Shown here: one piece after another, positions 1 to 64,000 of the stretch | Numbering within the stretch: position 1 is the stretch's first letter | How the letters are laid out: each line of letters opens with the position of its first letter | Origin: Candidatus Lindowbacteria bacterium RIFCSPLOWO2_12_FULL_62_27 | GTDB lineage: Bacteria > Lindowbacteria > 2-12-FULL-62-27 | DNA: 64,000 nucleotides | Direction of reading: 5' to 3' | Assembly: GCA_001784175.1 (NCBI GenBank) | Contig: MFPR01000037.1 | Location: 23,959 to 87,958 of the forward strand | Notes under the pieces: model-generated | Databases searched by the model: none | Told to the model about the DNA's origin: nothing | The model's input: the letters and a program-made list of their open reading frames with translations, nothing else | Translations under genes and position numbers: made by a program

Positions 1-1396
1 CCGGCTCATCGACGAGGGGCAGGTAAATGGAAAACAACGTTCCCTTGCCGGGCGCGCTTTCCACGGAAATCGCACCGCCGCTCTGCTTGACGATCCCGTA
101 TACTGTGGAGAGCCCCAGCCCCGTTCCCGTGCCGGGGTGTTTCGTGGTGAAGAACGGCTCAAACAGATGCTCGAGAACATGCTCATCCATGCCGGTTCCG
201 GTGTCCTGGACGGTGAGGACGGCGTAGGCCGCCGGCGCCAGGGTGTCGTCCCGGAGGCACAGGGGCGAGTCGATGCGGCGCGCGCGCGACTGGATCGTCA
301 GTTTCCCTCCGGCCGTCATGGCGTCGCGGGCGTTGACGGCGAGATTCATGACGACCTGCTCAAACGACACAGGATCGATCCGGATCAGCCCCATGCCCGG
401 TTCCAGATCTAGCCTCAGCGCGATGTCCTCGCCGATCAGCCGGCCGAGGAGCCTTTCCATGTCGCGGATCAGCCCGTTCAGGTCGAGCACGACCGGCGTG
501 AGGACCTGCCGGCGCGTGAAGGCAAGGAGCTTGCGGATGAGTTCGGCGCCGTGGAGGGATGCCTTGCGGATTTCATCGATGTCCCGGATCCGCGGGTCGT
601 CCGGCGACATGGTTTTCCGGAGCAGCTCGCAGTAGCTGATGATGGCGGTAAGCAGGTTGTTGAAATCATGTGCGACCCCGCCCGCGAGCCGTCCGACCGC
701 CTCCATCTTCTGCGCCTGCAGGAGCTGTTCGCGGACTTTCTGCAATTCCTCCTCCTTCCGTTTCATGTCCGTGACATCCTGGAAGATGCAATGGAATAAC
801 GTCCGCCCGTCCAGCCGGATCGCATTCGCTTTCACGATCACGTCCCGCATCTCCCCCGTCTTGGTCCGGTGCCGGGTTCGGAACAAGTCCTGGCCCTGCA
901 GGACAATTCTGTCGACATGGCGGACCGTTTCGTCCGGCGTTTCAGCGGCCTCGAAGTCGGAGATTTTCAGCTGCGAGAATTCCTCCCGCGTGTATCCGAG
1001 CTGTTGGCATGCGGCGTCGTTGAAGAGAACGAGCCGGTGCGTTTCCGCGTCGATCAGGAGGACGCCCGCCTGTGACTGCTCGAACAGCGTCCGGTACTTG
1101 AGTTCGGTTTCCTGCATGTCCCTCAGGAGTTCGGCGTTTCGGCTGATTTCCTTGCGCATCGGACGAAAGACGAACCCGTACAGCACGGGGAACATCGTCA
1201 CGGTCAGAATCAGGCTGGTCAGGATGCCGTGGGCCTGCGGCGCCATGCCGGTGACAATGGTGTGGAAAATGTACTGGATGGCGCCCATGAACAGGAACGT
1301 GCTCGCGGTGAGGACCACGAGCAGGCAGAGAGGCGAGCGCGGGAATTCCGACCTGCCCGGCCAGCACATCCGCCACCCGGTGCGCGCCGGCTTCAT
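1..1396 (-). CDS. PAS-domain sensor histidine kinase (C-terminus runs off the window start)
   Basis: Absent from the ORF track because it is open at the window edge. My reverse-strand translation from ATG 1396 gives MKPARTGW..., hydrophobic N-terminal segments, a PAS-like segment (YRTLFEQSQAGVLLID), the H-box AGGVAHDFNNLL, and N/G boxes (NLAVNARDAM, DTGTGMD, GTGLGLSTVYGIV). The ATG overlaps the upstream gene's stop (ATGA). Confidence 0.85.
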   Translation of the reverse strand, partial: MKPARTGWRMCWPGRSEFPRSPLCLLVVLTASTFLFMGAIQYIFHTIVTGMAPQAHGILTSLILTVTMFPVLYGFVFRPMRKEISRNAELLRDMQETELKYRTLFEQSQAGVLLIDAETHRLVLFNDAACQQLGYTREEFSQLKISDFEAAETPDETVRHVDRIVLQGQDLFRTRHRTKTGEMRDVIVKANAIRLDGRTLFHCIFQDVTDMKRKEEELQKVREQLLQAQKMEAVGRLAGGVAHDFNNLLTAIISYCELLRKTMSPDDPRIRDIDEIRKASLHGAELIRKLLAFTRRQVLTPVVLDLNGLIRDMERLLGRLIGEDIALRLDLEPGMGLIRIDPVSFEQVVMNLAVNARDAMTAGGKLTIQSRARRIDSPLCLRDDTLAPAAYAVLTVQDTGTGMDEHVLEHLFEPFFTTKHPGTGTGLGLSTVYGIVKQSGGAISVESAPGKGTLFSIYLPLVDEP

Positions 1397-2874
1397 ACGA
1401 ACCACCGTTCCGTGATCTTCTTGTCCCGCGTCCAGAATCGGACGGCGGCGCTGCCGGTGATGTCGCCGGCGCCGAAGGCCGACCGGTTCCATCCGCCGAA
1501 GGCGTAGGGGTCGCGCGGGACCGGGACGCCGACGTTGACGCCGATCATGCCGGCGCTGGCGCGCCGCGCGAAGGTCCGCGCGGCGGCGCCGCTGGAGGTG
1601 AAGATCGACGCGCCGTTGCCGTAGAGGTTTCGGGTCTGGATTTCAATCGCCTCGTCGAGCGTGCGCGCGCGGATGACGGCAAGGACAGGGCCGAAGATTT
1701 CCTGCTGTGCGATGGCCATGTCGGGTCCCACGTCGTCGAACATCGTGGCGCCCATGAAGAGTCCGTCCGGATAGTCCGCCGACCGTTTCGGCCTCCCGTC
1801 GAGGGCGAGTTTCGCCCGCTCCTGAACGCCGCGCCCGATGAAAAACAGGACGCGGTCATACAACTCTTGCGACGTGAGCGGGCCCATGTCGTACTTGTCC
1901 GGGTAGAGTCCGTGTCCGAGCCGAAGCGCCTCCGCTCGGTCGTAAACGGCCTTGAAGAAGCGGTCCTGATCGGGCCGGTCGCCCACGAGGATCAGGACGG
2001 CGGCGGCCATGCAGCGCTGGCCGGTGCATCCGAAGGCGGAGTTGATGACGGCGTCGGCGGTCCGGGCGAGGTCGGCGTCCGGCATGACGACCAGGTGGTT
2101 CTTGGCGCCGCCCATCGACAGGACCCGTTTCCCGGCGGCGGCGCACCGCATGTAGATTTGTTCGGCCACGGCGCTCGACCCGACAAAGGAGATCGCCTTG
2201 ACGCGCGCGTCGCCGATCAGCCCGTCCATGACGCCTTTGGCGCCGTGCACAAGGTTGACCACGCCGGGCGGCAGGCCCGTTTCATGCAGAAGCTCCACGA
2301 GCCGGACGGCCGTCATCGGCGCTTGATCGGAGGGTTTGAGGATGAAGGTATTTCCGCAGGCGATCGACACCGGCAGCATCCAGAGCGGGATCATGGCCGG
2401 GAAATTGTAGGGTGTCGCGCCGGCCGTCACTCCCAGCGGCTCGCGGACCATGCGAACGTCGACCGACGTGGCGGCGTCCCAGAGCGCTTCGCCGCGCAGA
2501 AGGTCCGTCATGCCGGTCGAAAATTCGACGACTTCCTTGCCGCGCTGGATGTCGCCTTTGGCGTCGGCCCACATCTTGCCGTGTTCGCGGACGAGGATTT
2601 CGGTCAGCTCGTCCATGTGCTCGCCGATGAGGGCGTTGAATTTGAAAAGATACTGGACCCGGTCCTTGACGCTGGTGCGCGACCATTCCGGGAATGCGTG
2701 GCTCGCGGCGTCGACCGCCTTGTGAACCTCCTCCGGCGTCGCGGCCGGGCATTCGGTCAAAAGATCGCCCGTGGCCGGGTCGACGATTTTTCTCCGGTCA
2801 AACGATGCGGACGGTTCCCAGTTTCCGCCGATGAAGTTCCGGCAGGGTTTGACGGCATGTGCGATTGTTTTCAT
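1393..2874 (-). CDS. mmsA: Aldehyde dehydrogenase, methylmalonate-semialdehyde dehydrogenase (CoA-acylating)-like
   Basis: 493-aa ORF with ALDH signatures (ACGNTFILKPS, GQRCMA, EIFGPVL). The C-terminus GVNVGVPVPRDPYAFGGWNRSAFG is MmsA/IolA-type. Confidence 0.8.
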   Translation of the reverse strand: MKTIAHAVKPCRNFIGGNWEPSASFDRRKIVDPATGDLLTECPAATPEEVHKAVDAASHAFPEWSRTSVKDRVQYLFKFNALIGEHMDELTEILVREHGKMWADAKGDIQRGKEVVEFSTGMTDLLRGEALWDAATSVDVRMVREPLGVTAGATPYNFPAMIPLWMLPVSIACGNTFILKPSDQAPMTAVRLVELLHETGLPPGVVNLVHGAKGVMDGLIGDARVKAISFVGSSAVAEQIYMRCAAAGKRVLSMGGAKNHLVVMPDADLARTADAVINSAFGCTGQRCMAAAVLILVGDRPDQDRFFKAVYDRAEALRLGHGLYPDKYDMGPLTSQELYDRVLFFIGRGVQERAKLALDGRPKRSADYPDGLFMGATMFDDVGPDMAIAQQEIFGPVLAVIRARTLDEAIEIQTRNLYGNGASIFTSSGAAARTFARRASAGMIGVNVGVPVPRDPYAFGGWNRSAFGAGDITGSAAVRFWTRDKKITERWFV

Positions 2875-2887
2875 GGACGTTCCTCCT

Positions 2888-3904
2888 TCAACAGATTCTG
2901 GGCAGCGGGTCGCCGTCGAGCATGAGCAGACGGCGCGCGCCGCCGATGGGTGTTCTCATGACCACCCCGGCTTCACCCTTCAATACCGTTCCGATCCGGA
3001 CGGCCTCCCGGCCGCGCGGGTGGTCCCGCATGGCCCGCAGGACGCCGCTTGCGTATGTCTCATCAACCATGGCCACCAGTTTCCCCTCGTTGGCGACGTA
3101 GAGCGGGTCGAGTCCGAGCATCTGGCAGCCGGCGAGGACGCTGTTGCGAACCGGAACGGCGGTTTCCTCGATTTCGATGAGGACGCCGGATGCGCGGCTG
3201 ATTTCGTTGAGGGCCGTCGCGAGGCCGCCGCGGGTCAGATCGCGCAGGACACGGACGGAACTGTGGACGCTCAGCATGTTTTCCACGAGGCCGTTCAACG
3301 GCGCGGCGTCGCTGCGCAGATCGCCCTCGAATCCCAGTCCTTCCCGCGCGTTCATCACCGTGATGCCGTGGTCGCCCAGCGTGCCGCTCACCAGCACCGC
3401 GTCTCCCACCCGCGCGTTGCGGCCCGACAGGGAAAGACCGTAGGGAATCATCCCGACGCCGGAGGTGACGATGTAGAGCCCGCTCGCGGCGCCGCGCTCG
3501 ACGACCTTGGTGTCGCCCGTGACGAGTTCCACGCCGGCCTCTTTTGCGGCGTCTGCCATCGAATCGACGATGCGGTTCAGGGTTTCCCTTTCAAGCCCCT
3601 CCTCCAGGATGAGCGCGACCGAGAGGCCGAGGGGCCGGGCGCCGAGCATGGCCAGATCGTTGACCGTGCCGCAGACCGCGATGCGGCCGATGTCGCCGCC
3701 GGGAAACTCGATGGGCTTGACGACGTAGCCGTCGGTGGTGAAGGCGATTCTGCAATCGTCGGGCAATTTGAGTTCGGCCGAATCGTCGAGCGCCGCCAGC
3801 GGCTTGTTGTCAAACCGGCGGACAAACAGCGATTCGATCAACTCGTGGGTGAGCCGCCCGCCCGCGCCGTGCGCGAGGAGGATCCGGCCGTTGGCTTCAT
3901 TCAT
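2888..3904 (-). CDS. hypE: Hydrogenase maturation protein HypE
   Basis: Ends ...DGDPLPRIC, the HypE C-terminal PRIC motif. Start trimmed to ATG 3904 (MNEANGRILLAHGAGG), which forms an ATGA overlap with the hypD stop. Confidence 0.9.
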   Translation of the reverse strand: MNEANGRILLAHGAGGRLTHELIESLFVRRFDNKPLAALDDSAELKLPDDCRIAFTTDGYVVKPIEFPGGDIGRIAVCGTVNDLAMLGARPLGLSVALILEEGLERETLNRIVDSMADAAKEAGVELVTGDTKVVERGAASGLYIVTSGVGMIPYGLSLSGRNARVGDAVLVSGTLGDHGITVMNAREGLGFEGDLRSDAAPLNGLVENMLSVHSSVRVLRDLTRGGLATALNEISRASGVLIEIEETAVPVRNSVLAGCQMLGLDPLYVANEGKLVAMVDETYASGVLRAMRDHPRGREAVRIGTVLKGEAGVVMRTPIGGARRLLMLDGDPLPRIC

Positions 3905-5058
3905 GATCGGACCGCCACCTCCTGCCGCCGCCGGGATTTCTTCCAACGGGACGTTTCGGTCAATCCATATTTGTACGCGGCTGCGCACGCGCCCTCGGAC
4001 GAAACCATGCACGGGCCCACCGCCGTCTCCGGCGTGCAGGCCGCGCCGAAGAGGGGGCAGTCGGCCGGAAGGATCCGGCCCATCAGAATCGCGCCGCAGA
4101 GACAGCCTTTGGGTTCCGGAGGATCATGTGCGGGCATCCCCGGAAATTTTCTGACGGCATTGAACGCGTCGTATTCCGGCCGGAAGGCGAGCCCGGAGTC
4201 GGGGATCGCGCCCACGGCCCGCCACACGGCCTCGGCCGGGAGAAAAAATTCCTTGAGGATTCGCAGGGCGGCCGGGTTTCCTCCGGCGGGCACGCCGCGC
4301 GTGTATTGAATATCGATGGCCGCCTTTTCTTGACGGCAGAGCCGGAGGAGCATCGGGAGAGCCTCCAGAAGATCGAACGGCTCGAATCCCGCGATGATCC
4401 CGGGGACGCCGAACTCGTCGGCGACGAACCGGTACGGATCAAGTCCGATGATGGCGCTGACGTGGCCGGGCAGAATGAACCCGTCGATGTGATGGTCCCT
4501 GCGGGCCAGAATCGCGCGGAGGGCCGGCGGCACGAGCTTGAACAGAGGGAACACGGAAAAATTCCGGATGCCTTCCCGCGCCGCCGCCCGCACGGTCGCC
4601 GCCACCAGCGGCGCGGTGGTTTCGAAACCCACGCCGAGAAAAATAAATTCTCTTTGCGGATCTCCCCGGGCCAACTCCAGCGCGTCGGCGGGCGAGTAGG
4701 CCATCCGCACGTCCGCGCCGAGCGCCCGCGCATCGGAGAGGCTTCCGGCGCTGCCCGGAACCTTCATCATGTCGCCGAACGTGACGAGCGTTACGCCGGG
4801 CTGCCGGGCGAACCATACGGCCCGGTCCACATCCCCGGGCGTGGTGACGCACACCGGACAGCCGGGGCCGGACAGAAGGCGGACGGTGTCGGGCAGCATC
4901 CCGCGCAGGCCGGAGGCCGCGAAGGACATCGTGTGCGTGCCGCAGACCTCCATGATCTGCACCGCGTCCCGGCCGGTCCGCCGGCAGATTTCAGCCGACC
5001 TCCGCACGATCTCGTCGAGCGTCGCGCGGACCGACTCGATCGCGCCTGCCGGAATCAT
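3901..5058 (-). CDS. hypD: Hydrogenase maturation protein HypD
   Basis: 385 aa with EVCGTHTM, GPGCPVCV and the C-terminal CTPETAVGPCMVSSEGAC. ATGA overlap with the hypC stop. Confidence 0.9.
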   Translation of the reverse strand: MIPAGAIESVRATLDEIVRRSAEICRRTGRDAVQIMEVCGTHTMSFAASGLRGMLPDTVRLLSGPGCPVCVTTPGDVDRAVWFARQPGVTLVTFGDMMKVPGSAGSLSDARALGADVRMAYSPADALELARGDPQREFIFLGVGFETTAPLVAATVRAAAREGIRNFSVFPLFKLVPPALRAILARRDHHIDGFILPGHVSAIIGLDPYRFVADEFGVPGIIAGFEPFDLLEALPMLLRLCRQEKAAIDIQYTRGVPAGGNPAALRILKEFFLPAEAVWRAVGAIPDSGLAFRPEYDAFNAVRKFPGMPAHDPPEPKGCLCGAILMGRILPADCPLFGAACTPETAVGPCMVSSEGACAAAYKYGLTETSRWKKSRRRQEVAVRS

Positions 5059-5261
5059 CGGGCGATCAGCCTCTCCGCGATTTCAGGCTCCATCGAAAGA
5101 TCGACGGTCTGGATCGCAAAGCCCGCGTGGATCAGCACGACATCGCCGACCTCCGCGTCCGGCAAAAGGTCCAGCGCGACGGCGCGGACCAAGCCCCCAA
5201 AATCGGCGCGACCCATCGTTCCGGTCCGCTCAATGATCCGACCCGGTATGGCCAGACACAT
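5055..5261 (-). CDS. hypC: Hydrogenase assembly chaperone HypC/HupF
   Basis: 68 aa starting MCLAIPG, the conserved N-terminal Cys motif. Confidence 0.9.
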   Translation of the reverse strand: MCLAIPGRIIERTGTMGRADFGGLVRAVALDLLPDAEVGDVVLIHAGFAIQTVDLSMEPEIAERLIAR

Positions 5262-5267
5262 GCGCGG

Positions 5268-7598
5268 TCACCTCCCGTCAGAAATACGGCGGCGCGCGAC
5301 CCAGGCCTGGCCGAGCGCGATGCCGCCGTCGTTGGCCGGAATTTTTTCCGGCGCGTACAACTCCAGTTGCGCGTCCATCAAGGCGCGGTCGAAAAGTTCC
5401 AGAAACCGCATGTTTTGAAATACCCCGCCGCCGGCGACCACCGGGGCTGAACGCAGATTCCACTCTTGCGCCAGTGTCTCGCACATCCGCGCGGCTCCGG
5501 CCGCCAGTCCGCGATGGAAGCGGGTCGAGATCACCACCGGCCCCAGGTTCCGTTGACGGTCGGCCACCGCCGCGCGGATGGCCGGCCGGGGATCGAGGAC
5601 GAATCCGGACGGAAGGTGTTTGACTCGAAACTCGTATTCTCCGAGTACGCTGTCGCTGTACATGTCTTCCAGCTCCATGGCGCCCTGCGCCTCATACGTG
5701 ACGGACGCTCGAAGTCCGGCGATCGCCGCCACGGCGTCGAAGAGCCGGCCGGCGCTGGACGTCGTGAAGGTCAGGCCGGGCCGGCGCGCGATGCGGGACA
5801 TGGAATCGAGCGTCCTCGACGGGACCGCCGGAAAAAGGTTCCGAGCCGCTGACAGAGCCTCCTCCGGGCCGAGCGATACCATGAGCCACGAAAGCGCCAT
5901 CCGCCAGATTTCCTCGACCGCCCGGTCTCCTCCCGGCTGTGGGACAGGCAACAAGTGTCCGAGCCGTTCGAACCGGTCGCCATCGATCCGAAGAAACTCG
6001 CCGCCCCACAGCGTCCCGTCCGTTCCGAGTCCCACGCCGTCGAAGGCGACGCCCAGGACCGGCGGCTCCAGGCCGTGTTCGGCCATCGTCGCGGCGATGT
6101 GCGCGTGATGGTGCTGCACGGTAAGAACGGCGCTTTCGGGAAGACCCCACGCGGCGGCCAGCGCCGTCGCTTTGCGCGAGGACACCATGTCCGGATGGAG
6201 ATCCCTCGCCACACAGGCGGGTCGCACGTTGAGAAATCCAATCAGCCGCTCGACGGCCTCGTCATAAAACGAGCCGTTGGCCGTTCCCGCAAGATCGCCG
6301 ATATACTGCGTCAGAAACGCCTCGTCCCCGCGCGTCACGCAGCCGGAGCCCTTCAAATCGGTGCCTGCCGAAAAAATGCACGGGCCGGCCGCAGCCAGGC
6401 GTACCGGGTTCGGAACAAATCCCCGCGCGCGCCGGATCACGCGCGCGGTTCCGCCACTCAGCGCCACCACGCTGTCATCGCAGCGGTTGTGGATGGGGCG
6501 GTCGTGGATCAAAAATCCGTCCGCGATCCTGCCGAGCCGCTGCAGTCCCTCCTCGGGATCACGGCAGATCGGTTCTCCCGGCGGATTGCCCGAGGTCATG
6601 ACGAGAAGGTCCGGCCCTCCCCGCCGGCCGAGCGCATGAAACAGCGCGACATGCAGAGGCGTGTAGGCGAGCATGAGACCGATCTGGTCAAGTCCCGGCG
6701 CCAGCCACTCCAAAAAACGGGAGGCCGACGACAGCGTGACGACCGGCGCGGCTGTGGATGTCAAAAGTGTCTCCGCCTCCGCAGAGATTTCTGCGGCCTG
6801 TCGTGCCGATGCAAGGCCGGCGGTCATCACGGCAAGGGGTTTGTGCGGCCGTCTCTTACGGAGGCGCAGCGTTTCAACTGTATCTTTTCTGGCGGCGTCG
6901 CAGGCCAGGTGAAATCCGCCAAGCGACTGGATCGCCACAATTTCTCCTCTCACGAGCGCCTCGACTGCCGCGCCAAGCGCCTCTCTTCCGCGGCACGCCG
7001 GAGAACCGCGGGCCATCCACGACAGGCGGGGGCCGCAGGCGGGGCAGGCGTTGGGCTGGGCGTGGAATCGCCGGTCGGCCGGATTCTCGTATTCCGACCG
7101 GCACTCGGGGCACATCCGGAATTCGCGCATGGTCGTATTGGGCCGGTCGTAGGGCAGCGCGGATACGATGGTGAACCGCGGGCCGCAGTTCGTGCAATTC
7201 GTGAACGGGTAGAGATACCGCCGGTTGGAGGGCGTCCGCATCTCGGCCCGGCAGTCCCCGCAGACGGCCGCGTCCTCCGGCACCAGCGCCGCCGCCTCAC
7301 CCGCCGATTCCGTCCGGCTCGGAAGGATGGCGAACGGGCAGGGCAGATCGCCGGCCGGCGGCACGGACAGCACATGGAACCGCCGGATGGCGGACAGAAC
7401 CGGGAGGCGACCCCGCAGGCGGTCAACAAACGCCGCCACCGTCTCCGTCGGACCCTCCGCCTCGATCGTCGCGCCCTCCGGGCCGTTCGACACCCACCCC
7501 TCCAGCCCGATTTCCTGCGCATACCGGCATACGGCAGGCCGAAGGCCCACGCCTTGGACTTTTCCGGTTATCTCAATCCTTACCCGTCTCCTGCCCAT
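5268..7598 (-). CDS. hypF: Carbamoyltransferase HypF
   Basis: Acylphosphatase-like N-terminus (VQGVGLRPAV) and paired Cys zinc-finger motifs (CGDCRAE..CTNCGPRF; CPECRSEY..CPACGPRL). A YrdC/Kae1-like body follows. The 912-aa ORF was trimmed to ATG 7598 because the upstream part is Arg/Pro/Gly junk overlapping the next gene. Confidence 0.9.
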   Translation of the reverse strand: MGRRRVRIEITGKVQGVGLRPAVCRYAQEIGLEGWVSNGPEGATIEAEGPTETVAAFVDRLRGRLPVLSAIRRFHVLSVPPAGDLPCPFAILPSRTESAGEAAALVPEDAAVCGDCRAEMRTPSNRRYLYPFTNCTNCGPRFTIVSALPYDRPNTTMREFRMCPECRSEYENPADRRFHAQPNACPACGPRLSWMARGSPACRGREALGAAVEALVRGEIVAIQSLGGFHLACDAARKDTVETLRLRKRRPHKPLAVMTAGLASARQAAEISAEAETLLTSTAAPVVTLSSASRFLEWLAPGLDQIGLMLAYTPLHVALFHALGRRGGPDLLVMTSGNPPGEPICRDPEEGLQRLGRIADGFLIHDRPIHNRCDDSVVALSGGTARVIRRARGFVPNPVRLAAAGPCIFSAGTDLKGSGCVTRGDEAFLTQYIGDLAGTANGSFYDEAVERLIGFLNVRPACVARDLHPDMVSSRKATALAAAWGLPESAVLTVQHHHAHIAATMAEHGLEPPVLGVAFDGVGLGTDGTLWGGEFLRIDGDRFERLGHLLPVPQPGGDRAVEEIWRMALSWLMVSLGPEEALSAARNLFPAVPSRTLDSMSRIARRPGLTFTTSSAGRLFDAVAAIAGLRASVTYEAQGAMELEDMYSDSVLGEYEFRVKHLPSGFVLDPRPAIRAAVADRQRNLGPVVISTRFHRGLAAGAARMCETLAQEWNLRSAPVVAGGGVFQNMRFLELFDRALMDAQLELYAPEKIPANDGGIALGQAWVARRRISDGR

Positions 7599-7603
7599 TC
7601 GGT

Positions 7604-8086
7604 CTATCCTTTCGATTCGGAATTCTCGGGCGTCTGCCAGTCGTGAATATTCAAAAGCTGAAGGCGCGTGTGGCGAAGGCGTTTCGAAATGAGCTGGGCC
7701 ACGCGGCACATGAGTTTGTATCCGGACTGCGGCCGGGTCTTGAACAGCTTCGCCAGTTTCCTGCCTTCGACAATCAGCGCCTCTGACGGCTCGACGGCGA
7801 CGGCCGATGCGGTGTACCGGCGCGGCGGCACCATGGCCGACCAGGAAAAGGCTTGGCCGGGCTGGACCGTATAGACCAGCGCGTGCTGGCCCCGGACGCC
7901 GTTCATCATGATCACCACGCGGCCCTTCAGAAGCGTGTATAGATGCGTGGCCGGCCGCTCCTCCGCAAAGAGCGTTTCTCCTTTCGAGAACTCTCTGATC
8001 GAGCAAAGCTCCGCCAGCTCCTCGATTTCTTTGCGGTCAAAGTCCTCAAACAGCGCCATCTGGCGGACCAATTTCGTGTCAACCAT
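7604..8086 (-). CDS. Cyclic-nucleotide-binding domain protein (no HTH)
   Basis: 160 aa with a CAP-effector-domain-like pattern (FSKGETLFAEERPATHLYTLLKGRVV...RKLAKLF). No DNA-binding domain is visible. Confidence 0.7.
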   Translation of the reverse strand: MVDTKLVRQMALFEDFDRKEIEELAELCSIREFSKGETLFAEERPATHLYTLLKGRVVIMMNGVRGQHALVYTVQPGQAFSWSAMVPPRRYTASAVAVEPSEALIVEGRKLAKLFKTRPQSGYKLMCRVAQLISKRLRHTRLQLLNIHDWQTPENSESKG

Positions 8087-8615
8087 ATTGTTCCACCTCC
8101 TTCTTCCATGTTGACGCCCCCGCCTGAGCGTCCGACATCCCTGTCGGACGGTGGGCGGGAACGGCTGACTTCCATGTCGCCGCCGCCTCCCGCCGGACCG
8201 CCTCCAGGATGTGGGGCCATGCGGCTTTGAGTTCGGCGCTCAGCTCCGTCCCGGGCCGGACTCGCGCGGGCTGCACGCCCAGAATGCGCACGGCGCCGGC
8301 CGCCGGATAAAACTGCATGAATCGAAGAACCTCGACGATTCCGTGATCGTGCGCCGACCAGGCGCGGCGCGCCGTCAAAAGTTCGGGCCGGATCGGCGCG
8401 ACCTCGCCGGGCTGCCCGCCGAATCCGGCGGCGTCCACCACCAGGATCTCGTCGTAGGCGTCGAAATATTCCAGGAGCGCCAGCCCGCCCGTCCCGCCGT
8501 CCTCCACCGTCACGCCCAACTCCGCCTCCTCCGGTTTCAGCGCGCGCGCCACATGCACGCCGACGCCGTCGTCGCCCATGAGGAGGTTCCCGACGCCCAG
8601 GAGCAGCCGGCCCAT
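8079..8615 (-). CDS. NiFe hydrogenase maturation endopeptidase (HycI/HoxW/FrhD family)
   Basis: MGRLLLGVGNLLMGDDGVGVHVA motif. Start trimmed to ATG 8615, 2 nt downstream of the large-subunit stop. Confidence 0.85.
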   Translation of the reverse strand: MGRLLLGVGNLLMGDDGVGVHVARALKPEEAELGVTVEDGGTGGLALLEYFDAYDEILVVDAAGFGGQPGEVAPIRPELLTARRAWSAHDHGIVEVLRFMQFYPAAGAVRILGVQPARVRPGTELSAELKAAWPHILEAVRREAAATWKSAVPAHRPTGMSDAQAGASTWKKEVEQYG

Positions 8616-8617
8616 GG

Positions 8618-9931
8618 CTACTTCCTGAACTCCACGTTCAGCATATGCGTCGAACACGAAATGCACGGATCGTAGGCGCGCAGCAGCATCTCGCACTGCA
8701 GGCGCACCTCCGATTCCGGCCGGTCCAAAATCTGAGGCACCATTTCCCGGAGGTCCTGCTCGATCCGGGCAAGGTTCTGGCCCGTGGGGATGACGCAATT
8801 GGCGTGGGCGATATGCCCCAGGCCGTCCATTTCGTATTCGTGATAGAGCGTGCCGCGCGGGACCTCGACGGCGCCGACGCCGTGGCCGGACGTTTCCGGG
8901 ACCCGCGCCGGTTTTTCGTCCTTCAACCCAAGCGAGATCACCGATCGAACCGAGTCAGCGATCTCGTCCAGAAGGTGGACGCATTCGACGACCTGCGCCG
9001 CGTTGTTGCCGAAGGGATTGTCCTTCATCTGTTCGAGATCCAGCGCCGCGGCGGCCCGGCGGGCGCGCGGGGACAGGGTCTCGCGGCCGTTCAGGTTGTA
9101 CCGGGCGAGCGCGCCGACCGCGAAGGGTTTGTGGTGGAAGTGCGCGTGTTTGGCCGTTGAATGCCGCACGACCGACTCCTTGATCAGGCTGAGGTACTGG
9201 TCCGGGTCGACGGGTCCCAGCTTGCTCGATTCGATCCGCCCGCCGTAGAAGGAGTAACGGTCGGCCTGCCGAAGCGCCAGATACTCGGTGTCCCGTTTGA
9301 AATCCGGAAACCGGATGCCCTCGAACAGCTTCACCGTCTCGTCGATGTCCGCATCCGCCGCCGGCGCCGCCTTCAAGATCTCGCGGAGTTCCCCCTCGGC
9401 CGGAATTCGCGTGAACCCGCCGACCTTCATCGACACCGGGTGGATGTGCCGCCCGCCGATCACGGCCATGATCCGGTTCGCGAATTTCTTGAGCCTGAGC
9501 GCGCGCTGCACCACTTCGCCGTTCTTCTCCGCCAGCGGGATCACGCTGGGCGCCGAGAAGGCGTCCGGCGCCACCAGGAAGTACAGATGGAGAATGTGGC
9601 TCTGAAGAATCTCCGCGTGCAGCATGATCTGCCGAAGGAGGATTGTCTGGGCCGAAGGCTCGATGCCGTAGGCCGTCTCGACCGCCCTGATCGACGCCGT
9701 CGTGTGGCCGACCGAGCAGATCCCGCAGATGCGGGAGGTCAACTCCGGCGCGGCCGGCGCGTCCTGGCCCACCAGCATCGACTCGAAAAACCGCGGCGAC
9801 TCGACGATCTCCAGCCGCACCTCCTCCACAACGCCCTCCCGGATGTTCACGACGATGTTGCCGTGCCCTTCCACGCGCGCCACGTGCTCGATCGTCATCG
9901 TCCGGTCGGCGCCAAGCGGATGGTCATGCAT
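8618..9931 (-). CDS. NiFe hydrogenase large (alpha) subunit, group 3b-like
   Basis: 437 aa with the N-terminal Ni-binding motif RICGICSVGH and the C-terminal DPCISCSTH followed by a short extension. Size and operon order match sulfhydrogenase-type enzymes. Confidence 0.9.
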   Translation of the reverse strand: MHDHPLGADRTMTIEHVARVEGHGNIVVNIREGVVEEVRLEIVESPRFFESMLVGQDAPAAPELTSRICGICSVGHTTASIRAVETAYGIEPSAQTILLRQIMLHAEILQSHILHLYFLVAPDAFSAPSVIPLAEKNGEVVQRALRLKKFANRIMAVIGGRHIHPVSMKVGGFTRIPAEGELREILKAAPAADADIDETVKLFEGIRFPDFKRDTEYLALRQADRYSFYGGRIESSKLGPVDPDQYLSLIKESVVRHSTAKHAHFHHKPFAVGALARYNLNGRETLSPRARRAAAALDLEQMKDNPFGNNAAQVVECVHLLDEIADSVRSVISLGLKDEKPARVPETSGHGVGAVEVPRGTLYHEYEMDGLGHIAHANCVIPTGQNLARIEQDLREMVPQILDRPESEVRLQCEMLLRAYDPCISCSTHMLNVEFRK

Positions 9932-10703
9932 AGCCGGTCAGCTCTCGTCGAAGATCCTCGGGAACGGCCGACGCGTTGAAAAGGTCCACGCGCCGGCGGA
10001 TCGCCTCCGAGTTGAGACCCTTTTCCCTCAACAGGGTTCGCATGAGCGCAACGTTCGGGTCCGGCGCAAGGCCCCGGCAGCCGTCGCAACCGGCGCCGTA
10101 CGCCGGGCAGATGGCCCGGCATCCTCCGCGAACAACCGGTCCCATGCACGTGCCGCCCTTGTGGAAGAGGCAGATGTTTTCGCGAAGCTTGCACTCGAAG
10201 CAGACGGGAGCGGTCGGATCGGCCGGTTTCCGGCCCACGGCGAGAGCATAGAGGTAACGGACCAGTTCATCCTTGTCGACCGGACAGCCGTGCAGTGTGA
10301 AGTCGACCGGGACGACGGCCGAAACGGGCCGGACGTCCGACGTGTGGATCCAGGACGAGTACGGGCCGTACACGCGCTCCTTCGCCGCCTCGTTGCCCTG
10401 CCGGTTCTTGATCGCGTTCACGCCGCCAAGGTCCGCGCACGCGCCGAACGCCACCACCCGCCGGCTTCGCATCCGGATCGTCCGCACCGCCGACTCGTCG
10501 TGCGCGGTGGAAACCGATCCCTCCACGAACGCCACGTCCGCGTCCGCGTCCAGCTCGCCTCCCTCGTAGGAACTCGCCTCCCGGAACCGGACGATCTCGA
10601 CCTGCTGGAGGATATCCAGCAGCCGGTCCTCACATTCGAGAAACGCGAGCTGGCAGCCCTCACAACTCGTGAGGCTGTAAAACGCGACCCGAAGCTTGTT
10701 CAT
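9924..10703 (-). CDS. NiFe hydrogenase small (delta) subunit
   Basis: 259 aa, MNKLRVAFYSLTSCEGCQ... NuoB-like small-subunit N-terminus with further Cys clusters (GACADLGG, CPAYGAGCDGC). Confidence 0.85.
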   Translation of the reverse strand: MNKLRVAFYSLTSCEGCQLAFLECEDRLLDILQQVEIVRFREASSYEGGELDADADVAFVEGSVSTAHDESAVRTIRMRSRRVVAFGACADLGGVNAIKNRQGNEAAKERVYGPYSSWIHTSDVRPVSAVVPVDFTLHGCPVDKDELVRYLYALAVGRKPADPTAPVCFECKLRENICLFHKGGTCMGPVVRGGCRAICPAYGAGCDGCRGLAPDPNVALMRTLLREKGLNSEAIRRRVDLFNASAVPEDLRRELTGYA

Positions 10704-11536
10704 GAAACGGCCTCCGGGAGGGCGGCGAGCCGATCGTACCGGAAGACGGGGCCGTCGAGACAGACGTACACATCATTGATCTGGCAGTGACCGCATTTGC
10801 CCATGCCGCACTTCATGCGGCGCTCCAGCGACAGGTAGATCCGGTCGTCCGGAATGTGCCGTTGCTGGAGTTTGCGCATCACGAACCGGTACATGATGGG
10901 CGGGCCGCAGGCGACGACGACGGTCGAGGTCGGCCAGATCTCGATCTGGGGGATGAGGTTGGTGATGAGGCCCACACTGCCCGTCCATCCCTTCTTGGCG
11001 GTGTCGACCGTCGCCTCGATGTTGATTTTCCCCTCGTTTCGCCAGGCGTTGTATTCGTCGGCGAACAACAGCGTTTCGGGCGTTCGGGCGCCGATCAGAA
11101 GCGTCACCTTTTTGAAGCGGTCCCGGTAGTCGCAGATGTATTGGACAAGGGACCGGAGGGGCGCCAGCCCCAGTCCGCCCGCGATCATGAGCACGTCCTG
11201 GCCCATGCACTTCTCCAGCGGCGCCCCGCAGCCGAACGGCCCCCGGATGCCGACCCGCCCGCCCGCCTTGACCCGGTGCAGGGCCTCCGACACGTTCCCG
11301 GTCCGGCGGATGCACAGGTCGAATCCGCTGGTGCGCGTGAATGACGACGAAACGGAAATCGGCGCCTCGCCGATGCCCGGCAGCGACACCTGCACAAACT
11401 GGCCGGGCAAATGCCCCAGCGCGCGGTGCGGCAATATGAGATGGAACAGCCGTTCGGTGGCCGTCAACGGCCGAACCTCCGTCGCGGTCGCGATTTCCGG
11501 CCGGTAGTCTCCCTGGTCAGGCGGCGCGTCCGACAC
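10700..11536 (-). CDS. Hydrogenase gamma subunit (FAD/NAD(P)-binding oxidoreductase with a 2Fe-2S site)
   Basis: Ferredoxin-reductase-like body with the C-terminal motif CGMGKCGHCQ. I prefer GTG 11536 as start (GGAGG 9 nt upstream). The longer ATG 11644 version overlaps the beta gene by about 128 nt. Confidence 0.8.
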   Translation of the reverse strand: MSDAPPDQGDYRPEIATATEVRPLTATERLFHLILPHRALGHLPGQFVQVSLPGIGEAPISVSSSFTRTSGFDLCIRRTGNVSEALHRVKAGGRVGIRGPFGCGAPLEKCMGQDVLMIAGGLGLAPLRSLVQYICDYRDRFKKVTLLIGARTPETLLFADEYNAWRNEGKINIEATVDTAKKGWTGSVGLITNLIPQIEIWPTSTVVVACGPPIMYRFVMRKLQQRHIPDDRIYLSLERRMKCGMGKCGHCQINDVYVCLDGPVFRYDRLAALPEAVS

Positions 11537-12569
11537 CGGATCCCACCTCCTTCTGACATTGTTCGAAAACGTCGAGCGGGCTGATTTTCCCGAGGCACAC
11601 GTGCGGGCACCGGCCGCAGCCGACACAGAAAACCGGAAGGCCAAATCGCCGCGCGAGGTACGACCCCTGGCGCATCATGCGGTGGCGGATCCGCTCGGCC
11701 CGCCGGCCACGGAAATTCTCGCCGCCGGCGACCACGGCGAAATCCTTCAACAGGCAACTGTCCCAACTCCGGCAACGGTTGGCGGTTCGGCAGCCGTCCG
11801 ACATCTCGTCCCGCACGTCAAAACAAACGCAGGTCGGGCAGACGGCCGTGCAGGCGCCGCAGGAGAAGCAGCGTTCGGCCAGTTTCTCCCACATGCGGTG
11901 CGGGTAGATTTTCGGAAGGTCGGCCGCCAGTGTTTTCAGATTCAGCCGGCGGCCGGCGAAGGTCGTCTCGATCCCCCGCCGGACATGCTCATATTCGGCG
12001 CGCTGCCGGTCGGTCGGGACTTCGAACAGTCCCGTGTCATCGGCAAGCGCGCGGCCAGCGTCGCTCTGGACCGAGGTCCAGAAACCGCCTTCCATCGGAG
12101 TAAGATGCAGATCGAAGTGACCGTTCGGCCGAAACGTTTCCGTGCTGTCGCAAAAGGCTTCGGGCCGGCATTTCTTCAGACACGCAAGGCCCACGATGAA
12201 CGCGCCGGCGTTCGCCCGATGATACGCCGCGTCCGCCGGCGGCTCCCGCATGGCCTGATCGAGCCGCGCGAGGCCGTTGAGATCGCAGGGGTGAACGCCG
12301 AAGATCGCCGGCGGCGGATCGTCCGGCCGTACAGAGTCCGCTTCACCGGTTTGCAGGTCGACGCTTGCCAGAATCTCCGCCGTCGGCAGGAAGGCGTGTT
12401 TGGGCGGAAGGAGCGTCGTTGAATAGTCCATGCTGATGTCGCCGGCATCCACGACCTGCGCAAAAACGAACGCGCCCTCCTTTGCGGCCGGCGCCCACAG
12501 CCGGTATCTCTGCGACAGATACTCGGCCAGATCCTCAACCCGTTCCCCGGGCAGAAACTTTTCCTTCAT
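11517..12569 (-). CDS. Hydrogenase beta subunit (4Fe-4S protein)
   Basis: 350 aa with CFSCGACTAVCPTCVCFD and CVGCGRCPHVC cluster motifs. It is the first structural gene in the beta-gamma-delta-alpha order. Confidence 0.8.
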   Translation of the reverse strand: MKEKFLPGERVEDLAEYLSQRYRLWAPAAKEGAFVFAQVVDAGDISMDYSTTLLPPKHAFLPTAEILASVDLQTGEADSVRPDDPPPAIFGVHPCDLNGLARLDQAMREPPADAAYHRANAGAFIVGLACLKKCRPEAFCDSTETFRPNGHFDLHLTPMEGGFWTSVQSDAGRALADDTGLFEVPTDRQRAEYEHVRRGIETTFAGRRLNLKTLAADLPKIYPHRMWEKLAERCFSCGACTAVCPTCVCFDVRDEMSDGCRTANRCRSWDSCLLKDFAVVAGGENFRGRRAERIRHRMMRQGSYLARRFGLPVFCVGCGRCPHVCLGKISPLDVFEQCQKEVGSGVGRAA

Positions 12570-12595
12570 GGCTCACCTCACCCACCCGCCGATCT

Positions 12596-12844
12596 TCAGC
12601 GCGGACTGGACACGCGCCCCAGGATCGCCGCAAAATCCCCGGGGTCGGGCACTGCGTCGATCACTTCGATCCGGCCGTCCACCATCAACGTCGGGGTTTT
12701 CCAGACGCCCCGCGCGGCAATCTCGGCCGGATCGTCAATGCGCACCACCTCGTCCTGCAGACCCATCTGGCGTACCGCCAGCTCGATGTTCTGTGTAAAT
12801 TGCTCGCACCGTTTGCAGGCTCCGCCCAGCACTTCGATTTTCAT
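12596..12844 (-). CDS. Small thioredoxin-fold redox-active disulfide protein (MTH895-like)
   Basis: 82 aa, MKIEVLGGACKRCEQ... CxxC near the N-terminus and ...KTPTLMVDG. Confidence 0.75.
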   Translation of the reverse strand: MKIEVLGGACKRCEQFTQNIELAVRQMGLQDEVVRIDDPAEIAARGVWKTPTLMVDGRIEVIDAVPDPGDFAAILGRVSSPR

Positions 12845-12906
12845 CCTCGACCACTCCTCTCAGCGTGACGGTTGGATGTCCGACGGGCGTAACTTATTAC
12901 AGGCGC

Positions 12907-12922
12907 TGCAAATACCATTCCG
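12907..12922 (-). promoter_or_regulatory. Candidate sigma-54 (-24/-12) promoter upstream of the hydrogenase run
   Basis: Minus strand reads cGGAATGGTATTTGCA. GG and GC sit at the canonical spacing and 9 of 12 specified consensus positions of TGGCACG-N4-TTGCW match. It lies about 60 nt upstream of the ATG at 12844. Confidence 0.3.
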
Positions 12923-13176
12923 TGGTCCAATGATGGTCCGAAAAAAAACGAAGGGCAACAGGGTCAGGCTATTGAAAGGGGCCCGACGGGGACGAACACA
13001 GGCTTCTTGACCCGTCTTAAGACAGGCCGGTGACTTGAATCAATACAAATCGGAATCTCGGCCCGTCGCGGGCCTCTGGCCGACATGCTCCTCTAACTTG
13101 CGTGACTTCCAACACTAAGCCATCTTTTCAGGTTGCGGCGTCGCCGCGGCGCAGTTTGTGCATGAAGGAGGAATCT

Positions 13177-14280
13177 ATGCGTGTTCTCGTCGTCAATTTC
13201 GGAAGTTCCACGCTGAAGTATAAACTCTTTGAAATGCGCACGGAGAAAGTCCTGCTCGACGGTCACATCGAATTCAGTCGTGGAGGGCCGGTTCCGGCCG
13301 CCCGCCGCATGCTCCGGCACATTCGCGGCAAGTTTCCCCTGTCGACCCTATCCGCGGTCGGACACCGCGTCGTGCACGGCGGGCCGAAGTACGGCACCAG
13401 CGCGCTCATTACGGACGAGACCCTGGAGGACATCGCGGACTACGCTTCCTTCGCGCCGCTCCACAACCCGCCGGCCGCGCACGGCATCCGGCTCATGCAG
13501 CGGCTCCTTCCGAACGCCGACCACGTCGCCGTCTTCGACACCGGATTCCACCGCGACATGCCGCCCAAGGCCTATCTCTACGGGCTGCCCTACGATCTCG
13601 CGCTCAAACACGGCATCCGGCGATACGGGTTTCACGGCGCGTCTCACCAGTACGTCGCCCAGCGATGCGCCGTCCTGATGGGTCGGCCCCTTCGGAAAAT
13701 CAAGCTCATCACCTGTCACATCGGGTCCGGCACTTCCATCGCCGCCGTTTCGGGCGGCCGGTCGGTCGACACCTCGATGGGCATGAGCCCCCTCCAGGGC
13801 GTCATCATGGGTACGCGGTCCGGCACGATCGACCCGGCGATCGTCGAGTTTCTGATGGAAAAGGAGAAACTCGGATACCGGGCGATCATCGAACTTCTGA
13901 ACAAGCGAAGCGGACTCTTCGGCCTGTCCGGTCTTTCCGGAGACATCCGCGTGCTGGAGTCGGCGGCGAAAAGCGGCCATCGCCAGGCCCAAGTGGCCCT
14001 GGATGTCCATGCCTATCAAATCAAGAAATTCATCGGGTCCTATCTCATGGCGCTGAACGGCGCCGACGCCATCGTCTTCACCGCCGGCGTCGGCGAAAAC
14101 AGCGCGCGGCTCCGGGCCGATGTCGCGTCCAGCCTGGCCTTCGCGGGCGTTCGGCTCGATCCGCCGGCCAACGAAAAAGGCACAGGCGAGCGCCGCATCT
14201 CCACCGACCGGTCCAAAATCGCGCTCTGGGTGATCCCAACCAACGAGGAGCTGATGATCGCACGGGAAACGGTCCGCTGA
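13177..14280 (+). CDS. ackA: Acetate/propionate-family kinase
   Basis: MRVLVVNFGSSTLKYKLF..., FHGASHQY, GTRSGTIDP, TAGVGENS. Start trimmed to ATG 13177, preceded by GAAGGAGG. Confidence 0.9.
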   Translation: MRVLVVNFGSSTLKYKLFEMRTEKVLLDGHIEFSRGGPVPAARRMLRHIRGKFPLSTLSAVGHRVVHGGPKYGTSALITDETLEDIADYASFAPLHNPPAAHGIRLMQRLLPNADHVAVFDTGFHRDMPPKAYLYGLPYDLALKHGIRRYGFHGASHQYVAQRCAVLMGRPLRKIKLITCHIGSGTSIAAVSGGRSVDTSMGMSPLQGVIMGTRSGTIDPAIVEFLMEKEKLGYRAIIELLNKRSGLFGLSGLSGDIRVLESAAKSGHRQAQVALDVHAYQIKKFIGSYLMALNGADAIVFTAGVGENSARLRADVASSLAFAGVRLDPPANEKGTGERRISTDRSKIALWVIPTNEELMIARETVR

Positions 14281-14385
14281 CAGAAACTGTTAAAACATGT
14301 CCTGAATCGGAACAAATCGTCCGTGAGCCGATCCTGTCGCGTGGAGTAATATTCACTTGGCCGTCAGAAAATTACCGCTTTTTCT

Positions 14386-15552
14386 TTGATTCGCATGAGC
14401 GGCGGAACGTATTTCGCACTCCGTGGATGTATGTCGCCCGTGATGTCCGGTAAACCCTCGATCGAGTGGCACACCTGTCCCTTCACCGGCTTGCCGGTCG
14501 AAATGGCCGAGGTCCGGGCCGGAGGTCCAAAAGGCGTTTCCATTCGGTATCAGTGCCTGACGCGCGCCGAATCCTGCCGGCCGGATGTCTGTCCCCTGTA
14601 TCCGCCCGAGGGCGAGGAAATCGCGCGGGGCGGTCCCTATGAGCTGCCCTACCGGGCGGAGCGCGGATTTTGCAGCATTCTCATGTCGGCCCTGGGCGGG
14701 GACGGCGCCAACACGGCCGCGAAGCTTCTGTTTGAGGTCGCCCTCACCGAAATGGGACTCGACGGCGGGCTGGACGCCAAGTACGGCTCGGAGAAAACCG
14801 GTACGCCCACGGACGTTTCCATCCGGCTGACCGACACCGCCGCCCCCGTGCGGGCCAGCGGCCCCACGCGACGCCCCCACATCCTCGTCGTTTTTCATCC
14901 GCAACTTACCCGCTCTCTCGGCCTCTTGGAGGGCGTCCGGCCGGACGCGACGGTCATCGTCAACACGACCGGCTCGCCCGAGGAAGCCCGCGAGTTGCTG
15001 GAACTGCACAGCGGCACGGTCCGCGTGCTGGACGCGACGGGCATCGCGCGCCGCGCGAAGTCCCGGCTGAACATGCCGCTTTTGGCGGATCTTTGCCGCG
15101 TCATGGGATTTCCGGACGCGTCTTTGGAAGGCCCGATCTCCCGGAAATGGCCCCGGCAGGTCGAGGCCAATCTTGCGGCCTTTCGCGGGGCCCGCGAGGA
15201 GGTCCGGGCCGTCTATTTCCCCGCCGCCGGCCGGTTTCCGCTGCGGCCGCCGCGGTCGCTGGCGACCCGCGTCGGATACAACACCATGCTGAACGGCAGC
15301 GCCATCCGCGCTTCGGAGTTTCTTTCCGCCCCCAAACCCGGCAGCCGCCGGTCGCTTCTGGCGGCGCCGGCGTTCAATCGCGAAGCCTGCATCGACTGCG
15401 TCCTGTGCCTGACGGTCTGCCCCGACCCCGGCGCGCTTGTGTGGCGGGACGGGAAAATGGCCGGTGTCGATCCGGGCTACTGCAAGGCCTGCATGCGGTG
15501 CGTCACCGTCTGTCCGACGACAAAAAAAGGCAAGGCGCTCACAGCGCCATGA
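14386..15552 (+). CDS. 2-oxoacid:ferredoxin oxidoreductase gamma-delta fusion subunit
   Basis: Gamma-domain motif GGDGANTAAKLL and a C-terminal 2x4Fe-4S ferredoxin (CIDCVLCLTVCP...CKACMRCVTVCP). The start is uncertain (TTG 14386, ATG 14395 or later). A roughly 75-aa Cys-containing N-terminal extension precedes the gamma domain. Confidence 0.8.
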   Translation: MIRMSGGTYFALRGCMSPVMSGKPSIEWHTCPFTGLPVEMAEVRAGGPKGVSIRYQCLTRAESCRPDVCPLYPPEGEEIARGGPYELPYRAERGFCSILMSALGGDGANTAAKLLFEVALTEMGLDGGLDAKYGSEKTGTPTDVSIRLTDTAAPVRASGPTRRPHILVVFHPQLTRSLGLLEGVRPDATVIVNTTGSPEEARELLELHSGTVRVLDATGIARRAKSRLNMPLLADLCRVMGFPDASLEGPISRKWPRQVEANLAAFRGAREEVRAVYFPAAGRFPLRPPRSLATRVGYNTMLNGSAIRASEFLSAPKPGSRRSLLAAPAFNREACIDCVLCLTVCPDPGALVWRDGKMAGVDPGYCKACMRCVTVCPTTKKGKALTAP

Positions 15553-17795
15553 CCCGCGCAATTACCCCGGTCGGCGAAACGCCCGCGACGCAGTCGCCGT
15601 ACGTCTGCGACGGAAACCACGCCGCGGCGAAAGCGATCCTCCATGCCGGCTACGACGGCGAGGGCTATTATCCCATCACGCCGTCCAGCGACGTGGGCGA
15701 GGCGGTGAGCGAGGCGGTGGCGGCGGGCGAGACGGACATTGAATTTGTGATCGGCACGAGCGAGCTGGCGGTGGCGGGGATCGTGACCGGCATGAGCATC
15801 GCGGGCGGCCGGGCGGTCGACGTGACCAGCGCCAACGGCCTCTTGTTGAAAGCCGAACAGATGCCCGTCATCAGCGGATTGGGCCTGCCGGTCATCCTCA
15901 ACCTCTCGACCCGCGCGGTGTCGGGGCCTCTCAATATTAAAAACAGCCATGACGACCTCGTGCAGGCCCTGGGCTGGGGCTGGATCATCCTCTGTGCGCC
16001 GACCGTCCAGGCCATCTACGACATGAACTTCATCGCGCTCAAAATCGCCGAACGCGTGAACCTCCCGGCCATCGTCGCATACGACGGGTTCCACACGTCG
16101 CACGCCGTCCGAAAAATCAGCGTCTTCGCCGATCCCGCGCCCCTCCGCAAGTTTCTCGGCGCGCCGGCGCCCCGGCCCACGCTGCTTGATTTCGACGACC
16201 CCAAGACGTTCGGCCCCTATATGAACGACGACCTGATCAACAACAAGGTCCTGCTGGAGGAAAAAATGACAGAGGCGGCGCGGCGCCTGCCGGAAATCTT
16301 CGAGGAGTACCGGGCCCTGTCCGGCCGCGCCTACGGATGGCTTCAGCGTGAGGGCGACCCGGAGGCGAGGTCGATCCTGGTGGCGCTGAACAGCGCGGGC
16401 GAAACCGCGAAGCTGGGTCTTGAGCGGATGCGGTCGGCCCGCGAACCCGTAGGGCTCGTCATCCCGACGGTGCTGCGCCCCTTTCCGGAGAAGGCCTTTG
16501 TCGAAGCGCTCGAGGGCGCCCGCACGATCGTGGTGGCCGAACGCGTGTCTCAGTACGGCGCCGGCAATTTCCTCGCCAACGAAATCGGCGCGGCCCTTCA
16601 GCGCGCCGGCCACGGCGCCGATATCCTGCAGCGCACGTACGGTCTCGGCGGCATCACCTTCACGGAGGACGACTCGCTTCACCTCTTCGACCTCGCGCTG
16701 AAATTCCCCGACGTGCCGGAGGCGGAACGGCGCATCAAGGCCTACCACGGCGCGTGGCCCGGCAGAACAGATGGCAATGGGCAGAAGGGCGCGTTCTGTC
16801 CTTTGAAAGCGGAGGACCTGCGCATCGGCGCAAACGGCGGGTCCGACAAGATATCCCTCAAGGACATCGTCCGGATGCCGGACCGGATCGGCCAGCACAG
16901 CGCATGCCCCGGGTGCGGAATTTTCTCGAACTTGGGCCTGTTTTTACGCGCGATCGAAGGACATGTCGTCCTGATTTTCAATACCGGCTGCGGCATGGTC
17001 GTGACGACGGGGTTTCCCAACACGAGTTTCAAAGTCCCCTATTTCCACAACCTCTTTCACAACGGCGCCTCGACCGCGACCGGCGTCGTCACGATGATCG
17101 AGCGGTTCCGCCGGCAGGGGCGGCTGGACGCGGGGGAAGTGACGGTCATCGTCGTCACGGGAGACGGCGGAGACGACATCGGCATGGACCAGGTCATCGG
17201 CGCGGCCCTCCGGGACGATCCGTTCATCCTCCTCGAATATGACAACAAGGGATACATGAACACCGGCGGGCAGCTCTGCTACACCGGCATCAAGGGCCAG
17301 ATCAGCTCCAACGCCCGCGTCGGGCCGGCCCAGACCGGCAAGCGGACGCACCACAAGGACATCGTCGAAATTCTGCGCGGGACCCACGCGCACTACCTCT
17401 TTCAGGCCTCCGAAATCTTTCCGGTCGATTTTGTCCGCAAGGCCCGCAAGAGCCAGCGGTTCGTGCGGGAGGGCCATTTTGTGTTCGGAAAAGTGTTTTC
17501 GGTCTGCCCGCTCAACTGGGGCATGGAGGCGTCGACGGGCCCCGACGCGGCGCGGCTTGCGGTCGAGTCGTGTTTCTTTCCGCTTCTGGAAATCGAACAC
17601 GGCAAAACGAAAATCAACCATGATCCCGACGTGAAGAAAACCCGGGCGCCGATGAAGGACTTACTCGCCAAACTCGGCGGCGCGTTCCGGCATCTCGCCT
17701 CGGACGCGCACTCGGGCCTGTGCGCCGAAATCCAGACCGAGGTCGACCGCCGATGGGCCCGGCTCAAGGCGATGCACGAGAGCGCGCTCTTGTAA
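15549..17795 (+). CDS. 2-oxoacid:ferredoxin oxidoreductase alpha-beta fusion subunit
   Basis: Alpha motif GYYPITPSSD at the N-terminus. Beta (TPP) motifs CPGCGIFS and VVTGDGGDDIGMDQ are in the C-terminal half. Start trimmed to ATG 15549 (ATGA overlap with the upstream stop). Confidence 0.85.
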   Translation: MTRAITPVGETPATQSPYVCDGNHAAAKAILHAGYDGEGYYPITPSSDVGEAVSEAVAAGETDIEFVIGTSELAVAGIVTGMSIAGGRAVDVTSANGLLLKAEQMPVISGLGLPVILNLSTRAVSGPLNIKNSHDDLVQALGWGWIILCAPTVQAIYDMNFIALKIAERVNLPAIVAYDGFHTSHAVRKISVFADPAPLRKFLGAPAPRPTLLDFDDPKTFGPYMNDDLINNKVLLEEKMTEAARRLPEIFEEYRALSGRAYGWLQREGDPEARSILVALNSAGETAKLGLERMRSAREPVGLVIPTVLRPFPEKAFVEALEGARTIVVAERVSQYGAGNFLANEIGAALQRAGHGADILQRTYGLGGITFTEDDSLHLFDLALKFPDVPEAERRIKAYHGAWPGRTDGNGQKGAFCPLKAEDLRIGANGGSDKISLKDIVRMPDRIGQHSACPGCGIFSNLGLFLRAIEGHVVLIFNTGCGMVVTTGFPNTSFKVPYFHNLFHNGASTATGVVTMIERFRRQGRLDAGEVTVIVVTGDGGDDIGMDQVIGAALRDDPFILLEYDNKGYMNTGGQLCYTGIKGQISSNARVGPAQTGKRTHHKDIVEILRGTHAHYLFQASEIFPVDFVRKARKSQRFVREGHFVFGKVFSVCPLNWGMEASTGPDAARLAVESCFFPLLEIEHGKTKINHDPDVKKTRAPMKDLLAKLGGAFRHLASDAHSGLCAEIQTEVDRRWARLKAMHESALL

Positions 17796-18922
17796 TGACG
17801 CCGGCGGAGGCCGTGACTGCCACACGCCTGCGGGCCGCCCGGCATCTCTTCTATGAAACGTCCCATGGGCCGGCCCTCGCGGACCTCGTCGGCCCCGATC
17901 AGGCCGGGGACATTCTCGATTTCTGCTTCGCCGCCAATCCCTACTATCCGACGCCTGATATGCTGGCCGACCTGCAGGCGCAACTGCCGGCGCTCATCAA
18001 GTCCTACCCGTCCTGCGATCCGAACATCAGCCGGCGGCCTCTGGCCGCGTTTCTCGGCGCCGACCCGGATCGTCTCCTGATCGGCAACGGCGCCTCTGAA
18101 ATCGTCTCGGCCGCCTGCCGGTCCCTCGCCCGGTCCATCGGGATCGCCGTGCCGGCCTTCGGCGAGTACCTGCAGAAACTGCGGTCCGCGCGCGCGGCCA
18201 AACTCTACAGGCTCCGGGCCGACCAATCCTACCGCCTGAATCTTGCGGCCTTCCTGGCCTGGATCCGGAGCAACCGTCTCAAGGCGGCGCTGGTGATCAA
18301 TCCGGCCAATCCTTCCGGGCAGTTTTCTCCGCTCGAGGATATGCGGGCCTTTCTGACATCGGCCCAGGACCTCGACCTTGTGATCGTGGACGAATCCTTC
18401 ATCGATTTCGCGGGCGATCCGGCCCCCAGCCTCCTCACCTGCGCCGCCGACTTTCCGAACGTTCTCGTCGTGCGAAGCATGAGCAAGCCCTTAGGCGCCG
18501 CCGGACTTCGGCTGGGCTGCGGTTACTCATCGAACCGCGAGCTCCTGGACTCGATCCGGAAGGCCCTTCCGGCGTGGAACATGAGCGCGATCGCCGAGTA
18601 CTTCCTGTCGCTCCTCCCCGCGACCGCCGGGGACTACGAGCGGGCGAGAAAGGCGGTGATCGAGGACGCGCAGCGGCTCTTCGAGGGACTGTGCGGCATC
18701 CCGGGCCTCACGCCGTATCCGACCGGCGCCAATTTTGTCCTCGGCCGCATCGACGCCGGCATGGGCGCAACGGAACTTCGGGACCGGCTGCTGCGCGAGC
18801 ACAACATGTACGTCCTCGATTGCGCCAACAAGGTCGGCATGGACGGCCGGCACGTGCGTATCGCATCGCAGGGCCGAGACAAGGACCGGTTATTGACCGA
18901 CGCCCTCAAACGAATCTGCTGA
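17795..18922 (+). CDS. Class I/II PLP-dependent aminotransferase (HisC/CobD-like)
   Basis: LDFCFAANPYYP, INPANPSG and SMSKPLGAAGLRLG (PLP-lysine region). Start ATG 17795 overlaps the upstream stop (TAATG). Confidence 0.8.
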   Translation: MTPAEAVTATRLRAARHLFYETSHGPALADLVGPDQAGDILDFCFAANPYYPTPDMLADLQAQLPALIKSYPSCDPNISRRPLAAFLGADPDRLLIGNGASEIVSAACRSLARSIGIAVPAFGEYLQKLRSARAAKLYRLRADQSYRLNLAAFLAWIRSNRLKAALVINPANPSGQFSPLEDMRAFLTSAQDLDLVIVDESFIDFAGDPAPSLLTCAADFPNVLVVRSMSKPLGAAGLRLGCGYSSNRELLDSIRKALPAWNMSAIAEYFLSLLPATAGDYERARKAVIEDAQRLFEGLCGIPGLTPYPTGANFVLGRIDAGMGATELRDRLLREHNMYVLDCANKVGMDGRHVRIASQGRDKDRLLTDALKRIC

Positions 18923-19076
18923 TCCCCGCCCTGTAACGATTTAGGACACTTTTTGCCGTTCACCGCCACGCCCCGAATCTCAACCGAATACGGTCAATCA
19001 TTTCATATTCTAAGAAATGCGAGCCTTTTTACGCGGAGATTTCACATGGTGCGGTTATTGCATGGTGCATTTCATC

Positions 19077-20282
19077 ATGATCAACATCTCAACGCTTTAT
19101 GCCGGACAACTGAACGAGTCTGACCTCGTACGATACGCCAAACCGGCCGACCCCCGGGACATCCGGCCGATTGTGGTGATGAACCTCACGCGCCGGTGCA
19201 ATCTCCGGTGCATTCACTGTTACTCCGACTCGGACGGCCGCCTGGCGCCGGGGGAGCTGACGACGGACGAGGTCCGGGCCGTTCTGGAGGATCTGGCCGC
19301 CTATGGCGTGAAGTTCGTGTTGTTCTCCGGCGGCGAGCCGCTGACGCGGCCGGACATTTTCGATCTTGCGCGCCACGCGATCCGGCTGCATCTTCGCGTG
19401 ACGCTTTCGACGAACGGCACGCTGATTACGCCGAAGATGGCGAGGAAGATCGCCGAGGCGGGATTTTCCTACGTCGGCGTGTCTTTTGACGGGCTCGGCG
19501 CCGTTAACGACGCCTTTCGCGGCGCGCCGGGCGCGTTTGAGCAGGCGAAACGCGGCATGCGCCACATCGCCGCGCTGGGTGTCCGCGCCGGCCTCCGGCT
19601 GACCCTCACCAAACACACGGTCGACGATCTCGACAGCGTCCTGCAGTTCATCGAGCAGGAGCCGATCAGCCGCGCCTGTTTTTATCACCTGGCCTATGCC
19701 GGCCGCGGCGATCTCATCCGGCCGGACGACCTGCCGGCCTGGAAGCGCCGGGCGGCGATCGACAAGCTCTGCGAGGTCGCGCGGCGGTTTGCGGACGGCG
19801 ATGTCCGCAAGGAGATTCTGACGGTGGACAATCATTCCGACGGGCCGTACCTCTACCTGAAACTGCTCGGCGAAAATCCGGTGCGCGCGGCGCAGGTGAA
19901 AGAGCGGCTGGAACGTCACGGCGGCGCGCGGACGAGTTCGGGCGTGGGTCTTGCCGAGATCGACTGGGCGGGCCATATTCATCCCGACCAATTTTCGATG
20001 CACCGCACCATCGGCAGCGTGCGAACCACGCCCTTTTCGCAGATCTGGTCCAATCCGGTGGATCCCTATCACCGGCAGCTTCAGGACCGGCTCGCGCATT
20101 TGAAAGACCGCTGTGCCGGATGCCGGTTCAAGACGATGTGCGGCGGGGGTCTCCGGTGCCGCGCCGAGGCCGCGACCGGCGACCCGTGGGCGCCCGATCC
20201 GGCGTGTCTCCTGACGGACGATGAAATTTCCCCTGAGAGCCCGGCCGAACCGGCTGGAGCAATTGCGGAAAGGAGGTCCTGA
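19077..20282 (+). CDS. Radical SAM/SPASM protein, NirJ/AhbC-like
   Basis: MINISTLYAG...RYAK...RPIVVMNLTRRCNLRCIHCYS (CxxxCxxC) and a C-terminal SPASM-type Cys cluster (CAGCRFKTMCGGGLRCRA...DPAC). The N-terminus resembles my recollection of AhbC/NirJ homologues. Confidence 0.8.
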   Translation: MINISTLYAGQLNESDLVRYAKPADPRDIRPIVVMNLTRRCNLRCIHCYSDSDGRLAPGELTTDEVRAVLEDLAAYGVKFVLFSGGEPLTRPDIFDLARHAIRLHLRVTLSTNGTLITPKMARKIAEAGFSYVGVSFDGLGAVNDAFRGAPGAFEQAKRGMRHIAALGVRAGLRLTLTKHTVDDLDSVLQFIEQEPISRACFYHLAYAGRGDLIRPDDLPAWKRRAAIDKLCEVARRFADGDVRKEILTVDNHSDGPYLYLKLLGENPVRAAQVKERLERHGGARTSSGVGLAEIDWAGHIHPDQFSMHRTIGSVRTTPFSQIWSNPVDPYHRQLQDRLAHLKDRCAGCRFKTMCGGGLRCRAEAATGDPWAPDPACLLTDDEISPESPAEPAGAIAERRS

Positions 20283-20287
20283 ATATT

Positions 20288-20476
20288 ATGGAGTTTGAAA
20301 GGATGGCGAAGTGTCCGTATCAGAAAGGCAAGAATACGATCCTTTGCGAAGCCATGGAACTGATGGTGCCGAGCATCGAAGAGGAAAAACAATACTGCGA
20401 GGGCGATTTCAGGAACTGTCCTTACTACCAGAGGGCCTGGTTGCTCGATATGAAAAAGGAAACGAACTCGGTGTGA
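20288..20476 (+). CDS. Small four-cysteine protein or peptide of unknown function
   Basis: 62 aa, MEFERMAKCPYQKGKNTILCEAMELMVPSIEEEKQYCEGDFRNCPYYQRAWLLDMKKETNSV. Lys/Glu-rich and AT-richer than its flanks, so it does not look like a high-GC artefact ORF. AGGAGG lies upstream, and its TGA overlaps the ATG of the next gene (TGATG). Confidence 0.65.
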   Translation: MEFERMAKCPYQKGKNTILCEAMELMVPSIEEEKQYCEGDFRNCPYYQRAWLLDMKKETNSV

Positions 20477-21750
20477 TGAACCCGGACCCGGCACCCGTTC
20501 GGGACACAGGCGGCGCGCCCGCGGGCCGGGTCAGCGCCTCCGGCGCCCCAAGTGCCGGCGTCTCCGACGCCGGCCGGACACTGGCTTGGAAGGAGCGGCC
20601 GGTGCCGTCCGTCGATTTCAACCGCGCGCCCTACACCGTCATCTGGGAAGTCACCCGGGCCTGCGACCTTTGCTGTATCCACTGCCGGGCCTCCGCGCAG
20701 AAGGCGCGCGATTCCGGGGAACTGACGCTCGCGGAAGGATACCGGCTGCTGGACAGCATCGCCGAATTCGGATCGCCCGTCTTCGTGATCACCGGCGGCG
20801 ATCCCATGAAACGCGCGGACCTCGAAGACATCATCGGCTACGCCGCGCGGGACAAGGGACTCCGGACGTCGCTCACGCCGTCCGCCACGCCGCTGGTCAC
20901 GCGGGACCGGCTGGCCTCCATCAAAGCCGCCGGGATCGCACGGATCGCCCTGTCGCTCGACGGGCCGCGCGCGGCCGTTCACGACGCGTTCCGCGGCGAG
21001 CGCGGGTGTTTCGACCGCACCATCGAGATCATCCGGCACATGCAGGACCTCGAGATTCCCCTGCAGATCAACACGACCGTGGCCAAACCGAACGTCGCGG
21101 ACCTCGTCGAAATTGCGCGGCGGGTCGAAGGATTCGGCGCCGTCCAGTGGAGCGTGTTTTTCCTGGTGCCGATGGGCCGCGGCAAGCGGGAGGACATGAT
21201 TTCGGCGGCCCAGCATGAGCGGATTTTTCACTGGCTTTGCGATTTGAAGCACAAGGTGTCCTTTGACATCAAAGTCACCGCCGCGCAGCATTTCCGCCGC
21301 GTGGCCATCCAGCGGGAGCGCCGGGCCGGCCGCGCGATGCGGACGGACGAGCGGGGCTGCTACCTCGAGGTGAGCGGCGCCGGTTTCCAGTACACCGATG
21401 GCATCCAGCGGCCGACGCAGGGCGTGAACGACGGCAAGGGCCTCGTGTTCATCTCGCATGTCGGCGACGTCTACCCGAGCGGATTTCTGCCGATCCGGGC
21501 GGGCAACGTGCGCGGGCAAAGCGTGGTCGATATTTATCGAAACAGTTTCATCTTTCACGAGCTGCGCGATCCCAACAAACTCAGGGGCAAGTGCGGCGTC
21601 TGCGAGTACCGCGTGGTCTGCGGCGGAAACCGCGCGCGCGCATGGGCCATGACCGGAGACGCGCTCGCCGAAGAACCCATGTGCGTCTACGTGCCGCCGC
21701 TCCAACGCGCCGGTGCTCCTTCTATTCCAGATGGCGAATTGATAAGCTAA
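20476..21750 (+). CDS. Radical SAM/SPASM protein, AhbD/NirJ-like
   Basis: FNRAPYTVIWEVTRACDLCCIHCRA (CxxxCxxC) and a C-terminal SPASM cluster (CGVCEYRVVCGGNRARA...PMC). Start trimmed to ATG 20476. Confidence 0.8.
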   Translation: MNPDPAPVRDTGGAPAGRVSASGAPSAGVSDAGRTLAWKERPVPSVDFNRAPYTVIWEVTRACDLCCIHCRASAQKARDSGELTLAEGYRLLDSIAEFGSPVFVITGGDPMKRADLEDIIGYAARDKGLRTSLTPSATPLVTRDRLASIKAAGIARIALSLDGPRAAVHDAFRGERGCFDRTIEIIRHMQDLEIPLQINTTVAKPNVADLVEIARRVEGFGAVQWSVFFLVPMGRGKREDMISAAQHERIFHWLCDLKHKVSFDIKVTAAQHFRRVAIQRERRAGRAMRTDERGCYLEVSGAGFQYTDGIQRPTQGVNDGKGLVFISHVGDVYPSGFLPIRAGNVRGQSVVDIYRNSFIFHELRDPNKLRGKCGVCEYRVVCGGNRARAWAMTGDALAEEPMCVYVPPLQRAGAPSIPDGELIS

Positions 21751-21760
21751 CATTCAGCGT

Positions 21761-23194
21761 ATGGACGGGACCTTGAACGTGTCACCGCCGAAAATCATCC
21801 AGGGAGGCATGGGCGCCGGCGTTTCGTGGTGGATGCTGGCCCAGGCCGTGTCGAAACTCGGCCAGCTCGGCGTCGTGTCCGGCACCGCCATCGACCTCAT
21901 CCTCGCGAGGCGCCTGCAGGACGGTGACGCGGGCGGCCACATTCGCCGCGCGCTCGATCATTTTCCGTTTCCTGACGTGGCGGCCCGCGTGTGGGACAAG
22001 TACCACGTCGTGGGCGGCAAGCCGGCCGATCAACCCTACAAGTCCGTGCCGATGCATTCCCAGAAACCGTCGCGGGAAATCGTGGAGCTTTGCATCGTGG
22101 CGAATTTCGTGGAAGTGTTTCTCGCGCGCGAAGGGCACGAGAATCCGGTCGGCATCAATTTTCTCGAGAAAATACAACTCCCCCATCTGCCGTCCATCTA
22201 CGGTGCCATGCTGGCCGGCGTCACCTACATCCTCATGGGCGCCGGCATCCCGACGCGGATCCCCGGCGTTCTGGACCGCTTCGCCCATCAGGAATCCGCC
22301 ACCTACAGCATCCATGTGAGCGGCGCGAACAACGGCTGCGAGACGTCCATGGTCTTCGATCCGCGCGAGTACTTGAAAGGCAGCCTGCCGGAGCTTCAGC
22401 GGCCTTATTTTCTGCCCATCATCGCCTCCAACGCGCTCGCCGCCCTCATGCTGCAAAAATCCAACGGGCGCGTGGACGGATTCGTGATCGAAGGCCCCAC
22501 CGCCGGCGGGCACAACGCGCCGCCCCGCGGGAAACTGCACCTGTCGGAATCGGGCGAGCCGATTTACGGGGAGCGGGACATCGTCGATTACGGCAAGATC
22601 CGGGAGTTGGGCCTCCCGTTCTGGATCGCGGGCGGCTACGCGTCGTCGCAGAAACTGCGCGAGGCCCTGGCGGTCGGCGCGGCCGGAATTCAGGTCGGAA
22701 CCGCATTCGCCTTTTGCGAGGAATCGGGAATGAAGCGGGAGTACAGAGAACATCTCTTGAATGAGTCCCGCGCGGGTCGCGCGCGCGTGTTCACGGACGC
22801 CATTGCCTCGCCCACCGGATTTCCGTTCAAAGTCGCGCAAATGGAGAACTCGGTGTCGGAGGCCGGGACCTATCAGGGCCGCAACCGCATCTGCGACCTC
22901 GGATATTTGCGCGAGACCTACGGCAAACCCGACGGCTCGCTCGGGTATCGTTGCCCGTCCGAGCCGGTGGATATCTATCTGTCGAAGGGCGGCGCGGTGG
23001 AGAGCACGGTGGGGCGGAAATGCCTCTGCAACGCCCTCATGGCCAACATCGGCATGGCGCAGACTCGCAAGGACGGCTACATGGAACAGCCGCTGATCAC
23101 CTGCGGCGATGATCTGGCCGGCATCGCCCGGTTTATGCGGCCTGGCGGAGGCTCCTACTCGGCCGCGGATGTCATCGCGGAGCTCCTGTCATGA
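21761..23194 (+). CDS. Nitronate monooxygenase (NMO/2-nitropropane dioxygenase) family FMN protein, long form
   Basis: 477 aa with IIQGGMGAGVS...LGVVSG and ...GFVIEGPTAGGH...IAGGYAS, typical NMO TIM-barrel motifs. Confidence 0.75.
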   Translation: MDGTLNVSPPKIIQGGMGAGVSWWMLAQAVSKLGQLGVVSGTAIDLILARRLQDGDAGGHIRRALDHFPFPDVAARVWDKYHVVGGKPADQPYKSVPMHSQKPSREIVELCIVANFVEVFLAREGHENPVGINFLEKIQLPHLPSIYGAMLAGVTYILMGAGIPTRIPGVLDRFAHQESATYSIHVSGANNGCETSMVFDPREYLKGSLPELQRPYFLPIIASNALAALMLQKSNGRVDGFVIEGPTAGGHNAPPRGKLHLSESGEPIYGERDIVDYGKIRELGLPFWIAGGYASSQKLREALAVGAAGIQVGTAFAFCEESGMKREYREHLLNESRAGRARVFTDAIASPTGFPFKVAQMENSVSEAGTYQGRNRICDLGYLRETYGKPDGSLGYRCPSEPVDIYLSKGGAVESTVGRKCLCNALMANIGMAQTRKDGYMEQPLITCGDDLAGIARFMRPGGGSYSAADVIAELLS

Positions 23195-24165
23195 AACAGA
23201 CCTCCCGCATGCTGGTCGTCCTCACGGCGCTGACGCTGTCGGTGCTGGTGTGGGGCGTGTTTCAGTTGGTCGTGTCGAACTATTTTCTGGAGTTCACCAT
23301 CCAGGAGGTCCACGCGATGTTTGTGTCCCACGGCCTGGTCTGCGCGGTGCTTCTGTCGGCATGGGCCGCCTTTTTCATCCTGCGCAGCCGCAAAAAATTC
23401 GAGGCGGAGATTGCCGAAAAGGAGGCGCAGTTCGACGACCGCATGGCCCAGGCCGAAAAAATGGCCGCGATCGGCCAGATCGCCGCCGGCGTCGCCCACC
23501 AGTTGAACACGCCCCTCGGATCGATCATGCTCACGGCCGAGATGATCGCCGAGGAAGTCAACGGCAACGCGGAACTCAAGGAGGAATCGCGGAAGATCAT
23601 CCGCAACGCCAATTATTGCAAGGGCGTTGTCCGGAACCTCCTCCTCTACGCCAAACCGCAGAAGCAGGAATTCAAGGAGGAGAGCGTCTGTTTCATCATC
23701 CGCCGGACGGTTTCCCTCTTCGACCATGAAATGAAGAAGCGCGGCATCCGGATGAATATGTCGGTCGACTGCAAGGAGTGCGCGGTCTTCTGCAACGGCA
23801 ACCTCATCGAACAGCTCATCTTCAATCTTCTCCAAAACGCCGTCGACGCCCAGCCGAACGGCGGGGAAATCTCGATCCGCACGATCATTCCGGGCGACGG
23901 GAGTCTCAAGATTTCCGTGCGCGACGCCGGGCCGGGCATTTCCGGAGACGTCCTGCCGCACATTTTCGAGCCGTTTTACACGACCAAGTCGGTGGAAAAG
24001 GGAACCGGCCTTGGGCTTGCGATCGCGAAACGCATCGCCGAAGATCACGGCGGCGTCATCGACGTCGAATCGGCGGGAAAGGGGTCGTCCTTCACGGTGA
24101 CCCTCCCGGCGCGGCCGGCGTCTCCGACGCCGGCCGGGGCGCCGCATTTCCATGACCACGCCTAA
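23191..24165 (+). CDS. Sensor histidine kinase (two TM helices, minimal loop)
   Basis: H-box AAGVAHQLNTPLGSI and HATPase motifs (LLQNAVDA, DAGPGI, GTGLGLAIAKRI). ATGA overlap with the NMO gene stop. Confidence 0.85.
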   Translation: MKQTSRMLVVLTALTLSVLVWGVFQLVVSNYFLEFTIQEVHAMFVSHGLVCAVLLSAWAAFFILRSRKKFEAEIAEKEAQFDDRMAQAEKMAAIGQIAAGVAHQLNTPLGSIMLTAEMIAEEVNGNAELKEESRKIIRNANYCKGVVRNLLLYAKPQKQEFKEESVCFIIRRTVSLFDHEMKKRGIRMNMSVDCKECAVFCNGNLIEQLIFNLLQNAVDAQPNGGEISIRTIIPGDGSLKISVRDAGPGISGDVLPHIFEPFYTTKSVEKGTGLGLAIAKRIAEDHGGVIDVESAGKGSSFTVTLPARPASPTPAGAPHFHDHA

Positions 24166-25504
24166 TTCCATGCGCATTCTGATCGTCGAAGACGACCCGG
24201 ACATGCTGTCCAGTTGCGAGCGGCTCCTGAAGCGGGCCGGCTACAAGACGCTGGTGGCGCCGAGCGGGGAGGCGGCGGTCAAGGAACTGGAGGAAGGCGC
24301 CGATCTCGTCCTCACCGATCTTCGAATGCCGTCCCCGATGGATGGCATCGGGCTTCTGAAATGGATGGCCAAAAACAGGCCCGGCCTTCCGGTGATCCTC
24401 ATGACGGGGTACGGCAGCGTCAAGAATGCCGTCGAAGCGATGAAACTCGGCGCGGCGGACTACATCACCAAGCCCTTCACCAAGGAGGAACTGCTCGCCA
24501 CCGTCGGCCGGTTCAGCGAAAAACGGAAACTCGAATCCGAGGTCCGCAAACTCCGCCAGGAAATCCGCCGCACGGTCAGCCTCGAAGGCATTGTCGGAAA
24601 ATCCAGCGCGATGCGCGCCGTCTTTGAAAAAATATCCGCCGCCGCGCGGGTCGACAGCCCCGTCCTCATTCTGGGGGAAAGCGGCACCGGCAAGGAAATG
24701 GTGGCGCGCGCCGTCCACGAACAGAGCCCGCGGTCGAAATCCCCGTTCGTTCCCGTCAACTGCGGCGCCCTGCCGAGGGAACTCATTGAAAGCGAACTCT
24801 TCGGCCACAAAAAGGGCGCCTTCACGTCGGCCGTCGCCGACCACGACGGCATGTTCTTCGCGGCCGACAAGGGCACGCTCTTTTTGGACGAGATCGGCGA
24901 GATGGCGCCGACGGCCCAGGTGAAACTTCTGCGGGCGCTCCAGGAGAAAACCATCCGGCCCGTGGGCGACAGCCGGGAAAAATCGGTCGACGCGCGGATC
25001 CTCGCCGCCACCAATCAAAACATCGAACACGCGATCGAATCCAAACAGATCCGCGAGGACCTCTATTACCGCCTTTCCGTCATCACCATCCAGATCCCGG
25101 CCCTGCGGGACCGCCGGGAGGACATCCCGCTTTTGATTTCGCATTTCACCGAACGGTTCAACACGGCGTTCGGCCGGAGCGTTGCGGGCGTGTCGGCGGA
25201 TGCCGTGGACATCCTTCAGTCCCATCCGTGGCCGGGTAACGTGCGGCAGCTCGAAAACGTGATCGAAGGATGCTTCGCGATGGGCGTCGCCGAACGGATC
25301 GATGCGGCGGACCTGCCGGCCACGATCCGCGTGGCGACCGCTGCGCATGTGGGCGAGGTGCCGAAACTCACAGAATCGGAGAAAGTCCTGATCGAGCGCG
25401 CGCTCAAGGCGTCCAGCGGCAACAAATCGCATGCGGCGCGGATTCTCGGGATCTCGCGGACCCGGCTCTACAACAAGATCGAAACCTACAAGATCGAGGA
25501 GTGA
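24152..25504 (+). CDS. Sigma-54-dependent response regulator (NtrC family)
   Basis: REC domain (MRILIVEDDPDM...LTDLRMP), AAA+ domain (GESGTGKE, GAFTSA loop, LFLDEIGEM) and a C-terminal Fis-type HTH (AARILGISRTRLYNKI). Confidence 0.9.
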   Translation: MTTPNSMRILIVEDDPDMLSSCERLLKRAGYKTLVAPSGEAAVKELEEGADLVLTDLRMPSPMDGIGLLKWMAKNRPGLPVILMTGYGSVKNAVEAMKLGAADYITKPFTKEELLATVGRFSEKRKLESEVRKLRQEIRRTVSLEGIVGKSSAMRAVFEKISAAARVDSPVLILGESGTGKEMVARAVHEQSPRSKSPFVPVNCGALPRELIESELFGHKKGAFTSAVADHDGMFFAADKGTLFLDEIGEMAPTAQVKLLRALQEKTIRPVGDSREKSVDARILAATNQNIEHAIESKQIREDLYYRLSVITIQIPALRDRREDIPLLISHFTERFNTAFGRSVAGVSADAVDILQSHPWPGNVRQLENVIEGCFAMGVAERIDAADLPATIRVATAAHVGEVPKLTESEKVLIERALKASSGNKSHAARILGISRTRLYNKIETYKIEE

Positions 25505-25536
25505 GTCCGGCGGAGAGACGTGCCGGACTTCGGCGG

Positions 25537-26007
25537 ATGGCCATGGCAATCATCGCCCTGACGGGTGTCGCCTGCGGCGCCGCGCCCGCCCTGACCCCCG
25601 TCACGTCCGAAGGTCTGCTCGAGCGCGTGCGGGAGTTCCGTGGCCGGAAGGCGGTGGTGGTCCATGTATGGGCCACGTGGTGCGCGCCGTGCGTCAAGGA
25701 GTTTCCGGAATTCGTCCGGATGGCGCAGGCACGGGCGGACCGGATCGCGGTTATTTTCGTCTCCGCCGACTTTCCGAAGGACGCGGACAGGGTCCGGGAG
25801 TTTCTGGCGGCGCAGGGTGTGACGCGGGAATCGTACATCAAGTCCGAATCAGATCAGAAATTCATCTCCGCGCTTTCGGATCAATGGACCGGCGCTCTCC
25901 CGGCGACCTTCGTGTTCGACACCTCCGGCGCGCTCGTGGCGTTCGCCGAAGAGGCCTTGCCGGAAGGGGGAGTTTCGCAGTATATTGAAGAGGTGTTGAA
26001 TCCATAA
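25537..26007 (+). CDS. TlpA/ResA-like thiol:disulfide oxidoreductase (secreted)
   Basis: Signal-like N-terminus MAMAIIALTGVACG and thioredoxin motif WATWCAPCVKEFPEF. Trimmed from the longer ORF 25270. Confidence 0.8.
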   Translation: MAMAIIALTGVACGAAPALTPVTSEGLLERVREFRGRKAVVVHVWATWCAPCVKEFPEFVRMAQARADRIAVIFVSADFPKDADRVREFLAAQGVTRESYIKSESDQKFISALSDQWTGALPATFVFDTSGALVAFAEEALPEGGVSQYIEEVLNP

Positions 26008-26026
26008 CACAGGGAGGATGATTTCA

Positions 26027-26692
26027 ATGAAACTGACATACCGCATGGGTGCGACGGTTCTCGCGCTGTCTGCCGCCGCGTTTCTCGCGGCCGGTCCGGC
26101 CGGCGCCGAGCGCATGAACAAAAAAGCCAAGGGCGGCGCCAAGGCGTCGCAACAGGAGGAGCTGGCCATTGGCTCTGCCGCGCCCATGGCCGACCGGAAA
26201 ATGACCGATGTGTCCGGCAAGAAGCTGTCTCTCAAGTCGATCGCGGGACCCACCGGTCTCTTGGTCGTTTTCTCCTGCAACACGTGTCCCTTTGTTCTCG
26301 CGTGGGAGGACCGCTACGCGCAACTCGCCGCGCAGTCCGCCCAGGCGGGCGTCGGGATGGTCCTGGTCAACTCGAACGAAGGCAAACGGAACGGAGACGA
26401 TTCGCTCGACGCGATGAAGGCGCACGCGAAGGACCGGGAATACGCGGTCCCCTATCTCGTCGACGCCCGGTCGGAACTGGCCGACGCATTCGGCGCGTCC
26501 CGCACGCCGCATGTGTTCTTGTTTGACAGGGACCTCAAACTCGTCTATCGCGGCGCCATTGACGACAACAGCGAGAACGCAAAAAAGGTCAAGGAGGATT
26601 ACGTGGCCGACGCGATCGGCTCGCTCGTCGCGGGCGAGGAGGTTGAAATCAAAACCACCCGGTCGATCGGATGTTCGATCAAGAGGAAGTGA
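26027..26692 (+). CDS. Secreted thioredoxin-fold (redoxin/AhpC-TSA-like) protein
   Basis: Signal peptide MKLTYRMGATVLALSAAAFLAAGPAGA and the motif LLVVFSCNTCPFV. GGGAGG lies 9 nt upstream of ATG 26027 and only abuts ATG 26018. Confidence 0.75.
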   Translation: MKLTYRMGATVLALSAAAFLAAGPAGAERMNKKAKGGAKASQQEELAIGSAAPMADRKMTDVSGKKLSLKSIAGPTGLLVVFSCNTCPFVLAWEDRYAQLAAQSAQAGVGMVLVNSNEGKRNGDDSLDAMKAHAKDREYAVPYLVDARSELADAFGASRTPHVFLFDRDLKLVYRGAIDDNSENAKKVKEDYVADAIGSLVAGEEVEIKTTRSIGCSIKRK

Positions 26693-26794
26693 GTCCGGCG
26701 GGCACTCAAAAAAAAGAGAGAGCTCGGAATTGAAACGCCGGCCCAAGCTCTCTGAAACTGAAACGGGATATGATGGTATAGATCAAGTCAGACT

Positions 26795-26830
26795 GTAATC
26801 CGGTGCCGACGCGAATCGGTACGGGATTAT
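26795..26830. terminator. Hairpin between convergent genes (possible bidirectional terminator)
   Basis: GTAATCCGGTGCCGA-cgcgaa-TCGGTACGGGATTAT forms a 15-bp stem with one mismatch and two G-U pairs. It lies between the thioredoxin-fold gene (+) and flgM (-). There is no strong U-tract. Confidence 0.45.
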
Positions 26831-26842
26831 GTTCTGTGACGC

Positions 26843-27148
26843 TTATTTCAACAACAGATTTGCGATTTTCTCCGCGATCTCATCCACGACTTTCGGTGAA
26901 AGATAATTTCCGCCCAGGATGCGCTCTCTGGCCGCCTCGACCCTCTCCCTGCGAACCAAATCCGGAACTGCCTTGACGCTATCCACCGCGCGCTGAACGC
27001 TGGCCGCCTCACGGGCCGTCTTGCTGATTTCGACGGAATCGCCCGTTTTGGATGTATCCACCGCATCGGCGCGTTTCTCGACGCCTCGGTTCTTGATATT
27101 CTGCGGTTTCTGGACTTCCTGTCCGCCTTGAATCGGCTCCACGACCAT
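26843..27148 (-). CDS. flgM: Anti-sigma-28 factor FlgM
   Basis: 101 aa with an ...GDSVEISKTA... segment and a C-terminal ...RVEAARERILGGNYLSPKVVDEIAEKI typical of FlgM. Confidence 0.8.
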   Translation of the reverse strand: MVVEPIQGGQEVQKPQNIKNRGVEKRADAVDTSKTGDSVEISKTAREAASVQRAVDSVKAVPDLVRRERVEAARERILGGNYLSPKVVDEIAEKIANLLLK

Positions 27149-27172
27149 GTGAGTGACCTCCTCTAGTCTTCT

Positions 27173-27200
27173 TTATCGGCAGGGTAGGCCGAAAACTTTA
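27173..27200 (-). promoter_or_regulatory. Sigma-28 (FliA)-type promoter of flgM
   Basis: Minus strand reads TAAA-N16-GCCGATAA (cTAAAGTTTTCGGCCTACCCTGCCGATAAAG). It ends about 25 nt upstream of the flgM ATG, which has a GAGGAGG RBS. Confidence 0.6.
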
Positions 27201-27297
27201 GAAGCATGTTAATCTATTGATGGTGAGGAAATTCCGTCAAAACTTAACAACTTACGGTCTGGCCCCAGTCTGAGTCTGGTTGATTTTACCGTGTTTT

Positions 27298-28749
27298 TCA
27301 CGCTTGTCCAATTTTTTTGCGCAATTCCTGCGCCACGAGGCCCGGGTCGGCTTGGCCGCGCGTTTTTTTCATCACTTGGCCGACCAGAAAGCCGATGGCG
27401 GCCTGTTTGCCGGATTTGAAGTCCTCGATTGCTTTCGGGTTTTCCTTCAGCACCTCGGCGATCGGCGCTGCGAGGGAGGAGGCGTCGGAAATGAGCGACA
27501 GGCCGTGCTCCCGGATGACCTCCTTCGGCGGCTTGCCGGTTTGGAACATGATTGGGAAGACGTCCTTCGAGATTTTCCCGCTGATCTCGCCGCTCGCCAC
27601 GATCTGGAGCAGGTCCGCGAGGTGCTCGGGCCGGACGGGCGAGCGGTCGGCGGCGAGACCGGCGGATTTGAGGTCGCGCAGAAGCTCGGTCATGATGAAA
27701 TTCGAAGCCTTCTTGGCGTCGGCGCCGGTACGAACGACCGCTTCGAAATAATCGGCGGTGGCTGATTCAGCCGTGAGAACGGCCGCGTCGTAGGCCGGCA
27801 GGCCGTAGGACGCCTCGAACCGCGCGCGCCGCACGGCCGGCAGTTCCGGCAGCGCGGCCCGGGCGCGTTCGATGTCCTGCATCGAGACGGCGAATCCGGG
27901 CAGGTCGGGTTCGGGAAAATACCGGTAGTCGTGCGCCTCCTCCTTGCTGCGCTGCGAATACGTGATGTTTTTGGCGGCGTCATATCCGCGCGTCTCCTGG
28001 ACGACGCGCCCGCCGCTTTCGAGTACGCCGGCCTGCCGGTCGATTTCGACCTCGAGGGCTTTTTCGACGAACTTGAACGAATTGAGATTTTTCAGTTCCG
28101 CCTTCACGCCCAGCTTGCCGGACCCGGCGGGCCGGAGGGAGACATTGGCGTCGCAGCGGAGAGACCCTTTTTCCATGTCGCAATCCGATACGCCGATATA
28201 CCGCACGATCTGTTTCAACGCGTCGAGGTAGGCGTGCGCCTCCGCGGGCCCGGCGATTTCCGGCCGGCTGACGATCTCGATGAGCGGCGCGCCGACCCGG
28301 TTGTAGTCGACGAAACTCGTGCCGGGCGGCACGCCGTGCCCGGGCTCGGCGTGGACGAGTTTGCCGGCGTCCTCCTCCATGTGGACGCGCTCGATGCCGA
28401 TCCGGCGGGAATGGCCGTTGGTCTGGATTTCGAGAAACCCGTCGAGCGCGAGCGGCAGGTCGTACTGGGAAATCTGATAGGCCTTGGGAAGGTCCGGATA
28501 AAAATAATTTTTCCGGTCGAACTTGAAAAATTCCGAGATCCTGCAATTGAGCGCGAGCGCCGCCCGCATGGCCAGCTCGACCGCCCGGCCGTTCAGGACG
28601 GGCAGGACACCCGGCAGGCCGAGGCACACGGGACACGTGTTGAGGTTGGGCTCCTGGCCGAACTCGAGGGGGCAGGCGCAGAAGAGTTTCGACGCGGTCT
28701 TGAGCTGCACGTGGACTTCGAGTCCAACGACCGGCTCGTAGGCGCTCAT
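27298..28749 (-). CDS. gatB: Asp/Glu-tRNA amidotransferase subunit B
   Basis: 483 aa, MSAYEPVVGLEVHVQLKT..KLFC..., typical GatB. Confidence 0.95.
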   Translation of the reverse strand: MSAYEPVVGLEVHVQLKTASKLFCACPLEFGQEPNLNTCPVCLGLPGVLPVLNGRAVELAMRAALALNCRISEFFKFDRKNYFYPDLPKAYQISQYDLPLALDGFLEIQTNGHSRRIGIERVHMEEDAGKLVHAEPGHGVPPGTSFVDYNRVGAPLIEIVSRPEIAGPAEAHAYLDALKQIVRYIGVSDCDMEKGSLRCDANVSLRPAGSGKLGVKAELKNLNSFKFVEKALEVEIDRQAGVLESGGRVVQETRGYDAAKNITYSQRSKEEAHDYRYFPEPDLPGFAVSMQDIERARAALPELPAVRRARFEASYGLPAYDAAVLTAESATADYFEAVVRTGADAKKASNFIMTELLRDLKSAGLAADRSPVRPEHLADLLQIVASGEISGKISKDVFPIMFQTGKPPKEVIREHGLSLISDASSLAAPIAEVLKENPKAIEDFKSGKQAAIGFLVGQVMKKTRGQADPGLVAQELRKKIGQA

Positions 28750-30233
28750 GCGGCGGTTCCCACGCGGCTCGCATCGCGCCGGGCGAGCCGGGGACGGCGC
28801 AGGTGCCAGTCGGAATTTTTCTGGTACTCGTGGACGATCCGCAGCAGCCGGCCTTCGGAGAGCGCCGGGCCGATGAGCTGGGCGCCGATGGGCAGCGCTC
28901 CGTCGAATCCGCAGGGGAAGGAGATCGCCGGCAGGCCCGCGAGATTGGCCGAGATGGTGAAAATATCCGAGAGATACATCTGCAGCGGGTCCGCGACTTT
29001 TTCGCCGAACCGGAAGGCCGGCGTGGGCGTCGTGGGCGTGAGGAGGACGTCGACGTCCGCGAAGGCTTTCATGAAATCCTCGTAAATGAGCCGGCGGACC
29101 TTCAGGGCCTTGAGGTAGTACGCGTCATAGTAGCCGGACGAGAGGGCGAAGGTCCCGAGCATGATCCTGCGTTTGACTTCGCGGCCGAAGCCTTCGGACC
29201 GCGTCTTGAAATATTGCTGGATCAGGTCCTTGGTTTCGACGCGGAGGCCGTACTGCACGCCGTCATATCGCGCAAGGTTGGAGGACGCCTCGGCCGGCGC
29301 GATGAGATAGTACACGGGGATCGCGCAGGAGGTGTGGGGAAGCGATACGTCCTTGAGTTCGCATCCAAGGTCCTTCAGTTCCGATTTCAGCCGGTCGAGC
29401 GCGCTCGTCACCGGGCCGGTCAGGCCCTCTCCGAAATATTCTTTCGGCAGCCCCACACGTATTTTTTCGAACGGCCGGTCGAGCGCCTGCGCGAAGGCCG
29501 GCGGCGGATCGGGCAGGCACGTCGAATCGCGCGGGTCGGGCCCGGCGATGGCGTCGAGGAGGAGCGCCGCGTCGCGCGCGGTCCGGGCGAACGGCCCGAT
29601 CTGGTCGAGGGACGACGCGAAGGCGATGAGGCCGTAGCGGGACACGCGGCCGTACGTGGGTTTCAGTCCGACGACCCCGCAAAATGCGGCAGGCTGGCGG
29701 ATGGACCCGCCGGTGTCGGACCCGAGCGCGAGCGGCGCGAAATCCGCTGCGACGGCGCAGGCCGATCCGCCGGACGACCCGCCCGGCACGCGGTCAGGGT
29801 CGTGGGGGTTGCGGGTGAGGAAGAGCGCCGAGTTTTCGGTGGAGGATCCCATCGCGAACTCGTCAAGATTGGTTTTCCCCAAAAAAGGCGATCCGCCGGC
29901 CCGGAGCCGCTCGACGACGGCGGCGTCGTAGGGCGGGATGAAGCCTTTCAAGATTTTGGACGAGCATGTTGTTTCGACACCGCGCGTACACAGGTTGTCC
30001 TTGAGTGCAATGGGCACGCCCGCGAGCGGCGACAGCGCCACGCCCGATTTTCGGCGAAGGTCGACTTCCTCGGCCGCTTTCAACGCCTCCGGTTCCATCA
30101 CCGTCACGAACGCGCGGACCGCGGGATCGTGCTCGCGGATGTGCGCGAGGCGCGCTTCGCAAATCTCCGCCGCCCGCAGGTCTCCCGATCGCACGCGGTC
30201 GGCCATCTCGGCGGCCGTCAGGGTCGGGATCAT
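28746..30233 (-). CDS. gatA: Asp/Glu-tRNA amidotransferase subunit A
   Basis: Amidase signature GGSSGGSACAVAA. Start trimmed to ATG 30233, 2 nt after the gatC stop. Confidence 0.95.
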   Translation of the reverse strand: MIPTLTAAEMADRVRSGDLRAAEICEARLAHIREHDPAVRAFVTVMEPEALKAAEEVDLRRKSGVALSPLAGVPIALKDNLCTRGVETTCSSKILKGFIPPYDAAVVERLRAGGSPFLGKTNLDEFAMGSSTENSALFLTRNPHDPDRVPGGSSGGSACAVAADFAPLALGSDTGGSIRQPAAFCGVVGLKPTYGRVSRYGLIAFASSLDQIGPFARTARDAALLLDAIAGPDPRDSTCLPDPPPAFAQALDRPFEKIRVGLPKEYFGEGLTGPVTSALDRLKSELKDLGCELKDVSLPHTSCAIPVYYLIAPAEASSNLARYDGVQYGLRVETKDLIQQYFKTRSEGFGREVKRRIMLGTFALSSGYYDAYYLKALKVRRLIYEDFMKAFADVDVLLTPTTPTPAFRFGEKVADPLQMYLSDIFTISANLAGLPAISFPCGFDGALPIGAQLIGPALSEGRLLRIVHEYQKNSDWHLRRPRLARRDASRVGTAA

Positions 30234-30235
30234 GA

Positions 30236-30526
30236 CTACTCTTCCAGCACGTTCGGCACGGCGAAAAACGGCGGGCGGGACTTGGGCGCGTGCTGGAGGA
30301 CATCGTCCCGCACGCCGCTTCGGGCGGGCGCGTCGTCTCGCGTCACATTTTTGATCGGCAGGATGTGATAGAGCGGTTCGACCTGATCGGTGTTCCACCG
30401 GGAAAGGTCGGCCACGTGGTCGAGGATGCCGGAGAGTTCCCTGGCCAGCCGGTCCTTTTCCTCGTCCGACAGACCCAGCCTTGCGAGGGCGGCGACGTGC
30501 TCGACCGTCTTCCGGTCAATGGCCAT
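30236..30526 (-). CDS. gatC: Asp/Glu-tRNA amidotransferase subunit C
   Basis: 96 aa, ...VEHVAALARLGLSDEE..., positioned upstream of gatA and gatB. Confidence 0.9.
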   Translation of the reverse strand: MAIDRKTVEHVAALARLGLSDEEKDRLARELSGILDHVADLSRWNTDQVEPLYHILPIKNVTRDDAPARSGVRDDVLQHAPKSRPPFFAVPNVLEE

Positions 30527-31481
30527 CTGGGCAGTTGACCTTGTCCGCGATGAAGTAAACGGGCTTGCCGCTCGACTCGTGATAGGTGCGCGTCAGGACT
30601 TCGGCGAGCAGCCCCACGAGGATGAAGAGGATGCCGAGCTGGAACAAAAAGATGGCGAGCAGGATGAACGGATTGGAGTGGACGTAGGCGCCGGTCAGGT
30701 ATTTGACGATGAGGGTCTCGATCCCGCACAGAATGCCGAGTCCGCAGAGGATAAAGCCGAGCCCGCCGAAGAAATGGATGGGCCTTGTCAGGTAGCTCGT
30801 CAGAAGCTTCACGGTGAAGAGATCGAGAAGCACCTTGTAGGTCCGGCCGAGTCCGTACTTGGCGACGCCGGCGATGCGCGGCCGATGGTTGACTTTGAGT
30901 TCGGCGATGCGCGCGCCGTAGAGCCGGGCGTAGACGGGGATGAACCGGTGCATCTCGCCGTAGAGCCGCACGTTTTTCAGGACATCCCGGCGATAGGCCT
31001 TGAGCGTGCACCCGTAATCGTGGAGGTGGACGCCGGTCACGCGGGAGATGAGGCGGTTGGCGACGATTGATGGGATCAGGCGCGTGATCGTCGCGTCCTG
31101 CCGGTTGTGCCGCCATCCGGAGACGACGTCGAAGCCCTCGTTCATCTTGTCGAGGAGTTTGGGAATGTCGGCCGGATCGTTCTGGCGGTCGGCGTCGAGG
31201 AAGATGACGACGTCGCCGGCGGCGTTCTCGGCGCCGCAGGCGAGCGCGGCCGTCTGGCCGAAATTCCGGCGGAACCGGATGATCCGCGCGTGCGGATCGG
31301 CGGCGGCGATTTGTTTCAGGATTTCGAAACTCTTGTCGGCCGAGCCGTCGTCGACGTAAAAAACCTCGTAGGATTTGCCGAGCGGCCGGACCGCCGCCGT
31401 GATCTCGTCGTGGAGTGGCTGGAGGTTTTCCTGCTCGTTGTAAACAGGGACGACGATCGAGAGGTCCAGGGGCGCGCTCAA
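30516..31481 (-). CDS. GT2 polyprenyl-phosphate glycosyltransferase (DPM1/ArnC/GtrB-like)
   Basis: LSIVVPVYNEQENL, FYVDDGSAD and FLDADRQNDP motifs plus C-terminal TM helices. Confidence 0.85.
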   Translation of the reverse strand: MSAPLDLSIVVPVYNEQENLQPLHDEITAAVRPLGKSYEVFYVDDGSADKSFEILKQIAAADPHARIIRFRRNFGQTAALACGAENAAGDVVIFLDADRQNDPADIPKLLDKMNEGFDVVSGWRHNRQDATITRLIPSIVANRLISRVTGVHLHDYGCTLKAYRRDVLKNVRLYGEMHRFIPVYARLYGARIAELKVNHRPRIAGVAKYGLGRTYKVLLDLFTVKLLTSYLTRPIHFFGGLGFILCGLGILCGIETLIVKYLTGAYVHSNPFILLAIFLFQLGILFILVGLLAEVLTRTYHESSGKPVYFIADKVNCPDGH

Positions 31482-32644
31482 TTCAGCGCCTCGACCCAGG
31501 TCCAGAATTCCGCCGCCAGGCGCTCCTTGGGCATCTGCTTGAAGACGCGCCGCCGGCCGCCGGCGCTGAGGCCGATGCCGGCGTTCAGGTCGGCGCCCAT
31601 GGCGGAGGCGCGGTTGAGGAAGACGGCGTCGAGATGTTTTTCCTGCAATTTTCGCCGGGCCGCTTTTTCGTCGAGCGAGGATTCGAGGGCGAACCCGAGA
31701 ATTTTTTGTCCCTGCTTTTTCGCGCGCGAAATTTCCGCGAGCAGGTCGGGCGAGGATTTGAATTCGAGCGTCAGGCGGCCGTTCGTACGCTTGATCTTGC
31801 CTCGGACGGACTTCGCCGGAATGAAATCACCGACGGCGGCCGCCGCCACGAAGTAATCGGACTTCGGCGCCAAGCGCGCGTAGGCCCGGCGGAAGGAATC
31901 GATCGAATCGGCGTGGACGATGTCCACCGGCGGCAGCGGGCACACCGAGGACCGGCCCAGAATGAGCGACACGTCCGCGCCCCGCCGGTAGGCCGCGCGC
32001 GCGATCGCCACGCCCATCTTGCCGCTCGACCGGTTCGTCAGCACGCGCACGTCGTCCAGAGGCTCGACGGTCGCGCCGGCCGACACGACCACCCGCTTGC
32101 CTTCGAGCGGGCGCGGCCCGGCGGCCCGGAAGATCGCCTCGAGGAGGACGGCCGGGTCGGGCATCCGGCCGGCGCCGTAAGTCTTGCAGGCGAGGTCCCC
32201 GACGTCGGGCGGGAGGACAGCGGCGCCGCGGGCGCGGAGGTCATTGAGATTTTTTTGCAGCGCCTCCGCGTCGTACATCTGCGTGTTCATGGAGGGCACG
32301 ATGAGTTTGGGCACGCCGGACGCGAGGAAGGTGGTGGTGAGAATATTATCGGCCACGCCGAGCGCGAGTTTCGCGATCGTGTTGGCGGTCGCGGGGGCGA
32401 TGACGAAGATGTCGGGCCACCGCGCCAGTTCGGTGTGGCCTTCCTCGAGAAACAGCGGCTCGAAAATTCCGGTGTAGACCGAGTCGCCCGAAAGCGCCGC
32501 GATCGCGTCCCGCGTGCAGAAGCGGGTGGACGTTTCGGTCATCAGGGTCTTGACGGCGGCGCGTTCCTTGACGAGGAGCCGGACGAGTTCGGGGATCTTG
32601 TACGCCGCAATGCCGCCGCTGACCCCCATGAGAACCTTTTTCAT
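31478..32644 (-). CDS. coaBC: Bifunctional phosphopantothenoylcysteine decarboxylase/synthetase
   Basis: MKKVLMGVSGGIAAYK...PATANTIAK... and a C-terminal CoaB domain (VEPLDDVRVLTNRSSGKMG). Confidence 0.9.
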   Translation of the reverse strand: MKKVLMGVSGGIAAYKIPELVRLLVKERAAVKTLMTETSTRFCTRDAIAALSGDSVYTGIFEPLFLEEGHTELARWPDIFVIAPATANTIAKLALGVADNILTTTFLASGVPKLIVPSMNTQMYDAEALQKNLNDLRARGAAVLPPDVGDLACKTYGAGRMPDPAVLLEAIFRAAGPRPLEGKRVVVSAGATVEPLDDVRVLTNRSSGKMGVAIARAAYRRGADVSLILGRSSVCPLPPVDIVHADSIDSFRRAYARLAPKSDYFVAAAAVGDFIPAKSVRGKIKRTNGRLTLEFKSSPDLLAEISRAKKQGQKILGFALESSLDEKAARRKLQEKHLDAVFLNRASAMGADLNAGIGLSAGGRRRVFKQMPKERLAAEFWTWVEALN

Positions 32645-32651
32645 GGGCCGG

Positions 32652-34226
32652 TCAGCGGGCGCGCGTGGGCGGCGCCCCGAGGACCTGAATGCGTCCTTCG
32701 AGGCGGCCTTGATAGACGCCCTGCGGGCTGCCGGTGAGATGCCGCAGGTAGTCGCGGATGGCGTCTCTCATGTTTCGCCCGCTGTCCTTGCGGTCCGTTC
32801 CATTGGGAAAAACGTCAAAGTGATCGCCGCCTTCGGCCAGAAAGGAATTCGTGGCGATGCGGTACGAGCGGTTCGACTGGAGGTCGGCGCCGCCGACCTG
32901 CGCAAAGACCACGCGCTCGCCGGCCGGCCGCGACACATCGGCGATCATCCGGACGCCGGACATCTGGAGAAACCCGCGTTCGAGGCTCGCGCTTTGTTCG
33001 AGGAGATCGAGAATCTGTTCGCCTGTCAACGTCATGGAAACGATTGTATTATCAAAGGGCATCATCGTAAAGAGCGTCCGGAGCGTGATCGGGCCTTTGG
33101 CGAGGTCGGCGCGGATGCCGTAACTGTTTTGAAAGGCCGCGTCGGCGCCCGTGGCCCAGCGCATGGCGTCGGTCATGAGATTTCCGGGCACGCATTCGGT
33201 GTCGGACTCCTTCAGATAATCCTCCGCGGACACGGCCACCTGCTCGTCCAGAAGTTTCCCGACTTTTTGCGCGACCCCCTGCGCCCAGCGCCGGACGGCG
33301 GGGTCGGGGGGAAATTCGGACTCGTAGAGCGGGATGAGCCGGGAATTGGCGCGGACGATCTTGTGGGTTTTCGTGTTGTACAAGAGGTCGAGCACGCCGA
33401 GGTCCCGAAGGTGGCTGCCGGCCTGGACCACGATGGCGCCTGTGGAGTCGCTCTTATAATATGGAGAGAGGGCCGTATGGCTGTGCCCGCCGACGATCAC
33501 GTGGATGCGGGTATCGGCGTTGGCGATCACCGTGTCCTCGTGGAGCCCGGCGTGGCTGACAGCGATGATGAGGGCGGTGGTGTCGCGGACGGCGTTGGCG
33601 GCGCGGTGGGCGGTTTCGAGTGCGCTGTGGAATGTGAGCCCGCGGCGGCCTTCGGCGGTCGTGAGGCTGGCCATCTCGTCGGTGATCCAACCGATGACGG
33701 CGATGCGGAGGTCGAGTTTTTTGAAGTCCATGAGGATGGTTTTCGACAGGCCGAGCGCGCCGGCGCCAGTCTCCTCCTCGATGTTGAGCGCGATCATCGG
33801 CCAGGCTGCTGCGTCCGCGAGGCGCTTGAAGGTGTCGACGCCGAAATCAAATTCGTGATTGCCCACCGCCTGGAAATCCAGGCCCAGTTGGTCGAACAGC
33901 TCGATCATCGCCGTTCCGCGCGTGAGGGTTCCTTCCGGCGCGCCCTGGAAAAAATCGCCGGCGTCGAAATAGAACAGCACGTCCGCCGGGCGGCCGAACA
34001 CGGCCTCGCGCCGGTATCGCTTCATCGCCGTCGCCAGGCTGGCCGCGCCGCCAAAAAGCGCCGGGGGCGTCACGCCCGATTTGAGGTCCGGTTCCGGCAG
34101 GATGTGTCCGTGAATGTCGTTGGTATGAAGGATGCGGATGGCCACGAACGGCGAAACGGTTCGGCCTTCCGCCAGAACAGGCAGAGAAAGAAAAGCGATC
34201 GCGAGGGAGAGCCGCCGTCCGATCAT
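32652..34226 (-). CDS. Secreted bifunctional metallophosphatase/5'-nucleotidase
   Basis: ILHTNDIHGH, GNHEFD and a C-terminal 5'-nucleotidase domain. Start trimmed to ATG 34226 (signal-like MIGRRLSLAIAFLSLPVLAEG), which makes an ATGA overlap with the upstream small gene. Confidence 0.85.
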   Translation of the reverse strand: MIGRRLSLAIAFLSLPVLAEGRTVSPFVAIRILHTNDIHGHILPEPDLKSGVTPPALFGGAASLATAMKRYRREAVFGRPADVLFYFDAGDFFQGAPEGTLTRGTAMIELFDQLGLDFQAVGNHEFDFGVDTFKRLADAAAWPMIALNIEEETGAGALGLSKTILMDFKKLDLRIAVIGWITDEMASLTTAEGRRGLTFHSALETAHRAANAVRDTTALIIAVSHAGLHEDTVIANADTRIHVIVGGHSHTALSPYYKSDSTGAIVVQAGSHLRDLGVLDLLYNTKTHKIVRANSRLIPLYESEFPPDPAVRRWAQGVAQKVGKLLDEQVAVSAEDYLKESDTECVPGNLMTDAMRWATGADAAFQNSYGIRADLAKGPITLRTLFTMMPFDNTIVSMTLTGEQILDLLEQSASLERGFLQMSGVRMIADVSRPAGERVVFAQVGGADLQSNRSYRIATNSFLAEGGDHFDVFPNGTDRKDSGRNMRDAIRDYLRHLTGSPQGVYQGRLEGRIQVLGAPPTRAR

Positions 34227-34477
34227 GTAGGGGGATGCTCCTTTGCCGCCGCCCCCTCTTTCCTGCGTCTCACCTTGTCCAGGATGCGGTGGTACAGGTC
34301 GAGCGCGATTTTGTACAATTTCCGCGCCCATTCGTATTCCGGCGCAAGAATCGCCAGGCCCGCGATGATCACCGGCAGGCCCCAGCCCGGCACGAGAACC
34401 GGCACGCTCATCACAATGCCGCCAATCAGCAACGCAAACCCCGACACCTTGCGGAACCACCTGCTCACCGCGCCCAT
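34223..34477 (-). CDS. Small membrane protein, PGPGW-type
   Basis: 84 aa with two hydrophobic helices and the motif VPGWGLPVIIAGLAIL. Confidence 0.55.
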   Translation of the reverse strand: MGAVSRWFRKVSGFALLIGGIVMSVPVLVPGWGLPVIIAGLAILAPEYEWARKLYKIALDLYHRILDKVRRRKEGAAAKEHPPT

Positions 34478-34536
34478 GCGGAGGGGACTGTATCAAGTCT
34501 CTTGACGAATCGCCACCTGCAAGGTGATTTGAAGGG

Positions 34537-35442
34537 ATGGAGAAGCTCTTCAAGGACGAGCCGGTGGTGTTGGTGGACGCCTACGCCCTGATTTTCCGCG
34601 CGTTCTACGCGCTGCCTGATTTTCGGAACCGGGACGGCCAGCCGACGGCGGCGGTCCACGGATTTTTGTCCGGCCTGCCGAAACTGGCGGCCTGCGCGGA
34701 GGATCTGGCGGGGGCGCCGCCGGAATTCGTCATTTTTTTCGACCGCGGCGGTCCCCAGGAGCGGCTGGCGGCCTATGCGGACTACAAGGCGAACCGTCCG
34801 GAGACGCCGGAGGATTTGAAATCGCAGGTGCCGCTCATCGAGGAGGCGCTGGCGGCGATGGGCCTGCCGCAGGTCGCGATCCACGGGGTGGAGGCGGACG
34901 ACTCGATCGCGTCGGTCGCGCGGGCCCTCGAATCGGCCGGCCGGCGGGTGCTGATCGCGTCGAACGACAAGGATTTTTTCCAGATCCTGTCGGACCGGAT
35001 CGGCCTTCTGCGCGCGACGAGCAGGAGCGACGAGATGGATTATTACGATGTCGGCGCGCTGAAACGTAAGTTCGGCCTTGCGCCGGAGGCGATGGTCGAT
35101 TTCTACGCGCTGGTGGGCGACAAGGTCGACAACGTTCCCGGCGTGAAGGGCATCGGGGAGAAGACGGCGGAGAAACTTCTGAAAAAATACGGAACGCTGG
35201 ACGCCGTCTACGCGAATCTGGAGCGCATGCCCAAGGCCACGGCGCGGTGCCTGTCGGCCAACCGGGACAACGCCTATCTGAGCCGTGACCTCGTGCGCCT
35301 CCGGACGGACCTCGAGGTCGACGTGACGCCGTCGGCGCTGGACCCGGCGCGGTTCGACCGCGCGCGCCTGTCGGCCCTGCTGGAGCGCCTGGAGCTGCGG
35401 CGCCTGGCGGAGAGACTGCTGGGGTTGGCTGTCGAAAGATGA
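34537..35442 (+). CDS. Stand-alone 5'-3' exonuclease (Pol I N-terminal / FEN-like)
   Basis: VVLVDAYALIFRAFYAL, IASNDKDFFQIL and ALVGDKVDNVPGVKGIGEKTA (H3TH). Confidence 0.85.
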   Translation: MEKLFKDEPVVLVDAYALIFRAFYALPDFRNRDGQPTAAVHGFLSGLPKLAACAEDLAGAPPEFVIFFDRGGPQERLAAYADYKANRPETPEDLKSQVPLIEEALAAMGLPQVAIHGVEADDSIASVARALESAGRRVLIASNDKDFFQILSDRIGLLRATSRSDEMDYYDVGALKRKFGLAPEAMVDFYALVGDKVDNVPGVKGIGEKTAEKLLKKYGTLDAVYANLERMPKATARCLSANRDNAYLSRDLVRLRTDLEVDVTPSALDPARFDRARLSALLERLELRRLAERLLGLAVER

Positions 35443-35497
35443 AGATTGAAAAACCGGGCTCATTTGCTACGATCAATATTTTCCGGGGCGTCCGGCC

Positions 35498-36088
35498 GTG
35501 ATCCGCGTGATCGGCGTGACGGGCGGGATTGCGTCGGGCAAGAGTACGCTCCTGGGTCTGCTCCGGCGCGAGGGCGTGCCTGGGATTGACAGCGACCGGA
35601 TCGTGCACCGGCTCTTGCGGCGCGGAACGGCCGTCTATTCCGACGTGGCGGCGGCGTTCGGCGAGGCGTATCTGGGCGCGCGGGGCGAGATCGACCGCCG
35701 CAAGCTTGGCCGGACGGTGTTTGCGAGCCGGGCGGCGCGGCGGAAGCTGGAGCGGATTGTGCATCCGGCGGTTTTCGCGCAGATTGCGGAAGAGGCCGGG
35801 CGGTTGCGCCGGCGCGGGCACCGGCGGATGGCGGTGGATGTGCCGCTCCTGTTCGAAACGCGCGCGGACGAAGGCGTCGATGTGGTCGCGGTTGCCCATG
35901 TGCCCCGCGCCGTACAGGTGCGGCGGCTCCTGGCCCGCGGACACACGCGCGCCGAGGCCACCGCGCGGATCGGGTCGCAGCTCAGTTTGGATTGGAAGCG
36001 CCGCAGGGCGGACAAGGTGTTCGACATGACGAAACCCATCAATCAGGTGAGACAGGAGGTCAGGGCATGGCTGAAGCAGTTGAGTTAA
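35498..36088 (+). CDS. coaE: Dephospho-CoA kinase
   Basis: GTG start; IRVIGVTGGIASGKST P-loop and typical CoaE length. Confidence 0.85.
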   Translation: MIRVIGVTGGIASGKSTLLGLLRREGVPGIDSDRIVHRLLRRGTAVYSDVAAAFGEAYLGARGEIDRRKLGRTVFASRAARRKLERIVHPAVFAQIAEEAGRLRRRGHRRMAVDVPLLFETRADEGVDVVAVAHVPRAVQVRRLLARGHTRAEATARIGSQLSLDWKRRRADKVFDMTKPINQVRQEVRAWLKQLS

Positions 36089-36954
36089 AGGGAGACAACA
36101 TCAACGAGGCATTCAAGAGAATTCTGGACGGCATCGAAAAGGTGCCGACCCTGCCGGTTGTGGTGAACAGCATTCTGGAACTCATGGAAAATCCCAAGAC
36201 CAGCGCCGAGGACGTCAACCGGATCATCCGGATGGACCAGTCGCTGGCGTCGCGGATCCTGAAGATCGTCAATTCGGCCTTCTACGGATTTCCCCGGCAG
36301 ATTTCCACCGTCACGCAGGCCGTGGTGATTTTGGGATTCAACGCGGTCAAGAGTCTGGCGCTGTCGGCGTCGGTCATCCAGATTTTCGGCACGAAAAGCC
36401 AGGAGGGGTTTGACATCCACGCCTTCTGGGAGCATTCGATCTCGACCGGCGTCATGGCGAACATGACGGCGCGGCGGATCAACTATCCGCTGCCGGAGGA
36501 ATGCCTGATCGCGGGGATCCTGCACGGGATCGGCAAGCTGATTTTCGACCAGTACCTCCATACGCTTTTCGTTCAGGCGGTGAAGCGGGCCAAGAAGGAC
36601 AAGAAGCTCCTGCATCACGCCGAACGCGAAATTTTCGGCACCGATCATTGCCGGGTCGGCGCGATGCTGGCCGAGCGCTGGCGCCTGCCGCTGCAGCTGG
36701 TGGAGGCGATCAATTATTATCCGAACCCCGGCTTGGCGAATTTCAACCCGACGCTGGCGTCGATGGTGCACGTGGGCAACTACATCGCGCGAAAGCGCCG
36801 GTGCGGCGATCCCGGGGACCTGGTGGTGCCGCGGCTGAGCGACGACGCGAAGCGAATCCTGAAAATCACCCAGAACGACATCGACCAGCTCATGCGCGAC
36901 TCGCAGGGCGAACTGGCCAAGGTGGATGATCTCCTCGACAAGCTCCAGGAATAG
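36067..36954 (+). CDS. HDOD domain protein
   Basis: LPTLPVVVNSILELMENP...SLASRILKIVNSAFYGFPRQISTVTQAVVILG, and later GILHGIGKL. ATG 36067 is preceded by AGGAGG. Confidence 0.8.
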   Translation: MAEAVELKGDNINEAFKRILDGIEKVPTLPVVVNSILELMENPKTSAEDVNRIIRMDQSLASRILKIVNSAFYGFPRQISTVTQAVVILGFNAVKSLALSASVIQIFGTKSQEGFDIHAFWEHSISTGVMANMTARRINYPLPEECLIAGILHGIGKLIFDQYLHTLFVQAVKRAKKDKKLLHHAEREIFGTDHCRVGAMLAERWRLPLQLVEAINYYPNPGLANFNPTLASMVHVGNYIARKRRCGDPGDLVVPRLSDDAKRILKITQNDIDQLMRDSQGELAKVDDLLDKLQE

Positions 36955-37450
36955 GGCGTCGAGCGCCGGATTCGGTCCGGGCCTGGCGATCCTGCTGTTT
37001 GCGCTCTCCCTGTCGTTTGCGTTCGGCATCGGATACCGGGTCGGCCGATATTCGCCGCCCGACGCCGCGCCCTCGCCGGTCCTGTCCAGGGCCTCCGCCG
37101 CGCCGACCACCCGTTCGCACGCCGCCCCATCCGCCGCGGCGCCCTATCGAACGGTTCAGGGCGCCGGCCAGGGCGGTCTGATCTGGTCGTCGCTTCAAAA
37201 ACACAAATACACGCTCTACATCGCGTCCTTCCAGAATTTGCCGGAAGCCGAAAAGGAAAAATCGCGGCTGGAGAGCCGCGGCCTCAAGGGCATCGAGATT
37301 GTGGAGCGCCGCGTACCGTCGGCCGGCGGGCCGGTATGGTACCGGCTGAGTTACGGCCGATTCGACAGTCCCGAATCCGCCGCCGACCACGGCCGGCAGT
37401 TGACCGAACGCGGATTGATCCGGGATTTCTGGCCGAAGGAGATTTTATGA
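36926..37450 (+). CDS. SPOR-domain membrane protein
   Basis: TM segment GLAILLFALSLSFAFGIGY and a C-terminal SPOR-like repeat (YTLYIASFQNLPEAEKEKSRLE...WYRLSYGRFDSPESA). The start is uncertain. Confidence 0.6.
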   Translation: MISSTSSRNRASSAGFGPGLAILLFALSLSFAFGIGYRVGRYSPPDAAPSPVLSRASAAPTTRSHAAPSAAAPYRTVQGAGQGGLIWSSLQKHKYTLYIASFQNLPEAEKEKSRLESRGLKGIEIVERRVPSAGGPVWYRLSYGRFDSPESAADHGRQLTERGLIRDFWPKEIL

Positions 37451-38361
37451 AACCGGGCGTGGTGGTGGTCGGGTCGGTTGCGCTCGATACGGTGGAGACG
37501 GTGCACGGAAAACATGCCGACGCGCTGGGCGGCGCCGCCGTTTATTTTTCGCTGGCCGCGCGGCATTTCTCGAAGCCGGGCATGATCGGCGTGGTCGGCG
37601 GCGATTTTCCGGAACGGCATGTGTCGATGCTTCGGAAGCGCGGCATCGACACGGAGGGCCTCCAGCGCGTTCGCGGCGAATCGTTCCGGTGGGCCGGCCG
37701 GTACAGCCCGGACGGCAACACGGCGCACACGCTGGAGACGCGGCTCGGCGTGTTCGCGCAATTTTCGCCGCGGGTTCCGGACACGTACCGGTCGGCGGGC
37801 GTTTTGTTTCTGGCGAACATCGATCCGGAATTGCAGTATCACGTGCTGCGGCAGATGCGGGGCGCGCTGTCGGGCGGCGACACGATGAATTTCTGGATCA
37901 AGAGCAAGCGGCCGCAGCTTCTGCGAATGCTGCGCCGGCTCCACATCCTTTTCGTGAACGACCAGGAAGCGCGGATGTTGACGGGCGAACACAGCCTCCT
38001 CAAGGCGTCCTTGGGATTGTTGCGGCTGGGGCCTCGGGTGGCCGTGGTCAAGAAGGGCGAGCACGGTTCGATGATCCGCTCGCGGGCCGGCGTTCAGTTT
38101 TGCCCGCCCTTCCCCGTCCGCGACGTGCGGGACCCGACGGGCGCGGGGGACAGCTTTGCCGGCGCGTTCATGAGCGTGCTGGCGAAGTCCGGGCGGCGCA
38201 GCCGGAACTTGGACGAAAAGATTCTCGCGCGGGCCTGCGCCTTCGGCAGCGTCGTCTCCTCGTTCACGGTGGAATCGTTCGGCGTCGCGGGCCTCGTGCG
38301 GCTGAAACCGGCGGCGATCCGGGGCCGGTACGAGAAGCTCAAAACGCTGGTGGCGATCTGA
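37447..38361 (+). CDS. PfkB-family carbohydrate/nucleoside kinase
   Basis: MKPGVVVVGSVALD...GGAAVY... and C-terminal DPTGAGDSFAGAF. ATGA overlap with the upstream stop. Confidence 0.8.
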   Translation: MKPGVVVVGSVALDTVETVHGKHADALGGAAVYFSLAARHFSKPGMIGVVGGDFPERHVSMLRKRGIDTEGLQRVRGESFRWAGRYSPDGNTAHTLETRLGVFAQFSPRVPDTYRSAGVLFLANIDPELQYHVLRQMRGALSGGDTMNFWIKSKRPQLLRMLRRLHILFVNDQEARMLTGEHSLLKASLGLLRLGPRVAVVKKGEHGSMIRSRAGVQFCPPFPVRDVRDPTGAGDSFAGAFMSVLAKSGRRSRNLDEKILARACAFGSVVSSFTVESFGVAGLVRLKPAAIRGRYEKLKTLVAI

Positions 38362-38363
38362 CC

Positions 38364-39644
38364 ATGCGCGTAGGGTTGATCGGACTGGGCACGGTGGGCC
38401 GCGAGGTGGCGCGGCTGCTTCTGGAGGAGCGGCGCGCGATTTTCGAGCGGACGGGCGCCGAGCTGGACCTGCGCGTGATCGTCGACAAGGACCTGTCCCC
38501 GCGGGAGGGCCTGGCGCTTCCGGCCGACGTGCGGTTCACGGACGATCTGGGCGCGATCATGGAGGACCCTTCGATCGAAGCGGTCGTCGAGCTGATCGGC
38601 GGGATCGAGCCGGCGCGAAAGATCCATCTGGAGGCGCTCCGGCGGAAAAAACATCTGGTGACCGCCAACAAGGCGCTCTTGGCCGAGCGCGGCTCCGAGC
38701 TGTTTCAGGAGGCGCGCCGGCAGGGCGTGCAGCTTCGGTTCGAGGCGAGCGTGGCCGGCGGCATACCGATCATCAAGTCTTTTACGGAGGCGCTCGCGGC
38801 CAACCGGATCGAGCGGCTCTACGGCATCATCAACGGCACGGCCAATTACATCCTCACGCAGATGACGCAGAAGGGCCTGACGTTCGAGGAGGCGCTCCGC
38901 GAAGCCAAGCGGCTGGGATTCGCCGAGTCGGACCCGACCTTCGATGTCGAGGGCACGGACACGGCGCACAAGCTGGCGCTTCTGTGCCGGCTGGCCTTCG
39001 GCGTCGACATCCCGTTCTCGCAGCTCAGTTACGAGGGCATTTCCAAACTGTCCCAACTCGACCTGCAATTCGCCGCGGAACTCGGATTCACGGTGAAGCT
39101 CCTCGCGGTCGCGATCCGCCGCGGCGAGGGCATCGAAGTGCGGGCGCATCCGGCCCTCATTCCGAGCGGGCACCCGCTGGCGGCGGTGTCGAACGAATTC
39201 AACGCCGTGACGGTGGTGGGCGACCGCGTGGGCGAGATGATGTTTTACGGGCGCGGGGCCGGCGGCCGGCCGACGTCGTCGTCGGTGGTGGCGGACCTGA
39301 TCGACATTGCGCTGGGCCGCGCGTACGGGGGCGTCGTCAATTTCGATTCGAAACTGCGGATCATCACGAAGGAGGATTCGATCAGCAAGTGGTATCTGCG
39401 GTTCACTGTGGAGGACCGGCCGGGCGTGCTGGGCCAGCTTGCGACCGTGCTGGGCCGGCACCACATCAGCATCGAGGCGTGCCTCCAGAAGGGCGCGCCG
39501 ATGAACGGCGCCGTGCCCGTCGTCCTGCAGACGTTCGAGTCGAACGAATCGGCGGTCCGGCAGGCGATCGACGAGGTCGCCCGGATGAGTTTCATGCGCG
39601 AGGGCGCGCGGCTCATCCGCGTGGAACCTCTGAGGGCGGACTGA
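38364..39644 (+). CDS. hom: Homoserine dehydrogenase
   Basis: MRVGLIGLGTVG..., NGTANYILT, DPTFDVEGTDTAHKL and a C-terminal ACT domain. Confidence 0.9.
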   Translation: MRVGLIGLGTVGREVARLLLEERRAIFERTGAELDLRVIVDKDLSPREGLALPADVRFTDDLGAIMEDPSIEAVVELIGGIEPARKIHLEALRRKKHLVTANKALLAERGSELFQEARRQGVQLRFEASVAGGIPIIKSFTEALAANRIERLYGIINGTANYILTQMTQKGLTFEEALREAKRLGFAESDPTFDVEGTDTAHKLALLCRLAFGVDIPFSQLSYEGISKLSQLDLQFAAELGFTVKLLAVAIRRGEGIEVRAHPALIPSGHPLAAVSNEFNAVTVVGDRVGEMMFYGRGAGGRPTSSSVVADLIDIALGRAYGGVVNFDSKLRIITKEDSISKWYLRFTVEDRPGVLGQLATVLGRHHISIEACLQKGAPMNGAVPVVLQTFESNESAVRQAIDEVARMSFMREGARLIRVEPLRAD

Positions 39645-39649
39645 GCCGC

Positions 39650-40723
39650 ATGTCGACCCGCGGCGTCATCGCGCGATACCGGCCGTACCTGCCGGTCACC
39701 GAGTCGACGCCGGTCATCACGCTGCAGGAGGGCGATACGCCGCTTTTGCGGCTGCGCAACGTCGAAAAACATATCGGATGCGAGGCGGAACTCTACGCGA
39801 AGTTTGAAGGGCTGAACCCGACGGCGTCGTTCAAGGACCGCGGCATGACGCTGGCGGTTTCGAAGGCCATCGAGGAAGGCGCCGACGCCGTGCTCTGCGC
39901 GTCCACCGGAAACACCTCGGCCTCGGCCGCCGCCTACGCCGCCCGCGCCCGCATCAAGTGCGCGGTGATTCTCCCCGAGGGCGCCATCGCGCTCGGCAAA
40001 CTCGCGCAGGCCCTCCTGCACGGCGCGGTGGTCCTGCCGGTCGCGGCCAGCTTCGACGGCGCGCTCGACCTTGTGCGGCAGATCAGCGCGACTTACCGGA
40101 TCACGCTCGTCAATTCCGTCAATCCGTACCGGCTGGCGGGCCAGAAGACGGCGGCGTTTGAGATTTGCGATCTCCTCGGCGACGCGCCCGATTTTCACAT
40201 CCTGCCCGTCGGCAACGCCGGGAACATCACCGCCTACTGGATGGGATACAAGGAATACTTCGCAGCGGGCCTCAGCAAGCGCCGGCCGAAGATGTATGGC
40301 TTTCAGGCCGAAGGCGCCGCGCCGATCGTGCGGGGCGCGCCGGTCGAAAAGCCGGAGACCATCGCCAGCGCCATCCGGATCGGCAACCCCGCGAGCTGGC
40401 GGCAGGCCCTGGAGGCGCGGGACGAATCGGGTGGCGAGATTCGCGCGGTGTCGGACGCCGCGATCCTCGAGGCCTACCGGCTCCTGGCGCGGCTCGAGGG
40501 AATTTTCGCCGAGCCCGCATCGGCGGCGGCGCTGGCCGGCGCGATCCAGATGCACGCGGACAAATTGCTGGTCCGCGGCTTCCGCGCGGCGCTGACGCTG
40601 ACGGGCCACGGCCTCAAGGATCCGGGCACGGCGCTGAAAGTCGTGCCCGAACCCAAATCGGTCAAGGCGGACGTCGGCGCGATCGCGGACTTTCTTGGAT
40701 TGAAAAAAGGCGTTCCCACCTGA
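39650..40723 (+). CDS. thrC: Threonine synthase
   Basis: LQEGDTPLL..., NPTASFKDRGM (PLP lysine) and STGNTSASAAAY. Confidence 0.9.
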   Translation: MSTRGVIARYRPYLPVTESTPVITLQEGDTPLLRLRNVEKHIGCEAELYAKFEGLNPTASFKDRGMTLAVSKAIEEGADAVLCASTGNTSASAAAYAARARIKCAVILPEGAIALGKLAQALLHGAVVLPVAASFDGALDLVRQISATYRITLVNSVNPYRLAGQKTAAFEICDLLGDAPDFHILPVGNAGNITAYWMGYKEYFAAGLSKRRPKMYGFQAEGAAPIVRGAPVEKPETIASAIRIGNPASWRQALEARDESGGEIRAVSDAAILEAYRLLARLEGIFAEPASAAALAGAIQMHADKLLVRGFRAALTLTGHGLKDPGTALKVVPEPKSVKADVGAIADFLGLKKGVPT

Positions 40724-43700
40724 AACGATTCGCGGCGCTGGCCTGCCTCGCGCTGCTCTTGCGGCCGGCGCCCGGATGTGCGGCTGGAGAGGCCGCCACG
40801 GTTACCGAGACCATCACGGTCGGCAAGAGCGTCGAGGTCCATACCTACGAGGTTTCCGGCAAGAAAAAAACGCGAACCGGGATGGAAAAATATGATCTGA
40901 AGGGCGTGAAGAAGAAGGAGGAGCACTACGATCGCGCGGGCCGGCGACACGGCCGGCAGACCGTGTGGTACGAAAACGGCCGCAAGGATTACGAGAAGGA
41001 ATTCGTCAGCGGCGAAGTGCAGGGGCGGACCGAAACCTGGTATCGCGACGGCCGGCCGCGCGAATCGTCCGAATGGTCCCGCGGCCTGCGGCACGGCCGG
41101 ACCGTGATCACCGACACGCACGGCGAGCGGTACGAAAGCGACTGGTGGGGCGGCGGGATCGCCAACGGCACCGTCATCGTCGAATGGTACGAGGGAAACA
41201 AGGCGCAGGGCGCGTACCGGACCTACACCTCCGATATTCAATACATCCTGGATGGCCGCCCGGCCCGGGCGTACGTGTTCCGAAAAGGCGTGCAGGTATT
41301 GGAAACCGAATGGTTCCCATCGGGCCGGAAAAAGAGCGAATTCGAATACAAAGAGGGTGTGATGCACGGCCGCGCGCTGATGTGGCACGAAAACGGCGTC
41401 CACAAACTGGAGGCGCAGATCCGCGCCGGCCGGCTCGAGGGCCCGAGGGTCCGGTGGTACGAATCGGGCGAGACGGAGGCGGTCCAGACGTTTCGAAACG
41501 ATCTCGCCCACGGGCCCTACCTGGAATGGTACGAAAGCGGCGGCCGGAAATGGGAGGAACTCTGGCAGGACGGCCGGCTGTCGAAGGTGGTGGGCCGCTG
41601 GTATGAGGACGGCCGGCCGATGGATTTGTCGGTCCATGAATTCGAGTCGTTCAATTATCGCCTCCGCGAACTGCCCGCGCCCTGGTTTCAGGTCAACGCG
41701 GAGAAGCTCGAGCCGAAAGCGCAGGTTGCCTACCTGCGCACGCGGCCGGACATCTATCTCTTTGCCGTCGCCGAACCCCTGCCGCAGAGCGTGTCGACGA
41801 CGGAGGACCTGGCGCGCGCGATCTTGGCCGGTATCAAGACCACCTCGGAGGCCTTCGCGGAATTCAAGGGCGGCCCGCTCGAGGCGAACGGCCTGAAGGG
41901 GATGTACACCGGCGCGCTGCGCGTGGTGAAGAACACGCGCGAGACGCATTTCATCTGGACCTTGGCGCATCACGGAATGGCTTACCGGATCGTGCTTCTC
42001 ACGCTGGGGGACGTGTCGCAGACCGTATTGCTCGGCGAACTCAAGAAGATCCTGCCTTACTTCGATCTCATCGATCCGGACCGCCGGTTCGGCGTGGAGG
42101 AGCTCAGGCAACTCAAGCCGGAGGTGAAGGTCAAGCCGGTGGAGGAGTACCGGTCGGCGGCATTTGCGTATTCGCTGAAAAATCTGGGCAAGGGCTGGCT
42201 GGAATGGGACACGATCAAAAAAATGTTTCCGTCCGTCGATTTTGCGGCGGTGACGTCGGACAATTACGCGGGTGTCATCGTCGTTCCGGTATACCTCCAC
42301 GATCTCAAGCCGACGCCCGAGGAACTCACGGCGGTTCTCTTCGGGCGCTGGGGCCAGCCATGGCCGCCTCCGAACCTCCGCACGGTGTCGGCGGCAACGG
42401 ACGCGGGCGCCGAGTACGAACATCGCGGGCAGCTTCTCGGAAGGGACCTGTTCGTCCGCACGCGGATCGTTCGGAAAAAATCGTTCGCGTATCTCTGCTC
42501 GACTATCCGGACATCCGCCGACGAGCGGTACCTCCGGCTTCTCGACGGCGTGCTGGCCGGCGCGGCGTTCGGGGAGGGCGAGCTGTCCGGCCCGCCGGCG
42601 TTCTCGACCGCGCAGACCATCGACAACGCCGCGGTCCTGAACCAGATCGGGCTGCACCTGCAGGACGCGAAGGCGTACGATCGCGCGGTCCCGTTTTTCA
42701 AAAAGGCGTGGGAGGTCCATCCGGAGGAGCCGGTGATTCTGGAAAATCTGCTTGCGGTTCTTCATCAGACGCGGGCCTACCGGGAGGGCGTGGAGGTGCT
42801 GGACCGGGAGATCCCGCGGTTTGAGCGGCGCCTGAGCCTTCGGCGAATCCGCGCGCGGTTCAACATGGAACTGGAGAGCTTCGCGGCCGCGCGCGCGGAT
42901 TTCGAGAAGCTTCTGGCGGCGTCGCCGGACGACGAGGATCTCATCTTCAACCTCGCCGGTGTCCTCTGGAAACTCGACGAAAAGGACGAGGCGATCCGGC
43001 AGGTCGGATCGCGCTGGGACAAAAACAAGTCACCCAAACTCGGCGTATTTCTCGCGCAGCTCCATCGCGCCCGCAGCGAGTACGACACCGCCCTCTCGGT
43101 GCTGGACCGCACGCAGAGCGGCCGGGCCGTTCATCCGGAAATCACCTACGAGCGGATCGAAAACCTCCTGGCAAGGGGAGACTACACGAAGGCCCGCGAT
43201 CTCGGGCAGATGCTGATCGATCAGCGCATCGGGAGCGCCGCCGCGTACACCTACCTCGGGATGGCGGAGTATCTGCTGAAGCAGTACAAGCGGGCGAAGG
43301 AATCGCTCGAGAAGGCGCTGGCGCTCCGGCCGGAGGACGAATCCGTCAAGAAGACGCTGGCCACGGTCTCCGCCCTCCTCGGGCAGGGCGACAACTCGCT
43401 GCTGAAAAATCCGATCCCGGCCGTGCCCTACGCGGCCGCCTTCGATGTCCAGGCCCTGCGAAAGACGCCGACGGCCTCGCCGTATTTCTCCGACCACAAC
43501 GCCGCGTATCTTCTCAAGGTCAAGGCCGTCGAATATGAAAAAGGAAAGACGCACCGGACGACGTACCGCTACGTCATCCGGATTCTCAACGAGAAAGGCA
43601 AGGCCGATTTCGCCGAAATCGATTTTTCGTTCAATCCCACCTACGAATCGCTCTTCGTGAATCACCTCGCCGTCTACAACGCGCGCGGCGATAGGGTGGC

Positions 43701-45255
43701 CGAGGGACAAATGGACCAGTTTTATGTGGTCGACGCGGCCGGCGAGATCCGGACCACGGGGGAAAAGAGCGCGAAACTGCCGGTGCCCGGCGTCGCGCCG
43801 GACCACGTGATCGACGTCATGGTCACGCGGGAAACGCGCGGGTCGGACCGGTTCGGGTTCGAGCGCCATTTCTTCACGTCGGTCTATCCCGTTCAGGAAC
43901 AGCACTACGCCCTCTCGGGGGACGTCGGCAAGCTCGTGTACACGGCCGAACGCCTGCCGGCGCCCGTCGTCGAGCCGGGCCGGCTGGCGTTCAAGCTGGT
44001 CCAGCCGCCGGTTCTTTATATTGAGTCGTTCCTGCCCGCCGTTTCAAAATTCATTCCGTACGCCGCGGTTGCCGACCCCGGTTCCTGGCAGGCGGAGTTG
44101 TCCGAATACTACGCCGGCGTCAAGACGCTGCTCGAACCGGACGACAAGGTCCGCGGGATTGCGCGGGAGCTGACGGAAGGATGCCCCACGGACCGGTGCC
44201 GGGCGGAACGGCTGGTGCGGTACGTTCAAAAAAATCTCAACTATGTCGCCATCGAGTTCGGCCGCCGCGCGCGCACGCCGAACCCGGTGTCCCAGACGCT
44301 GCGGCAAAAATACGGCGACTGCAAGGACCACAGCGTCCTGCTCCACGCGCTCCTGACGAGCGCCGGCATTCCCTCGAAACCGGCGCTGGTGCACGCCACC
44401 GGTGAGATCGACAAGGGCGTGCCGTCCCTCGACCAGTTCAACCACATGGTCGTCCTCGCGCAGGTGGGGGGTGAGGAGGTGGTCCTCGATTGCACCGGCA
44501 AGTATGTCTCGGACCTCTTCCGCCCGTTCCCGCTGTCGGGCCGGCCGATTCTGCCGGTGGCGCCGGAGGCGTCCTTTACGGCGGCGCCGGCGTATCCGGC
44601 CGACGCGGCGGGTGTGACTTGCGTTCGCGATGTGACCTGGTCGGGTCAGACGGGCGTCGACGTTCAGGAGACGGTCGTGATGCGCGGATATCTGAGCGAC
44701 GGGTTCCGCGAGATTCTGGGATCGCAAAGCCGGTCCGTGTGGTCGAACCTCATCGCACGGTATCTGGACCGAAGCGGCCGGGACCTGGTGTTGCGGTCAT
44801 TTTCGGCCGAAGGCATCGATCAGTTGGATTCGCCGGTGGTCCTGCGGTTGGACTACGCGGTGGACGGAAAATTCGAAACGCTGCCGGACCAGACCGTCGG
44901 CATTCTGCCGGCGTACTGGGAAAATTCGCTGCTGGCCGTCCCGAAAGTCTCGCGGCGCCACCATCCTTTTGAAAACGACCTGACCGGCCGATTCGAAACG
45001 GAGGTCCGGTTCCGGATGCCCGCCGGCCACGCGTTGAAAAACGCGGACATCCTGGGCGCCGCGCGCATCGACGAGCCGTTCCTCAAGGGCGCCTCGGGTG
45101 GCGACGTGTCCGAAGACGGTTTCCGGTTCCGCTCCACCTGCGATTTCCTCCCGGCCACAGGTGATGCCGCCGCGTATGCCTCCTATGCCCGCGCGGTCAG
45201 CGCCGCCTTGGACCGCCTGCAACCGAGGGTGGTTTTGGGCCGGAAGGCAAACTGA
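40720..45255 (+). CDS. Large secreted/lipoprotein-like MORN(YwqK)-repeat, TPR and transglutaminase-like protein
   Basis: The N-terminus KRFAALACLALLLRPAPGCAAG is signal-like. Repeated WYENGRK../WYRDGRP../WHENGV../WYESGE.. units follow, then TPR-like helices, then a transglutaminase core (YGDCKDHSVLLHALL) in a DUF3857-like context. There is no ATG, GTG or TTG upstream of the signal sequence in frame, so the start is either CTG 40720 or ATT 40699 and remains uncertain. Confidence 0.7.
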   Translation: MKRFAALACLALLLRPAPGCAAGEAATVTETITVGKSVEVHTYEVSGKKKTRTGMEKYDLKGVKKKEEHYDRAGRRHGRQTVWYENGRKDYEKEFVSGEVQGRTETWYRDGRPRESSEWSRGLRHGRTVITDTHGERYESDWWGGGIANGTVIVEWYEGNKAQGAYRTYTSDIQYILDGRPARAYVFRKGVQVLETEWFPSGRKKSEFEYKEGVMHGRALMWHENGVHKLEAQIRAGRLEGPRVRWYESGETEAVQTFRNDLAHGPYLEWYESGGRKWEELWQDGRLSKVVGRWYEDGRPMDLSVHEFESFNYRLRELPAPWFQVNAEKLEPKAQVAYLRTRPDIYLFAVAEPLPQSVSTTEDLARAILAGIKTTSEAFAEFKGGPLEANGLKGMYTGALRVVKNTRETHFIWTLAHHGMAYRIVLLTLGDVSQTVLLGELKKILPYFDLIDPDRRFGVEELRQLKPEVKVKPVEEYRSAAFAYSLKNLGKGWLEWDTIKKMFPSVDFAAVTSDNYAGVIVVPVYLHDLKPTPEELTAVLFGRWGQPWPPPNLRTVSAATDAGAEYEHRGQLLGRDLFVRTRIVRKKSFAYLCSTIRTSADERYLRLLDGVLAGAAFGEGELSGPPAFSTAQTIDNAAVLNQIGLHLQDAKAYDRAVPFFKKAWEVHPEEPVILENLLAVLHQTRAYREGVEVLDREIPRFERRLSLRRIRARFNMELESFAAARADFEKLLAASPDDEDLIFNLAGVLWKLDEKDEAIRQVGSRWDKNKSPKLGVFLAQLHRARSEYDTALSVLDRTQSGRAVHPEITYERIENLLARGDYTKARDLGQMLIDQRIGSAAAYTYLGMAEYLLKQYKRAKESLEKALALRPEDESVKKTLATVSALLGQGDNSLLKNPIPAVPYAAAFDVQALRKTPTASPYFSDHNAAYLLKVKAVEYEKGKTHRTTYRYVIRILNEKGKADFAEIDFSFNPTYESLFVNHLAVYNARGDRVAEGQMDQFYVVDAAGEIRTTGEKSAKLPVPGVAPDHVIDVMVTRETRGSDRFGFERHFFTSVYPVQEQHYALSGDVGKLVYTAERLPAPVVEPGRLAFKLVQPPVLYIESFLPAVSKFIPYAAVADPGSWQAELSEYYAGVKTLLEPDDKVRGIARELTEGCPTDRCRAERLVRYVQKNLNYVAIEFGRRARTPNPVSQTLRQKYGDCKDHSVLLHALLTSAGIPSKPALVHATGEIDKGVPSLDQFNHMVVLAQVGGEEVVLDCTGKYVSDLFRPFPLSGRPILPVAPEASFTAAPAYPADAAGVTCVRDVTWSGQTGVDVQETVVMRGYLSDGFREILGSQSRSVWSNLIARYLDRSGRDLVLRSFSAEGIDQLDSPVVLRLDYAVDGKFETLPDQTVGILPAYWENSLLAVPKVSRRHHPFENDLTGRFETEVRFRMPAGHALKNADILGAARIDEPFLKGASGGDVSEDGFRFRSTCDFLPATGDAAAYASYARAVSAALDRLQPRVVLGRKAN

Positions 45256-45335
45256 TTCGACAGCGCCGATTCGGCCTTTCAACGCGCATCCACAGGACTG
45301 TTATAAGAGTATTGACTAATTGAAACGATTCACAT

Positions 45336-45434
45336 CCTCTCCCCCCGCAGGGGGGAGAGGATTGAGGCGAGGGGGTCGGACGTGGCGATTGGCCACCCTC
45401 ACCCCGACCCTCTCCCGCCAGAGGCGGGAGAGGG
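45336..45434. repeat. Structured GC-rich REP-like intergenic element
   Basis: Hairpin CCTCTCCCCC-cgcag-GGGGGAGAGG (45336-45360). Inner hairpin GTGGC-gattg-GCCAC. Hairpin CCCTCTCCCGCC-aga-GGCGGGAGAGGG (45408-45434). Confidence 0.6.
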
Positions 45435-45495
45435 GGGATAGATGAACAGTTACGTGCATTTGACAAAAGACCTTATCAACACGCATCATTAGATC

Positions 45496-46800
45496 ATGGT
45501 TGCCGGTGTCATGCTTTTTTGTTTTGGTCTGATGGCGATCCCCGTTTCCGGGGTTTCGTCTCCAACTGCCGAAACCGTGGCGGTGACCGTTTATGTTGGA
45601 AACGGCCGGACTGAAGCAAATCCGGCGGGGTTGGTATTGGATACGCAAACCCTTATCCTTACGGAATCGGGGACATCTACCGGCATATTTCGTTCGGCCC
45701 TCCAGATAATCGTTACGGATATCGATGAAAACGTCGATGATACCGATATCTGGTTGTTCTGGACAGACCGAGACCAAAGGGATTTTAGCGTGGTTGACGT
45801 GTATTCGGAGGTGTATTCATACGAATATGAAATCCTGCGTGACGACCTCGTCGGCATCCGGCCGTTCATTCCTTCCGATCGCAGGCTTCCGGCGGAAAAT
45901 AAAATTTGGCGTGAGACCCGCCTGGCAGGCTTCGACCTGTTGCATACCATTTTCGCGATCGCAGGGATATCGTTGTTTTCCTTCGCGTGGGCCTTCTACC
46001 GCCGGCATTTCAGTCCCGCGCGACCGGGCGATCCGCCCGCCCAGCCAGAAGAGAAGATCGCCCGGCGCGACTGGCGGGCGCTTTCGGACTTTCTGTGCCG
46101 CCATCCGCGGCATCCGGCGGCGCCAACGGTTGCGATGGAGCTGGCCATGGTGCGATATCGGGACATGGATTACGGGCGCGCGGCGGACTATTTTCTGCAG
46201 GCGATACGGCTGAACAGCGCCGCGAAAAATCCTGAAGCGCATTTTTATCTGGCACACTGTTACCGCCATCTCAACTACCTGTGCGACGCAATCGACGAAT
46301 GGATGGCCTGTTACCTGGACGATCCAACCGGGCCGCTGGCAGCGGAGGCTTTCCATGAAGCCCAGCGCTGGCGTGCGCGCCAGATCGTGGAGGACACGGC
46401 GCCGTGCCCGCGTTGCGGCGTGGCCTGCCGGTCGACCGACCTTCGATGTCCACACTGCCACGGCGACTTGGGCCATACGCTGGCGACGTGCGGCGCGTGC
46501 GGAAAGCCCATGGTACGGGAGGCCCAAATCTGCATCCATTGTTTGCCGGACGACATCAAAACCGAAGTGTCGTTGGGAACGGACTGGCCGATTCTGAAAA
46601 CCACGGCCCTGGACTGGGAGGCCGAACTGATCAGGAGCCGTCTGGAGGCCGAAAAAATCCCCTGCGTTCTGACCGGCGAAAAAGGCCGCGCGATCCCGTT
46701 GACGGTCGGATATCTCGGCGAAATCCACATCCGTGTGCCGGTGATCGATCTCCCGGACGCGCAGGCTGTTTCTGTGTATTTGTTTACTAAAGCGCTTTAG
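45496..46800 (+). CDS. Membrane protein with TPR-like region, double zinc ribbon and a C-terminal DUF2007-like domain
   Basis: Signal/TM N-terminus and a second TM (IFAIAGISLFSFAWAFY). Cys pairs CPRCG..CPHCH..CGACG..CIHC. The C-terminus LDWEAELIRSRLEAEKIPCVL... resembles the small signal-transduction DUF2007 fold. Confidence 0.6.
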   Translation: MVAGVMLFCFGLMAIPVSGVSSPTAETVAVTVYVGNGRTEANPAGLVLDTQTLILTESGTSTGIFRSALQIIVTDIDENVDDTDIWLFWTDRDQRDFSVVDVYSEVYSYEYEILRDDLVGIRPFIPSDRRLPAENKIWRETRLAGFDLLHTIFAIAGISLFSFAWAFYRRHFSPARPGDPPAQPEEKIARRDWRALSDFLCRHPRHPAAPTVAMELAMVRYRDMDYGRAADYFLQAIRLNSAAKNPEAHFYLAHCYRHLNYLCDAIDEWMACYLDDPTGPLAAEAFHEAQRWRARQIVEDTAPCPRCGVACRSTDLRCPHCHGDLGHTLATCGACGKPMVREAQICIHCLPDDIKTEVSLGTDWPILKTTALDWEAELIRSRLEAEKIPCVLTGEKGRAIPLTVGYLGEIHIRVPVIDLPDAQAVSVYLFTKAL

Positions 46801-46815
46801 TATATAATTGGGGCG

Positions 46816-47355
46816 ATGATCAAAACGGGAACCAAAAATCCGCATGCGGTGGCGTTGGGTAGAAAAGGCGGGGTCCTAAGCGCGAAGGTCCGGTTGGCGG
46901 GCGCGTCCAAAAAGGATCTGTCGGCGTGGGGAAGAAGGACCGTCCAGGCCCGCTGGGATCGGCGGCGGGTGACCCTCAAGCGTGCGGCCGAATACGTGAG
47001 CAGTGCGCGGTCCGATATCGGGGCGGCTCTGCGTGAATTTTACCACGACCTTGCAGCAGCGCCGTCCCATATCCTGATTGCGGATGAACCGCCGCCGACG
47101 GGCAACGCCGCGTACGATGCCTACCTTGCAGCGGTGGCGGAAACGGCCGCCGCACGGTTTGATTGGAACCCGCCGGCATGGGTCGACCATAAAAGTCGTT
47201 TCCTTCCCGCGCCGTATTTTGCGAATGCTCCGGCCGGGATGAGGATTTATCTTCTTCAGGCTTCTCCGGGGCCGTTTCGGCGGCGGAACATTTTTGTCGA
47301 CAAAGACGCCGTAACCGGCGCCATCCGAAAATGCGGGATGGAGCGGAGCCGATGA
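46816..47355 (+). CDS. Hypothetical protein, putative partner/antitoxin of the downstream nucleotidyltransferase
   Basis: 179 aa with a basic N-terminal motif NPHAVALGRKGGVLSAKVRLAG..RRTVQARW. The rest is unrecognised. Its stop overlaps the next ATG (ATGA). Confidence 0.55.
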   Translation: MIKTGTKNPHAVALGRKGGVLSAKVRLAGASKKDLSAWGRRTVQARWDRRRVTLKRAAEYVSSARSDIGAALREFYHDLAAAPSHILIADEPPPTGNAAYDAYLAAVAETAAARFDWNPPAWVDHKSRFLPAPYFANAPAGMRIYLLQASPGPFRRRNIFVDKDAVTGAIRKCGMERSR

Positions 47356-47903
47356 AGAACGAATTCCGTTTCGGGCGGGAACGAATCCGCCGGCTTCTCA
47401 ATCGGTTGAGCGAAATGCTCGAACGGGAGAAAATCCGGGGTGAGATTCTCCTGTTCGGCGGCGCCGCCATGGTCCTGGGGTGGAACGCCCGGCGGGCAAC
47501 CCGCGACATCGACGCGGTCTTTGAGCCTCCGGCCAGGATCAGGCGGCTGGTCAGGGAGATTGCGGAGGAGGAAGGCCTGCAGGATGCGTGGCTCAACGAT
47601 GCGGTCAAGGGGTTTATCGATCTATTGCCGGACAAGGCGGATTTCAGAAAATCCGTCTTTTCCACCGACCATCTCCACATCTATACGCCCCCGCCGGAAT
47701 ATCTTGTCGCCATGAAGGCGCTGTCCGCCCGGACGGAGGTCGAGGCCGAGGACACCCATGATCTGAAATTTCTGATAAAAAAAATGCGCCTGAAATCTCC
47801 CGCCGCCGTTTTTCGGCTGGTATCGAAGTACTATCCCAAAAGGCCCATTCCGGCCAAGACAGTGTTTTTCGTCGAATCCGTGTTCGAGGACATTGGAAAG
47901 TAG
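47352..47903 (+). CDS. Minimal nucleotidyltransferase-fold protein (DUF6036/AbiEii-like)
   Basis: LLFGGAAMVLGWNARRATRDIDAVF is the hGG...DxD NTase motif. About 183 aa from ATG 47352. Confidence 0.65.
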   Translation: MKNEFRFGRERIRRLLNRLSEMLEREKIRGEILLFGGAAMVLGWNARRATRDIDAVFEPPARIRRLVREIAEEEGLQDAWLNDAVKGFIDLLPDKADFRKSVFSTDHLHIYTPPPEYLVAMKALSARTEVEAEDTHDLKFLIKKMRLKSPAAVFRLVSKYYPKRPIPAKTVFFVESVFEDIGK

Positions 47904-48004
47904 CGATGTAGAAGTATGGCACCGTGACCGTGACCCGCCGGTGCTGGAAACTTCGATCATTCCGTAACATTAGAACATTGGTCGGGTGACCGCCGCCAAA
48001 AATT

Positions 48005-49267
48005 TTATCGGCGCTCCCGCAGGCTGAATTCCCAGGATTGCTGGAGCATGTCGCTGGACATGAAGAGCGTCTGCCGGAGGGCGTCCTCTTCTCGCCGGCC
48101 GTCTTTGAAGGCCTTGAGGAGGCGGCGGAGGCCGAAGATGCCGAAGCGCGCGTGGATGAATTGGGCGATGGAGAAGGCCTGGTCGTAGGCGAGAGTGACT
48201 TTTGTGTTGTTCTTGAAATTCCTGAGCGTGTCCGAGAGGTCCTTGATCGGCACGAGCGCGTCTCCGGTTTCCCGCGCCCGGTCCAGCGACCGCGTGGGTC
48301 GGTCGGGACCCACCGAGAGGAATTCGGCGAGGCCCTCGTTGAGCCATACCGGGATGTCGGGCCCGCCGAGGTCGAACAAAAATGCGTGGGCCACTTCGTG
48401 CGACAGCGTCTGCTCGATCGCCTCCCAGTCCGGCTCGTCCGGGATCGGCAGGCGGACCTTGCCGTCGCTGAAGATGCCGACGACGTTGGAGGTCAGATCG
48501 TGCGTGCCGGCGAACTTGTCCCTCGAGGAGTACAGCACCGCCGGGATTTCCCCCTTGGGCGCGCCGCCCAGCGCCATCCGGTGTGACTCGTAGGCGCGGT
48601 CGAGTTTCCACGCGATCGTCGACACGCTCTGCGCGGGCAGATCGGGCGAGTAGAAGATCCGGAAATGCGACCCGCGCTGCTCGAAGAAGTCTTTCTCACC
48701 CTCCATTTGTTTTCTGATTTTTTCCGAAAACGCCCGCAGCTCCTCCCGGTCCTCGATCTCGAGGGCCCGCTCGACGGACGCGAGGGATTCCTTGAGCCGG
48801 CCCTGCTCGTAGAGGCTGCGTCCCAGGGACTCGTGGGCGGACCGGGACTCCGGGTCGGTGAGGACGGCGTCGCGGAAATACTGCTGGGCGAGTTCCGGTC
48901 TTCCTTCCTCCGACTCGAACCGGCCTTTCATGATGAGCGCCTGCGCGAGGTTCTTGTTGATGCGGTCGTCCGCGCGGACCTCCTGGGCCTGCTGGAGCCA
49001 GCGCATGGCCTTGTCGGGTTCGGTGTCGTTCAGGTACTGGACGCCGAGATTGTTCATGGCCGTCGCGAGATTTTCCACGAGGGTGTCCTCGGGGTTCATC
49101 TGAACGGCGCGCTGCAGGAGCTGGATGGCTTCCTTGAACCGGCCCTTGTTCATGGCGGTGACGGCGCGGTTGTTCAGCGCGATCGGATCTTCCTTCTCCC
49201 TGGACGCGGCGAACACGGCGGCCGGGATCAGGAGGACGGCGAAGACGGCCGCGACCGGTGATTTCAC
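48005..49267 (-). CDS. Secreted TPR-repeat protein with a HExxH metallopeptidase-like domain
   Basis: TPR helices (GRFKEAIQLLQRAVQMNPED...) and LSHEVAHAF. GTG 49267 is preferred as start (GTGA overlap with the tatC stop, followed by a signal-like KSPVAAVFAVLLIPAAVFA). Confidence 0.7.
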   Translation of the reverse strand: MKSPVAAVFAVLLIPAAVFAASREKEDPIALNNRAVTAMNKGRFKEAIQLLQRAVQMNPEDTLVENLATAMNNLGVQYLNDTEPDKAMRWLQQAQEVRADDRINKNLAQALIMKGRFESEEGRPELAQQYFRDAVLTDPESRSAHESLGRSLYEQGRLKESLASVERALEIEDREELRAFSEKIRKQMEGEKDFFEQRGSHFRIFYSPDLPAQSVSTIAWKLDRAYESHRMALGGAPKGEIPAVLYSSRDKFAGTHDLTSNVVGIFSDGKVRLPIPDEPDWEAIEQTLSHEVAHAFLFDLGGPDIPVWLNEGLAEFLSVGPDRPTRSLDRARETGDALVPIKDLSDTLRNFKNNTKVTLAYDQAFSIAQFIHARFGIFGLRRLLKAFKDGRREEDALRQTLFMSSDMLQQSWEFSLRERR

Positions 49268-50037
49268 GACGAGAGCGGTTTGTAGAAAATTTTTGCGAGC
49301 ACGATCGAGACGCCGTAGAGCGCGATGAGCGGCCCGGCGAGGAGGATCATCGTGAGGGAGTCGGTGGACGGCGTGAGGAGCGCGGCCAGCACGAAGAGGA
49401 TCACGATCGCGTGCCGCCAGTAGTGCGTCAAAAAAGGCGCCGACACGATTCCGAATCGCGCCAGCACCACCGTCAGGACCGGCAGTTCCGCCATGATCCC
49501 GCAGACGAGGAGCATCGAGAGGGTGAACTTCATGTAATCGAGGATGCGCCATTCGGCGGCCAGACCAAAATCAGTGTTCAGGGTCAGAAAATATCGCAAC
49601 GCCGGCGGGAGAAGCACCTGGTGGCCGAAGGCGACACCCGCGAAAAAAAAGGCCGTTCCGAAAATCAAGAGCGGCGCCACCGCCCCGCGCTCCTTGCGCG
49701 TCAGGCCCGGCGCGATGAACTGCCATATCTCGAACAGGAGATACGGCAGCGCGACGGCCAGTCCCGCGAACGCGGCGAGCGTGAGCAGGGCCGTGAAGGA
49801 CTCGGCCACGGACAGGGTCCTCAGCGGTCCCGGCGCGTCGGCGAGTCCAACCCCGGCCTGCCGGAGCGGCCATTCGAGGAATGCGAGGAGGCGGCGGACG
49901 AAGAAGAGCGAGCCGACGAATCCGACGGCCAGCGCGATGAGGGACCGGATGAGGCACCAGCGCAGTTCCTCCAGATGATCCAAAAACGACATGCGTTTGT
50001 CAGGGGGCGAAATGCTCTCTTCGACCGGATCGCTCAT
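49264..50037 (-). CDS. tatC: Twin-arginine translocase subunit TatC
   Basis: ...MSFLDHLEELRWCLIRSLIAL... and six TM segments. Start chosen downstream of tatA (ATG 50037); ATG 49992 is also possible. Confidence 0.85.
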   Translation of the reverse strand: MSDPVEESISPPDKRMSFLDHLEELRWCLIRSLIALAVGFVGSLFFVRRLLAFLEWPLRQAGVGLADAPGPLRTLSVAESFTALLTLAAFAGLAVALPYLLFEIWQFIAPGLTRKERGAVAPLLIFGTAFFFAGVAFGHQVLLPPALRYFLTLNTDFGLAAEWRILDYMKFTLSMLLVCGIMAELPVLTVVLARFGIVSAPFLTHYWRHAIVILFVLAALLTPSTDSLTMILLAGPLIALYGVSIVLAKIFYKPLSS

Positions 50038-50065
50038 CTCAAGGGCGGGCGCGGGGGCGTGCGGT

Positions 50066-50251
50066 TCAGGCTTTGCCGTTGCGTCCCTCCGGCGGTTTGG
50101 GCGCGTCGTCTTCACCGGAAGAAGCCTTCTTCAAGGACCGGATGCTGTCGCCGATCATTTTGGCCAGCTTGGGAAGCTGTGACGGTCCGAAAATGATCAG
50201 GATGATGACGAGGATGATGGCCAACTCGCCGAACCCTATGTGGGGAAACAT
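50066..50251 (-). CDS. tatA: Twin-arginine translocase subunit TatA/E
   Basis: 61 aa, MFPHIGFGELAIILVIILIIFGPSQLPKLAKMIG. Confidence 0.9.
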   Translation of the reverse strand: MFPHIGFGELAIILVIILIIFGPSQLPKLAKMIGDSIRSLKKASSGEDDAPKPPEGRNGKA

Positions 50252-50266
50252 CTCCGATACCCTCCC

Positions 50267-51544
50267 TTACAGCGTTTTGATCGCCCGGCCCGCGCGGTCC
50301 AGGGTCTGGTCGATCACGTCGTCCGAATGGGACGCGCCGACGAACCACGATTCGAACTGCGACGGCGGCAGATACACGCCCTGCCGGAGCATGGCCCGAT
50401 GAAAGGCCGCGAACCGGCGCGTGTCGCAACGCAGGGCCTCCTCGAAGGACGAAACGTCCCGGTCCGTGAAGAACACCGTCATCATGCTGCCCACCCGTTT
50501 GAGGCGGTGCGGCACGCCAGCGCTCCGAAGGCGCCACGAAATTCCGCGCGCCAGCCGGTTGGCCCTCGTTTCCAACATCGCATACGGGGGATGGGCGCGC
50601 AAGTGCCGCAGGGTGGCGAGGCCGGCGGCGACGGCGAGCGGATTGCCGGACAGCGTGCCGGCCTGATAGACGGGGCCGAGCGGGCTCAGGCGCCGCATGA
50701 TCCGGCCGGGCCCGCCGAACGCGGCGAGCGGCATGCCGCCTCCGACAATTTTTCCGAGACACGTGAGGTCCGGCTCGATGCCGAACAATTCCTGCGCGCC
50801 GCCCGGCGCGACGCGAAAGCCGGTCACGACTTCGTCAAAAATCAGTAGCGCGCCGCACTTGCGCGTGCTGCGCCTCAGCGCCTCCAGGAACCCGACCCGC
50901 GGCGGGATCACGCCCGCGTTGGCCGCAACCGGCTCCACCACCACTGCGGCGACTTCGCGGCCGCGCGCCGTGAGGAACCGCGCGACGGCGCCGATGTCGT
51001 TGTACGGCAGGACCGTCGTGAGCCGCGCGAGCGGCGCCGGCACGCCCGGCGAACTTGGATGGCCGAACGTCGCGGCGCCGGAGCCCGCGGACACGAGGAA
51101 GCTGTCGGCGTGGCCGTGATACCCGCCGGTGAACTTGACGATCCGGTCCCGCCGGGTGACTGCGCGCGCAAGCCGCGCCGCCGACATGAGGGCTTCGGTG
51201 CCGGACGACACTAGGCGGACCTGCTCCACACCCGGAACGCTCGCGCAGATCAACTCGGCAAGATCGACTTCCTGCCGCGTGGCCGCGCCGAACGTCGTGC
51301 CCCGCTTCACCGCGGCGCTGATCGCTTTGACGACGGCCGGATGCGCGTGGCCCAGGATGAGCGGTCCCCAGGAACACATGTAGTCGATGTACTTGCGCCC
51401 CCGCTCGTCGTACATGAACGGGCCCTGCCCGCGCGCGATGAACGGCGGCGTTCCGCCGACCGCGCGAAACGCGCGAACCGGACTGTTGACGCCGCCGGGG
51501 ATTGACCGTGCGGCGCGCGCAAAAAGGTTGGATCCGCGGCTCAT
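50267..51544 (-). CDS. hemL: Glutamate-1-semialdehyde 2,1-aminomutase
   Basis: 425 aa with IPGGVNSPVRAF, DEVVTGFR and LGKIVGGGMP. Confidence 0.95.
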   Translation of the reverse strand: MSRGSNLFARAARSIPGGVNSPVRAFRAVGGTPPFIARGQGPFMYDERGRKYIDYMCSWGPLILGHAHPAVVKAISAAVKRGTTFGAATRQEVDLAELICASVPGVEQVRLVSSGTEALMSAARLARAVTRRDRIVKFTGGYHGHADSFLVSAGSGAATFGHPSSPGVPAPLARLTTVLPYNDIGAVARFLTARGREVAAVVVEPVAANAGVIPPRVGFLEALRRSTRKCGALLIFDEVVTGFRVAPGGAQELFGIEPDLTCLGKIVGGGMPLAAFGGPGRIMRRLSPLGPVYQAGTLSGNPLAVAAGLATLRHLRAHPPYAMLETRANRLARGISWRLRSAGVPHRLKRVGSMMTVFFTDRDVSSFEEALRCDTRRFAAFHRAMLRQGVYLPPSQFESWFVGASHSDDVIDQTLDRAGRAIKTL

Positions 51545-51561
51545 GGTTCTCTACTACCTTA

Positions 51562-53004
51562 TCATCCGAGCAGGCTCAATACGTTCTGGGGCAGAAGATT
51601 CGATTGCGCGAGCATGGCGTTGGCGGACTGGACGATGACCTGGGCCTTTGTGAATTCGATGATCTCGGCCGCCATGTCGGTGTCGCGGATCCGGGATTCG
51701 GCGCTTTGCATCGCCTCGCCGGCGACGCGCGCATAATCGAGCGTGAACCCGAGCCGGTTGATCTCGGCGCCGATGGAGGACCGGATCCGGGTCAGCCGGT
51801 CGATGGCGGTGTCGATGAAGGAAATGGAGTTTTCGGCGGCCGTCTGGGTGGACGCCGAAACATTCCCGGCCAGTCCCAGCGCCCGGGTGCTCACGGGCGC
51901 CTGGAGAGCGCTGGTAAAAGTCTGATTCTTGTTCGCGCCCACATGAAATTTAAACAACGTCCCGATGGCCGAATCGACCTGGGCGGCGAGGTTGGACGCG
52001 AACGTGCCGGCCAGCGACGTGAACGTCCTGCCGCCGGTCGCGTTTGGAACGCCGATGCCGTTGTCGCCGGCCACCTGTGTGGAGGCGTCCCGGTATTCGA
52101 TGTCGGCCGGCAGACCGGGATTGGCGCCGGCGCCGATGATCGCCGCGGACGTGACCACGTCGACCACGATCTCGTTGGACGTCATGAGGGCATTGGTCGA
52201 CGCGAGGATGTCGGCGCCCGTAAAATTGTTGCCGCCGTCGTCGGAGTCCTCGTCGGTCAGGATCATGAAAAACTTCCGGGCGTTCTGGCGAAAGGTGAGG
52301 TTGTTGAGGGCAAACTGGAGCGCGGCCATTCCATTTTCGGTGCCCGAACCACCCGTGCCGACGTTGCCGACGTCGGCAGCGAACTGGCCGGCGTTGCTGG
52401 TGAAGTTTCCAACGACGCTTGTGTTGGCGGCGTTGGAAAATCCGATGGTCGCCGCGCGCGCGTCGACGTTCCGATTGGCGAGTTCGCTGAAAAACGAGGG
52501 CGCGGCGGCTTTCAAGGACGCCTGTTGGCCGCCCATGCTGCCCGAATTGTCGATGATCCAGACGATGTCGGCGGTGGAGTAGTCGAATATCCGGACCTTG
52601 TTGAATTCGGCCGACGTATGAATGCGGTCGATCTCGTCCATGAGCTCGGCAATTTCCTGCTGGATGAGCGCGCGGTCCGAGTTGCTGTAAATCCCGTTGG
52701 CCGCCTGGATCAGCAGCTCCCGCATCCGCTGGAGGATGTCGTGGATATCCTGGATCGCGGCGTCGGCGGTCTGGAGGAGGGACGCGCCGTCCTGGATATT
52801 GAGGGCGGCCCTCTGAAAGCCGCGCACCTGCGCCCGCAGCCGTTCGGACACGGCCAGGCCCGCCACGTCGTCCGAGGACCGGTTGATCCGGTAGCCGCTG
52901 GACAGCCGCTCGAGCGCCTTCGAAAGCGTCCCGTTATTTAACATCGCCTGCCGGTGCGCGAACATCGCCGTGACGTTGTGCTGCACCGAATAGATACCCG
53001 ACAT
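51562..53004 (-). CDS. Flagellin with a vWA-domain insertion in the variable region
   Basis: Flagellin N-domain (LERLSSGYRINRSSDDVAGLAVSERL) and C-domain (ESRIRDTDMAAEIIEFTKAQVIVQSANAMLAQSN). The central segment carries DNSGS...GTENG...LTDEDSDDG. ATG 53004 is preferred; ATG 53031 is possible. Confidence 0.85.
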   Translation of the reverse strand: MSGIYSVQHNVTAMFAHRQAMLNNGTLSKALERLSSGYRINRSSDDVAGLAVSERLRAQVRGFQRAALNIQDGASLLQTADAAIQDIHDILQRMRELLIQAANGIYSNSDRALIQQEIAELMDEIDRIHTSAEFNKVRIFDYSTADIVWIIDNSGSMGGQQASLKAAAPSFFSELANRNVDARAATIGFSNAANTSVVGNFTSNAGQFAADVGNVGTGGSGTENGMAALQFALNNLTFRQNARKFFMILTDEDSDDGGNNFTGADILASTNALMTSNEIVVDVVTSAAIIGAGANPGLPADIEYRDASTQVAGDNGIGVPNATGGRTFTSLAGTFASNLAAQVDSAIGTLFKFHVGANKNQTFTSALQAPVSTRALGLAGNVSASTQTAAENSISFIDTAIDRLTRIRSSIGAEINRLGFTLDYARVAGEAMQSAESRIRDTDMAAEIIEFTKAQVIVQSANAMLAQSNLLPQNVLSLLG

Positions 53005-53101
53005 CACATTTCTCCCGGCCCCATCGTTCATCGACCGGCCGCGGGCGGACGGAGAAACCCCTGCCGTCTGCGGACAGACGGATACTTATGGCCTCAAATA
53101 T

Positions 53102-53139
53102 AAAACAGGCAGGGGCTGCGGTTCAGCCCCTGCCGTTTT
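53102..53139 (-). terminator. Rho-independent terminator (bidirectional hairpin)
   Basis: GGCAGGGGCTG-cggtt-CAGCCCCTGCC is a perfect 11-bp stem flanked by AAAA/TTTT tracts. It sits just downstream of the small minus-strand ORF. Confidence 0.65.
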
Positions 53140-53153
53140 GAGGATCGCGCGAT

Positions 53154-53327
53154 TTAGCCGTACAGAAGCAGATGCCTGACCTCGTCGATCAGCTTGCTCG
53201 CTTCCTCCGGTGTCTTGACCTTGGGCAGCGCGTCGTGCGCCACCAGCCGTTGTTCCCGGGCTTGCTTGACTTCCTTGCTGGGCTCCCGGAACGCGGGCAG
53301 ATTCGAGTGAATTCCCTGGACATCCAT
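53154..53327 (-). CDS. Small hypothetical protein (57 aa), probable flagellar-regulon member
   Basis: MDVQGIHSNLPAFREPSKEVKQAREQRLVAHDALPKVKTPEEASKLIDEVRHLLLYG. GGAGGTG lies upstream of ATG 53327. A sigma-28-type promoter lies further upstream and a terminator downstream. Longer in-frame starts (53450, 53483) are possible. Confidence 0.5.
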   Translation of the reverse strand: MDVQGIHSNLPAFREPSKEVKQAREQRLVAHDALPKVKTPEEASKLIDEVRHLLLYG

Positions 53328-53498
53328 GTCCCTTTCACCTCCGCATGTGGCGTCCGTCGGTCGGACGTGCCTGTATCCATCCGTGGATACGATGTCAGGG
53401 GCAGGAAAGGTCGTGGGTTGGAAAATGAGAGGACCAGTGTGAACCTCCATGTTCGCGCCAACGGCCTTCCCTGGCCTGACCAATACGGTTCATTTTAC

Positions 53499-53526
53499 TC
53501 ATCGGCCGTCGGGCGGCGGTTCTTTA
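53499..53526 (-). promoter_or_regulatory. Sigma-28 (FliA)-type promoter
   Basis: Minus strand reads TAAA-N16-GCCGATGA (atTAAAGAACCGCCGCCCGACGGCCGATGAGT). The spacing is the same as in the flgM promoter. Confidence 0.5.
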
Positions 53527-53554
53527 ATCCGCTCCAACAAGTTACAAGAGCCCC

Positions 53555-55861
53555 ATGTTGCTCAGGAACCCGGAACGGCTGATGCGGATTCAACGATGGA
53601 TCGAACGGGCCTATCTCGCGTTGTTCGAGCGCCGCTGGAGGGTGGCGGGCCTGAGCGCCGTGCTGTGCCTGGCGGCCCTGACAGGTCTCGCGCGGCTCCG
53701 CGTGAACAACACGATGGACGTATGGTTTTCCGACGAGACGCCTTCCTATGCCAGGTATCGCGCGTTCACTCGGATGTTCGGCAGCGATGAGTATCTGTTC
53801 ATCACGCTCGATATGGGAGATGTGTTTGACAGGTCCAACCTCGAAAAGCTGGAGTGGCTGACCCTCGCGCTGCGGGACCTGCCCGGCGTGGTCGAAGTCA
53901 TGGCCCTGCCGACGGCGGCGGACGTCCGGGGCGATACCGACGGCGGCATCTATGTCGACGAAGTCAGGGGCAGATTCCAAACCGAGCCGGCCGCAACGCT
54001 CCGGGCGCGCATCCTCGCCGACGAGCGCTTCGTGCAGACGCTCGTCTCGCGGGACGGCCGTGTGGCGGCGATCCTCATGAGATTTGAAAGCCCGAAGATC
54101 GGCGAGGGCCTGGTGGCGCCGGTGGAAGGCATCTTGAAGTCGGCGGATGTCCCCTACTACCTCGGCGGTTACATTTTCGCGCAACGGGAGATGGACCGCC
54201 TGACGTTCCGGGATTATTTCCTGTTCGGGACGATCTGTCTCGTGATCCTGACGGCCGTTTTCTGGATTCTGTTTCGCGACGCGTTTCTGACGGCCATCTT
54301 CGTCGGCGATTGCGTCCTGACCGTCGGCGTGGTGTTGGGATGCATGGGGCACATGGGCGTTCCCATTCATCTCATGACCGGCATCCTCCCGCCGCTGCTC
54401 ATGGCCATGGCCATCGCGGACGACATTCACCTGATCGAGCGGTTTCTGAGGATCGACCCTGCGGGTTCGATCGAGGCGCGGGTGGCGCGGTCGTCGTCGG
54501 AGGTGGCCATCCCGAGCTTTCTGTCGGGCCTGACGACCTTCGCCGGGTTTTTCAGTTTGAGCGGCGGCGAGGTCCCGGCGATCGGGCATTTCGGATTCTG
54601 GTCGGGCATCGGCATCCTGTTCACGTACGCCTTTTCCTTTTTGACCGTTCCCGTTCTCCTGACGATGCGTCCGGCGGCCGTGTGGCGCCGGCACGAGAGG
54701 CCGGCCCGGCCCGGCTGGTTTTCCGAACAGAAGCTCGTGGATTTCTGCGGCCGGCGGCGGTGGTGGCTGGTTGCGGTGTTCGCCGGGCTGAGTTTCATCT
54801 CCTTTGCCGGAATTCAACGGATCGTCATCGACACCCAGCTCACAAACTTTTTCGAGCCGGACAGCGACTTCATGCGGTCGATGGATTTCATCGAACGGCG
54901 GTTCGGAAACACAGGCCCGGTCGAAATCGTGTTGACATCGGACGCGGCCGACGGCTTGAAATCCCCGGAATTTCTGTCGAAGGCCGACGATCTGATCGCA
55001 CGGCTTGGACGCATACCGCGAATCGAAACGGTTCTCTCGATCAATCCCGTCCTGAAGACCGTGACGCGCGCGCTGTACGAGAACCGTCCCGAGGCATACC
55101 GCCTGCCGGACCGCCGGGACCTTCTGGAGCAGGAACTGTTGGTGCTGTCGCTGTCGGCCAGCGGCGAGGAGGCGCTGAACCGGTATGTCAATCCGTCATG
55201 GACTCAATTCCGAATTCAGGCGCGATTGCCCCGGATGTCCAACAACGAGGCCCTCGAAGTGTTCGACAAGATCGAGTCGGAGGTTCGGGAGGTCTTCGGC
55301 GCCGGGCAGGGATTTTATCTCTCAGGCGTGGTGGAGGCCTATTCCCGGCTGGACCGGTTCATCCTCGAGAGCCAGTTGCGAAGCCTCGCGATCACGCTGG
55401 CGGTCGTGACGCTCGTGTTCTGGCTTCAGGTGGGCCGCCCGCTCTGGGCGGTGCTGGCGCTCCTGCCGAATCTGTTTCCGATCGTCCTGATGTTCGCGAC
55501 CATGGGGCTCTTCGGCATCACCCTGAACGTGGCGACCGCCACCGTCGCTGCGATCACCCTGGGACTGGCGGACGACGATACGGTGTTTTTCTTCTACGCG
55601 TATCTGCGCCGCCGTCGCGCGGGCCAGACGGCCGGCGAGGCGCTGGCGCCCGCGCTGGACGAATGCCGGCGCGCGATCTGGCTGGCGACGCTGCTCAACG
55701 TCATCGGATTTTCCATTTTCATTTTTTCGAGTTTCCGGCCGACGGTGTATTTTGGGGTTCTGACGAGCGAAGTGTGGGCGCTGGCGCTTCTGGCCGAGTT
55801 GTTTCTCCTGCCGACGTTTCTGGTGATGCTGGACCGGAAATTCGCCGGGCCGACTCCCTGA
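53555..55861 (+). CDS. MMPL/RND-superfamily transporter (HpnN-like)
   Basis: 768 aa with two blocks of 5-6 TM helices separated by soluble domains. N-terminus ...WFSDETPSYARYRAFTRMFGSDEYLFI typical of MMPL exporters. Confidence 0.75.
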   Translation: MLLRNPERLMRIQRWIERAYLALFERRWRVAGLSAVLCLAALTGLARLRVNNTMDVWFSDETPSYARYRAFTRMFGSDEYLFITLDMGDVFDRSNLEKLEWLTLALRDLPGVVEVMALPTAADVRGDTDGGIYVDEVRGRFQTEPAATLRARILADERFVQTLVSRDGRVAAILMRFESPKIGEGLVAPVEGILKSADVPYYLGGYIFAQREMDRLTFRDYFLFGTICLVILTAVFWILFRDAFLTAIFVGDCVLTVGVVLGCMGHMGVPIHLMTGILPPLLMAMAIADDIHLIERFLRIDPAGSIEARVARSSSEVAIPSFLSGLTTFAGFFSLSGGEVPAIGHFGFWSGIGILFTYAFSFLTVPVLLTMRPAAVWRRHERPARPGWFSEQKLVDFCGRRRWWLVAVFAGLSFISFAGIQRIVIDTQLTNFFEPDSDFMRSMDFIERRFGNTGPVEIVLTSDAADGLKSPEFLSKADDLIARLGRIPRIETVLSINPVLKTVTRALYENRPEAYRLPDRRDLLEQELLVLSLSASGEEALNRYVNPSWTQFRIQARLPRMSNNEALEVFDKIESEVREVFGAGQGFYLSGVVEAYSRLDRFILESQLRSLAITLAVVTLVFWLQVGRPLWAVLALLPNLFPIVLMFATMGLFGITLNVATATVAAITLGLADDDTVFFFYAYLRRRRAGQTAGEALAPALDECRRAIWLATLLNVIGFSIFIFSSFRPTVYFGVLTSEVWALALLAELFLLPTFLVMLDRKFAGPTP

Positions 55862-56891
55862 GCTTGTCGAGCCCCGGCCGTTTGAGGGGGCTCTTGCGAA
55901 AAATCCTCTGATATTCGTCCGGCGGCATTGCGGCCAGATCGCCCGGCTGGATCGAGCGGTAGGCTTCACGTGTCCGAAACGCCGCCTCGATCGCCGTCGC
56001 GGGACCGGCATCCGCCGGGATCGGGCGGTTCCACGGGCAGACCTCCTGGCAGATGTCGCATCCGAAAAGGTTGCCGTGCAGTTGTTCGCCGATGTCGGAC
56101 GGGATGGCCGTTTTCGTTTCGATCGTGTGATACGAAATGCAGCGCGTGGCGTCCAGAACGTACGGCGAAACAATCGCGCCCGTCGGACACGCCTCCATAC
56201 AGCGCGTGCATGCGCCGCACCGGTCCGCGGCGGGCCGATCGGCGGGTAGCGGCAGATCGGTGACGATTTCGGCGAGCAGGAGGTAGGAACCAAGCGATTC
56301 GTTCAGGAGCAGCGAGTTTTTTCCGACCCATCCGAGGCCGGCGGCGGCCGCGTGGTTTTTTTCGAGGATCGGTCCGGTGTCGATGTACCCCCGCGTTTCC
56401 GCGGCGCGGCCGCCTTCCCGCAGCGTCACGTCGCGAATGAATGTCTCGAGGTCCTCCAGCGGCCTGTCGAGCGCGTCATGGTAATCGTCGCCCTGCGCGT
56501 ATCGGGCGATATGCCCCGCGATTCCCTCGTCCGGCCGGCCGGCCGGATGTCGGTAGGCCACGCAGACAAGGCTTTGGGCCCATGGAAATTTTTCACGCAG
56601 GTTTTTCCGCACGGCGGCCGTTCGACGGAGATAATCCATTTCTCCGGCGTATCCTCTTGCAAGCCAGATGTCGAGAAACTCACTGCGCGCCGGCGGATCG
56701 GCGGGAGCGATGCCCGCGCGATGAAATCCGGCCTCGACCGCCCTTTCTTTGATGCGAGCAGCGAGTGCGGCTAGGTCGATTGCAAAAGCGCTCGGACCCG
56801 GCTCAGGCGGCGCTGGAAGTCCGCGTCGCTGAGCGCCGGAGTTGCGTCGTCGGTGGGAATCGGATCGTCGAGACGAATCCATGAAACACAT
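55719..56891 (-). CDS. queG: Epoxyqueuosine reductase
   Basis: CGACTRCMEACPTGAI and CDICQEVCPWN ferredoxin motifs plus ...GLGWVGKNSLL. The start is uncertain. The C-terminal tail overlaps the transporter gene convergently. Confidence 0.8.
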   Translation of the reverse strand: MCFMDSSRRSDSHRRRNSGAQRRGLPAPPEPGPSAFAIDLAALAARIKERAVEAGFHRAGIAPADPPARSEFLDIWLARGYAGEMDYLRRTAAVRKNLREKFPWAQSLVCVAYRHPAGRPDEGIAGHIARYAQGDDYHDALDRPLEDLETFIRDVTLREGGRAAETRGYIDTGPILEKNHAAAAGLGWVGKNSLLLNESLGSYLLLAEIVTDLPLPADRPAADRCGACTRCMEACPTGAIVSPYVLDATRCISYHTIETKTAIPSDIGEQLHGNLFGCDICQEVCPWNRPIPADAGPATAIEAAFRTREAYRSIQPGDLAAMPPDEYQRIFRKSPLKRPGLDKLRESARRISGPASPETSAGETTRPEAPAPTLRSSEPQNTPSAGNSKK

Positions 56892-57349
56892 CCTCCGTAC
56901 TTCGTCTTGACCGCGATATCGACCGCCCGCGGCAGCCGGTACACCCGGACCGCCATCGCCGTCAGCGGCTCGCCCGGCCGGAACTCGTATCTTTTGAGGA
57001 TCTCTTCGACCGTGTACACGTACTCAGGCGCCAGCGCCCGCAATTTGTCCTGGGTGTCGATCGCGAACGTTTCGATCACGCGGGCGGCCGCCCGTATGCT
57101 CGCCCGGCCGTCCGGTGGCCGTTCCGCGAGGGCTTCGTCCATCAGATGCCGGTGTTCCGGCCGGAGCTTGTCCGGCGTCTGATGAAAGCCGGTCGGATAC
57201 AGGTAAAAGGCGTCGGTGTCGGCCGAGAATCCGTCTTCGCGGACGCCGCCTTTTCTCAGGATCAGAATCTGCGCCCCGCGCTCCAGGGCGTGGACCACCG
57301 CCGCCCATTCCTTCAGCGCCGCGCCCCGGTCCACCGTCACTGCGGACAT
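56771..57349 (-). CDS. DUF1802-family protein
   Basis: LKEWAAVVHALERGAQILILRKGGVRE...FYLYPTGFHQ. Start trimmed to ATG 57349, 2 nt after the DoxX stop. Confidence 0.65.
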   Translation of the reverse strand: MSAVTVDRGAALKEWAAVVHALERGAQILILRKGGVREDGFSADTDAFYLYPTGFHQTPDKLRPEHRHLMDEALAERPPDGRASIRAAARVIETFAIDTQDKLRALAPEYVYTVEEILKRYEFRPGEPLTAMAVRVYRLPRAVDIAVKTKYGGCVSWIRLDDPIPTDDATPALSDADFQRRLSRVRALLQST

Positions 57350-57351
57350 GA

Positions 57352-57819
57352 TTACCAGAGATAGGCGTTGGAGAATTTCTTGCTGAGAAAATAGTCGATC
57401 CCCATGAACCGCCCGGCGGCGGCGCAGAGAAGGAGAAGCTGGATGAGGATGAAAAAGGCGTTGTTGTCGAAGGTCAGGAAACTGCCGCTCGTGGCGATGA
57501 AAAAATTCGCGTTCATGAAAATCCCGCAGACACAGGCCAGCCGCGTGGCGGTCCCGGACAGAAGCGCCGCGCCCACCGCCATCTCGCCCAGCACCACCAT
57601 CCAGGCCAGGAGTTTCGAGTGCGGCAGATAGTAGCCCTGGATCAGGGCCGAGCCGATCGTGTTGGGCTCGCAGGCGGCGAGTTTGACGTTCAGAAAATGC
57701 GCGATATCCTCGCCCGTGGTATAGGGCGGCGTTTGCGTCCATTTGGACCAGCCCGCCATCAGAAACAGGTAGCCGACATAGAGGCGAAGAAGCAGAATGG
57801 CAAAACGTTCAGATTTCAT
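57352..57819 (-). CDS. DoxX-family membrane protein
   Basis: 155 aa with four hydrophobic helices; RLYVGYLFLMAGWSKW. Confidence 0.7.
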   Translation of the reverse strand: MKSERFAILLLRLYVGYLFLMAGWSKWTQTPPYTTGEDIAHFLNVKLAACEPNTIGSALIQGYYLPHSKLLAWMVVLGEMAVGAALLSGTATRLACVCGIFMNANFFIATSGSFLTFDNNAFFILIQLLLLCAAAGRFMGIDYFLSKKFSNAYLW

Positions 57820-57835
57820 GCGGCCGTCCCGCCCG

Positions 57836-58648
57836 CTATTCCAAAAGCCGGCCGGCGTTCTGCCGGTTGATGTTTCCCTGAGCGGTCCCCAGAAGTCCCG
57901 CGTTTTCCCGAACGGCGTTCAGCGTCAGCTCGACCAGTTCAAGCGCGGCGTCGGCGTCCTCGATTCGGGCCTGGGCGGCGGTTTGACTTTCCCTGGAGGC
58001 GAGCGCGGTATTCAGGGCCGAGTCCAGCCGCCGGAGCGTCGATCCGATGTCGGCCCGCTCGGTCGCGACCGTGTTCACCGCTCCCTGCGCCACGCCGATG
58101 GCGGTCTGGACGCCCGCGGCGGTGGTCACATCGAGGCCGGCCAGACCCAGAGCGTCGGACCGGGCATCGGACAGGATGAGGGTGAGGGTGTCCGGAGCGT
58201 TGGCGCCGAGTTGAACCGTGCCGGAGAATGCGCCGGACAGAAGTTTCTGCCCGTTGAATTCGACGGATTCCGCGAACCGGTCGATTTCCTGCGTGACCTG
58301 ATCGATTTGCGTCTGAATCTGTTTCCGGTCTTCCGCGTTCAGCGTCCCGTTGGCGGCGCGGCCGGACAAATCATTGATTTGGCCGGCGAGGTCCTGGATT
58401 TGTGAGAGTCCGGCGTCGGCGGTCTGCACCAGGGACGCAAAATCCTGGATGTTGCGGCTCGCTACGTTCAGCCCACGGCTCTGGAGGTTGATGCGTTCCG
58501 CAACCGACGCGCCGGCTGCGTCATCGGCGGTTTCCTGGATTCGAAGTCCGGACGCGATGCGGGCGAGTTGCTTGCCGATTTCGGAATGCGTGACCTGGTG
58601 TTGCCGCAGAGCGGAGATCAAATTGTCGTCATGAACTTGGATGGCCAT
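57836..58648 (-). CDS. Flagellin (short, no variable domain)
   Basis: About 270 aa: ...LARIASGLRIQETADDAAGASVAERI..., C-terminus ARIEDADAALELVELTLNAVRENAGLLGTAQGN. ATG 58648 is preceded by GGGAGGGA. Confidence 0.8.
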   Translation of the reverse strand: MAIQVHDDNLISALRQHQVTHSEIGKQLARIASGLRIQETADDAAGASVAERINLQSRGLNVASRNIQDFASLVQTADAGLSQIQDLAGQINDLSGRAANGTLNAEDRKQIQTQIDQVTQEIDRFAESVEFNGQKLLSGAFSGTVQLGANAPDTLTLILSDARSDALGLAGLDVTTAAGVQTAIGVAQGAVNTVATERADIGSTLRRLDSALNTALASRESQTAAQARIEDADAALELVELTLNAVRENAGLLGTAQGNINRQNAGRLLE

Positions 58649-58736
58649 CTGGGTTCCCTCCCAATGAATTGTACGCCCCCAACTCCTTTGGGGTCTCCCG
58701 CCCACCGCGGGCTTAGGCGTTTTGGCGTGTCATTCA

Positions 58737-58765
58737 AGTCTATCGAACGCCTTGGGGGCTGTCAA
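58737..58765 (-). promoter_or_regulatory. Candidate sigma-70-like promoter upstream of the short flagellin
   Basis: Minus strand reads TTGACA-N17-TAGACT, about 90 nt upstream of the ATG. No TAAA/GCCGATAA pair was found here. Confidence 0.3.
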
Positions 58766-58875
58766 GAATCCGGCTGCGGCTTGTCGACGTCTGATTCATT
58801 CATCGTCACGTTCGGGCTGCGACTTGAGTGATCCGGGCACTTGCGGGTGGCGGGTTCCGCATATATTTTCTGTTT

Positions 58876-59607
58876 GTGACTTCAGACTCCACTGGAACGC
58901 TTTACTTGATTCCCACGGCCCTGGGTCCGGCCGGCGATGCGGGATGCGTCGACGAGCGTGTCCGGGAGATTGTCCGGTCGCTGGACGGGCTGGTCGCGGA
59001 AAGCCGCAAGGGCGCGCTGTTGTTTCTCCGGACGGCCGGCAGCATGGACCGGAGCGGGACGATGCCGATTCGGTTGTTGAACGAACATTCCCGGCCCGCG
59101 GACCTGGAGGATCTGATCGAACCTGTCGCTCAGGGCGGTCCGTGGGGCTTGGTGTCGGACACGGGTTGTCCGGCCGTGGCGGACCCCGGCGCGGGGTTGG
59201 TGCGTCTCGCGCATCAAAAGGGGATCCGTGTCCGCCCTCTGGCCGGCCCCTCGGCGGTGTTGCTGGCGCTCATGGCGTCCGGCCTGAACGGCCAGCGGTT
59301 CGTGTTTCACGGATATCTTTCGCGGATCGCGCAGGACAGAAAAAAGCAGATCAAAGAAATGGCCGCCGACTGCAAACGGAACGACCGGACCCACCTCTGG
59401 ATCGAAACACCGTACCGGAATCTGGCCGTGTTCGACGACCTGATCCGTCATGTCGAGCCTTCCCTCCATCTGTGCCTCGCCGTCGATCTGACGCTCCCGA
59501 CCGAGGACATCCGGACGCGCACGGTCGGCGGCTGGCGCGCAGCGTCCAAACCAGACCTGAAGGACCGGCCGGCTGTTTTTCTCCTCGGCCGGCCGGCGAT
59601 GATATAA
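58876..59607 (+). CDS. Tetrapyrrole-methylase-fold SAM-dependent methyltransferase (RsmI/YraL-like)
   Basis: GTLYLIPTALG..., GLVSDTGCPAVADPG and AGPSAVLLALMASGLNG. GTG 58876 is preferred as start; the ORF opens at 58828. Confidence 0.7.
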   Translation: MTSDSTGTLYLIPTALGPAGDAGCVDERVREIVRSLDGLVAESRKGALLFLRTAGSMDRSGTMPIRLLNEHSRPADLEDLIEPVAQGGPWGLVSDTGCPAVADPGAGLVRLAHQKGIRVRPLAGPSAVLLALMASGLNGQRFVFHGYLSRIAQDRKKQIKEMAADCKRNDRTHLWIETPYRNLAVFDDLIRHVEPSLHLCLAVDLTLPTEDIRTRTVGGWRAASKPDLKDRPAVFLLGRPAMI

Positions 59608-59608
59608 T
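59600..59608 (+). promoter_or_regulatory. Candidate extended -10 promoter (TGaTATAAT) giving a near-leaderless transcript
   Basis: TGATATAAT ends 8 nt before ATG 59617, and no Shine-Dalgarno lies in the 9-nt gap. There is no good -35 element. Confidence 0.3.
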
Positions 59609-59616
59609 ATCCGCAC

Positions 59617-61047
59617 ATGAACTCCCCTGCGGACTATTACGCCGATCCCCACGTGCGTGAGCGGATCGCCGAATATTGTGGCGGCGTTGGCGCGGAGCCG
59701 ATGTCTTTTTCGGCGGAGTATCTGGTCGGATACGGCGCCTATCTGAAATCGTCGGCGCACAAGGAATATTTCTCGTCGGACGTTTCCAACTTTCACTGGA
59801 TTCTCGATCACGGCCTCGACATTTTCAGGTCGGTCTGGGACAAGGAGTCGACGGTGGTGGTCTTGGACGTCGAATACTTCAATATCGATTATCCCGGCGA
59901 AATCTATCATGACCCGGCCGCCTGTTTTCTCAAGCTGGAGCCGTTCCATGAAGTCGTTCAGAAAAAATTTCAGGAATGGGGGATTCCCCATCTCACCATC
60001 ATGACCGGGCAGGGCTACCATTTCGCTTTCAAAGTCCTTGCCGATTCGCCGGCCGACCAAACGCTGGAGCGGATCGGCTGCCTGCCCGACTCCCTGGTGG
60101 GCAAGTACACCGCGACGTCCGAGCACCGGCACCGGCGCGTGTCGCTGAAACACGGGCGCGCCTTCGACGGATTGGGCCGGGTCATGGAGTACGTCGGCCA
60201 CGAACTCGTGCGGGCCACGGCGGGCGTCGGGCCGGTCCCGGTCGTGTTTTCGGATATTGCGGTCGGCAGCGTTGATGGGCGGTACCGGGAGGCCATCTCC
60301 GTGGATCTGACGGCCTACGGCGACCCGATTTTCATGAGGGACATTCGTTGCCCCTTCTCCACGCATCAAAAGCACAAAGTACAGGTCTACAAGGTCGGAC
60401 AACGCATCGCGCGGGAAATCCCCGTGCAGATTTCCCTGCCGCGCCGGCCGGATACCCCGCTCCACGACCTGCTGACCCGCCGGCGAAACTTCGCGGCCGC
60501 CGCCGAAGTGGCGAAGACGGGCGACTGCATCCTGCCGGGCGCGGATGATCCGTTCGACAGGCTGATCCGGACGTATCTCGAAAGTCCCCTTGCGGCCTTT
60601 CACCGGGAATTCGATTCGGCCGATCACGACCCCTGGCAGGCGTGGCCGCGCACCTATGACCGGTTGAAACTGTCAAACCTTCCGCCCTGCATCGCCCTGC
60701 CGATCCGGCACCCCAACCCGAGCCTCCTGCAGCCGACGCATGTCCAGAACGTCGTGCGATATCTCTTCATGAACGGGTGGCATCCCAAGCATATCGGCGG
60801 GCTGATCCGGTCCAAATACGAGCGTCCCTACGGCTGGTCGGAGGACTGGACCCATTTCGACGCCTGCAGCCGCGCCAATTTCTGGGCCCGGCTCTACGCC
60901 GGCGCCCTGGCGGCGGGCCTCGACGGTCTCACCGATTTCAACTGCGTGTCCATGCAGGAGCGCCGGCTCTGCCCCAAACCCTGGTGCGGCCACAACCTCG
61001 CCGACATCCGCCCGCGGCCGGCCGCCCTGCGGCGATCGGCAAAGTGA
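59617..61047 (+). CDS. Archaeo-eukaryotic primase (PriS-like) catalytic domain fused to a PriL-CTD-like cysteine domain
   Basis: 476 aa with VVLDVEY (motif I), MTGQGYHFAF (motif II) and ISVDLT...RDIRCPFSTHQKHK (motif III region). The C-terminal half has LPPCIALP plus Cys417, 443, 452 and 457. Assignment is by remembered motifs only. Confidence 0.55.
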   Translation: MNSPADYYADPHVRERIAEYCGGVGAEPMSFSAEYLVGYGAYLKSSAHKEYFSSDVSNFHWILDHGLDIFRSVWDKESTVVVLDVEYFNIDYPGEIYHDPAACFLKLEPFHEVVQKKFQEWGIPHLTIMTGQGYHFAFKVLADSPADQTLERIGCLPDSLVGKYTATSEHRHRRVSLKHGRAFDGLGRVMEYVGHELVRATAGVGPVPVVFSDIAVGSVDGRYREAISVDLTAYGDPIFMRDIRCPFSTHQKHKVQVYKVGQRIAREIPVQISLPRRPDTPLHDLLTRRRNFAAAAEVAKTGDCILPGADDPFDRLIRTYLESPLAAFHREFDSADHDPWQAWPRTYDRLKLSNLPPCIALPIRHPNPSLLQPTHVQNVVRYLFMNGWHPKHIGGLIRSKYERPYGWSEDWTHFDACSRANFWARLYAGALAAGLDGLTDFNCVSMQERRLCPKPWCGHNLADIRPRPAALRRSAK

Positions 61048-61097
61048 TATCATGATATCATGATGGCTATCATGATATCATGATATCATGATATCAC
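61044..61097. repeat. Tandem palindromic 8-mer array (TGATATCA) forming a 21-bp hairpin
   Basis: GTGATATCA TGATATCA TGATggctATCA TGATATCA TGATATCA TGATATCA C: five perfect units plus one interrupted. 61044-61064 pairs perfectly with 61077-61097. Confidence 0.9.
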
Positions 61098-61098
61098 C

Positions 61099-62400
61099 TT
61101 GGCCGGGCGCCCGTCTTTTTCGGAGGCGTTCCAGTTCTGGCTTAAACTCGGGTTCATCAGTTTCGGCGGGCCTGGCGGCCAGATCGCGATCATGCATGCC
61201 GAGCTGGTCGAAAGGAAACGGTGGATTTCGGAAGAACGGTTTCTTCATGCGCTGAACTACTGCATGATGTTGCCCGGCCCCGAGGCCCAGCAGCTCGCCA
61301 CGTACATGGGGTGGCTCCTGCACCGGACCGCCGGCGGCGTGGTGGCGGGTGCGCTGTTTGTGCTCCCGTCGTTTTTCATTCTGGTCGCCTTGAGCTGGGT
61401 GTATGTGACCTACGGGGCCGTTTCGTCCATTGCGGCGATGTTTTACGGCCTCAAGGCCGCCGTCCTGTCCATCGTTGCCGCCGCCGTGATCCGGATCGGC
61501 TGGAGGGCGCTCAAGAACGAGATGATGGTGATGCTCGCCGCATTGAGTTTTGTCGGAATATTTTTTGGCGGCGTTCCCTTTCCACTCATTATTATTTCTG
61601 CGGCGGTCATTGGGCTCATCGGCAGCCGGCTCCGGCCGGACAAATTCTGTACCATTGGGGGGAATCGAACCGACCCCCCTCCCGGCATCGGCTCCCACGC
61701 TGATCCATTGGAAGAACATACCCGGCCAAGTTGGCGCCGGGCCCTGACTGTTTTGGTTGTCTGTCTGACACTGTGGACCGGCGCGCTGGCCTGTCTCGCT
61801 GTCTGGGGCGGATCGGCGGGCATTTTTTATAAAATGGGGAAATTCTTTTCGAAAGCCGCAATGGTGACGTTCGGCGGCGCGTATGCGGTCCTGCCGTACA
61901 TCGCCCAGGCCGGCGTCGAAACCTATCACTGGCTTCAGCCGGGGCAGATGATCGACGGGCTGGGCCTCGCGGAAACCACGCCGGGGCCGCTCATTATGGT
62001 CGTCACGTTTGTCGGATACGTGGGCGCCTGGTCGAACCCGGCCGGCTTGACGCCGCCGGTGGCAGGGTTCGTGGGGGCGCTGGTCGCCACCTATTTCACG
62101 TTTCTGCCGTCATTCCTCTGGATTTTTCTGGGCGCGCCGTATATCGAGCGCACACGGGGCAACGCGCATCTGATGGGCACGCTTTCGGCCATCACAGCGG
62201 CCGTGGTTGGCGTGATCCTGAATCTGGCGGTTTTCTTCGGACTCCACGTTTTTTTTCCAACGCCGGGGGCCGTTGACTGGGCATCGTTCGTTCTGGCGGT
62301 CGTGACGTTTGTTGGTTTGTGGAAATTCAAATGGGATGTGGTGTACGTGGTATTGGGGAGTGCCATGGCAGGCCTGGCCTACCGTGCGATCGTCCATTAG
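61099..62400 (+). CDS. chrA: Chromate transporter ChrA
   Basis: 433 aa with FWLKLGFISFGGPGGQIAIMH and a second repeat ...MVTFGGAYAVLPYI, the duplicated CHR domain. TTG 61099 is the only canonical in-frame start after the stop at 61081. Confidence 0.85.
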   Translation: MAGRPSFSEAFQFWLKLGFISFGGPGGQIAIMHAELVERKRWISEERFLHALNYCMMLPGPEAQQLATYMGWLLHRTAGGVVAGALFVLPSFFILVALSWVYVTYGAVSSIAAMFYGLKAAVLSIVAAAVIRIGWRALKNEMMVMLAALSFVGIFFGGVPFPLIIISAAVIGLIGSRLRPDKFCTIGGNRTDPPPGIGSHADPLEEHTRPSWRRALTVLVVCLTLWTGALACLAVWGGSAGIFYKMGKFFSKAAMVTFGGAYAVLPYIAQAGVETYHWLQPGQMIDGLGLAETTPGPLIMVVTFVGYVGAWSNPAGLTPPVAGFVGALVATYFTFLPSFLWIFLGAPYIERTRGNAHLMGTLSAITAAVVGVILNLAVFFGLHVFFPTPGAVDWASFVLAVVTFVGLWKFKWDVVYVVLGSAMAGLAYRAIVH

Positions 62401-63494
62401 GCGGCCGTGGTGGCCCGTTCAACCAGCCTGCGGATTCCGGGCGATGCGAGTCGAAGAGCGGCGGATGCGAGAAAAGGGGCCCGAAGCAGACGGGCGGCGA
62501 AATGAAGCAACGGCCGGTTGGGGCGATGGGGGTCTCTTCTCAAAAGCCGGCCATATTCTCGAGCCGCTCTCACGGGATCGTTCTGATATTTTTCCAGCGC
62601 GACTCCCATCAACCGGGCCTGCCGGAGCGCCCGGGCGATGCCGTCGCCGAACGCCGATTCGCTCATGCCGGCGGAATCCCCGACGATAAAAATGGGCGCC
62701 GTCATTTTTGCTCCGGCCGAAATTTCCGCCGCGCAGGCCGGAACCTGGAATAGGGCCGCCCGCGCATCGGCGGGGATGAGGTCGGCCCAAGCCGGAATCT
62801 CCGAACACAATCGGCCGCCAAATCCCGGCCGTCCCGGGGCCAATCGGCGATAAGCATCGGCCGAAAGAAGGCCCGCAAGGTTGAGGCCGTTCAATCCAAG
62901 ATCACACAGGCCCACATATCCGCTTTCAATAGCCGCCAGCGCCACCGCGCCGTTCAGCCGGGCTGCCAATCGCGTTGAAAATCCATAGACGAGTTTGAAC
63001 TTGGATCGGACAAATCCCAATTTTCTGGCCGCGAATGAATTCGCGCCTTCGGCCACCACCAGCAATTCGGCCCTGAAGAGGTCATTTCCGACTCGAACCT
63101 TGATCCGCCCTTCTGAAAGCTCAGCGACGTCGCCGGACACTTGCGTCCGAATCATTACGCCGCAGGCCTGCGCTGCGTCGATCAGAGATTCGGAGAGCGC
63201 CCGTCGTTCGGCGCCGACGGCGCCCGGCGAGATCGGGAATTCCCTCATGAACGGCCCCGCGAGAATCTGCACGCGGCTGATGGGTGCGCCCTCCGGCGGG
63301 CGGCCGACCAGCCGGCGCACTTCCTCGGCCGCGCTCGGATGAAGGAATTCTCCACAGCACTTTTGTTGCGGCAACGCCCGCCGCTCAAAGACCTGCACCT
63401 GGGCGCCGGACCGGGCCAGCCGGATGGCCGCCGCGAGGCCGGCGGGGCCGGCGCCCAGCACGATGGCGTCGTACACGAGGTTGGACCGGTTCAT
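62397..63494 (-). CDS. FAD-dependent oxidoreductase (geranylgeranyl-reductase-like)
   Basis: YDAIVLGAGPAGLAAAIRLARSGAQVQVFER dinucleotide-binding motif and ...IFIVGDSAG. Confidence 0.75.
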   Translation of the reverse strand: MNRSNLVYDAIVLGAGPAGLAAAIRLARSGAQVQVFERRALPQQKCCGEFLHPSAAEEVRRLVGRPPEGAPISRVQILAGPFMREFPISPGAVGAERRALSESLIDAAQACGVMIRTQVSGDVAELSEGRIKVRVGNDLFRAELLVVAEGANSFAARKLGFVRSKFKLVYGFSTRLAARLNGAVALAAIESGYVGLCDLGLNGLNLAGLLSADAYRRLAPGRPGFGGRLCSEIPAWADLIPADARAALFQVPACAAEISAGAKMTAPIFIVGDSAGMSESAFGDGIARALRQARLMGVALEKYQNDPVRAAREYGRLLRRDPHRPNRPLLHFAARLLRAPFLASAALRLASPGIRRLVERATTAA

Positions 63495-63620
63495 CTTTCA
63501 TCCCACCCTTTCTGATATACATTCTAATACAGAAATCGTTTCCAAGTGGATTCGGATGATATCTCTTGCTACGATCCGTCCCGCAACGTCACAACGCCAA
63601 ATTCCAAGGAGGTGCAAGAC

Positions 63621-64000
63621 ATGAACCGTTTGATCGGAATCGGAGAGAAGTTTCCGGAGTTTTCAATGCAGGCCTGCGTGTCCCTGGAGCATGGGAAGGA
63701 ATTCGTCACGGTCCACCGAAGGGACATGGAGGGGAAGTGGACAGTCCTGTTCTTCTGGCCGCTCGATTTCACCTTTGTGTGTCCAACGGAACTTGCGGAA
63801 TTCAACCACCGCCTGAAGGATTTCCGGGATCGGGATGCGCAGGTTCTGGGGATCAGCAACGACAGCCACTTTGTGCATCTGGCCTGGCGCAATGCGCATC
63901 CGGACCTGAAGGACCTCGGCTATCCGATGCTGGCCGACAACAAGAAGGATCTGAGCGAGGCGCTGGGAGTCCTGCATCCCACCGAGAAGGTTCCCTTGCG
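63621..64000 (+). CDS. ahpC: 2-Cys peroxiredoxin (3' end runs off the window)
   Basis: My translation from ATG 63621 (AAGGAGGTG upstream) gives MNRLIGIGEKFPEF...WTVLFFWPLDFTFVCPTEL...VLGISNDSHFVHLAW. Confidence 0.85.
   Translation, partial: MNRLIGIGEKFPEFSMQACVSLEHGKEFVTVHRRDMEGKWTVLFFWPLDFTFVCPTELAEFNHRLKDFRDRDAQVLGISNDSHFVHLAWRNAHPDLKDLGYPMLADNKKDLSEALGVLHPTEKVPL

Follow-up and report, generated by a model that had tools for sequence, protein, structure and literature searches.

A flagellin of Candidatus Lindowbacteria with a von Willebrand factor A domain and a candidate metal site in place of its outer domains

What would a flagellar filament do with a von Willebrand factor A (vWA) domain on its subunits? 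Flagellar filaments are usually viewed as propellers whose surfaces are antigenically variable but functionless, and flagellin is also a proven display scaffold. The question is raised by a gene of Candidatus Lindowbacteria bacterium RIFCSPLOWO2_12_FULL_62_27, an uncultured bacterium of groundwater, that lies in a 64,000-nucleotide stretch of contig MFPR01000037.1 (assembly GCA_001784175.1), the whole of which we call the window. An earlier note, made from the letters alone, had read this gene as a flagellin whose hypervariable region is a vWA domain with an intact metal-ion-dependent adhesion site (MIDAS). The reading that we prefer, to which we give a probability of roughly 0.55, is that the protein serves as a specialised subunit of the filament and makes it adhere in a cation-dependent way; we infer its assembly, the outward orientation of the domain, metal binding, adhesion and the existence of a ligand from the evidence set out below.

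A vWA domain in place of the flagellin outer domains

Within the open reading frame 51562-53031 on the minus strand, the ATG at 53004 is the best start, having a GGGAGA Shine-Dalgarno sequence 6 nt upstream and being shared as start residue by the orthologues, and for both reasons the upstream ATG at 53031 is unlikely to be used. The gene is real: Logan contigs contain it in several runs from groundwater and from soil. In the four runs compared, these contigs carry 0-1 differences to it and no joints, and in two of the four a single contig spans it whole. The aquifer and soil samples with the gene have it at a word depth of 6-17x. These matching contigs from several metagenome runs rule out a misassembly.

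Table 1. Features of the vWA-flagellin locus, with positions counted from the first letter of the window
Feature	Position	Strand	Basis or remark
Sigma-28-type promoter TAAA-N16-GCCGATGA	53499..53526	(-)	Upstream of the 57-aa ORF
Leader hairpin GTATCC-ACGGAT-GGATAC, CsrA-type site	53373..53390	(-)	GGA in hexaloop
Conserved 57-aa ORF, candidate dedicated partner	53154..53327	(-)	Just ahead of the vWA-flagellin gene
Terminator-like hairpin, 11 bp, 9 G-C pairs, then TGTTTTATATTT	53108..53134	(-)	Separates the 57-aa ORF from the flagellin gene; scan
vWA-flagellin gene	51562..53004	(-)	480 aa + stop; ORF list, translation, Pfam
N-terminal D0/D1 helices, residues 1-142	52579..53004	(-)	Flagellin_N; AF2 helices 11-131
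vWA outer domain, residues 143-346	51967..52578	(-)	Pfam VWA and VWA_2; AF2; Foldseek; profile search
MIDAS loop 1, D152-N-S154-G-S156	52537..52551	(-)	Translation; conservation in 20 flagellin-borne vWAs
Glu223 at the MIDAS Thr position	52336..52338	(-)	Aligned by profile with T221 of the integrin alpha2 I domain
T250-D251-E-D-S-D255-D256, MIDAS Asp and conserved acidic loop after strand beta4	52237..52257	(-)	Alignment
Return linker, D1 beta-hairpin, C-terminal D1/D0 helices, residues 347-480	51565..51966	(-)	Flagellin_C; AF2 strands 351-365, helix 387-479
Second, minimal flagellin, 270 aa, D0/D1 only	57836..58648	(-)	Flagellin_N 102.8 bits, Flagellin_C 35.2 bits

Both ends of the protein are those of a flagellin, with Pfam placing Flagellin_N (PF00669) on residues 7-142 (128.3 bits, cut-off 26.6) and Flagellin_C (PF00700) on residues 395-479 (71.6 bits, cut-off 23). 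The best NCBIfam matches are likewise flagellin models (Hag, 208.6 bits), all of them under their own cut-offs. An identity as FlgL was rejected because TIGR02550 reaches 107.2 bits, below its cut-off of 127.2, and because a separate flgL adjoins flgK on contig 20. In the full-length AlphaFold2 (AF2) model, whose mean pLDDT of 75 is moderate, the core matches solved filaments with a probability of 1.00 and a TM-score of 0.83-0.86 on the target, among them the cryo-EM structures of Leptospira FlaB, Roseburia, Kurthia, B. subtilis and P. aeruginosa. D0 and D1 are full-length and strongly conserved, with many residues that do not vary within the family and with PQNVLSLLG kept at the C terminus, and on balance we favour a genuine, polymerisation-competent flagellin that would assemble into the filament.

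Between these helices lies an insert of 204 residues without cysteine (net charge -11, pI 4.05), which includes the span 52000-52572 (residues ~145-335) to which the earlier note had drawn attention. Pfam finds VWA (PF00092) at residues 146-272 with 46.4 bits (E 6.7e-12, gathering cut-off 23.8) and VWA_2 with 32.7 bits (cut-off 27). Since matches to the flagellin core filled the fold search with the full-length model and left it uninformative on the insert, the insert was also modelled alone, giving alternating beta-alpha elements with a pTM of 0.73, a pLDDT of 85-93 in the core blocks and a mean pLDDT of 69. Residues 256-263 and 287-316 are modelled unreliably. All 50 matches listed by Foldseek for this model against the PDB are vWA domains (probability 1.00, TM-score 0.6-0.65 for single-domain targets), including integrin beta8 as the second-best, the alpha2 I domain, CMG2 and the vWFA domain of LapA. 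A search of PDB sequences with a single sequence, that of the insert, gave no match, and vWA structures were reached only with the family profile, which retrieved the collagen VI vWA domain, Mfa5 and the integrin alpha2 I domain. Two of the checks that the earlier note had proposed, a Pfam search and structure prediction, both return a vWA domain, and its flagellin with a vWA insert is borne out by the succession of Flagellin_N, VWA and Flagellin_C as well as by the models. The architecture is that of a canonical flagellin with a complete vWA domain in place of D2/D3.

This architecture is not new. Eckhard et al. 2017 (Nat Commun 8:521, PMC5595980, Table 1) listed vWFA as the eighth most frequent domain of flagellin hypervariable regions, with 21 cases of the same architecture, as a count only, in which no sequences, structure or function were discussed. 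Our literature searches found no characterisation or functional study of any vWA-flagellin, and on that point the earlier note, which knew of no characterised example, still stands, although the architecture itself had already been counted in 2017. The protein described here belongs to a candidate phylum that was sampled after that count, through groundwater MAGs, and its vWA domain belongs to a clade of its own. The survey of 682 outer-domain clusters by Fields et al. 2024 makes no mention of vWA in its main text (PMC11532411). A precedent is flagellinolysin, whose hypervariable region contains a folded, functional domain that working filaments display (PMC5595980); in the FliA(H) of Clostridium haemolyticum (NF033876, flagella_HExxH) a globular domain replaces D2/D3 on an assembled, motile filament, which gives the proof of principle for functionalised flagella. 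The insert described here is, unlike that of flagellinolysin, a binding module and not a metallopeptidase. The protein has no HExxH and reaches 61.6 bits with NF033876 against a cut-off of 205, over its C-terminal flagellin part only, and was therefore rejected as a flagellinolysin.

The candidate metal site, its relatives and the acidity of the domain

Translation recovered the motifs that the earlier note had quoted, DNSGS, the GGSGTENG loop and TDEDSDD, and its claim of an intact MIDAS stands for the D-x-S-x-S and Asp elements and fails for the Thr element. In a comparison of 20 flagellin-borne vWA domains, D152 is present in all 20, S156 in 19 and Ser or Thr at position 154 in 19, the loop as a whole being kept as D-x-S/T-x-S in 19. 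D251, whose counterpart in the alignment is the Asp of TDG in integrin alpha2, is likewise present in 19. T222, on the other hand, is variable among the relatives (T/F/E/L/D/A/V/P), and it is E223 that the profile alignment sets on T221 of the integrin alpha2 I domain. Glu occupies this position in 17/20 flagellin-borne and 141/145 of the nearest non-flagellin vWA domains, and two further flagellin-borne domains have Thr there, the canonical MIDAS residue. Because E223 aligns with alpha2 Thr221, the site reads D-x-S/T-x-S ... E ... D, the type found in integrin beta I-domains; the complete set is kept jointly in 16/20 flagellin-borne domains, and the same signature is common to 141/145 of the nearest non-flagellin ones. 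D152, S154, S156, E223 and D251 would thus be the candidate ligands for Mg2+, Mn2+ or Ca2+.

The metal site of integrin beta3 consists of D119, S121, S123, E220 and D251, and is like the present one in combining D-x-S-x-S with Glu and Asp. The integrin beta I-like and alpha I domains (PF00362, PF00092) are also vWA folds that are inserted in a host domain and have their two termini at the same end; unlike the integrins, the vWA-flagellin gives no sign of the ADMIDAS and SyMBS sites or of the allosteric helix movement. Its nearest non-flagellin relatives, which are large bacterial proteins, match Pfam Integrin_beta (PF00362) above the cut-off (P0007 with 109 bits and P0008 with 87 bits), and a Pfam search of the vWA-flagellin itself (P0001) gave no match to this family at E<=1. 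The resemblance to integrin beta is one of metal-site type, not of family membership.

Neither the Glu nor the TDEDxDD loop can be taken for an adaptation specific to flagellins, and this was rejected because the non-flagellin relatives have both. The point bears on a second reading of the conserved acidic loop, in which the vWA domains would act inside the filament, each MIDAS binding an acidic residue on an adjacent subunit, such as one in the DEDxDD loop, or on an adjacent filament, in a cation-dependent lattice that stiffens the filament or bundles flagella. Dimerisation of outer domains that alters motility is established for other flagellins (PMC8931119), the insert is very acidic and has this conserved loop beside the MIDAS, and in L007, the closest genome-derived orthologue, the insert is, at 67%, as well conserved as D0/D1, as would be expected of a packing interface. 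A more distant orthologue, however, has an insert that has diverged much faster than its core (42% vs 71-74%), and the presence of TDEDxD and Glu in non-flagellin relatives argues that they did not evolve for a filament lattice, and we consider this second reading unlikely.

The acidity of the insert, which is comparable in all relatives, could also be read as cation capture or interaction with minerals, such as attachment to positively charged Fe/Mn oxides or a local buffering of divalent metals by the displayed domains, instead of the binding of a specific ligand. The habitat of groundwater and soil would suit such a role, and mineral adhesion has been proposed for the negatively charged flagellum of Geovibrio thiophilus (Fields et al. 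2024, PMC11532411), an environmental anaerobe whose flagellin (PDB 9AU6) likewise has acidic outer domains, although with beta-rich folds unlike vWA. The complete, conserved MIDAS is nevertheless typical of adhesion sites completed by a ligand and not of bulk ion exchange, and the non-flagellin relatives are acidic too, which together make this reading very unlikely.

As for origin, the closest relatives outside the flagellins are giant proteins with multiple vWA domains, some of which carry the surface-protein domains Cohesin, T9SS tail and Big_1, and most relatives of the vWA-flagellin are singleton metagenome proteins. In a domain tree, the vWA domains of the present type form their own well-supported clade of 8, apart from the other flagellin-borne vWAs. 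A single capture event for all flagellin-borne vWAs finds no support in this quick tree, which needs 9 label changes, at least 5 of them on well-supported branches, and which, being built from a 193-column alignment, is weak evidence on the number of captures. P0183, P0217 (Synergistaceae) and P0244 align over their full length, lack the motifs and were not accepted as vWA-flagellins.

The gene is present in 3/4 genomes of its small phylum, and the locus is syntenic in L007, L008, L082, L085 and L086, from related groundwater genomes that include a Candidatus Lindowbacteria MAG. A related paralogue in one relative, P0161, has a degenerate MIDAS (DTGSA ... S ... P), so that not every member of the family depends on the metal site, and the gene was found in none of the RNA-seq runs. 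Both observations would fit a silent or decaying flagellin paralogue, the product of a fortuitous insertion and now functionless. Against this stand a frame that is intact in every orthologue, a synteny that spans several genera together with a conserved flagellar promoter, identical copies of the gene in several samples, and a rough dN/dS of 0.25-0.43 for the vWA part (well below 1, with dS saturated). Judged by these substitution rates, the vWA-flagellin is under purifying selection, and a gene without present function appears extremely improbable.

An orphan locus with a conserved 57-residue neighbour

The genome has the means to export and assemble a filament: a Pfam search found FlhA (839 bits), FliD_C (157 bits), FliS (129 bits) and CsrA, and FlgK, FlgL, FlgN and FliW were recognised by eye from the translations and positions of their open reading frames. 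It encodes four plain, insert-less flagellins besides the vWA-flagellin. Two of about 310 aa adjoin csrA-fliW-flgL-flgK on contig 20, and the insert-less flagellin elsewhere in the window, to which the earlier note had also pointed, is confirmed by its two Pfam matches (Table 1) and has syntenic orthologues in L007, L008 and L082. The vWA-flagellin is an orphan outside the main late-flagellar cluster, away from flgK, flgL and fliD, and may for this reason be a minor component of the filament, or none.

Its immediate neighbour is an open reading frame for 57 aa, which stands directly upstream of the vWA-flagellin in L007, L008, L082, L085 and L086 as well. Beyond the cluster to which the protein of the window belongs, this small protein has 16 further clusters of 56-72 aa with 65-86% identity, 6 of them on contigs equal in size to vWA-flagellin contigs; Pfam finds no domain in it, either as 57 aa or as a longer 109-aa frame. 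The motif TAAA-N16-(G/T)CCGAT of its sigma-28-type promoter is kept at the same place in L007, L008 and L082, and such motifs number only 11 in the 4.39-Mb genome, against a composition-based chance estimate of about 2-3, another of the 11 lying ~196 nt upstream of the C2 flagellin. The leader hairpin is also found in L007, in L008 (with the loop AAGGAT) and in L082 (with a U-G wobble change), and a second GGA lies within the Shine-Dalgarno sequence of the 57-aa frame. CsrA may bind this leader, as its sequence and the presence of csrA and fliW in the genome suggest.

Between the two genes, the terminator-like hairpin of the window is absent in L007 and L086, where they are ~21 nt apart. A scan of the gene's strand at 53004-53150 for the sigma-70 consensus found no promoter, and GTCGATGA, seen by eye at about -35 from the ATG of the vWA-flagellin, has no TAAA partner. 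In the window, then, a sigma-28 motif, as in late flagellar promoters, stands before the 57-aa frame, a terminator-like hairpin lies between the genes, and no promoter was found in the gap.

These features could be taken one step further, to a dedicated two-gene module wired to the late flagellar checkpoint by its sigma-28 promoter and a leader of the CsrA/FliW type. The 57-aa protein would then be a private partner of the vWA domain, either keeping it unfolded and export-competent or capping its MIDAS, and a stretch of the filament would be switchable, turning the plain propeller of the four insert-less flagellins into a cation-dependent adhesive or bundling rope once the flagellum is complete. 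Taken as a whole we regard this proposal as unlikely, but, if true, functionalised flagella would have a new logic of regulation and chaperoning, one that is ancestral in the candidate phylum.

Campylobacter secretes a flagellin homologue, FlaC. The vWA-flagellin could in the same manner be exported by the flagellar apparatus and, instead of being built into the filament, be set free as a vWA adhesin or signal, either soluble or attached only loosely. The orphan locus, the four other flagellins that could build the filament by themselves and a dedicated neighbour that could be a private chaperone all fit with this possibility, but the conserved, full-length D0/D1 with the PQNVLSLLG kept, which moreover model as a normal filament fold with no sign of lost polymerisation surfaces, make it distinctly unlikely.

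A proposed route to cation-dependent filament adhesion

In our preferred reading of an adhesive filament subunit, the vWA-flagellin is probably transcribed with, or just after, the 57-aa gene, under the sigma-28 promoter and the CsrA-type leader. It would then be exported unfolded through the flagellar type III channel, which would fit with its lack of cysteines and with an insert about the size of the D2+D3 of Salmonella FliC, and would join the filament beneath the FliD cap, most likely in a mixture of five flagellins. A vWA fold has its two termini close together on the side away from the MIDAS, and a vWA domain standing on D1 should for this reason point its metal site outward. Once the site is loaded with Mg2+, Mn2+ or Ca2+, an acidic group on the ligand would complete the coordination of the metal. 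In the aquifer sediment the filament would in this way adhere, dependent on cations, to surfaces, to polymers or to other cells.

The best functional analogy is the vWA pilin PilB, a filament subunit whose MIDAS binds Mg2+/Mn2+ and mediates adhesion (PMC8179133). PilB differs in belonging to a type IV pilus, in having its vWA domain appended and not inserted, in being a low-abundance tip subunit where a flagellin could reach thousands of copies, and in having a MIDAS described as canonical where the vWA-flagellin has Glu at the Thr position. Mfa5, a minor fimbrial subunit of Porphyromonas gingivalis and the fourth-best profile match in PDB sequences (E 7e-5), also carries a vWA domain on a surface filament; it and other pilus-associated vWA adhesins differ in being accessory or tip proteins of pili, with other export routes, and not subunits of a rotating propeller.

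The system is tractable, given its small, cysteine-free domain, its clear candidate metal ligands and its conserved 57-aa gene, and natural controls exist in the four insert-less flagellins of the same genome and in the MIDAS-degenerate paralogue of a relative. A naturally tolerated vWA insert is also of interest to those who would engineer adhesive or ligand-capturing filaments in laboratory strains. Flagellinolysin has given the flagellum an enzymatic surface, and a filament with up to thousands of integrin-like, metal-dependent sites would be its adhesive counterpart, with a bearing on how uncultured subsurface bacteria may attach to minerals, polymers and partner cells.

Architecture, predicted fold and flagellar context

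The gene encodes a flagellin in which a vWA domain is inserted between the canonical N- and C-terminal parts, and the motifs that the earlier note had quoted for the span 52000-52572 (residues ~145-335, within the insert) match the protein exactly. We place the likely start where we do because of a GGGAGA Shine-Dalgarno sequence 6 nt upstream and because the orthologues begin at the same residue. VWA_2 scores 32.7 bits in Pfam, and the top NCBIfam matches are flagellin models (Hag, 208.6 bits). Two other identities were rejected: FlgL, as TIGR02550 scores below its cut-off, and flagellinolysin, as NF033876 reaches 61.6 against a cut-off of 205 and covers the flagellin C-terminal part only. Neither an HExxH motif nor a cysteine occurs in the protein. 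The gene is not an assembly artefact: seven DNA runs (groundwater and soil metagenomes, 4 studies) contain 93-100% of its sampled words, the Logan contigs of four compared runs show 0-1 differences from the window and no joints, and in two of these four the whole gene lies inside a single ~10.6-kb contig.

Features of the vWA-flagellin locus (window positions unless residues are stated)
Feature	Position	Strand	Details
vWA-flagellin open frame	51562-53031	-	likely start ATG 53004, 480 aa
Flagellin_N (Pfam)	residues 7-142		128.3 bits, above gathering cut-off
VWA PF00092 (Pfam)	residues 146-272		46.4 bits, E 6.7e-12; cut-off 23.8
Flagellin_C (Pfam)	residues 395-479		71.6 bits, above gathering cut-off
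Terminator-like hairpin	53134-53108	-	between 57-aa ORF and vWA-flagellin, this genome
57-aa ORF	53327-53154	-	MDVQGIH...LIDEVRHLLLYG; conserved
Sigma-28-type promoter motif	53526-53499	-	TAAA-N16-GCCGATGA; upstream of 57-aa ORF
Second flagellin	57836-58648	-	insert-less
476-aa ORF	59617-61047	+	no Pfam match

A full-length AlphaFold2 model, built on a 9-sequence alignment, has a mean pLDDT of 75; the long helices at both ends and a core of alternating beta and alpha elements (residues 144-284) reach 80-96, and its Foldseek matches are solved flagellar filaments (TM 0.83-0.86 on target). Modelled alone (residues 128-362), the insert reaches a pTM of 0.73 and a core pLDDT of 85-93, and all 50 PDB matches listed for it are vWA domains (probability 1.00, TM ~0.65 on single-domain targets), among them TFIIH p44/Ssl1, integrin beta8, the integrin alpha2 I domain, CMG2/ANTXR2, LapA vWFA and Rpn10; the vWA fold proposed earlier is thus borne out by prediction. 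Sequence matches of the insert-family profile include vWA domains of collagen VI, Mfa5 (a fimbrial subunit) and the integrin alpha2 I domain. Residues 256-263 and 287-316 are weakly modelled, the latter being a loop kept among the closest orthologues only.

The source genome (4.39 Mb, 94% complete) encodes FlhA, FliD and FliS, and holds six Flagellin_N matches: two in the window, where the insert-less flagellin pointed out earlier is real, two ~310-aa flagellins on contig 20 that adjoin csrA, fliW, flgL, flgK and flgN, one flagellin on contig 2, and FlgL. Beside the full-length FlhA on contig 1, three extra FlhA (FHIPEP) matches (C35:32617-34978 and C30:169433-170107) cover the C-terminal cytoplasmic half of the profile only, within open frames of 434-940 aa. 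We favour, at a probability of roughly 0.55, a real flagellin that probably serves a filament of several flagellins as a specialised or minor subunit, its integrin-beta-like vWA domain facing outward, where it would bind metal and a ligand in cation-dependent adhesion. Export of the protein without polymerisation seems unlikely.

The metal site and its origin

The MIDAS had been described as intact, and this stands for D152-x-S154-x-S156 and D251, which are conserved, but not for Thr222 as the MIDAS Thr, since residue 222 is T, F, E, L, D, A, V or P among relatives. A profile alignment pairs the invariant Glu223 with Thr221 of the integrin alpha2 I domain, and D251 with the Asp of its 'TDG', so that the site reads D-x-S/T-x-S ... 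E ... D, the same arrangement as in integrin beta I-like domains; the metal-site residues of integrin beta3 are D119, S121, S123, E220 and D251. The earlier observation is confirmed, and its interpretation was largely right once the metal-site assignment is corrected. Loop, Glu and Asp are retained together in 16 of the 20 flagellin-borne vWA domains collected; two have Thr instead of Glu, one has 'GDE' instead of 'TDE', and one, the paralogue P0161, has a degenerate site (DTGSA ... S ... P), making it a natural control without a metal site. One relative carries a second vWA-flagellin at G003:C290:21547-23061 (47% identity, about 505 aa), which is probably P0161.

The Glu is present in 141 of the 145 nearest non-flagellin vWA domains, most with TDED, so the signature did not originate in flagellins. 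These nearest relatives are multi-vWA proteins of 1,000-4,000 aa, some with Cohesin, T9SS-tail or Big_1 domains, and several match Pfam Integrin_beta well above cut-off. The vWA domains might instead build a cation-dependent outer-domain lattice or bundle, which we consider possible though distinctly less probable than adhesion. The insert is also strongly acidic (net charge -11, pI 4.05), as in all relatives, and an interaction with cations or minerals through this charge seems quite improbable.

In the literature, 'vWFA' was listed, uncommented, as the 8th most frequent domain of flagellin hypervariable regions, with 21 cases (Eckhard et al. 2017, PMC5595980), and a structural survey from 2024, covering 682 clusters of flagellin outer domains, mentions neither vWA, MIDAS nor integrin in its main text (PMC11532411). 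Full-text searches that paired flagellin with the names of the vWA domain found no study of a vWA-flagellin, in agreement with the earlier note, which was aware of no characterised one; the kind is already catalogued but uncharacterised. In function, the nearest parallel is PilB of S. sanguinis, a pilin that carries a grafted vWA module and depends on the MIDAS of this module for adhesion (PMC8179133).

Distribution, synteny and selection

A word-indexed search of 5.8 billion proteins returned three insert relatives only, a family-profile search about 15 clusters covered over the full length, and an exhaustive search of 1.84 billion representatives 913 vWA matches, with six flagellins among the best 150. 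Among 185,579 species genomes, a pattern-limited scan detected four MAGs with this architecture, L008 labelled Candidatus Lindowbacteria and the other three unclassified 'bacterium'. The GTDB phylum of the source comprises four species in one family; three have the gene, one of them in two copies. The locus is syntenic in L007, L008, L082, L085 and L086, with the shared order flagellin-2, DoxX, DUF1802, QueG, MMPL (opposite strand), 57-aa ORF, vWA-flagellin, (CBS), HemL, TatA, TatC, the CBS-domain gene lying between vWA-flagellin and hemL in L082 and L085. In the window, the gap between the flagellin stop and hemL is only 17 nt (51544-51562), the scan found no terminator, and tatC follows on the same strand; transcription from a flagellin gene into such housekeeping genes would be unusual. 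The 476-aa ORF has a 67% identical counterpart in L008, likewise adjoining rsmI.

Insert and D0/D1 are equally conserved against L007 (67% and 67-69%), whereas against L008 the insert diverges faster (42% versus 71-74%); its dN/dS is a rough 0.25-0.43, with dS saturated. A silent relic is, beside this conservation, very improbable.

A quick tree built from 165 vWA domains places the window's domain in a well-supported clade of eight flagellin vWAs and does not unite all the flagellin-borne ones (it needs 9 label changes, of which at least 5 fall on supported branches; shuffled labels need 19), which hints at several independent captures, the 193-column alignment being weak evidence. P0163 (L083 4788-6203), a 471-aa vWA-flagellin of 33% identity and an orphan gene, adjoins a spoIIIA operon, so its source is a spore-forming Firmicute, and the architecture thus extends to a distant lineage. 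In L053 550-2095 (MAG263) a vWA-flagellin is split into overlapping frames, 550-1212 and 998-2095, owing to a frameshift or else to an error in the assembly.

The 57-aa ORF and its control region

The 57-aa ORF matches nothing in Pfam and immediately precedes the vWA-flagellin, both in the window and in all five related loci examined; its family (16 clusters, 65-86% identity) is better conserved than the vWA-flagellin, and six further members occur on contigs equal in size to vWA-flagellin contigs. Its product may serve as a private chaperone or as a regulator. The promoter motif, predicted to drive this ORF, occurs 11 times only in the whole genome, against ~2-3 expected by chance (composition-based estimate), once ~196 nt ahead of the flagellin on contig 2, and stands at the same place with N16 spacing in L007, L008 and L082. 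In the same three loci a leader hairpin, GTATCC-A(C/A)GGAT-GGATAC, with GGA in its hexaloop, is conserved (GTATCC-ACGGAT-GGATAC in the window; promoter-to-hairpin region 53373-53526, -), and so is the Shine-Dalgarno sequence with its own, second GGA. These candidate CsrA sites would match the classical two-site arrangement of flagellin leaders, as in B. subtilis hag; the CsrA-type control here sits on a small ORF and not on a flagellin.

In L007 and L086 the gap to the vWA-flagellin is ~21 nt, so the two genes are surely co-transcribed there. In the window's gap (53005-53153, -) we found no separate promoter; besides the terminator-like hairpin it contains a second one, CCGTCTG-TCCG-CAGACGG, then AGGGG..TC(T/C)CCG, partly conserved in L008, L082 and L085, and a GGA-rich Shine-Dalgarno region.

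What is new here is a vWA-flagellin conserved across a candidate phylum, with an integrin-beta-type site inherited from giant multi-vWA proteins, and a conserved 57-aa partner gene under predicted sigma-28/CsrA-type control.

What the first reader, a model, noticed from the sequence alone, without database searches (positions are those of the whole stretch)
59617..61047. Bacterial chromosomal gene fusing a PriS-like AEP primase core to a PriL-CTD-like cysteine domain
The 476-aa product carries the three archaeo-eukaryotic primase motifs in the right order and spacing.
- Motif I: VVLD84VE86Y (archaeal PriS has FDID).
- Motif II: MTGQGYH135FAF (PriS has SGRGYH).
- Motif III region: ISVD230LT...RDIRCPFSTHQKHK (PriS has D..R..RLP.S.H.K).

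The C-terminal third begins LPPC358IALP...L.P.H..N..RYLF.NG. This resembles the PPC(I/M) motif and following helix of the primase large-subunit C-terminal Fe-S domain. It contains four further Cys (417, 443, 452, 457).

Bacteria normally prime with DnaG. AEPs in bacteria are usually LigD-Pol or mobile-element PrimPols with different motif flavours. No phage, plasmid, helicase or integrase genes flank this gene. It sits between an RsmI-like methyltransferase and chrA and is bracketed by unusual palindromes.

A single-chain PriS+PriL-CTD enzyme in such a context could belong to an uncharacterised priming, repair or defence function.
Basis: partly seen in the sequence, partly recalled or inferred. 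Interest (0 to 1): 0.75.

Follow-up and report, generated by a model that had tools for sequence, protein, structure and literature searches.

The report
Unannotated chromosomal bacterial primase-like enzyme family

Summary
It belongs to a self-contained family (625 clusters at 50% identity; at least 385 species genomes, all MAGs) with no hit in Pfam, NCBIfam, PADLOC or PDB sequences.

An AlphaFold model (pLDDT 92.9) matches only AEP enzymes, best Prim-PolC and LigD-Pol. D84, E86, H135 and D230 are at least 90% conserved, so the AEP-core claim holds at fold and motif level.

The PriL-CTD claim does not hold up:
- The C-terminal domain modelled alone (pLDDT 90.7) has no PDB neighbour.
- hhalign and HMM tests against validated PriL-CTD sequences score no better than controls.
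- The invariant cysteines are C358, C443, C452 and C457. C417 is not conserved.

New findings:
- The family is strictly chromosomal, with no phage, plasmid or viral relatives.
- Its one recurrent partner is an MJ1311-type TIM barrel carrying endonuclease IV's metal ligands. It is adjacent in 11 of 26 lineages and fused in two proteins.
- Two lineages carry tandem, equally intact paralogues.

Best reading (about 0.4): a strand-break or abasic-site repair polymerase working with an Endo IV-like phosphodiesterase. The window's own genome region holds no such partner within 64 kb.

The parts
59617..61047 (+). Gene for the 476-aa AEP-fold / 4-Cys protein (stop codon included)
   Evidence: ORF; translation and residue positions; 234 full-length homologues; 625 clusters at 50% identity; AF2 model pLDDT 92.9, pTM 0.93
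59704..60441 (+). AEP-like catalytic domain (about residues 30-275)
   Evidence: Foldseek against PDB: Prim-PolC, LigD-Pol, CAPP Prim-Pol, human Pri1 and PriS are the only significant hits. BFVD hits are phage primases. Beta-strands 78-89, 133-141 and 225-230 carry the three motifs.
59866..59874 (+). Motif I, D84-V85-E86 (metal-binding acidic pair)
   Evidence: D84 and E86 at least 90% conserved; kept in both tandem paralogues; located in strand 78-89
60013..60021 (+). Motif II, G133-Y134-H135
   Evidence: Y134 invariant; G133 and H135 at least 90% conserved; located in strand 133-141
60304..60306 (+). Motif III, D230
   Evidence: At least 90% conserved; lies at the end of strand 225-230
60346..60378 (+). 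R244-C-P-F-S-T-H-Q-K-H-K254, the probable nucleotide-binding element after motif III
   Evidence: R244, F247, S248, Q251 and K252 invariant. It is the only stretch that lines up with human PRIM1 'KSPFSVHPKTG'. Spacing from motif III is 20 residues here against 18 in PRIM1.
60442..61044 (+). All-alpha C-terminal domain (residues 276-476) with four invariant cysteines; no known structural relative found
   Evidence: Modelled alone at pLDDT 90.7; no PDB neighbour; no PriL similarity
60688..60690 (+). C358 (first metal-cluster ligand candidate; P356-x-C358 at the start of a helix)
   Evidence: Invariant
60943..60987 (+). C443, C452 and C457 (C-x8-C-x4-C), the other three ligand candidates
   Evidence: Invariant. 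The 1+3 layout resembles NEQ395 C289/C364/C376/C384.
58828..59607 (+). RsmI-like TP_methylase-fold gene, 10 bp upstream; probably co-transcribed in this clade
   Evidence: NCBIfam best hits are RsmI but below cut-off. In the 74% and 70% identity relatives it overlaps the target's start by 4 bp.

Best explanation
The gene encodes a member of an undescribed, vertically inherited, chromosome-only family of AEP-superfamily nucleotidyl transferases.

Shown:
- The family has an AEP fold with an intact two-metal active site (D84/E86/D230 plus H135 and an S-x-H-x-K-like element).
- That core is packed rigidly against a new all-helical domain with four invariant cysteines (C358, C443, C452, C457).
- The family is recurrently linked, by adjacency and by fusion, to an MJ1311-type TIM-barrel enzyme that keeps the trinuclear-metal ligands of endonuclease IV.

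Inferred:
- The two proteins form a strand-break or abasic-site repair module. The Endo IV-like phosphodiesterase incises or cleans the lesion to leave a 3'-OH. The AEP domain then extends or fills the gap from NTPs or dNTPs, as Prim-PolC does after Endo IV in mycobacterial base excision repair.
- The cysteine domain binds a metal centre (4Fe-4S more likely than Zn) and holds the template or the downstream 5' end. That would make it functionally analogous to the helical accessory domains of other AEPs without being demonstrably homologous to PriL-CTD.

In the window's clade the partner is not adjacent. The gene is instead coupled to an RsmI-like methyltransferase gene.
For: - Fold: every significant Foldseek hit is an AEP. 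The best are Prim-PolC 6sa0 (E 1.9e-4) and LigD-Pol 2r9l (TM 0.55). The viral library gives primases.
- Catalytic residues and cysteines are conserved across phyla, in both tandem paralogues and in divergent members.
- The model is rigid and confident (pTM 0.93).
- Partner: PF01261 TIM barrel, adjacent and co-oriented in 25 of 28 loci that have it. That is 11 of 26 lineages clustered at 60% identity, in both gene orders. It is fused in P0149 and P0170.
- The partner aligns to validated E. coli Nfo at 96.5% probability. Ligands H109, E145, D179, H182, H216, D229, H231 and E261 are matched by invariant or near-invariant residues. Its closest solved relative is MJ1311 (E 1e-41), listed as the predicted Endo IV homologue of M. 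jannaschii (PMC2770678).
- Precedent: Endo IV 3'-end processing followed by Prim-PolC gap filling (PMC5663958).
- Chromosomal only: no relatives in phages, plasmids or IMG/VR; no PADLOC hit; neighbours are housekeeping genes.
Against: - No biochemical data exist for any member.
- There is no sequence-profile link to any curated AEP family. The AEP call rests on a predicted structure with modest TM-scores (0.35 for the query, about 0.5 for the target).
- No ligase, Ku, glycosylase or other repair gene is a conserved neighbour.
- The partner is not a bona fide Nfo. It scores at most 37 bits against a cut-off of 130, and its best NCBIfam hit is CbiR, a small-molecule phosphodiesterase.
- From my own recollection of the MJ1311 structure paper, which is not held in the library, MJ1311 lacks Endo IV's DNA-binding groove.
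- More than half of the lineages, including the window's, have no adjacent partner, and none lies within the 64-kb window.
- Frequent operon partners are RNA-related (RsmI-like, hisS/aspS, phoH/ybeY-type).
- Metal binding by the cysteines is inferred from conservation only. I could not inspect model coordinates.
Confidence: 0.4

Rival explanations
1. One reading: a single-chain primase in which a PriS-like core is fused to a PriL-CTD homologue carrying a 4Fe-4S cluster. It would perform de novo priming (replication restart, or a DnaG-independent priming task) like the monomeric N. equitans primase or PolpTN2.
For: - AEP triad and a PFS-x-H-x-K element resembling PRIM1 'SPFSVHPK'.
- The 1+3 cysteine layout (spacings 85, 9, 5) resembles NEQ395 (75, 12, 8).
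- Seven of 59 members give weak PF04104 hits, the commonest weak hit.
- Helical accessory domains fused to AEPs are the rule for primer initiation (PMC5862659).
Against: - The CTD model has no PriL, PriX or PriCT neighbour in PDB.
- hhalign gives 0.7-1.9%, equal to controls. The PriL HMM scores at most 2.6 bits against 3.9 for shuffled sequences.
- The family profile finds no PriL chain in PDB even at E up to 10.
- A presumably spurious family (Terminase_5) gives almost as many weak Pfam hits (6 of 59).
- The nearest folds are repair AEPs, not PriS.
- The model is a single rigid globule (pTM 0.93), whereas NEQ395's PriS and PriL domains are flexibly linked.
- Tandem, equally active paralogues and the Endo IV-like partner are not primase features.
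Confidence: 0.2
2. The enzyme does not act on polymeric nucleic acid. The AEP-like palm domain transfers or condenses nucleotides on a small substrate (a nucleotide-containing cofactor, envelope precursor or signalling oligonucleotide), and the CbiR/MJ1311-like partner hydrolyses the corresponding phosphodiester, as in a synthase/phosphodiesterase pair.
For: - The partner's best NCBIfam match is the cobamide-remodelling phosphodiesterase CbiR. MJ1311 itself is uncharacterised.
- One divergent member carries an N-terminal CBS pair.
- cNMP-binding Crp-like regulators sit directly upstream in several Elusimicrobia loci, and REC-GAF-GGDEF proteins in four loci.
- The architecture is compact and rigid.
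- Very high cross-phylum conservation (mean column identity 52%) is typical of metabolic enzymes.
Against: - All structural neighbours are template-dependent polymerases or primases.
- No AEP is known, to my knowledge, to act on non-nucleic-acid substrates.
- No cobamide, envelope or signalling gene is consistently linked across lineages.
- The CBS fusion is a single, possibly artefactual gene call.
Confidence: 0.2
3. An RNA-end repair or processing module. The phosphodiesterase removes 2',3'-cyclic or 3'-phosphate ends of damaged tRNA or rRNA, and the AEP restores nucleotides.
For: - Translational coupling to an RsmI-like rRNA methyltransferase paralogue in the window's clade.
- The gene order target > TIM barrel > hisS > aspS > phoH > HD protein in many loci.
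- Prim-PolC-type AEPs prefer rNTPs.
Against: These operon neighbours are lineage-restricted synteny and could be incidental. No RtcB, Pnkp/Hen1 or other RNA-repair gene is linked. There is no direct evidence for RNA binding.
Confidence: 0.12
4. An anti-phage defence or mobile-element replication protein, as for most non-LigD bacterial AEPs.
For: The general rule from Kazlauskas et al. 2018 that bacterial AEPs are nearly exclusively MGE-borne. Weak BFVD matches include a 'TOTE conflict system primase domain'.
Against: - No PADLOC hit, and PHROGs gives only E 0.67.
- No relatives in 50,697 phage records, 72,556 plasmids or 2.9 million viral contigs.
- Synteny with housekeeping genes is stable across relatives.
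- No integrase, helicase or nuclease-toxin neighbours.
- Conservation is far higher than is usual for defence genes.
Confidence: 0.03

Closest known systems
Prim-PolC / LigD-Pol (bacterial NHEJ and BER AEPs; PDB 6sa0, 5op0, 2r9l, 2iry)
   Same: Best structural neighbours (E 1.9e-4 to 6e-3, prob 1.00, target TM 0.44-0.55). They share the acidic triad plus histidine, are chromosomal bacterial enzymes, and Prim-PolC acts after Endo IV processing.
   Different: No detectable sequence similarity. No ligase or Ku is linked. The target has an extra 200-aa four-cysteine helical domain and a roughly 60-aa conserved N-terminal extension. Its partner is fused or adjacent rather than merely interacting.
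Monomeric PriS-PriL fusion primases (N. equitans NEQ395; PolpTN2 of plasmid pTN2)
   Same: Single chain with an AEP core at the N-terminus and a helical cysteine-bearing domain at the C-terminus. The cysteine layout is 1+3 (NEQ395: C289/C364/C376/C384). NEQ395 is also chromosomal.
   Different: The NEQ395 and PolpTN2 C-domains are recognisable PriL homologues by HHpred. The target's is not, by Foldseek, hhalign or HMM. NEQ395's domains are joined by a long flexible helix, whereas the target is predicted to be one rigid unit (pTM 0.93). The target is bacterial and has an Endo IV-like partner.
MGE-borne bacterial AEP + PriCT-1/PriCT-2 families (PrimPol-PV1 supergroup; Kazlauskas 2018)
   Same: An AEP domain followed by an alpha-helical accessory domain.
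   Different: Those families are nearly exclusively on phages, plasmids and ICEs, and are often fused to helicases. The target family has no MGE relatives, no PriCT Pfam hit and no helicase.
Endonuclease IV (Nfo) / MJ1311 / CbiR (for the partner protein, not encoded in the window)
   Same: PF01261 TIM barrel. Eight Nfo metal ligands align with conserved residues, and the ninth (H69, matching H85) lies outside the aligned block. MJ1311 is the closest solved structure (E 1e-41).
   Different: Scores are far below the NCBIfam nfo and CbiR cut-offs. The substrate is unknown. CbiR shows that this superfamily also cleaves small-molecule phosphodiesters.

Membership tests
AEP superfamily | AEP catalytic fold (RRM-like palm with the characteristic strands) | tested here: met
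   The AF2 model (pLDDT 92.9) hits only AEPs at significant E-values in PDB (Prim-PolC, LigD-Pol, CAPP, Pri1, PriS, pRN1), and phage primases in BFVD. TM-scores are modest (0.35 query, 0.44-0.61 target).
AEP superfamily | Motif I (hhhDhD/E), motif II (sxH) and motif III (hD/E) in order on beta-strands, and conserved | tested here: met
   D84/E86 in strand 78-89, H135 in strand 133-141 and D230 at the end of strand 225-230. All are at least 90% conserved and kept in paralogues and divergent members. Structural superposition of these residues on a known active site could not be inspected.
AEP superfamily | Sequence-profile match to a curated AEP family | tested here: not met
   No Pfam or NCBIfam hit for the window protein. 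No AEP Pfam family is hit by any of the 59 members at E up to 10. The profile search against PDB finds no AEP. hhalign against human PRIM1 gives 0.4%.
AEP superfamily | Primase and/or polymerase activity | not testable with these tools
   Needs biochemistry.
PriS (replicative primase small subunit) | Closest structural and sequence relationship to PriS/Pri1, with a separate or fused PriL partner | tested here: not met
   PriS 5of3 and 1zt2 score only E 0.38-0.44, prob 0.25-0.33. Human Pri1 scores E 0.025, TM 0.27-0.33. These rank below LigD-Pol and Prim-PolC. No PriL gene lies in any locus. Only the PFS-x-H-x-K element resembles PRIM1.
PriL C-terminal Fe-S domain (PF04104) | Fold similarity to solved PriL-CTD structures | tested here: not met
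   The CTD-only model (pLDDT 90.7) against PDB gives a best E of 3.2 at prob 0.02, with no PriL, PriX, PriCT or photolyase hit. PDB holds at least 20 PriL-CTD chains. Caveat: the model is apo and all-alpha, where Foldseek is less sensitive.
PriL C-terminal Fe-S domain (PF04104) | Sequence-profile similarity | tested here: not met
   hhalign against human p58C gives 1.9% (control 2.3%). Against a 62-sequence eukaryotic profile it gives 0.7% (controls 0.8-1.7%). HMM scores reach at most 2.6 bits, against 3.9 shuffled and 3.1 reversed. Residual signal: 7 of 59 members give PF04104 hits, best E 0.002. Archaeal PriL profiles were not available.
PriL C-terminal Fe-S domain (PF04104) | Four conserved cysteines, one N-terminal and three C-terminal, ligating a 4Fe-4S cluster | tested here: inconclusive
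   The pattern is present: C358 plus C443/C452/C457 are invariant, and the layout resembles NEQ395. Spatial clustering and metal content could not be checked.
LigD / LigC repair complexes | Genomic or physical association with an ATP-dependent ligase (and Ku for LigD) | tested here: not met
   No ligase or Ku cluster occurs among the neighbours of 79 loci with +/-8 kb flanks, nor in the Pfam-annotated contigs.
MGE-borne AEP-PriCT primases (PrimPol-PV1) | Encoded on a phage, plasmid or integrated element; PriCT-1/2 domain | tested here: not met
   No tblastn hit in phages or plasmids, and none in IMG/VR. No PriCT Pfam hit. Neighbours are housekeeping genes.
Endonuclease IV (partner protein, related loci only) | Nine ligands of the trinuclear metal site | tested here: met
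   hhalign of A3 against Nfo gives 96.5% (E 8e-10). H109, E145, D179, H182, H216, D229, H231 and E261 align with H127, E169, D200, H203, H225, D234, H236 and E265. H69 matching H85 is plausible but lies outside the aligned block.
Endonuclease IV (partner protein, related loci only) | Scores above the curated Nfo model cut-off; AP-endonuclease activity | tested here: not met
   TIGR00587 scores at most 37 bits against a cut-off of 129.65. The closest relative is the uncharacterised MJ1311. Activity is not testable here.

The most novel reading that the evidence does not exclude
Several uncultured bacterial phyla (Elusimicrobiota, Hydrogenedentota, Auribacterota, Lindowbacteria and others) carry a native, vertically inherited AEP with its own, independently evolved metal-cluster initiation domain. 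On this reading it is a true primase-polymerase serving the chromosome (restart priming or repair priming alongside DnaG), not an MGE import. That would be a second cellular priming system in Bacteria and an ancient bacterial branch of the AEP superfamily.
Probability: 0.15. Interest if true: 0.85.

Novelty: new variant of a known kind. Interest (0 to 1): 0.62.

Why it matters
The current view is that bacterial AEPs are either LigD/LigC repair polymerases or belong to mobile elements (PMC5862659). This family fits neither description. It is chromosome-only, as conserved as a housekeeping enzyme, invisible to Pfam, NCBIfam and PADLOC, and confined to poorly known anaerobic candidate phyla.

It adds a new accessory domain with four invariant cysteines to the AEP repertoire. 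It also adds a new partnership with an Endo IV-type metallo-phosphodiesterase, supported by gene fusions.

If the repair reading is right, it defines a compact incision-plus-synthesis module and gives a first functional handle on the uncharacterised MJ1311 protein family. If the primase reading is right, it bears on how often helical metal-cluster initiation domains evolved and on DnaG-independent priming in bacteria. Either way the family merits a database model and is directly testable by expression.

Tried and rejected
1. Sequence libraries: Pfam, NCBIfam, PADLOC, PHROGs and PDB (phmmer and profile) gave no usable hits.
2. PriL-CTD homology was tested five ways and rejected at the sensitivity available: Foldseek on the CTD alone, hhalign against p58C, hhalign against a 62-sequence profile, HMM against shuffled and reversed controls, and a Pfam re-scan of ten members. 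I could not locate the seven weak PF04104 hits. I had no archaeal PriL sequences, because the NEQ395 paper's supplement is not held.
3. PriS homology by hhalign against validated PRIM1 was not significant.
4. Mobile-element or defence origin was rejected.
5. The flanking palindromes as part of the system were rejected: the array is absent from all related loci. My interim idea that chrA is a recent insertion was corrected, because chrA abuts the gene in a 70% identity relative.
6. Proteins matching only the C-terminal domain (P0256, P0259, P0197) look like chimeric or truncated metagenomic calls and were not used.
7. There is no TIM-barrel partner and no second paralogue in the 64-kb window.
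8. The other neighbour clusters (DUF374, LpoB, Crp-like, GT1, GGDEF, MobB, RlpA, DUF401, sulfatase and others) are lineage-specific and give no consistent signal.
9. The MJ1311 structure paper could not be retrieved. My statement that MJ1311 lacks a DNA-binding groove is recollection only.
Full report
OBSERVATION. The ORF at 59617-61047 (+) exists and encodes 476 aa. The flanks are as stated. An RsmI-like gene ends 10 bp upstream; its best NCBIfam hits are RsmI, at 98 bits against a cut-off of 168. chrA starts 51 bp downstream. The surrounding genes are an MMPL transporter, QueG, DUF1802, DoxX, flagellin and an FAD oxidoreductase. No phage, plasmid, helicase or integrase gene is present. The window has no tRNA or Rfam hit.

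A REAL, UNANNOTATED FAMILY. The protein has no hit in Pfam, NCBIfam, PADLOC or PDB sequences, and only E = 0.67 in PHROGs. It nevertheless has 234 word-indexed homologues, almost all 455-495 aa and full length, at 42-74% identity, and all unnamed. An exhaustive profile search finds 625 clusters at 50% identity. A scan of GTDB species representatives finds relatives in 385 genomes. The 79 loci fetched are all MAGs: Elusimicrobiota/Endomicrobia, Hydrogenedentota, Auribacterota and other PVC-group bacteria, Lindowbacteria (the closest to the window, 67-70%), Schekmanbacteria, Wallbacteria, 'Clostridia' MAGs and Thermodesulfobacteriota. Mean column identity across these phyla is 52%, which is housekeeping-grade conservation.

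THE AEP CORE IS SUPPORTED AT FOLD AND MOTIF LEVEL. In the 59-sequence alignment D84, E86, H135 and D230 are at least 90% conserved. D68, R71, E108, Y134, E225, D236, R244, F247, S248, Q251 and K252 are invariant. The AlphaFold2 model is confident (pLDDT 92.9, pTM 0.93) and places the three motifs on strands 78-89, 133-141 and 225-230. All significant Foldseek hits against PDB are AEP enzymes: Prim-PolC (6sa0, E 1.9e-4), LigD-Pol from three organisms (target TM up to 0.55), CAPP Prim-Pol, the Methanocella NHEJ polymerase and human Pri1. PriS follows more weakly (E about 0.4), then the S-2L PrimPol, the MPXV E5 AEP domain and pRN1. The viral library returns phage primases.

There is no sequence-profile link to any AEP. 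None of the 59 members hits an AEP Pfam model even at E up to 10. Only 'RCPFSTHQKHK' lines up with PRIM1 'KSPFSVHPKTG'. The motif spacings are comparable: motif I to II is 49 residues here against 55 in PRIM1, and motif III to the S-x-H histidine is 20 against 18. The protein is therefore a new AEP-fold family, structurally nearer the compact bacterial repair AEPs than PriS.

THE PriL-CTD CLAIM IS NOT SUPPORTED. Residues 276-476 modelled alone are confident (pLDDT 90.7) and all-helical. Foldseek finds nothing in PDB (best E 3.2, prob 0.02) and no PriL, PriX or PriCT, although PDB holds many PriL-CTD chains. hhalign of the family's CTD profile against it gives 1.9% over 30 columns around 'PPC'. 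The control, the N-terminal domain against the same sequence, gives 2.3%. Against a 62-sequence eukaryotic PriL-CTD profile built, the value is 0.7% over 15 columns, with controls at 0.8-1.7%. A PriL-CTD HMM scores 229 family members at no more than 2.6 bits, against 3.9 for shuffled and 3.1 for reversed sequences. The family profile finds no PriL chain in PDB at E up to 10.

Two hints remain. Seven of 59 members give weak PF04104 hits (best E 0.002), but Terminase_5 gives six (best E 0.008), and ten re-scanned members gave none. Second, the cysteine layout of one plus three (C358, then C443-x8-C452-x4-C457) resembles the compact PriL domain of the N. equitans primase (C289/C364/C376/C384). 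I had no archaeal PriL sequences to test.

The conserved cysteine set is C358, C443, C452 and C457, all invariant. C417 is not conserved, C21 is nearly invariant, and the 'PPC' motif is really P-x-C. The model's pTM of 0.93 indicates a rigid two-domain globule, unlike the flexibly linked PriS and PriL domains described for NEQ395.

CONTEXT: CHROMOSOMAL, WITH ONE RECURRENT PARTNER. tblastn finds no relative in 50,697 phage records or 72,556 plasmids, and a pattern scan of IMG/VR confirms none. I called and clustered ORFs in the 79 loci. The only widely recurrent neighbour is a protein of about 280-305 aa with the PF01261 AP_endonuc_2 TIM barrel. It is adjacent and co-oriented in 25 of the 28 loci that have it. 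That corresponds to 11 of 26 independent lineages (60% identity clusters), in both gene orders, mostly with short gaps. Two family members, P0149 (747 aa) and P0170 (724 aa), are natural fusions to the same domain, which is a Rosetta-stone link.

The partner's invariant residues are H85, H127, E169, D200, H203, D228 and E265, plus H236. They align with the trinuclear-metal ligands of E. coli endonuclease IV (validated against 1qtw) at 96.5% hhalign probability: H109, E145, D179, H182, H216, D229, H231 and E261 are all matched. Its closest solved relative by far is the uncharacterised M. jannaschii MJ1311 (E 1e-41), which one paper lists as that organism's predicted Endo IV homologue. It is not a bona fide Nfo: NCBIfam nfo scores reach at most 37 bits against a cut-off of 130. 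Its best, sub-threshold NCBIfam match is CbiR, a phosphodiesterase acting on the cobamide nucleotide loop.

The other neighbours are lineage-specific and give no common theme: hisS, aspS, phoH, a 7TM-HD protein, DUF374, LpoB, Crp-like regulators, a glycosyltransferase, a GGDEF regulator, MobB, RlpA, DUF401 and a sulfatase. No ligase, Ku, helicase or glycosylase recurs.

THE WINDOW'S OWN CLADE. In the 74% and 70% identity relatives the RsmI-like gene overlaps the target's start by 4 bp, and the flagellin-DoxX-QueG-MMPL synteny is kept. chrA abuts the target in one relative and is absent in the other. No TIM-barrel partner and no second paralogue lies within the 64-kb window.

TANDEM PARALOGUES. 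Eleven loci, forming two lineages at 60% identity, carry a second copy directly downstream. It is 40-44% identical to the first and keeps every catalytic residue and cysteine. Two equally active-looking copies suggest a hetero-oligomer, not a catalytic subunit paired with a degenerate regulatory one.

MECHANISM. Shown: an AEP fold with an intact, conserved active site; a novel helical domain with four invariant cysteines; and a genomic and fusion link to an Endo IV-type metallo-phosphodiesterase. Inferred (about 0.4): a strand-break or abasic-site repair module. The partner would create or clean a 3'-OH and the AEP would fill or extend, as documented for Endo IV followed by Prim-PolC in mycobacterial BER. 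The cysteine domain would bind a metal cluster and grip the template or the 5' end.

Rivals are a true single-chain primase (0.2), a small-molecule or oligonucleotide nucleotidyltransferase paired with a CbiR-like hydrolase (0.2), RNA-end repair (0.12), and a defence or MGE function (0.03). The main weaknesses are the lack of any biochemistry, the unknown substrate of the partner, the absence of an adjacent partner in more than half the lineages (including the window's), and my inability to inspect model coordinates.

NOVELTY. Literature searches found no description of this family. The reference survey states that bacterial AEPs outside LigD are nearly exclusively MGE-borne, and that PriCT-type helical domains are exclusive to MGE-encoded AEPs. 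This family is a chromosomal exception with a new accessory domain and a new partner, so I rate it a new variant of a known kind. Interest is 0.62.

Noticed in passing
window 61040-61101: An AT-rich perfect-repeat palindrome made of six TGATATCA units (25-nt arms, 96% complementary) fills the 51-bp gap between the target's stop and the chrA start. It is unique in the window, absent from all 82 related loci, and carries sigma-70-like hexamers on both strands. It is possibly an operator or promoter for chrA.
   Followed up: partly
L006, L007, L009, L011, L012, L014, L018, L024, L026, L029, L043 (for example L043 8001-9413 and 9547-11043): Tandem paralogues of the family (40-44% identical), both keeping all catalytic residues and all conserved cysteines, in PVC/Auribacterota/Hydrogenedentota-type MAGs. 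This suggests a hetero-oligomer.
   Followed up: partly
P0149 (L080 562-2805) and P0170: Natural fusions of the family to the AP_endonuc_2 (MJ1311 / Endo IV-like) TIM barrel, in the same order as the usual gene pair.
   Followed up: yes
window 58828-59607; L081 9273-10004; L084 9258-10004: The RsmI-like gene scores well below the RsmI equivalog cut-offs (98-100 bits against 168). It is translationally coupled to the target in relatives by a 4-bp overlap. It may be a paralogue with a different substrate and not the housekeeping RsmI.
   Followed up: partly
window 59602-59607: A perfect TATAAT lies 9 nt upstream of the target's ATG, with no visible Shine-Dalgarno sequence. This could mean an internal promoter giving a leaderless or near-leaderless transcript, or it could be coincidence.
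   Followed up: no
P0196 (612 aa): A divergent family member has an N-terminal CBS-domain pair. It is a single case and could be a gene-call artefact.
   Followed up: partly
window 58882-60627 (- strand): A 581-aa antisense ORF overlaps the target gene. Similar long antisense ORFs formed a spurious 'cluster 5' in high-GC relatives. This is a GC-content artefact, not a gene.
   Followed up: yes
window 61099-62400; L081; L084: chrA is variably present next to the target within this clade. It is present in the window and in L084, where it abuts the stop codon, and absent in L081.
   Followed up: yes
P0256, P0259: Metagenomic proteins join a peptidase-U32-like or metallo-beta-lactamase-like N-terminus abruptly to the family's C-terminal domain. 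They are probably chimeric assemblies.
   Followed up: partly
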